In this document: one piece after another, positions 1 to 12,426 of the stretch
Layout of the letters: each line of letters starts with the position of its first letter
Numbering within the stretch: position 1 is the first letter of the stretch
Assembly: GCA_040770465.1 (NCBI GenBank)
Contig: JAXGJB010000050.1
Location: forward strand, 1 to 12,426
Source of the DNA: Methanothrix sp.
GTDB lineage: Archaea > Halobacteriota > Methanosarcinia > Methanotrichales > Methanotrichaceae
DNA length: 12,426 nucleotides
Direction of reading: 5' to 3'
Made by a program: the position numbers and the translations under genes
Notes under the pieces: model-generated
Database searches by the model: none
Told to the model about the DNA's origin: nothing
The model's input: only the letters and a program-made list of their open reading frames with translations

Positions 1-2376
1 GTCCACCTTCCGGATCGGACCGCTGACGATCGCCTTCCTCTTCCAGTCGATCTCCCAGCCGTACTTCGACTCCAGCTCCTTCATCATATCCTCCTTCCAC
101 TTGAGGGGGAGGTCTGAGGCGTGCCGGACGTAGATCGGCCAGTCTGGAGGCATGCACCCGAAGTACTTCATGCAGATGTCGCAGTAGTGGGTCAGCTTGA
201 TCATCCTGCCCTGGCTGTTGTCGCTGGGCCTGAAGCATAGCTTCGCCATCATCATCATAGCCTCTTCCTTCGTCTCGGCGACGTAGAGGAGGTGTTCAGG
301 AGCGGGCTCGCAGTAGACCTTCGAGCCGTCTCGGGCGTCGATGATCTCCCAGTCCTCCTTCTTGTCGGTCCTGCCGAGGAATGCCCGGCGGTACATGACG
401 CTGTGGGGCTGGACGACGGCGGGAACGCCAAGCCTGTTGAACCCGGTGGCGATGGAGGCGGCCTTCTGAGACATGGCACCCCAGGCGACGCCGCATGCGC
501 CCACCTTGGAGAGGATGTAGTCGGCGATGTCGTCGTAGTTCGCCCTCTCGTTTCTTCCGGCGAATATGGTGGCGACTTTGATGGCAGCGCCGTGGATGTG
601 AGCGTTAGAGACGCAGCTTCCTATGTTGCAGATGTTCCTGCCGTCGAAGCCTCCTGGGAACTGCTCCCAGATCGTCTTGCCGTCCTCGTCAGTGTAGAGG
701 GACATGTCCATCGCCATGCAGCCGGTGGTGGTGACGATGAAGCCCCTGTCCACAAACTCGCGGGCGATGTCGTAGCACTCTTTCGTCCCGTTCGGGTAGT
801 TTGCACATCCGATGATGGCGATGACCCCGGGGATCGTTCCGAGAACCAGGGGTGCGCCGACGCGCCTGATCTCTGTGTCCTTGACGGGACCTCTGCCGGC
901 CCTCATCTTGAACTTCTGGTTTTTGATGTACTCCTGGTTGGCGTAGGCGTAGAGGCTGAGGATCGGTATGTTCTGGGGACATGCCTGCTCGCATCTCCGG
1001 CAGCCGACGCAGATCTCGTAGGTCGTGCTGAGAGGCTCGAGGTTGCCCTTCGCTGCCTCCTGGACGACGTCGCCTATCTTGATGTGGGGGGGACAGACGA
1101 ACTGACAGGTGTGGCAGTAGGTACAGGACTCGGCGTACTTCTTGAACTCCTCCTCAGTGATGAAGGCCTTCGCCCTCTCATCGGCCCGCTTCGGCTTGAC
1201 GGCGATGGCGGTCCGCACGCCGACCTCTCCGGCCTTGACCGGGTCGATGATGGCGACGCCCGGAATCCTGAAGTTCACCAGATCGTCGACGATCTCGTCT
1301 ACGGGATCGTTCGTCCTGTCGGGCAGGCCGAGCATGATCTTCTCATTGGTGGCGATCAGGGGCACCTTCTTTGCTGAACACTCCTGGAGGGCGTTGGTGT
1401 AGACGCACTGTTCGTCGACCATGACGCAGTCCATGACGTCGGCCTCGACCATCTTCCTCCACCAGCCCATGGCTCCCGCGATCTTGGCCTTCGTCCCGAC
1501 CATCCTGTATCTATCGTTGATTATTTCAGGGTAGCCGAGCCCCTCGCCGATCCTGGTGTTGTCGATGGCCGTGCAGCATACGCCTCCGATGTCCACCTTC
1601 TCCCAGAGCTTGTTGTCCTCAGCGTAGAACATAGCCTCAGCGGAGCCCGCCAGGTTGTGGCCGTAGGTGATCAGGATCGCCTTGTTCTTGTCGAGGGTCC
1701 CCATCCCGCACTCGACGAGGGGAGCGTCCTCATCGCCCCGGGGCATGTCGTAGGCGATGATCTGGATCATGTCCGAGACCTCTTTGCCGAGGGAGTCGAG
1801 CATCCCGGCGTGGAGGGCCTTAGACTCGAAGTCCCTGTAGTTTCCTTCCTGGCCGGTGTGGGTGCAGGCCAGAAGCTGAGCAACCTCTTCTTCGACGTAG
1901 CTGAGGACGGGCCCGAACTCCTTCAGGGTCTTGGGCTTGGTTCCGGTGATCGTCCTGGTGAGGGGCGCGTCCACCAGAATCTCGTCGCCCATCTTGAAGG
2001 GAAGATCCCCGAACTTTTCCAGGGTCCAGTGGTAGAGATGTCGGCCGTGAGCGCAGTGAGCTGTGCAGCCCATGAGGACCGCCAGAAGGACGATCCTGCC
2101 CTGCTGAGCTGCCTGGTCAAGGCCGCAGGCACCTCTCGACCGTGTTAGGTCACAAGGGCCGTAGGTACAGAGGGTGCACCGATCACAGATCGGCGAGTAA
2201 AATACCCTGTACCTGTTTATGAGCTTGAAGTCCCAGTCTCGAAGCGTGGCGATGCTCGGGAAGGGGAACGGACCCATCGGTTGGTCCCACTCCTCCACCT
2301 CCTTCACTACCGCGCCGATGTTGATCTGGACATTCTGCATGTCCTCAACGGAAAAGCTGCCTTCCATCTTATCCAT
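1..2376 (-). CDS. cdhA: Acetyl-CoA decarbonylase/synthase (CODH/ACS) complex alpha subunit, 3' end truncated by the window edge
   Basis: Manual translation of the minus strand from ATG at 2376 gives 792 codons with no stop down to position 1: MDKMEGSFSVEDMQNVQINIG...CDRCTLCTYGPCDL...GACG...MGCTAHCAHGRH...TYGHN...GGVCCTAID...VDEQC...CTYCHTCQFVCP...CVGCRRCEQACP...IGCANYP...TTGCMA...IGSCVSNAH...WGAMSQKA...RPSDNSQGRMIKLTHY. These match the B/D-, C-, E- and F-cluster motifs of methanogen CdhA. It is missing from the ORF track because it has no stop in the window. Confidence 0.97.
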   Translation of the reverse strand, partial: MDKMEGSFSVEDMQNVQINIGAVVKEVEEWDQPMGPFPFPSIATLRDWDFKLINRYRVFYSPICDRCTLCTYGPCDLTRSRGACGLDQAAQQGRIVLLAVLMGCTAHCAHGRHLYHWTLEKFGDLPFKMGDEILVDAPLTRTITGTKPKTLKEFGPVLSYVEEEVAQLLACTHTGQEGNYRDFESKALHAGMLDSLGKEVSDMIQIIAYDMPRGDEDAPLVECGMGTLDKNKAILITYGHNLAGSAEAMFYAEDNKLWEKVDIGGVCCTAIDNTRIGEGLGYPEIINDRYRMVGTKAKIAGAMGWWRKMVEADVMDCVMVDEQCVYTNALQECSAKKVPLIATNEKIMLGLPDRTNDPVDEIVDDLVNFRIPGVAIIDPVKAGEVGVRTAIAVKPKRADERAKAFITEEEFKKYAESCTYCHTCQFVCPPHIKIGDVVQEAAKGNLEPLSTTYEICVGCRRCEQACPQNIPILSLYAYANQEYIKNQKFKMRAGRGPVKDTEIRRVGAPLVLGTIPGVIAIIGCANYPNGTKECYDIAREFVDRGFIVTTTGCMAMDMSLYTDEDGKTIWEQFPGGFDGRNICNIGSCVSNAHIHGAAIKVATIFAGRNERANYDDIADYILSKVGACGVAWGAMSQKAASIATGFNRLGVPAVVQPHSVMYRRAFLGRTDKKEDWEIIDARDGSKVYCEPAPEHLLYVAETKEEAMMMMAKLCFRPSDNSQGRMIKLTHYCDICMKYFGCMPPDWPIYVRHASDLPLKWKEDMMKELESKYGWEIDWKRKAIVSGPIRKVD

Positions 2377-2380
2377 CTTC

Positions 2381-2387
2381 TCACCTC
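2381..2387 (-). promoter_or_regulatory. Shine-Dalgarno site of cdhA
   Basis: GAGGTGA on the minus strand, 4 nt upstream of the ATG at 2376. Confidence 0.8.
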
Positions 2388-2428
2388 TTAATGACAAATA
2401 TCCGCGCGCTATAGTGGGTTGATTGCTT

Positions 2429-2446
2429 GATATAAACCTTGTGGGT
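2429..2446 (-). promoter_or_regulatory. Putative archaeal BRE/TATA promoter of cdhA
   Basis: Minus strand reads CCCACAAGG-TTTATATC. The TATA-like box lies ~55 nt upstream of the start codon, implying a ~30-nt leader that contains the SD. Confidence 0.55.
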
Positions 2447-2535
2447 TCTTTGTCAAGCATATGCGAGATTATATTCTCAATTAAATCCACTTAAATGGGT
2501 TTACATATCGTTGAAAGTCCAAAATAATACGAATC

Positions 2536-2679
2536 ATTTTACAAAATATAGACTCTTTTTTTGCCATAAACAGATGATAAAAGCTGCTATTTGAATTAAA
2601 TATTTTACAAAAAAGCACAGAGTTTTCTTTGCGATTTGATGATAATTAAGTGAGGATTTTTGGCAATTATTTTACAAAA
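2536..2679. repeat. Three ATTTTACAAAA boxes at 66/67-nt spacing (degenerate tandem repeat) upstream of cdhA
   Basis: Exact 11-mer at 2536-2546, 2602-2612 and 2669-2679. The first two units also share TTTGCnAT...GATGATAA. Confidence 0.75.
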
Positions 2680-2711
2680 AGGATTCCGCTGTAGATAGAT
2701 TACAGCGGTCC
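2676..2711 (-). terminator. Putative hairpin + oligo-T terminator downstream of aroD
   Basis: Perfect 8-bp inverted repeat CCGCTGTA (2686-2693) / TACAGCGG (2701-2708) with a 7-nt loop. On the minus strand it is followed by AATCC-TTTTT. It lies ~90 nt past the aroD stop. Confidence 0.55.
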
Positions 2712-2800
2712 TACAAGCAAGCCTAATAACCAAAAAGGCAAATCAAAAGGTCGGGATCGGTTTTCGTGATGACGACTTCCGATGATCTGAGAACAGACGA

Positions 2801-3511
2801 TCAGATCAGCAGGTCCAGAGCTCCTCTCAATGTCTTCACCGGAATCTGGCCGGGGGCCGTCGGGATTCCTATGTAGCCGTAGGTGAGGACAGATCCGTAT
2901 ATCGGGGCCACCGCTCGGAGATGTCTGCCCAAATCTCCCATCCCCAAAATAGAGGTGGGGGCCGTAGTATCCAGGAGGAGCCTAAGAAGACCGAGGCAGT
3001 CTTCGAGGGTGGCTGGGGTCACGGCGAACTTGGCGATATCGGCTCCGGCCTCGAACATCTCCGCCAATATCGACCTTGTGGCATTGATGGAAGGCATACC
3101 TTCGAAGTCGTGGTAAGAGATTATCACTGGCCGCTCCACCATCTCCAGGAGGCGGTCGCGCCCCTCGGCCAATAGCTCCACGTCCACCAGGTCCGCCCAG
3201 GCCGAGGCCTCCGCCAGGATCGCGATTCTATCGTCCTCCCCTCCCTGAAACCCGCCCCCCTCCGTCGTCAGTCTGTTGGTGGCGATGATGGGCAGACTGG
3301 TCGCCTCCCGCACTCCTCTTATGACCTTTATCGGGTCGCCGGGGAGGAGGTCGAGCCTCACCTCCACCAGATCTGCTCCGAGCCGCTCTGCAAGGGGCGC
3401 ATTCGTCTCCGCCTCCTCGCCGCTCAGGACTGCCACGATCGCCGGGGCTTCTATCTCCAGGCCTTCGAGGGAGAGCTTTCTTTTGCCGAGCTTCTGCTTC
3501 TTTTCGTTCAT
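2801..3511 (-). CDS. aroD: Type I 3-dehydroquinate dehydratase
   Basis: 236 aa with ADLVEVRLD, IATNRLTTEGG, DLVDVEL, ISYHDF, ADIAKFAV (Schiff-base Lys), GMGDLGRHLR and TAPGQ motifs. Confidence 0.95.
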   Translation of the reverse strand: MNEKKQKLGKRKLSLEGLEIEAPAIVAVLSGEEAETNAPLAERLGADLVEVRLDLLPGDPIKVIRGVREATSLPIIATNRLTTEGGGFQGGEDDRIAILAEASAWADLVDVELLAEGRDRLLEMVERPVIISYHDFEGMPSINATRSILAEMFEAGADIAKFAVTPATLEDCLGLLRLLLDTTAPTSILGMGDLGRHLRAVAPIYGSVLTYGYIGIPTAPGQIPVKTLRGALDLLI

Positions 3512-3576
3512 CTTCTGGTGCCACCCTTCTCTCTCTCTTTATTCCGCGCCCGAGCTTCTCGTCGATCTCAATAGGC

Positions 3577-4701
3577 TCATCTCTCGAGGATGGATTCCTC
3601 GATCTTCATTCCGAAGTGGCGGGCCTTCCCCTCGAAGTGGACCAGAACTTTGTCACCCACCTCGAGGTCGGTCACCGACTTTGGCTTGCCGTCCTCGCCC
3701 ACCAGCTTTATCGTCTCGGCGTTCTGGAGGAGGGTGCTGATAATCTCGCCGTCCACCTCGGCCTCGATCAGCATCAGGGGCCGTTTCTCGATCTTCACCC
3801 TGCCGACGACGGCGGTCTTCGTCCCCCCCTCCTTATCGACGATCGTCACCTCGTCGCCGGCCTTCAGCTCCGAGAGGTACCGGGTCTTCTCGCCGACTTT
3901 GACGTAGGCGTGGACGGCTCCAGCGTTCACCCGGAAGGGGCGGGCGGCGACGTAAGAGCTCTCCTCGGACTCGCTGTGGACGAGGAAGGCGGCTTTCGAC
4001 TGGGAGCCGACGAGCATCCCCTCTCCCGGCCGCATCATGGTGCAGGTGTCGACGCAGACCCTGTCCCCCATTCCGACGGGCCTGACCACGGTCACCATGG
4101 CGGAGACCAGATCGAGCCTCGCCATCCCCGCCTTCTCCGCCAGCTTCTGGACCCTCTTGATCTCCGAGAGGTCCGGCGAATCGAGGAGGATCCCGTCTGC
4201 CCCCTTCTCCAGGGTGGCGAAGTCGACCTCAGCCTCCTCTGCGGTCTTGACGCCGCTGATTATCTTGACCATCTCCCCCTGGAGGCCTGCGATCATGTTC
4301 TCGAGGGGGATCACCTTCCAGTCGGTCCCGACGACCACCAGGTAGTCGACGTTCTTTCCCAGCTCCACCGCGAACTCTTCGTACCTCTTGCTCTTGATCT
4401 CGACGTAGCCCGCCACCGCCCCATCGGCGGCCCGGGCGAGGCTGATGTCCAGAGAGGACCCGAACTCTTCGGGGAGGGGGACCGAGCCGTCACCTTCGCC
4501 GCCGCGGCCTATTATGAGGATGTCTTCTTTTCCCCTCTCGGTCCCGAAGGAGGCGACCCGGATCTCGCCCAGCTTTCTGATCTTGTCGATGTCTTCAGGT
4601 TTTGCCACCACGCAGTCGAACCCGGACTCGAGAGCTGTGGTGATTCTGGGCTTCATCTCCTCCCAGGCGCCATCGCTGGCCATGATCCACTTCTCTTTCA
4701 T
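3577..4701 (-). CDS. aroB': Archaeal 3-dehydroquinate synthase type II (MJ1249-like)
   Basis: 374 aa with DWKVIPLENMIA, LEKGADG, GDRVCVDTC, GEGMLVGS, RPFRVNAGAVHAY, LQNAETIKL and ARHFG motifs. Co-oriented upstream of aroD. Confidence 0.95.
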   Translation of the reverse strand: MKEKWIMASDGAWEEMKPRITTALESGFDCVVAKPEDIDKIRKLGEIRVASFGTERGKEDILIIGRGGEGDGSVPLPEEFGSSLDISLARAADGAVAGYVEIKSKRYEEFAVELGKNVDYLVVVGTDWKVIPLENMIAGLQGEMVKIISGVKTAEEAEVDFATLEKGADGILLDSPDLSEIKRVQKLAEKAGMARLDLVSAMVTVVRPVGMGDRVCVDTCTMMRPGEGMLVGSQSKAAFLVHSESEESSYVAARPFRVNAGAVHAYVKVGEKTRYLSELKAGDEVTIVDKEGGTKTAVVGRVKIEKRPLMLIEAEVDGEIISTLLQNAETIKLVGEDGKPKSVTDLEVGDKVLVHFEGKARHFGMKIEESILER

Positions 4702-4845
4702 GGATCTCGGGATGGGGGCTAAGGTTACTAATTTCTTTTGGACACCCCGGGCGTTCGTCTCGATGACCGGACCGCCGGCGCGATGGTGTGAACCGCCATC
4801 TCGTCCGTGCTACTTAAGAAGGGGGGACGACGATACGAGGAGCAA

Positions 4846-5841
4846 ATGACGGATATGGTCCAGATCCTCATCGAGTCGGCAGCCCTCTCTTTCAGCCTCC
4901 TATCCAAGTCCCTGCCGCCGATTGTTCTGGGGCTGGTGCTGGCAGAGCTGATCGTCGTTTTGAACGCGGCGGAGAGGATCGCCTTCATCGCCAGGCCCAT
5001 AACCAGGTTCTCCCATCTTGGAGATGCCGCCGGGGCGAGCTTCATGATGGCCTTCTTCTCGGCGGCCAGCGCGAACTCCATGCTGGCCGGCTACTACGAC
5101 GACCGGATCATCGAGAAGAGGGAGCTCTTCGTCGCCTCTCTCGTCAACTCTTTTCCCGCCACCACCATGCACTGGAGGTCTCTATTGCCGGTGTTGATAC
5201 CGCTCCTCGGTTTCACGGGCCTCGTCTACTTCGGCCTTTTGATGCTGGTGGGGCTATTGAAGACTGTCCTGGTGATGGTGGCAGGCCGCCTCCTCCTGGA
5301 GGCGAAGACCGGAGATTGCGACATCGGTGCAGACGGTCTCGCCCCCGTCAAAAGGGTAGCTGAACGTTCAAGCCGGGATCGGATGCCCATGAGAGAGGCG
5401 CTGAAGCTCAGCTTTTGGGCCGCAAAGCCGAAGGTGGTGAGGGTGACGAAGATGACGGCGGGGATCATGCTCCTCGTCTCGGTCCTGATCGAGATCGGAG
5501 CCTTCGATGCTCTCTCCCTCCACATGAGCGGGATCCAGAACATCCTGCCCCTGCCGGCGGCGGGGATCAGCATAATAGCCGCCCAGTTCGCGGGGTACGT
5601 CGCCGCCTACACCGTTGCCGGCGGCCTTCTGGCGGCGGGAGAGCTCTCGGGAAAGGAGGTGGTGGTCACCCTGATGATAGGAAACGTCATCACAAGCATA
5701 ACGTGGGCAATTAGGTGGCTGATCCCGTCTCACGCCGGGATCTTCGGACCCCGGATAGGAACGGAGCTGGTGGTCTTCTCGACGGGCCTCAGGGACGTGA
5801 TTATGCTCATCGTCGCCTTCGGGGTGATAGTCCTCTGGTAG
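4846..5841 (+). CDS. Polytopic membrane protein, nucleoside-recognition (Gate) domain family; putative transporter
   Basis: Two hydrophobic halves with ~8-9 TM segments. The Gate-like signature is IAFIARPITRFSHL.DAAGASFMMAFFS..SANSMLA.YY...I.KRE, with a second copy ILPLPAAGISIIAAQF. I prefer ATG 4846 (GAGGAG at 4837-4842) over the track's GTG 4807. Confidence 0.75.
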   Translation: MTDMVQILIESAALSFSLLSKSLPPIVLGLVLAELIVVLNAAERIAFIARPITRFSHLGDAAGASFMMAFFSAASANSMLAGYYDDRIIEKRELFVASLVNSFPATTMHWRSLLPVLIPLLGFTGLVYFGLLMLVGLLKTVLVMVAGRLLLEAKTGDCDIGADGLAPVKRVAERSSRDRMPMREALKLSFWAAKPKVVRVTKMTAGIMLLVSVLIEIGAFDALSLHMSGIQNILPLPAAGISIIAAQFAGYVAAYTVAGGLLAAGELSGKEVVVTLMIGNVITSITWAIRWLIPSHAGIFGPRIGTELVVFSTGLRDVIMLIVAFGVIVLW

Positions 5842-6099
5842 GAGCATAAGCCGAGAAAGCCGATCGGAAAAAAAGCTATGACAATGGGCCTCAAAATACC
5901 ATGGGCCTCAAAGATGGAAACGGGAGCCGGAGGGAAGATTCGCTTCATAGGAGTGATAAATTCCAGAGAGGGGGCTGGCGGAACGGCGGAAGAGCAAGCT
6001 TCCAGATCCCAACGCCGCCCCATTCTGGATATTCAGCTTCCGGCTTCAGATATCAGGTCCGCGATGATGCCGTAGAATGTTCTCCTCTTATTCGGCCTG

Positions 6100-7254
6100 T
6101 CATCCCACCACCGTCAGAGTGTACTGGAATGTGCTGCTCCCGAAAGCTCGGACCTTGATGTAGTAGGTTCCTGGATCCAGATCCTCCTCGATCATCGACC
6201 AGCTCCCTTCTCCATCGTCGTCGTCTGAGGCTATCTCCTCCTCTTCGTCGTCGTAAAGGTGGAGGTAGGAATCGGCGAGGTCGTCTCCAGAGGTCTCTAT
6301 AGTCACTTCCAGGGGCTCAACGACCTCCAGTATGTAGTAATCTGCGTCGTATTCGGGGAGGATGCATCCGGTTGCCGTCAACTCGACCCCTTCGGTCAGG
6401 TTGCCGAGATCCAGGGCCTCGTCGAAGTCGTCGTTGGACTCATTGTCACAATCGAGGTCGAGGAAGGAGATGACCAGGACGTAACCCAGGGTGGAGTCGG
6501 CGTACTCGGACTGGGCGCGAATGGCGTATCTACCGGCAGGGAGATCCGTCGATATGTCGTCGATGCCATCTTCAATGGGGACGTAACCGCCTTCGCTGTC
6601 ATTGTAGGTGTAGAGGACGAGAGATAACGAGTCCACATAGTACCACCAGATATCTTCATCCCCCAAGTCCTCTTCATCCTCGAGTTCGAAGGTCTCGCCG
6701 GTTATCGATACGTAGCCCTGCGACTCCGGCCCGATCTCGAATAGGAAGAAGTCGGTGTCGGCCATCGGATCGATGGATCCGGAGATCATGGTCGTATTGG
6801 CCAGGAGCCCCAGGTCGTGGCCCTCGGAGATGCAGTCGTTGGGCTCGGACTCGGCCATTACGGTTCCGACGGCGATGGTGTAGTTGTCGGTCTCAGAGTA
6901 GATCGAGTCTGCGCGGACGAAGTAGGTCCCGGCCTCAGCCGTCAGCTTGAGGATCTCTTCGTCGTCGTCGAGGTAGCTCATGTTCGCATCGAAGACGACC
7001 AGCCTCATGGAGCTTATGTCTGAAGATATGATCAGATCAGTCGGTGCCTCGACGGTGAACTTGAACCAGTCGATATCGCCGGGATATATTAGGTCCGACT
7101 CATAAGATATCTCGCCGCCTTCTGCCCCGATCGTCCCCAGGTCCGTCGCCCCGTCGGCGACGTCGTCGGTCTCTACATCCTGAGCCAGGACGATACCGAT
7201 TCCTCCCGAAATTAGAAGGATCGTCAAAGATACCATCAATCTGGTATTCATCAT
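6100..7254 (-). CDS. Secreted, highly acidic protein made of three tandem PPC (pre-peptidase C-terminal)-like beta domains
   Basis: Signal peptide MMNTRLMVSLTILLISGGIGIVLA, then three units with the pattern [E/D]xNDxxxxAxDLG...G.I.P..D.D[WFY][FY].[FL].V...L[YF]...[AP]G[TR]Y.[VI]R/K...Y.[IL].[VI]. No catalytic peptidase motif seen. SD-like GAGGGG lies just upstream. Confidence 0.75.
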   Translation of the reverse strand: MMNTRLMVSLTILLISGGIGIVLAQDVETDDVADGATDLGTIGAEGGEISYESDLIYPGDIDWFKFTVEAPTDLIISSDISSMRLVVFDANMSYLDDDEEILKLTAEAGTYFVRADSIYSETDNYTIAVGTVMAESEPNDCISEGHDLGLLANTTMISGSIDPMADTDFFLFEIGPESQGYVSITGETFELEDEEDLGDEDIWWYYVDSLSLVLYTYNDSEGGYVPIEDGIDDISTDLPAGRYAIRAQSEYADSTLGYVLVISFLDLDCDNESNDDFDEALDLGNLTEGVELTATGCILPEYDADYYILEVVEPLEVTIETSGDDLADSYLHLYDDEEEEIASDDDDGEGSWSMIEEDLDPGTYYIKVRAFGSSTFQYTLTVVG

Positions 7255-7290
7255 GTAAATTCCCCTCTACGCAGTATTAAGCGTCAGATC

Positions 7291-7304
7291 CTATATTTAA
7301 TTAG
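7291..7304 (-). promoter_or_regulatory. Putative TATA box of the PPC-domain gene
   Basis: Minus strand CTAATTAAATATAG, ~40 nt upstream of ATG 7254. Confidence 0.4.
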
Positions 7305-7448
7305 TGCTCTCCCGAGAGATCACCCTAAGATCGCCCATTTCATTGAGGCGGTTTCGACGATCGCCCGCCCTCAGTCTTCTTCATCTTCTCCCTCTCTGGG
7401 TTCGGCTTCATCAATAAAAGCCGAAATCGGCTGGTGAAACAGTGAATC

Positions 7449-7484
7449 TTTTTATAGGCTCGGCTCCAGTTCATCATAAGGAGG
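7449..7484 (+). promoter_or_regulatory. Putative TATA box and SD for the repeat-protein gene
   Basis: TTTTTATAGG at 7449-7458 and AAGGAGG at 7478-7484, both downstream of the track's GTG 7442. Confidence 0.5.
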
Positions 7485-7492
7485 AATTCGCG

Positions 7493-8929
7493 ACGAGATC
7501 GATCCCGGCCCTCGGCCTGACGTTGGCGCTGGCGGCGCTGCTGCTGCTGATGGCGGAGGACGCGTCGCTTGGCGCGACAGACGACTCGCGCAGGGTCGTC
7601 CAGGCTGACGAGATCCTGGCCAAGATCGAGCGAGGCGAGAACCTAGATGGAGTGATCGTGGAGGGCGATTTGGATTTAAGCGAAAGGGCCTTGGGAGCGA
7701 TCCATTTCAACAATACCATATTTCTAGGATCGGTCAATTTTAAAAACACCACATTTACAGGAAATGCGTGGTTCATGGGATCTAATTTCAGCGATTATGC
7801 CGTATTCTCGGGAGCGGAGTTCTCGGGTGGAAATGCAGAGTTCTCTTTTGCAAAATTCTCTGGTGGATATACAGAGTTTTCGAATTCAGAGTTCTCGGGA
7901 GGAGATGCCAATTTCATTTTTGCGGAATTTTCTAGCGGCTATTCCTCCTTCTCGCAGGCGAAGTTCTCGGGAGGGAAGGCCTACTTCATGAATTCTAAGT
8001 TCTCGGGAGGGCATACCTACTTCTCGCAGGCGATGTTCTCAGGCGGAGATGCCTCATTCAGTGAAGCTGTGTTCTCGGGTGGAAGTGCCAAATTCTGGAT
8101 GGCTGTTTTCTCTGGCGGAGATGCCTCCTTCAGGGAAGTGGCGTTCTCTGGCGGAGATGCAGACTTCTGGAATGCGACTTTCTCTGGTGGAGATGCCTAC
8201 TTCTCGGGAGCAGTGTTCTCTGGTGGATATGCAGACTTCTCGGATGCGGACTTCTATGGTGGAGATGCCTACTTCTCGGAAACCGAGTTCACGGAGGATG
8301 CCCTTTTTGAGAATGTAAGGTTCACGGGCGAATTCTCTTTAACAAGGGCAAGATATAACAAATTATATATCAGGTGGCATAATATTGAAGGTGGGCTAGC
8401 TTACGATGATGCAGCATACTTATCACTGCTGAAGAACTTCAAAGAGCTGGGCTACTTCGAAGACTACGACAGCTGCTACTTCGAGTACAGAAAGGAACGC
8501 CGAAACCAGCCATGGCCCCTGGTGGGCTACTGGGAGGAAGCCTTCAGGAAAAAGATCGACCTCCTGCTGGAGTGGTTCTACGGCTACGGGACAAAGCCCG
8601 TCAACGCCTTGTATTTTTCTATCGGTATCATCATCCTATTCTGGGGATTCTGGTGGTTTATTGGCCTGGGCAGCAGGCCTGAGTACATCCTCGACGAGTA
8701 CAGTAAGTTAGATACCAGCCTGGATCAAATACACGAAGTTCTCCTCTTCAGCGCAACAGTCTTCCTCTCCGGAACGAGGCTATTTATTGAGCCACCGTCC
8801 ATCCCGAAGATAGGGGGAAGGTCTCGATCTATGGTAAGATGCGCCTTCATCTTTGAGCGAGTCCTTGGGGCGCTCTTCTCGATCCTCTTTTTCCTCGCCA
8901 TCAGCGGGACGGTGGTGAGGCAGCTGTAG
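7493..8929 (+). CDS. Pentapeptide-repeat-like (beta-solenoid) membrane protein with N-terminal signal sequence and C-terminal two-TM module; start uncertain (GTG 7442, ACG 7493 or TTG 7523)
   Basis: Signal-like RSIPALGLTLALAALLLLMA, cap RVVQADEILAKIERGE..VIVEGDLDLS, F-periodic repeats, helical linker AYLSLLKNFKELGYFEDYDSCYFEYR, then GYGTKP + TM, LLFSATVFLSG, and a second TM (FERVLGALFSILFFLAISGTVVR). Confidence 0.8.
   Translation, partial: TRSIPALGLTLALAALLLLMAEDASLGATDDSRRVVQADEILAKIERGENLDGVIVEGDLDLSERALGAIHFNNTIFLGSVNFKNTTFTGNAWFMGSNFSDYAVFSGAEFSGGNAEFSFAKFSGGYTEFSNSEFSGGDANFIFAEFSSGYSSFSQAKFSGGKAYFMNSKFSGGHTYFSQAMFSGGDASFSEAVFSGGSAKFWMAVFSGGDASFREVAFSGGDADFWNATFSGGDAYFSGAVFSGGYADFSDADFYGGDAYFSETEFTEDALFENVRFTGEFSLTRARYNKLYIRWHNIEGGLAYDDAAYLSLLKNFKELGYFEDYDSCYFEYRKERRNQPWPLVGYWEEAFRKKIDLLLEWFYGYGTKPVNALYFSIGIIILFWGFWWFIGLGSRPEYILDEYSKLDTSLDQIHEVLLFSATVFLSGTRLFIEPPSIPKIGGRSRSMVRCAFIFERVLGALFSILFFLAISGTVVRQL
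7820..8287 (+). repeat. Coding tandem repeat, 13 x 36 nt (consensus F-S-G-G-x-A-x-F-x-x-A-x)
   Basis: Units start every 36 nt from 7820 with approximately TTCTCnGGnGG: FSGGNAEFSFAK, FSGGYTEFSNSE, FSGGDANFIFAE, FSSGYSSFSQAK, FSGGKAYFMNSK, FSGGHTYFSQAM, FSGGDASFSEAV, FSGGSAKFWMAV, FSGGDASFREVA, FSGGDADFWNAT, FSGGDAYFSGAV, FSGGYADFSDAD, FYGGDAYFSETE. Confidence 0.95.
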
Positions 8930-9064
8930 CCGGGGCGCGGTCAACGCCGGCCGACAGCGAGCGTCAACGATATTCTATTCTATCAGATCGAATTGAGATT
9001 CCAGATGGGCATTTTTGACGACCAGCTCGACTTCTGCCCGAAGATGGGAAAACTCTTTCAGAAA

Positions 9065-9083
9065 GAAAAGCGCAAATAAATAA
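9065..9083 (+). promoter_or_regulatory. Putative BRE/TATA promoter of the tusA-dsrE2-iscS-iscU cluster
   Basis: GAAAAGCGC-AAATAAATAA, ~60-70 nt upstream of the tusA start, in an A-rich patch. Confidence 0.4.
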
Positions 9084-9142
9084 CAGAACGTGGCTCCCAG
9101 GCGGCCTCTCGCCACCGGGGGCGATTCGTGGCGGTGATTCGA

Positions 9143-9367
9143 TTGGCTGAGATCAAGGTGGATTGCAGGGGCCAAAACTGCCCCGTGCCCCTGGTGGAGA
9201 CGAGAAAGGCCCTGAAGCGGGCGGCGCCGGGCGACGTGGTGGAGGTGACGGGGGACCATCCCGCCTCCAGAAAGGAGATCCCGATGGCGGTGAAGGCGCT
9301 GGGCCTTGAGCTTCTGGAGGTCGAGGGCGAGGAGGGTGGAGAATGGCGGATCAGGATAAGGAGATGA
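9143..9367 (+). CDS. tusA: TusA/SirA-family sulfur carrier protein
   Basis: DCRGQNCPVP (CPxP motif), GDVVEVTGDHPASRKEIP and C-terminal WRIRIRR. I prefer TTG 9143 because GGTGAT (9133-9138) precedes it; the track starts at GTG 9128. Confidence 0.9.
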   Translation: MAEIKVDCRGQNCPVPLVETRKALKRAAPGDVVEVTGDHPASRKEIPMAVKALGLELLEVEGEEGGEWRIRIRR

Positions 9368-9813
9368 CCGAAGAGATGAACGGGGAGATGACTGGGGCGG
9401 ACAAGGTCACCATAATCGTTCACAGCGGCGACCTCGACAAGATCTACAGCGCCCTCATCATCGCCAACGGGGCGCTGGCCATGGGGATGGAGGCGTCCCT
9501 CTTCTTCACCTTCTGGGGGCTTCAGCGGCTGAAGAAGGGGTGCCTTGAGAAGGGCCCCCTCTCGAAGATGAACATGCTGGGCCTCGGCCGGTGGATGGTG
9601 TTGCGTCGGATGAAGGCGGCTAATGTGTCATCCCTCGAAAAGCTCCTCTCCGACTTCAAGGAGCTGGACGGCAAGATCATCGCCTGCGAGATGACGATGG
9701 AGGTTATGGGGATCAGAAAGGAGGACCTCCGGGCTGACCTGATCGACGAGTACGGGGCCGTCGGGACCTACGTCCAGGAGGCGAGAGGGTCGGCGATCAA
9801 CCTCTTCATCTGA
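9364..9813 (+). CDS. DsrE2-like (DsrE/DsrF/DrsH family) sulfurtransferase
   Basis: IIVHSGDLDK, ANGALAMG, LFFTFWGL, LSKMNMLGLG, IACEMTMEVMG (conserved Cys), AVGTY and terminal LFI. ATGA overlap with the tusA stop at 9364-9367; alternative ATGs at 9376 and 9388. Confidence 0.9.
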   Translation: MTEEMNGEMTGADKVTIIVHSGDLDKIYSALIIANGALAMGMEASLFFTFWGLQRLKKGCLEKGPLSKMNMLGLGRWMVLRRMKAANVSSLEKLLSDFKELDGKIIACEMTMEVMGIRKEDLRADLIDEYGAVGTYVQEARGSAINLFI

Positions 9814-9882
9814 GGTTGGCTTTTTGGCTTTTTGATTTTGGATTGAAGAGAGATCAGGAGAGATCAGGGGGATCAGAAGAAG

Positions 9883-11052
9883 ATGTTCGAAACTTCCGTT
9901 TATCTTGACAACGCCTCCAGCACCAGGCTCGACGAGAGGGTGATGGAGGCAATGAAGCCCTACTTCTTCGAGGTCTACGCCGTGGCGACCTCGGAGTTCG
10001 GCTACTCCATGGGGATCGAGGCGAAGGAGGGTTTGGCAGGGGCAAGAGAGAAGCTCGCCGGGATGCTCCGGGCCGGCCCAGAGGAGGTGGTCTTCACCTC
10101 CGGGTCCACCGAGTCGAGCAACGCGGCCATCAAGGGGGTCGCCCTCGCCCTCGGCAAAAAGAAGGGGCGGCACATCATAACGACGAAGATCGAGGACTTT
10201 CCGGTCCTTCACAGCGCCCGGTCCCTGGAGCGGGACGGCTTCGAGGTGACATACCTGGAGGTCGACTCTGACGGCCTCGTCGACGCCGACAGGCTGCAGG
10301 AGTCGATTCGAAAGGATACGATCCTCGTCTCGATCCAGCACGGAAATCAGGAGATAGGGACCGTCCAGGACGCTGAGGAGATCGGCCAGATCTGCATGGA
10401 CAGACACGTCTTATTTCACACCGACGCGACCCACACCTTCCGCCGGATGCCCATCGACGCCAACCGGGTCCCGGCAGACCTGATAACCATCTCCGCCCAC
10501 ACGATCCACGGCCCCCGGGGGATCGGCGGCCTCTACATCAGGGAGAAGACGCCGATCTCCAAGTGGATGGACGGAGGATACCAGGAGTTCGACCGGCGGG
10601 CGGGGATCGAGAACATCCCCGGAGCCGTCGGGTTTGCCGCAGCTGCGGAACTCGTCACCCCCGAGGAGAACGATCGGATCAGGGGGATGAGAGACCGGAT
10701 CCTCGACCGGGCCCTCGCTGAGATTCCTCAGACGACATTGAACGGCTCCAGGCAAAAGAGGACGCCCCAGAACGCCAACGTCACCTTCCACCTTGTTGAG
10801 GGTGAGTCAATCACCCTCCACCTGGACATGAGAGGGTTTGCGGTGAGCACCGGCTCCGCCTGCTTCTCGCGGTCTCTTGAGGCAAGCCACGTCATCGCCG
10901 GGATCGGTGGCGACCACGAGCGGGCCCACGGATCGGTTCGGTTCACCCTGGGCAGGTTCAACACCATGGAGGAGGCGGACGCCGTCGTCGACGCCATCTC
11001 CGAGGTTGTGGAGACCCTCCGGAAGATAAGCCCCCTCGGCAAAGGAAAGTGA
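9883..11052 (+). CDS. iscS: IscS/NifS group-I cysteine desulfurase homolog lacking the PLP-binding lysine (probable pseudo-desulfurase)
   Basis: Full-length 389 aa with YLDNASST, FTSGSTESSN, FHTDA, GPRGIG, STGSACFS (Cys327) and SVRFTLGRFNT. It reads SAHT instead of SAHK and IEDFPV instead of xEHxAV. Confidence 0.9.
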   Translation: MFETSVYLDNASSTRLDERVMEAMKPYFFEVYAVATSEFGYSMGIEAKEGLAGAREKLAGMLRAGPEEVVFTSGSTESSNAAIKGVALALGKKKGRHIITTKIEDFPVLHSARSLERDGFEVTYLEVDSDGLVDADRLQESIRKDTILVSIQHGNQEIGTVQDAEEIGQICMDRHVLFHTDATHTFRRMPIDANRVPADLITISAHTIHGPRGIGGLYIREKTPISKWMDGGYQEFDRRAGIENIPGAVGFAAAAELVTPEENDRIRGMRDRILDRALAEIPQTTLNGSRQKRTPQNANVTFHLVEGESITLHLDMRGFAVSTGSACFSRSLEASHVIAGIGGDHERAHGSVRFTLGRFNTMEEADAVVDAISEVVETLRKISPLGKGK

Positions 11053-11080
11053 AGTGAGTAAAGTTGGAGGAGAATTTGAT

Positions 11081-11719
11081 ATGACCAAGTTTCCTTACAG
11101 CGACCTGGTTCTCGAGCACTTCAAGCACCCGCGGAACGTCGGCGAGATCGAAGACCCCGACGGCAAGGCGACGGAGGGTAGCCCCGCCTGCGGCGACATG
11201 GTCTCCGTCTACATCAAGGTGGACGACGAGACGAAGACGATTTCAGACGTAAAGTTCCAGTCTTACGGCTGCGCATCGAACATCGCCACCGGATCGATCA
11301 TAACGGAGCTTGCCAAGGGAAAGACCCTGGATGAGGCGAAGAAGATCACCTGGAAAGAGGCCTCTGAGGCGTTGGGGGGGCTTCCGCCGATCAAGGCCCA
11401 CTGCTCGGTCCTGGCGGTGGAGGGGCTCAGGTCCGCCATACGCAACTACGAGGAGAGACACGGCCTGGTCACTGAGAAGGTCCCTACGACCCGAAAGGTG
11501 GTGGAGAGGCGGCTGAAGAAGGTGATGAATCCGCTATCAGGCCTCGATCTGGTGAGGACGAAGCTGGTCAGTGAGATCGAGGTTAATGACGGAAAAGTCA
11601 GGGTGGTGATCGACCTTCCGCCCGATCACCAGTTTGCGAGGGCCATCCGGGAGGAGGTGGTCGAGAAGATCGAGCCCCTCTGGGACGTGGCGGAGGTTGT
11701 GGTCGAGTTCAAGGACTGA
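11081..11719 (+). CDS. iscU: IscU/NifU-N Fe-S scaffold fused to a C-terminal DUF59/SufT/MIP18-like domain
   Basis: YSDLVLEHFKHPRNVG, GSPACGD, SYGCASNIA and LPPIKAHCSVLA give all three Cys plus Asp/His. The last ~77 aa have DUF59-like patterning. I prefer ATG 11081 (GGAGGAG at 11066-11072) over GTG 11054. Confidence 0.92.
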   Translation: MTKFPYSDLVLEHFKHPRNVGEIEDPDGKATEGSPACGDMVSVYIKVDDETKTISDVKFQSYGCASNIATGSIITELAKGKTLDEAKKITWKEASEALGGLPPIKAHCSVLAVEGLRSAIRNYEERHGLVTEKVPTTRKVVERRLKKVMNPLSGLDLVRTKLVSEIEVNDGKVRVVIDLPPDHQFARAIREEVVEKIEPLWDVAEVVVEFKD

Positions 11720-11800
11720 AGAGCCGGGTGCCTTGAAGATGGTGATGACTTGATCGGTCAGCCAGCTATGAGGGAGCAAACTCCACCGGAGCATGACGGA

Positions 11801-11812
11801 TAGATATATCTA
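11801..11812 (+). promoter_or_regulatory. Palindromic TATA-like element upstream of the last gene
   Basis: Perfect 12-bp palindrome TAGATATATCTA ending 26 nt before ATG 11839. Confidence 0.45.
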
Positions 11813-11838
11813 AACTGCCATCAATAAATTTTGATTCG

Positions 11839-12426
11839 ATGATGAAGGTCGATCTGGATCAGATCCTCGCCCTCGCCGGGGACCTGGCGGAGGATGGGGC
11901 CAGGGACCGGTTCCGCCGATTCCTCCTCGAATCGGCGAAGGACTCCGACTCGATAAGACAGCTCGCTGCTGCAGCCTCCAAGGCGCAAGACCATCAGCAC
12001 CGCCTCGCCCTCGCGGATCTCTTCTGGAGCCTGGGCATCCCCCTCGGATTTGAGCCCGCCCTCTCGTTCGGGGGAGAGTGGGTCTCCCCCTCAGGAGTCC
12101 ACGTCCTTCTGGAGATGGTGGCCGGGGATGAGGCGCCGGAGATCGCCTCCATCCTCAACAGGGTGGAAAGCCTGGCCACAGCCTCCGACACCATCGCCGC
12201 CCCCAGGGCGCTGGAGTCGGTCGGAGAGGCGGAGGTCACGACGAACGATGGGGACGTCGCGGACCTGGAGGGTGGTGGGGAAGAAGTAAAGGATGAGGGG
12301 CTGAGCGCCTTTGGCCTCCTCATCGTCGAGGACGCCGAAATCCTCCGGGTGGAGGACGCCATCCTCGATGAGGACGAGGAGGGGCAGATTCGGGCGATCT
12401 CGATCTCGGCGCTCCTCGCCCTCTCC
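11839..12426 (+). CDS. Hypothetical protein, partial (runs off the right edge); possibly a degenerate PD-(D/E)XK nuclease-fold domain
   Basis: 196 open codons with host-like GC3: MMKVDLDQILALAGDLAEDGARDRFRRFLLES...HRLALADLFWSLGIPLGFE...FGGEWVSPSGVHVLLEMV...AFGLLIVED...QIRAISISALLALS. Absent from the ORF track because it has no stop in the window. Confidence 0.75.
   Translation, partial: MMKVDLDQILALAGDLAEDGARDRFRRFLLESAKDSDSIRQLAAAASKAQDHQHRLALADLFWSLGIPLGFEPALSFGGEWVSPSGVHVLLEMVAGDEAPEIASILNRVESLATASDTIAAPRALESVGEAEVTTNDGDVADLEGGGEEVKDEGLSAFGLLIVEDAEILRVEDAILDEDEEGQIRAISISALLALS

Follow-up and report, generated by a model that had tools for sequence, protein, structure and literature searches.

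A 12,426-nucleotide stretch of Methanothrix sp. DNA (GCA_040770465.1, contig JAXGJB010000050.1, positions 1 to 12,426, forward strand), referred to here as the window, carries at 9143-11719 on the plus strand four genes in the order tusA, a DsrE2B-like gene, a lysine-less iscS ("IscS*") and iscU::DUF59. The features of the locus are:

9054..9083, plus strand: candidate promoter/operator (palindrome and TATA-like stretch)
9143..9367, plus strand: tusA (PF01206, CPVP)
9364..9813, plus strand: DsrE2B-like gene (PF13686, IACEMT)
9814..9882, plus strand: dsrE2-iscS* spacer, read from the sequence
9883..11052, plus strand: iscS* (PF00266, STGSACFS)
11081..11719, plus strand: iscU::DUF59 (NifU_N and FeS_assembly_P)

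The ORF coordinates agree with the four co-oriented genes and the gaps given in an earlier sequence-only reading of this DNA: -4 nt between tusA and dsrE2 (ATGA), 69 nt between dsrE2 and iscS*, and 28 nt between iscS* and iscU::DUF59. The extent of tusA is 9128/9143-9367; the TTG at 9143 aligns with the ATG starts of its orthologues, and a GTG at 9128 is an alternative start. An alternative GTG start of iscU::DUF59 at 11054 leaves a 1-nt gap after iscS*. The putative control region consists of the palindrome TCTTTCAGAAAGA (9054-9066) and, after it, an A/T-rich stretch resembling a TATA box (9074-9083), with the tusA start about 45-70 nt downstream. The block GGAAAACTCTTTCAGAAAGAA...ATAA is identical in all four aligned same-genus loci, and its flanks vary. 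The dsrE2-iscS* spacer contains a pair of T5 runs and, immediately 5' of the iscS* start, a tandemly repeated 10-mer (AGAGATCAGG); the number of repeats varies among aligned same-genus loci, and locus L062 diverges. RNA-library contigs (four libraries, one study) identical to the window cover the dsrE2 end with the spacer and parts of iscS*. One spans 9608-9869, including the spacer T runs, and one spans the iscS*/iscU junction at 10924-11188; DNA carry-over is possible in such libraries, which makes these contigs weak evidence.

TusA scores 83 bits against PF01206 (cut-off 28.6; 82.1 bits in the genome-wide search) and is the sole TusA match in a profile search of this genome. Its active cysteine lies in CPVP; of 76 orthologues, 75 have C-P-[VI]-P and one is cut. 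The protein stays below the NCBIfam equivalog cut-offs for TusA (33.1 against 78), YedF (44.4 against 79) and YeeD (19.3 against 147.5). The second protein scores 126.1 bits against DrsE_2 (PF13686; cut-off 25) but 69.4 bits against the DsrE2 equivalog of sulfur oxidisers (NF047629), below the cut-off of 210, and "DsrE2B-like" is therefore the better label. It is the product of the only dsrE2-like gene in the genome. Its single conserved cysteine lies in IACEMT (A-C-[DE]-M-T in 78/78 orthologues) and aligns with the Cys of both of the closest solved structures, 2qs7 and 3pnx.

The fourth protein has an IscU domain (NifU_N, PF01592, 145.9 bits, cut-off 22, residues 15-136) with three Cys, the Asp and the LPPIK motif, followed by a cysteine-free DUF59 domain (FeS_assembly_P, PF01883, 54.1 bits, cut-off 23.5, residues 149-216). 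The nearest solved relative of the IscU domain is the Archaeoglobus fulgidus IscU chain 4eb5_C (145.5 bits). Of 78 loci, 75 retain the fusion and three are truncated by contig ends. All 78 sequences have the cysteines in PACGD and YGCAS, and 76 have that in AHCSV, two being cut. As the sequence-only reading had pointed out, all four translations retain their sulfur- or cluster-binding cysteines (CPVP, IACEM, STGSAC and PACGD/YGCAS/AHCSV).

IscS* has a class-V aminotransferase fold (PF00266, Aminotran_5, 229.1 bits, cut-off 21.5, residues 6-368) and falls below all NCBIfam desulfurase cut-offs (NifS, 417.5 against 530.75; IscS, 382.2 against 548 and 368.2 against 643.2). Alignment with the canonical desulfurase 9wep bears out the view that its PLP site has been dismantled. 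The PLP lysine is replaced by Thr207, the stacking His by Asp105, the Gln by His184, and the Thr contributed by the second subunit by Ile242 (ieDfp/ieHhs, daTHtf/daVQsl, saHTihgp/saHKmygp and ragIen/ragTen, IscS* first in each pair), while Asp181 and His206 are retained. The SxHK motif thus reads SAHT, with Thr at the lysine position in 81/81 IscS* sequences. All 81, which are intact and have the loop TGSACFS[RK], also share the Asp/His/Thr replacements, whereas His, Gln and Thr occupy the positions of Asp105, His184 and Ile242 in 13 of 15 aligned lysine-bearing sequences. The mobile persulfide loop is kept (STGSACFS), and its Cys327 is invariant. Identity is 67-75% to 13 orthologues of other families (alignment A3, bacteria and archaea), and the IscS* clade is split from the lysine-bearing paralogues with SH-aLRT 100. 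Judged from these alignments, IscS* is predicted to be unable to cleave cysteine or to hold the PLP cofactor; its conservation points to strong constraint rather than decay.

Conservation of the gene order in other genomes had been set beforehand as a test on which the reading could fail. Of 80 loci from other species, of which 55 are bacterial, 24 are archaeal and one is an Altiarchaeales record without rank, 75 have the order tusA-dsrE2-iscS*-iscU::DUF59, with median gaps of 16, 25 and 15 nt. Such an order argues for an association of the genes beyond chance. The five exceptions are one locus with all four genes reordered (L074), two cut by contig ends, and two Anaerolineae with IscS* alone. 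No additional flanking family occurs in more than 10 of the 80 loci, setting aside larger clusters that overlap the core genes, mostly on the opposite strand, and that were taken, unchecked, as shadow frames. By their record names, the hosts of the 80 loci are for the most part methanogens, Dehalococcoidia and Syntrophales represented by uncultured MAGs, and we take these to be anaerobes of sulfidic habitats.

The distributions of the genes are also linked, as had been anticipated. A DsrE2 match, IscS* and IscU::DUF59 coincide in the same 26 of 61 related genomes, one of which (G037) has only a divergent DsrE2 and the gene order tusA-iscS*-iscU with no dsrE2 in between. In a phylum sample of 251 genomes, the same 27 have IscS* and a DsrE2 orthologue at ≥68% identity. 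Within the genus the cassette is present in 7 of 16 genomes, this one included, and is dispensable; no TusA was found in a 99%-complete same-genus genome without it. In one genus (four genomes) tusA-dsrE2 lies 110-127 kb from IscS*, and both pairs are still kept. In G093 and G266 tusA-dsrE2 lies downstream of a dsrEFH-like (DsrEFH/TusBCD-like) trio, and these two genomes and G073 have no IscS* orthologue. The distance in the one genus and the absence of IscS* from these three genomes show that tusA-dsrE2 is not strictly tied to IscS*.

The locus has the gene arrangement of a minimal ISC system (MIS), iscS adjoining iscU without hscAB, fdx or iscA; neither the annotated ORFs of the window nor the flanking genes conserved across the 80 loci include a chaperone, ferredoxin, hscAB, fdx or iscA gene. 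The two-protein IscS-IscU core is common to both. MIS is described with an active cysteine desulfurase, MisS, as its sulfur source, whereas the cassette has a predicted dead desulfurase, with the PLP lysine and three further contacts replaced, and two added carriers. The four genes are a real, conserved and uncharacterised variant of the minimal IscS-IscU system. In the available portions of a 2026 review (PMC13066941), MIS (IscS-IscU) and SMS (SufBC) are described as able to use sulfide, and the four occurrences of TusA there draw no link to MIS.

Part of the novelty that had been suspected for the arrangement did not stand, since a PLP-less IscS with its IscU is already known from A. fulgidus and from Methanosarcina acetivorans. 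In the latter, the PLP-binding residues are missing from IscS1 (MA0808), which has the STGSACFS loop, and IscU1 (MA0807), of 24.2 kDa, has LPPIK (PMC7585200). This isc1 locus appears to be orthologous to the cassette, the 24.2 kDa of IscU1 fitting an IscU with an extra domain, and Methanosarcina genomes (L124, L126, L128 and others) have a four-gene order identical to that in Methanothrix. The neighbours of MA0808/MA0807 are termed of "unknown function" in print; only IscS2 and IscU2 are consistently detected in M. acetivorans proteomes, yet Table 1 of the same paper marks IscS1 as detected (PMC7585200). The part that stood is the connection to sulfur carriers: literature searches found no paper interpreting a TusA/DsrE link to a PLP-less IscS-IscU.

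Among solved structures, the A. fulgidus IscS-IscU pair (PDB 4EB5, 4EB7 and 4HVK; D199K variant 4R5F) is closest both to IscS* (334.9 bits) and to the IscU domain (145.5 bits). The A. fulgidus IscS has no desulfurase activity, and the cysteine in its loop serves as a ligand of the IscU-bound [2Fe-2S] cluster (PMC7585200; also in the available text of PMC13066941). The two pairs differ in several respects. A. fulgidus IscU is a single domain without DUF59, and its IscS has the replacements K->D and H205->N with His104 kept, unlike IscS*. The K->D proteins form a separate branch (SH-aLRT 99), and one gene of that branch matches chain 4eb5_A with 826.6 bits over 377 residues. Each of the two groups, K->T and K->D, makes up one side of a branch (SH-aLRT 99); the two lie apart, and K->D joins the lysine-bearing forms (SH-aLRT 97). 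IscS* is thus not A. fulgidus-type either by clade or by replacements.

The survey of other lysine-less IscS neighbourhoods proposed in the sequence-only reading showed that this second clade, like the cassette, also lies behind tusA and dsrE. L145, the locus encoding the crystallised IscU chain, reads tusA - DsrE (PF02635, 77.5 bits) - iscS(K->D) - iscU - HTH - DrsE_2. Outside the K->T clade, tusA was found within 1 kb in 12 of 15 lysine-less loci, with a partial weak match in one and none in two; among lysine-bearing loci scored outside the cassette loci it was within 1 kb in 1 of 11. The raw association of 32/4 versus 1/14 amounts to only 2-3 phylogenetically independent contrasts, for which a sign test is without power. 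In G202 a lysine-bearing IscS lies downstream of dsrE2-like and tusA-like genes, so the tusA/dsrE link is not exclusive to lysine-less IscS. The presence of tusA, often with dsrE, directly upstream of iscS in the K->D clade nevertheless makes the link wider than this cassette.

Two other systems share components with the cassette. The E. coli IscS-TusA-TusBCD relay draws on the same protein families, IscS, TusA and a carrier of the DsrE family that bears an active cysteine, and the E. coli IscS-TusA complex (3LVJ) is among the structure matches of IscS*. In E. coli, a PLP-active IscS provides the sulfur, which flows outward to tRNA thiolation; TusBCD forms a heterohexamer, and the relay genes do not share an operon with iscU. 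Neither the window nor the flanking genes conserved across the 80 loci include TusBCD, TusE/DsrC or MnmA partners. The sulfur-oxidiser relays (rDsr, sHdr) share TusA and a DsrE2/DsrE3-type carrier. There, persulfide or thiosulfonate is passed between single cysteines, and DsrE2B (PDB 2QS7) is a homotrimer, as described in the available parts of PMC11094781. These relays supply the dissimilatory DsrAB and sHdr, unlike the context of the cassette: no DsrAB, sHdr or rhodanese genes are conserved in the flanks of the 80 loci.

These observations suggest, at about an even chance in our estimate, that the four genes are a self-contained Fe-S assembly unit in which IscS* docks on IscU::DUF59 and the TusA and DsrE2B-like carriers bring sulfane sulfur, replacing the lost PLP chemistry. 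By analogy with canonical IscS, IscS* most likely docks on the scaffold in the usual way. Cys327 could then be a persulfide relay point, the fourth cluster ligand as in the A. fulgidus structure, or both. TusA and the DsrE2B-like protein, with one invariant cysteine each, would be dedicated carriers of IscS*, delivering sulfane sulfur as protein persulfide to IscS*/IscU. We infer the binding among TusA, DsrE2 and IscS*, and with it this direction of transfer. Ultimately the sulfur may derive from sulfide, polysulfide or thiosulfate in the environment, or from a separate active desulfurase. The sequence-only reading had proposed that the unit might be cysteine-independent, which is so far not supported. 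This genome has a lysine-bearing IscS/NifS paralogue (at C46, SSHK), and the two relatives checked that have no canonical IscS, G044 and G049, have SufS-family proteins, one at 508.4 bits against a cut-off of 475.1. Lysine-bearing desulfurases thus coexist with IscS*, and the sulfur may come from cysteine. A SufB-like gene is also present in this genome.

The same genes can be read in other ways. IscS* may be simply a structural partner that supplies a fourth Cys ligand, the clusters being made from free sulfide, with TusA and DsrE2 buffering or detoxifying sulfane sulfur or regulating the pair. The free-sulfide proposal for A. fulgidus is a precedent (PMC7585200 and the available text of PMC13066941), and M. 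acetivorans IscU2 can be chemically loaded with sulfide and iron (PMC7585200). The cassette without dsrE2 in G037 and the two loci with IscS* alone also fit. So does the host range, since methanogen, Dehalococcoidia and Syntrophales MAGs are presumably from sulfidic anaerobes. We consider this reading unlikely, though the most serious of the alternatives: it leaves unexplained why the single active cysteine of both carriers is kept in all complete orthologues, why the cassette TusA and DsrE2 are the sole copies in the genome, and why two separate lysine-less clades lie behind tusA. An outward, Tus-like relay, in which sulfur or an IscU-made cluster would pass via TusA/DsrE2 to thiolation targets (tRNA s2U, molybdopterin or other thio-cofactors), is improbable. 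TusA, a DsrE-family protein and IscS do make up the E. coli relay (established knowledge, mentioned in the available text of PMC13066941), the orthologous tusA-dsrE2 follows a DsrEFH/TusBCD-like trio in G093 and G266, and one lysine-bearing IscS has the same neighbours. Lacking the PLP lysine, however, IscS* is predicted to be unable to start such a relay; tusE/dsrC and mnmA are absent from the conserved neighbours, and the invariant partner is the scaffold, IscU::DUF59.

That scaffold also speaks against the very unlikely proposal that the unit moves selenide or perselenide instead of sulfur. The top NCBIfam match of TusA is the selenium-metabolism protein YedF, and a TusA/TusD pair of Methanococcus maripaludis is up 4.5-4.6 log2-fold on selenium depletion (available text of PMC11097638); the YedF score is below its cut-off, and selD and selenoprotein genes are absent from the conserved neighbours. 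Inheritance of the adjacency in a mobile block, with carriers and IscS*-IscU functionally uncoupled, would fit the patchiness within the genus and the 67-75% protein identity between bacteria and archaea. We give it hardly any credence, as the order and short gaps persist in 75 of 80 loci over many phyla with nothing else carried along, the genus with the split cassette retains both gene pairs, and the separate K->D clade has similar neighbours.

The carrier-fed assembly unit can be extended to a broader and more tentative proposal. PLP chemistry would have been lost more than once (K->T, K->D and two K->Q), and in each case the dead IscS follows tusA, often with a gene of the dsrE family alongside. 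A convergent and general Fe-S route might then be common to anaerobic bacteria and archaea, the crystallised A. fulgidus pair included: sulfur, inorganic or sulfane, would be loaded by a TusA/DsrE persulfide relay onto the loop Cys of IscS, with no cleavage of cysteine. In the K->T clade, the strictly conserved Asp105, His184, His206 and Thr207 in what used to be the PLP pocket would be no scar but a new functional site, one for a metal or for sulfide, for instance.

Sulfide is reportedly the sulfur donor in Methanococcus, and since that result the origin of Fe-S cluster sulfur in anaerobes that lack or do not use a cysteine desulfurase has been a long-standing question. The sulfur carrier of minimal systems is still listed as unknown in the available text of the 2026 review (PMC13066941). 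For IscS-IscU pairs whose IscS has lost the lysine, the cassette points to two proteins as candidate sulfur carriers. A methanogen amenable to genetics has it (M. acetivorans isc1), and similar neighbours are found at the A. fulgidus-type pair, for which structures exist, so that the carrier idea is directly testable. If it is true, "cysteine desulfurase" annotations in Dehalococcoidia, Syntrophales and methanogens would need rereading.

The sequence-only reading had placed four co-oriented genes at 9143-11719, and reading of the open frames on the forward strand bears this out. The first two overlap in an ATGA, and the following gaps are 69 and 28 nt.

9143-9367 (+), tusA; alternative GTG start at 9128
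9364-9813 (+), dsrE2-like gene for a DsrE2B-like carrier; ATGA overlap with the tusA stop
9883-11052 (+), iscS*, the lysine-less iscS, after the 69-nt gap
11081-11719 (+), iscU::DUF59, an IscU fused to DUF59, after the 28-nt gap; an alternative GTG at 11054 would give a 1-nt gap

All five domains of this cassette score well over the Pfam cut-offs. With NCBIfam, all four proteins score under the equivalog cut-offs of characterised families and are thus superfamily members rather than named equivalogs. An alternative genetic code was considered and dropped because every frame is open under table 11.

Among solved structures IscS* is closest to A. fulgidus IscS (chains 4r5f and 4eb5, 334.9 bits), and the canonical desulfurase 9wep comes next (328.2 bits). 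As had been claimed from the sequence, the PLP site is dismantled: in the alignment with 9wep, Asp replaces the PLP-stacking His and His replaces Gln. The Schiff-base Lys is further changed to Thr and a Thr to Ile, and Asp181, His206 and the loop STGSACFS are retained. All 81 IscS* sequences among the matches listed have Thr at the Lys site, Asp at the His site and His at the Gln site, together with the loop TGSACFS[RK]. The Asp/His/Thr swaps are also found in 24/24 full-length orthologues from related genomes; the 25th, at locus L009, is cut ahead of the lysine position and the first two swaps are visible. That IscS* is a decaying pseudogene was dropped as an explanation, since the sequences are intact and highly conserved in 81/81 cases among the matches listed. 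In a tree of 106 sequences the branch dividing 100 IscS* rows from 6 lysine-bearing paralogues has an SH-aLRT of 100, and the archaeal rows fall mostly in one subclade.

The IscS* alignment was scanned against one genome per species, giving 599 pattern matches and 536 confirmed relatives, of which the best 80 were kept. By their records these 80 comprise 55 bacterial loci, including 34 from Dehalococcoidia, 6 from Syntrophia, 5 from Nitrospirota, 3 from Anaerolineae and 1 from Clostridia, as well as 24 archaeal loci (Methanotrichaceae, Methanosarcinaceae, Methanofastidiosia, Methanomassiliicoccaceae and Methanobacteriaceae) and one from Altiarchaeales without rank. Conservation of the gene order elsewhere, on which the sequence-only reading depended, was found: the four genes lie on one strand in the window's order in 75 of the best 80 loci, with median gaps of 16, 25 and 15 nt across the cassette loci. 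One further locus, L074, has all four genes in a different order, two are cut on the upstream side by contig ends, and two, both from Anaerolineae, have only IscS*, with 5.3 kb or more of sequence on either side. No complete sequence among the matches listed has lost a carrier cysteine or any of the three in IscU, and IscU is fused to DUF59 in 75 of 78 loci; the exceptions are three cut loci. No extra conserved neighbours were found in the best 80 loci, where no other flanking family occurs in more than 10; larger flank clusters that overlap the core genes, mostly on the opposite strand, were taken for probable shadow frames. One flanking family, a heavy-metal P-type ATPase with HMA, E1-E2 ATPase and YHS domains, is found in 10 of the best 80 loci, for example downstream of the cassette in L120 (7484-10180). 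In some Dehalococcoidia loci one or two genes of the Asp/Glu/hydantoin-racemase family lie between iscS* and iscU::DUF59. The gap between these two genes is 800-1576 nt in four loci, and the insertion is annotated in two of them.

L068 2116-2775, racemase-family insertion
L117 6495-7934, racemase-family insertion

Among related genomes the distribution of the genes is linked. An unlinked distribution had been named beforehand as evidence against a single system; instead the same 26 of 61 genomes have a match to DsrE2 together with orthologues of IscS* and IscU::DUF59, at no less than 66% and 68% identity respectively. In one of the 26, G037, the sole DsrE2 is divergent and on another contig, and the order is tusA-iscS*-iscU::DUF59 with no dsrE2 between. 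The four-gene order is retained in 6 more genomes of the window's genus and in 14 genomes of another family, spread over three genera. The 4 genomes of a fourth genus have tusA-dsrE2 and iscS*-iscU::DUF59 on one contig, 110-127 kb apart. Across a 251-genome sample of the phylum, IscS* is limited to the window's own genome and 26 of 29 genomes of one family, and the same 27 of 251 combine IscS* with an orthologue of DsrE2 at 68% identity or more. The cassette is accessory. It was found in 7 of 16 genomes of the genus, the window's own included, and no TusA whatsoever occurs in one genome that is 99% complete and lacks the cassette. In the window's own genome the only TusA and the only DsrE2 are those encoded ahead of IscS*.

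The carrier pair also occurs apart from IscS*. Three genomes (G093, G073 and G266) have tusA-dsrE2 orthologues at 57-64% identity, and genome searches found no IscS* orthologue in any of them; the carrier pair is therefore a module able to serve other acceptors. In G093 and G266 it stands behind three DsrE/DsrF/DsrH-like genes.

L142 4867-6716 (-), tusA-dsrE2 behind three DsrE/DsrF/DsrH-like genes
L143 5071-6801 (-), the same arrangement

In G044 and G049, a pair of checked relatives lacking a canonical IscS, SufS-family proteins are present, and the window's own genome has a lysine-bearing paralogue on contig C46 (SSHK, 50% identical to IscS*). Cysteine may therefore still be the ultimate sulfur source.

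Lysine-less IscS is not confined to the K->T clade of IscS*. Other families of the phylum hold IscS genes (42-47% identity) in which Asp (or Gln) replaces the Lys and Asn the His before it. A 52-row tree puts the K->D type on a single branch (SH-aLRT 99) that joins the lysine-bearing forms (SH-aLRT 97); the K->T clade is separate from it (SH-aLRT 99), and thus the lysine was probably lost more than once. The K->D type includes the crystallised A. fulgidus pair: a protein of genome G213 matches chain 4eb5_A with 826.6 bits over 377 residues, and at the paralogous locus L145 lies the gene for the IscU sequence given under 4eb5_C. The gene order of this locus indicates that lysine-less pairs of the crystallised type come with sulfur-carrier genes of their own.

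L145 3687-6862 (-), G213: tusA - DsrE - iscS(K->D) - iscU - HTH - DrsE_2
L147 3745-6093 (-), G202: lysine-bearing IscS behind dsrE2-like and tusA-like genes, ahead of iscU

The neighbourhoods of lysine-less IscS genes, whose survey the earlier reading had proposed, were scored for TusA with its Pfam model. In 12 of 15 lysine-less loci that fall outside the K->T clade, tusA is no more than 1 kb away; of the remaining three, one has a weak partial TusA match and two have none. Among lysine-bearing loci it is as close in 1 of 11, that of G202, whose IscS has SSHK and keeps the His, carries the changes Gln->Asp and Thr->Val and sits on a very long branch. A claim that carrier genes adjoin lysine-less IscS alone is contradicted by this locus. 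When placed on the tree, the raw table of lysine-less state against tusA adjacency (32/4 vs 1/14) holds only 2-3 independent contrasts, and no significance can be claimed for it. K->D type IscS genes also adjoin iscU in two genomes of the window's own family (L156 and L157, from G033 and G019), with tusA 450 nt upstream in G033. A search of the window's own genome found no K->D type copy.

Two non-coding stretches of the cassette may bear on its expression.

9054-9083, upstream of tusA: candidate operator and promoter of the cassette, the palindrome TCTTTCAGAAAGA and then an A/T-rich, TATA-like run
9814-9882, dsrE2-iscS* spacer: two T5 runs and the tandem 10-mer AGAGATCAGG

The candidate operator-promoter block is invariant in 4/4 aligned same-genus loci while its flanks have diverged. 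The T5 runs could act as archaeal terminators, and same-genus loci vary in how many copies of the 10-mer they have. A single anaerobic-digester study contributes eight contigs that map to 8900-11900, drawn from four metatranscriptome libraries that may hold DNA; six are identical to the window, one differs in a single letter and one in four. Four pieces of iscS* are covered, as is 9608-9869, where a contig takes in the last part of dsrE2 with most of the spacer and stops 14 nt short of iscS*. One contig (10924-11188) bridges the iscS*/iscU junction, although a two-gene contig is no proof of one transcript. None of the eight short contigs runs from dsrE2 into iscS*; the absence of cover on tusA, the greater part of dsrE2 and the DUF59 half is uninformative. 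The shares in sequencing runs are all small (0.06-0.17), so no habitat claim is made.

The window is the entire 12,426-base contig C50 of an archaeal genome of 2.54 Mb (94.85% complete), and the locus has its nearest named relatives in Methanocrinis or Methanothrix. Other products of the window include CdhA and an archaeal 3-dehydroquinate synthase II (NCBIfam). The genome also has a SufB-like gene and a second IscU.

6100-7254 (-), 384-aa very acidic protein, hydrophobic N-terminus, two PPC (pre-peptidase C-terminal) domains (Pfam)
7442-8929, upstream of the cassette: 495-aa pentapeptide-repeat protein (Pentapeptide_3, 91.4 bits), C-terminal part hydrophobic
11839-12426, acidic ORF open at the contig end, no Pfam or NCBIfam match
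C3:20635-21246 (L137 3136-3747), second IscU; weak DUF59 match, 23 bits against a cut-off of 23.5

The pentapeptide-repeat gene is retained in same-genus loci, two of which (L029 and L030) add a second, diverged copy on the opposite strand. Relatives of the terminal ORF lie downstream of the cassette in four same-genus loci at 55-62% identity. The second iscU comes directly after a Hef-associated nuclease gene, and most of the genomes searched in the genus have similar copies, with or without the cassette.

A study of related proteins (PMC7585200) reports that A. fulgidus IscS is inactive owing to its K->D change, and that M. acetivorans IscS1 (MA0808) is without PLP-binding residues and has the same loop, STGSACFS, as IscS*; the IscU1 of this organism (MA0807) is 24.2 kDa. 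The main text of the study names neither MA0809 nor MA0810. IscS1 by itself was insoluble. The minimal IscS-IscU (MIS) and SufBC (SMS) systems are described in a 2026 review, in the available portions of which TusA and DsrE are not tied to either (PMC13066941). No paper interpreting TusA/DsrE beside a lysine-less IscS was found in the searchable literature, outside which papers on TusA and MIS/SMS may cover it.

A sulfur relay from TusA/DsrE2 to IscS*/IscU is the simplest and best available reading of the cassette, but is unproven. IscS* would not form persulfide from cysteine, while retaining its loop cysteine with the scaffold alongside. TusA and DsrE2 would carry sulfane sulfur to Cys327 of IscS* and/or to IscU. 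The predicted complex from the IscS* and TusA alignments gave scores of 0.37, 0.15 and 0.19 against a mark of 0.32, which count neither for nor against the relay. The role of IscS* would be one of docking and relay, and it would supply the fourth ligand as its counterpart does in the A. fulgidus complex; the cysteine-free DUF59 domain probably aids cluster hand-on. The cassette itself is a real, conserved and widespread variant of the minimal IscS-IscU system, and one that is previously uncharacterised.

Follow-up and report, generated by a model that had tools for sequence, protein, structure and literature searches.

A lysine-less IscS homologue of Methanothrix in a tusA, dsrE2-like, iscS* and iscU::DUF59 cassette: a candidate non-catalytic hub of sulfur transfer to IscU

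What remains for an IscS-fold protein to do once it has lost the lysine that forms the Schiff base with pyridoxal phosphate (PLP)? The question is raised by a gene, here called iscS*, in a 12,426-nucleotide stretch of DNA from Methanothrix sp. (contig JAXGJB010000050.1, positions 1 to 12,426 of the forward strand; hereafter the window), whose product was originally predicted to be a full-length IscS homologue with a dismantled PLP pocket and an intact persulfide cysteine. The reading frame is open over its full length, and a MAFFT alignment with E. coli K-12 IscS (L010:5318-6532:-) and the canonical paralogue of the same genome confirmed each of the five predicted pocket substitutions (K206T, H104D, N155Q, Q183H and T243I in E. 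coli numbering; Table 1). His104, Asn155, Gln183 and Thr243 are PLP contacts in IscS, and H, N, Q and T are the residues found at these four positions in the canonical paralogue and in 116 canonical rows of the alignment. The predicted replacement of the N-terminal GNPxS motif likewise held, in that the canonical Asn35 of the GNP motif, an N in 99% of the 116 canonical rows, is absent from IscS*, which has V34 or V31 instead, depending on the alignment. Asp180 and His205 of E. coli IscS are kept as D181 and H206; in true IscS the equivalents of Asp181, His206, Thr76 and Arg353 bind the pyridine nitrogen, the phosphate and the substrate carboxylate.

Table 1. Genes, residues and a sequence signal of the iscS* region (window coordinates; substituted residues named first in E. 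coli numbering)
Feature	Position	Strand	Basis
tusA-like gene, 79 aa, GTG start; carrier Cys18 in CPVPL	9128..9367	+	PF01206 TusA, 83 bits (cut-off 28.6)
DsrE2-like carrier gene	9343..9813	+	PF13686 DrsE_2, 126 bits
Terminator-like hairpin plus T-run, dsrE2-like/iscS* junction	9797..9819	+	pattern scan
iscS*, IscS/NifS-fold protein without Schiff-base lysine, 389 aa	9883..11052	+	open frame, full length
Key IscS* residues D105, Q156, D181, H184, H206, T207, I242, C327, F328, R353			site states by alignment
H104 to D105	10195-10197	+	MAFFT alignment
N155 to Q156	10348-10350	+	MAFFT alignment
Q183 to H184	10432-10434	+	MAFFT alignment
K206 (PLP Schiff-base lysine) to Thr207, codon ACG	10501..10503	+	MAFFT alignment
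T243 to I242	10606-10608	+	MAFFT alignment
C328, kept as Cys327, mobile-loop persulfide/ligand cysteine in STGSACFS	10861..10863	+	alignment
R354, kept as R353	10939-10941	+	alignment
iscU fused to C-terminal DUF59 (FeS_assembly_P), 221 aa	11054..11719	+	NifU_N 145.9 bits, FeS_assembly_P 54.1 bits

At the level of fold IscS* is an ordinary member of its superfamily, matching PF00266 (Aminotran_5) with 229 bits, but its scores fall below the NCBIfam equivalog cut-offs for NifS (417.5 against 530.75) and for two IscS models (382.2 against 548 and 368.2 against 643.2). Among the marks of a catalytic type I cysteine desulfurase it has the class V aminotransferase fold (fold type I), the loop cysteine (Cys328 in E. 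coli) and the substrate arginine (Arg354), and lacks the Schiff-base lysine, the four PLP-contact residues and an equivalog-level score. The AlphaFold2 model is confident (pLDDT 93.2) and superposes on NFS1 and E. coli IscS entries with TM-scores of 0.93-0.95; its sole internal low-confidence segment is the Cys loop, residues 326-330 (pLDDT below 50), as expected of a mobile loop.

The same residues recur in a clade with 64-93% identity that comprises methanogens, other archaea and anaerobic bacteria, with loci in Methanotrichaceae, Methanosarcinaceae, Methanomassiliicoccales, Theionarchaea, Hadarchaeota, Chloroflexota, Actinomycetota, Desulfomonilia and Eubacteriaceae. The clade alignment has 81 rows, five of which are blank at the key columns because the loci are truncated or the extraction failed, and site counts refer to the other 76. 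D105, Q156 and H184 are each present in 76/76 rows, as are the loop cysteine C327 and the carboxylate arginine R353, both of which had been predicted to be retained; position 242 is always L, V, I or M, and T207 occurs in 71 rows (L in three, S and V in one each), with Lys in none. Directly after C327, all 76 rows have F328, and Phe stands there in 0/116 canonical rows. Of the 389 columns, 134 are the same throughout the clade. D105, Q156 and H184 are among only 14 clade-invariant positions whose residue is rare (<5%) in canonical IscS. Close and distant orthologues thus carry the same SAHT, IEDF and DATH residues, in agreement with the suggestion that SAHT/IEDF might define a conserved clade. 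The first residue of the S..T..GP motif varies across the clade.

The selection on iscS* is purifying, with dN/dS of 0.08-0.16 by the Nei-Gojobori method in 15 pairs among the window and loci L011-L015. Such values, the open frame, the confident fold and the recurrence of the same residues in 76 alignment rows drawn from 80 independent public loci, as well as in 120 protein clusters, leave next to no probability that the gene is a strain-specific lesion, an assembly error or a decaying pseudogene; orthologue conservation and dN/dS refute this explanation, in whose favour we found no point, and uphold the argument that the five changes reflect neither error nor random decay. The check for a second, canonical iscS in the genome was positive: an IscS/NifS homologue with every PLP residue is encoded elsewhere (G000:C46).

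The closest PDB sequence match of IscS* is A. fulgidus IscS2 (4eb5, 4eb7, 4hvk and 4r5f, the last a D199K mutant according to its PDB title; E 6e-99, TM-scores 0.91-0.96), which shares with it the IscS fold, the absence of the Schiff-base lysine, the loop cysteine and an adjacent iscU. The alignment with the PDB sequence, SSNDIYGP against SAHTIHGP, bears out the statement that this protein has Asp in place of the lysine, and the rest of the precedent invoked in the original prediction agrees with the available text of PMC7585200 and bioRxiv 10.1101/2024.03.20.586028 and with the PDB titles, in which the A. fulgidus protein lacks desulfurase activity and its cysteine serves as a [2Fe-2S] ligand. 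The two proteins differ in more than Asp versus Thr in place of the lysine: His104 and Asn155, substituted in IscS*, persist in A. fulgidus IscS2, which has lost the carboxylate arginine that IscS* keeps, and the pocket is variable in the Asp-type clade (HNDANDSCAQ, HQDASDTCSQ, HSDANSTCAQ, HPDAGPTCTL) whereas it is fixed in the IscS* clade. With P0157 (431 bits to 4eb5) standing in for the A. fulgidus type, and P0157 and its relatives as the Asp-type rows, the Asp-type and IscS* clades were separate in both FastTree and IQ-TREE. Forcing all 20 lysine-less rows, a group defined after the first tree had been inspected, into one clade cost 29.1 lnL (AU p 0.0117). These results moderately support a separation of the two clades and, with it, the proposal that the lysine was lost independently of A. 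fulgidus; conversion of a PLP enzyme into a non-catalytic relay apparently has more than one origin.

Does IscS* retain any PLP chemistry? A cysteine desulfurase or related lyase that holds PLP or PMP non-covalently would be compatible with the retained Asp181 (pyridine nitrogen), Thr76, Ser204 (56/76 rows), His206 (phosphate) and Arg353 (substrate carboxylate), but substitution has removed the Schiff-base lysine together with the stacking His, the Gln that binds O3' and Thr243, which binds the phosphate, not one clade row has Lys at the Schiff-base position, and the lysine-less A. fulgidus protein, as far as the available sources describe it, has no desulfurase activity. We consider such an enzyme very unlikely and infer from the residues at the pocket that IscS* neither binds PLP nor acts as a desulfurase.

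The neighbourhood suggests what the protein may do instead. iscS* is the third gene of a four-gene cassette, tusA - dsrE2-like - iscS* - iscU::DUF59, which is new here: a literature search of openly readable papers returned none describing a tusA-dsrE2-iscS-iscU cassette. The tusA stop codon overlaps the ATG at 9364, probably the start of the dsrE2-like gene, as ATGA, and the cassette copy is the only TusA match of the genome. We call the second product DsrE2-like because it attains only the broader PF13686 match and scores 69.4 bits against the NCBIfam DsrE2 equivalog NF047629 (cut-off 210). The IscU part of the last product has the three cysteines, the Asp and His ligand set and the LPPIK motif of a scaffold protein; the DUF59 part contains no cysteine.

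This arrangement recurs widely. TusA accompanies iscS* in 64/68 loci (56 upstream on the same strand within 1.2 kb, 8 downstream), the DsrE2-like gene in 63/72 (59 directly upstream, 4 downstream), and IscU::DUF59 follows iscS* in 72/77 loci, adjacently in 65 of those 72. Identity to the window copy is 51-97% for TusA; between cassette loci, the DsrE2-like and IscU::DUF59 partners share 61-95% identity. The residues expected to handle sulfur or cluster are invariant: Cys18 of TusA (66/66 aligned rows), Cys115 of the DsrE2-like protein (65/65 homologues) and C46, C73, H116 and C117 of IscU (73/73), with D48 inside a run marked as invariant. In 8 loci the order is rearranged to iscS*-iscU-tusA-dsrE2 with the tusA linkage kept, and in three Anaerolineae loci (L017, L018, L028) iscS* has no partner within the 2.8-5 kb of flank. 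In Dehalococcoidia loci an extra 0.5-1.6 kb separates iscS* from iscU. An antisense 'cluster 3' was discarded as an artefact of greedy ORF calling, its members being minus-strand shadows of the dsrE2 and iscS* frames.

Evidence for transcription of the cassette is weak. Short RNA-library contigs from four runs of one study match parts of the dsrE2-like gene and iscS* with no differing letter, and another, with one differing letter, spans the iscS*/iscU junction; the shares of sampled words are small (0.05-0.18), and such contigs are blind to level, strand and single transcripts and may stem from DNA carry-over. The terminator-like hairpin upstream of iscS* is itself a weak signal, since the region holds two such sites where chance predicts 2.3, and one RNA-library contig (9608-9869) runs across it.

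The cassette context of iscS* points to a route to Fe-S clusters that takes no sulfur from cysteine, and we favour, with a probability of roughly 55%, the explanation that IscS* is the pseudo-desulfurase hub of a four-gene, cysteine-independent sulfur line feeding IscU. IscS* would be the subunit of an IscS-fold dimer that cannot form the PLP internal aldimine and hence cannot abstract sulfur from cysteine. The TusA and DsrE2-like carriers would use their invariant cysteines to load sulfane sulfur (in the form of persulfide, polysulfide or thiosulfonate) and pass it to Cys327 of IscS*, whose loop would deliver it to the IscU site, act as fourth ligand of the cluster, a role known from the (IscS-IscU)2 complex of A. 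fulgidus, or do both. Larger side chains (N to Q, Q to H, T to L/I/V/M, plus Phe106) would fill the former PLP cavity and lock it.

Relays with the same components are familiar. In E. coli, catalytic IscS is the sulfur source for TusA in the tRNA thiolation relay. The E. coli IscS/TusA/TusBCD relay, the TusA/DsrE-type relays of sulfur oxidisers and the cassette have in common TusA and a DsrE-family carrier and, in E. coli, the IscS fold; E. coli IscS docks TusA (PDB 3lvj), and IscS* superposes on that entry with a TM-score of 0.94. In E. coli, sulfur moves from IscS to TusA, whereas for the cassette, whose carriers share one operon with IscU, unlike those of E. coli, we propose the reverse, from TusA to IscS*: with an IscS-like protein that cannot act as the source, either the flow runs backwards or sulfur enters from elsewhere. 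The direction of flow and the contacts of IscS* with TusA, DsrE2 and IscU are presumptive, and a predicted IscS*-TusA complex (score 0.02-0.03, mark 0.32) speaks neither for nor against binding.

We count in favour of this relay the five replacements fixed in the clade, the missed equivalog cut-offs and the intact fold; the low dN/dS, the linkage of the cassette across loci and the invariance of all relay cysteines; the ATGA coupling of tusA and the dsrE2-like gene, the location of the sole TusA in the cassette and of the canonical IscS elsewhere; and the A. fulgidus and E. coli IscS-TusA precedents together with the weak transcription signal. Against it we count the insolubility of recombinant M. 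acetivorans IscS1 (in the available text of PMC7585200), the opposite direction of sulfur in E. coli, the absence of the cassette from some loci, the hairpin before iscS* and the conserved pocket residues that cavity filling leaves unexplained. The in vivo function of lysine-less systems is itself unproven, since the lysine-less A. fulgidus iscS2U2 operon, in the available text of bioRxiv 10.1101/2024.03.20.586028, failed to complement an E. coli Fe-S mutant even when sulfide was supplied.

A less probable, though serious, alternative is that IscS* is merely a scaffold partner of the A. fulgidus kind, which holds IscU and contributes Cys327 as a cluster ligand, the sulfur being free sulfide, and that TusA and the DsrE2-like protein share the operon while serving another route such as the thiolation of tRNA or cofactors. 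The A. fulgidus precedent, the sulfidic habitats of the anaerobic hosts (as given in record titles), the three loci with iscS* and no carriers, the 9/72 loci without the DsrE2-like gene and the possible terminator that separates this gene from iscS* all fit such a division of labour. It accounts poorly, however, for the association of TusA with iscS* across two domains of life, for the persistence of this link in the rearranged loci and for a genome whose sole TusA is the cassette copy, and the IscS* clade is distinct from that of A. fulgidus.

The rebuilt pocket of IscS* is frozen rather than drifting, and simple cavity filling accounts for it incompletely, giving no reason for the invariance or near-invariance of Asp181, His206, Thr76 and Arg353. 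The loop cysteine of canonical IscS visits the PLP pocket. One improbable explanation, based on residue patterns, is that Asp105, Asp181, His184 and His206, with Gln156 and Thr207, form a site for a metal, Fe(II) for instance, or for another small ligand whose carboxylate Arg353 holds, the Cys327 loop collecting the cargo and IscS* acting as iron or ligand donor for IscU. It would make sense of the invariance of the changed residues D105, Q156 and H184, which are so rare in canonical IscS, of the retention of Asp181, His206 and Arg353, of the excursions of the canonical loop cysteine and of the contrast with the Asp-type clade, whose pocket varies and whose arginine is gone; yet most changes are to bulkier residues, as cavity filling predicts, buried residues are conserved anyway, as the many invariant columns attest, and neither metal nor ligand has been reported for any member of the clade. 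By an extension that we regard as equally doubtful, the cassette would be a self-contained, horizontally mobile, cysteine-independent Fe-S assembly line in which the former PLP pocket (Asp105, Asp181, His184, His206, Arg353) serves as the loading site for Fe(II) or a ligand that donates sulfur; there the swinging Cys327 loop would pick up the cargo, much as it formerly fetched sulfur from cysteine bound to PLP. If true, a pseudo-enzyme would have become a chaperone for iron or sulfur.

The relay that we favour bears on where methanogens and other strict anaerobes get the sulfur of their Fe-S clusters. Several of them, according to the available text of PMC13066941, either are without cysteine desulfurase activity or make no use of cysteine for this purpose. 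The minimal ISC system (MIS, MisS/MisU) described there shares with the cassette the two-gene iscS-iscU core, the lack of HscAB, Fdx and IscA and the occurrence in anaerobic archaea and bacteria; MisS is described in that text as a cysteine desulfurase, whereas IscS* lacks the catalytic lysine and comes with its own sulfur carriers. Minimal IscSU systems have resisted functional tests, as the available part of bioRxiv 10.1101/2024.03.20.586028 relates, and earlier failures of complementation or expression may be due to the use of iscS and iscU without their TusA and DsrE2-like partners. IscS*, TusA, the DsrE-family carrier and IscU::DUF59 offer a defined four-protein system for testing, and IscS* would be a clear-cut case of a PLP enzyme that has become a relay without catalysis.

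The clade matches, by sequence features, the IscS1/IscU1 type of M. acetivorans (MA0808/MA0807, the 'isc1' cluster; Deere et al. 2020, PMC7585200). In the available text of that paper IscS1 (42.2 kDa, motif 318-STGSACFS-325) is noted as lacking the PLP-binding residues and the catalytic lysine and is left uncharacterised, and IscU1 (24.2 kDa) carries C45, D47, C72, C116 and 109-LPPIK-113; a literature search with the same reach as above found no other paper on MA0808. The original prediction had missed both this earlier mention of a lysine-less IscS1 and the cassette. In a genome of a sister family (G121) the orthologue, 69% identical to IscS* of the window, has 384 residues, 42.2 kDa and STGSACFS at 318-325, and its IscU has 220 residues, 24.3 kDa, Cys at 45, 72 and 116 and LPPIK at 109-113, reproducing the residue numbers of Table 1 of PMC7585200, as far as that table is available; tusA and a dsrE2-like gene precede this iscS*/iscU pair. 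The STGSACFS loop, the absence of the lysine and an LPPIK-bearing IscU partner are common to the M. acetivorans type and the window. The Methanosarcinaceae loci also have conserved neighbours with no counterpart in the window, encoding Metallophos, alkaline-phosphatase-superfamily, DUF2284 and TPR proteins.

The iscS* gene encodes a full-length class V aminotransferase (Pfam PF00266, 229 bits) that falls below every NCBIfam cut-off for the NifS/IscS equivalogs (417.5 < 530.75; 382.2 < 548; 368.2 < 643.2) and whose closest named records come from Methanocrinis and Methanothrix harundinacea MAGs (92-93% protein identity). An AF2 model built from a 61-row alignment reached a pLDDT of 93.2 and matched entries for NFS1, E. 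coli IscS and A. fulgidus IscS with TM scores of 0.91-0.95; the N-terminus aside, only residues 326-330, the Cys loop, lie below a pLDDT of 50. Aligning IscS* with E. coli K-12 IscS (from locus L010) and with the canonical paralogue of the same genome, we recovered exactly the substitutions named in the original prediction (H104D, N155Q, Q183H, K206T and T243I), the loss of the N-terminal GNP motif (canonical Asn35 is absent) and the retention of the persulfide cysteine and substrate arginine (Cys328 and Arg354); Asp180 and His205 (E. coli numbering) are also kept. IscS* has lost the chemistry that anchors PLP and retains the loop cysteine and the fold, along with its IscU partner.

The same residues recur throughout a clade of orthologues. 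Motifs are nearly all identical in the best 120 protein clusters (72-93% identical), with IEDF in 120/121 and GSAC in 121/121 sequences. Of 81 rows aligned for 80 public genomic loci, five, truncated or failed, have no letter at the key columns; in the 76 scored, D105, Q156, H184, C327, F328 and R353 are each invariant, position 242 holds L, V, I or M throughout, and T207 occurs in 71 (otherwise L in three, S in one, V in one). Comparing the window gene pairwise with five near relatives, and these with one another, gave dN/dS of 0.08-0.16 at dS of 0.28-0.49. The altered pocket is therefore not a lesion, in line with the original prediction. Across the clade 134 of 389 columns are invariant, 14 of them with residues seen in fewer than 5% of 116 canonical rows: V34, F39, G40, S79, D105, F106, Q152, Q156, T183, H184, R188, K227, F328 (directly after the loop cysteine) and G343. 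About half of the 14 correspond to known PLP/substrate-pocket residues or their sequence neighbors (N35, H104, K105, M151, N155, T182 and Q183 in E. coli). We conclude that a dismantled PLP pocket with an intact cysteine is confirmed as an observation, and that the earlier interpretation is supported.

Of relatives with a solved structure, A. fulgidus IscS2 matches best (E 6e-99); it reads SSNDIYGP where IscS* reads SAHTIHGP. In a set of 150 representatives clustered at 50%, one full-length protein (P0122) and two fragments stand for the clade, and lysine-less proteins are scattered over several tree positions. FastTree (158 rows, 3 short rows dropped) separated the IscS* clade, with pocket string DQDHHT (support 99), from the A. 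fulgidus-like Asp-type clade (support 98), whose member P0157 matches A. fulgidus 4eb5 at 431 bits and has SSNDIYGPKG in common with it; the former is nested among 16 altered-pocket rows that group loosely. IQ-TREE PMSF on 48 chosen rows gave the same picture, and constraining all 20 lysine-less rows to one clade cost 29.1 lnL units (AU p 0.0117). Since this group was defined after the first tree had been seen, the trees lend moderate support to an origin of IscS* independent of the A. fulgidus type. Pocket states are fixed in the IscS* clade, whereas Asp-type rows are variable and have lost the arginine (HNDANDSCAQ, HQDASDTCSQ, HSDANSTCAQ, HPDAGPTCTL). Further IscS-like lineages with differently rebuilt pockets (P0124, P0128, P0131, P0133, P0146, P0147 and P0176; for example AQDWGL, RQDHHL, RHDYSP, VGDQHL) form a loose group, in which one lineage, RHDQDK, retains the lysine.

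Features of the window and related genes elsewhere in its genome (G000)
Feature	Position	Strand	Remarks
CdhA-like prismane/CO-dehydrogenase protein, 4Fe-4S dicluster insert	1-2490	-	family match
type I 3-dehydroquinase	2801-3511	-	family match
archaeal 3-dehydroquinate synthase II	3577-4701	-	family match
pentapeptide-repeat protein, 495 aa	7442-8929	+	upstream of cassette
tusA	9128-9367	+	PF01206, 83 bits; CPVPL; upstream of iscS*
dsrE2-like	9343/9364-9813	+	PF13686, 126 bits; under DsrE2 equivalog cut-off; directly upstream of iscS*
iscS*	9883-11052	+	open ORF, 389 residues
iscU fused to DUF59	directly downstream of iscS*	+	Pfam
gene without Pfam/NCBIfam match	11839-12426, open at window end	+	after iscU
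canonical IscS/NifS	G000:C46, L001 ORF 1438..2805	-	stands alone; adjoins glyA and PUA-like gene
second IscU, DUF59-like C-terminal tail	G000:C3, L091 ORF 1423..2097		alone, unlinked, other contig

Two sulfane-sulfur carrier families are co-inherited with iscS*. In the window the stop codon of tusA and an in-frame dsrE2 ATG share bases (ATGA). Scoring each gene in the 80 loci only where the flank sufficed, we found TusA upstream of iscS* in 56/68 loci (downstream in 8 more), the DsrE2-like protein upstream in 59/72 (downstream in 4 more) and IscU::DUF59 downstream in 72/77 (adjacent in 65). Exceptions are three Anaerolineae loci (L017, L018, L028), whose iscS* (75-76% identical) stands without any of the three genes in the fetched flanks, L080 and L074, without a good IscU::DUF59, and L055, without both carriers. 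The 80 loci come from archaea (Methanotrichaceae, Methanosarcinaceae, Methanomassiliicoccales, Methanobacterium, Theionarchaea, Methanofastidiosia, Hadarchaeota) and bacteria (Chloroflexota, Actinomycetota, Desulfomonilia, Eubacteriaceae, Eisenbacteria); across these groups identity is at least 61% for three of the four proteins and down to 51% for TusA, and all relay cysteines are invariant. Seven Chloroflexota loci (L019, L020, L023, L026, L027, L034, L037) have 0.5-1.6 kb between iscS* and iscU::DUF59. Three Dehalococcoidia loci (L024, L025, L086; antisense) and L080 (Methanobacterium) carry a second, canonical-looking iscS-iscU pair 2-4.5 kb downstream, in which the IscS shares 42-46% identity with IscS* and the IscU aligns only with the IscU portion of the query, leaving out DUF59. 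Upstream of tusA, the Methanosarcinaceae loci L029-L062 conserve a Metallophos phosphoesterase and a membrane-anchored protein of 480-500 aa from the alkaline-phosphatase/sulfatase superfamily; after iscU they conserve a DUF2284 predicted metal-binding protein and a TPR protein.

The genome (94.9% complete) does hold a canonical IscS/NifS that is 50% identical to IscS* and whose key sites read H, N, D, Q, H, K, T, C and R. Because this gene and the second iscU each stand alone, the only linked iscS-iscU pair is the lysine-less one. IscS* (at least 66% identical) is found in 69/151 genomes of the class: 7/75 in the window's family (6/14 in its own genus), 1/3 in a second family, 61/67 in a third and 0/6 in two others together. 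In five complete genomes from two genera it is the sole type I match at E <= 1e-40; they also encode other strong Aminotran_5 proteins (418-437 bits). Such scattered occurrence, together with high identity between domains, suggests that iscS* has spread horizontally while strongly constrained.

According to Deere et al. (2020, PMC7585200), M. acetivorans IscS1 (MA0808; 318-STGSACFS-325; 42.2 kDa) lacks PLP-binding residues and the catalytic lysine, possibly acts like A. fulgidus IscS and, expressed by itself, ended up in inclusion bodies; neither "TusA" nor "DsrE" occurs in the paper. A 5.08 Mb genome of the sister family (G121) encodes a 69%-identical IscS* orthologue with residue numbers and masses exactly as reported for IscS1, and an IscU with Cys 45, 72 and 116 and LPPIK at 109-113; tusA and a dsrE2-like gene lie upstream. 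From this match we assign the window gene to the IscS1 type, MA0808 being compared through published numbers and motifs by way of the G121 orthologue. The protein type has thus been flagged in print, never characterized; this analysis adds how widespread and how fixed the clade is, its distinctness from the A. fulgidus type and the conserved tusA-dsrE2-iscS*-iscU::DUF59 cassette, of which a literature search, with most subscription papers and supplements beyond its reach, found no description.

We propose that the TusA/DsrE2-like carriers would load Cys327 with sulfur in place of the PLP step, the reverse of E. coli, where sulfur passes from IscS to TusA, and that the Cys327 loop may then deliver sulfur to IscU and/or ligate the cluster as it forms, in the manner of A. 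fulgidus. The larger replacement side chains (N to Q, Q to H, T to L/I/V/M, plus Phe106) fit a filling of the emptied cofactor cavity. Relay and cavity filling leave the invariance of Asp181, His206, Thr76 and Arg353 unaccounted for, so we still consider a former PLP pocket rebuilt as a ligand or metal site, improbable as we judge it.

The window is archaeal, and beyond the cassette its genes at 1-4701 are ordinary for an aceticlastic methanogen. In L012 and L014, a second pentapeptide-repeat copy (31-32% identical) adjoins the first on the opposite strand. Four RNA libraries from a single anaerobic-digester study yielded short contigs that match 9608-9869 and, at several places, iscS*, with no other letters, and a further RNA-library contig, with one other letter, spans the iscS*/iscU junction; they weakly indicate transcription of the dsrE2-like/iscS*/iscU region, DNA carry-over being another possible source. 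The gene after iscU is shared with just the four nearest Methanotrichaceae loci (55-62% identity), where it encodes 266-277 aa.
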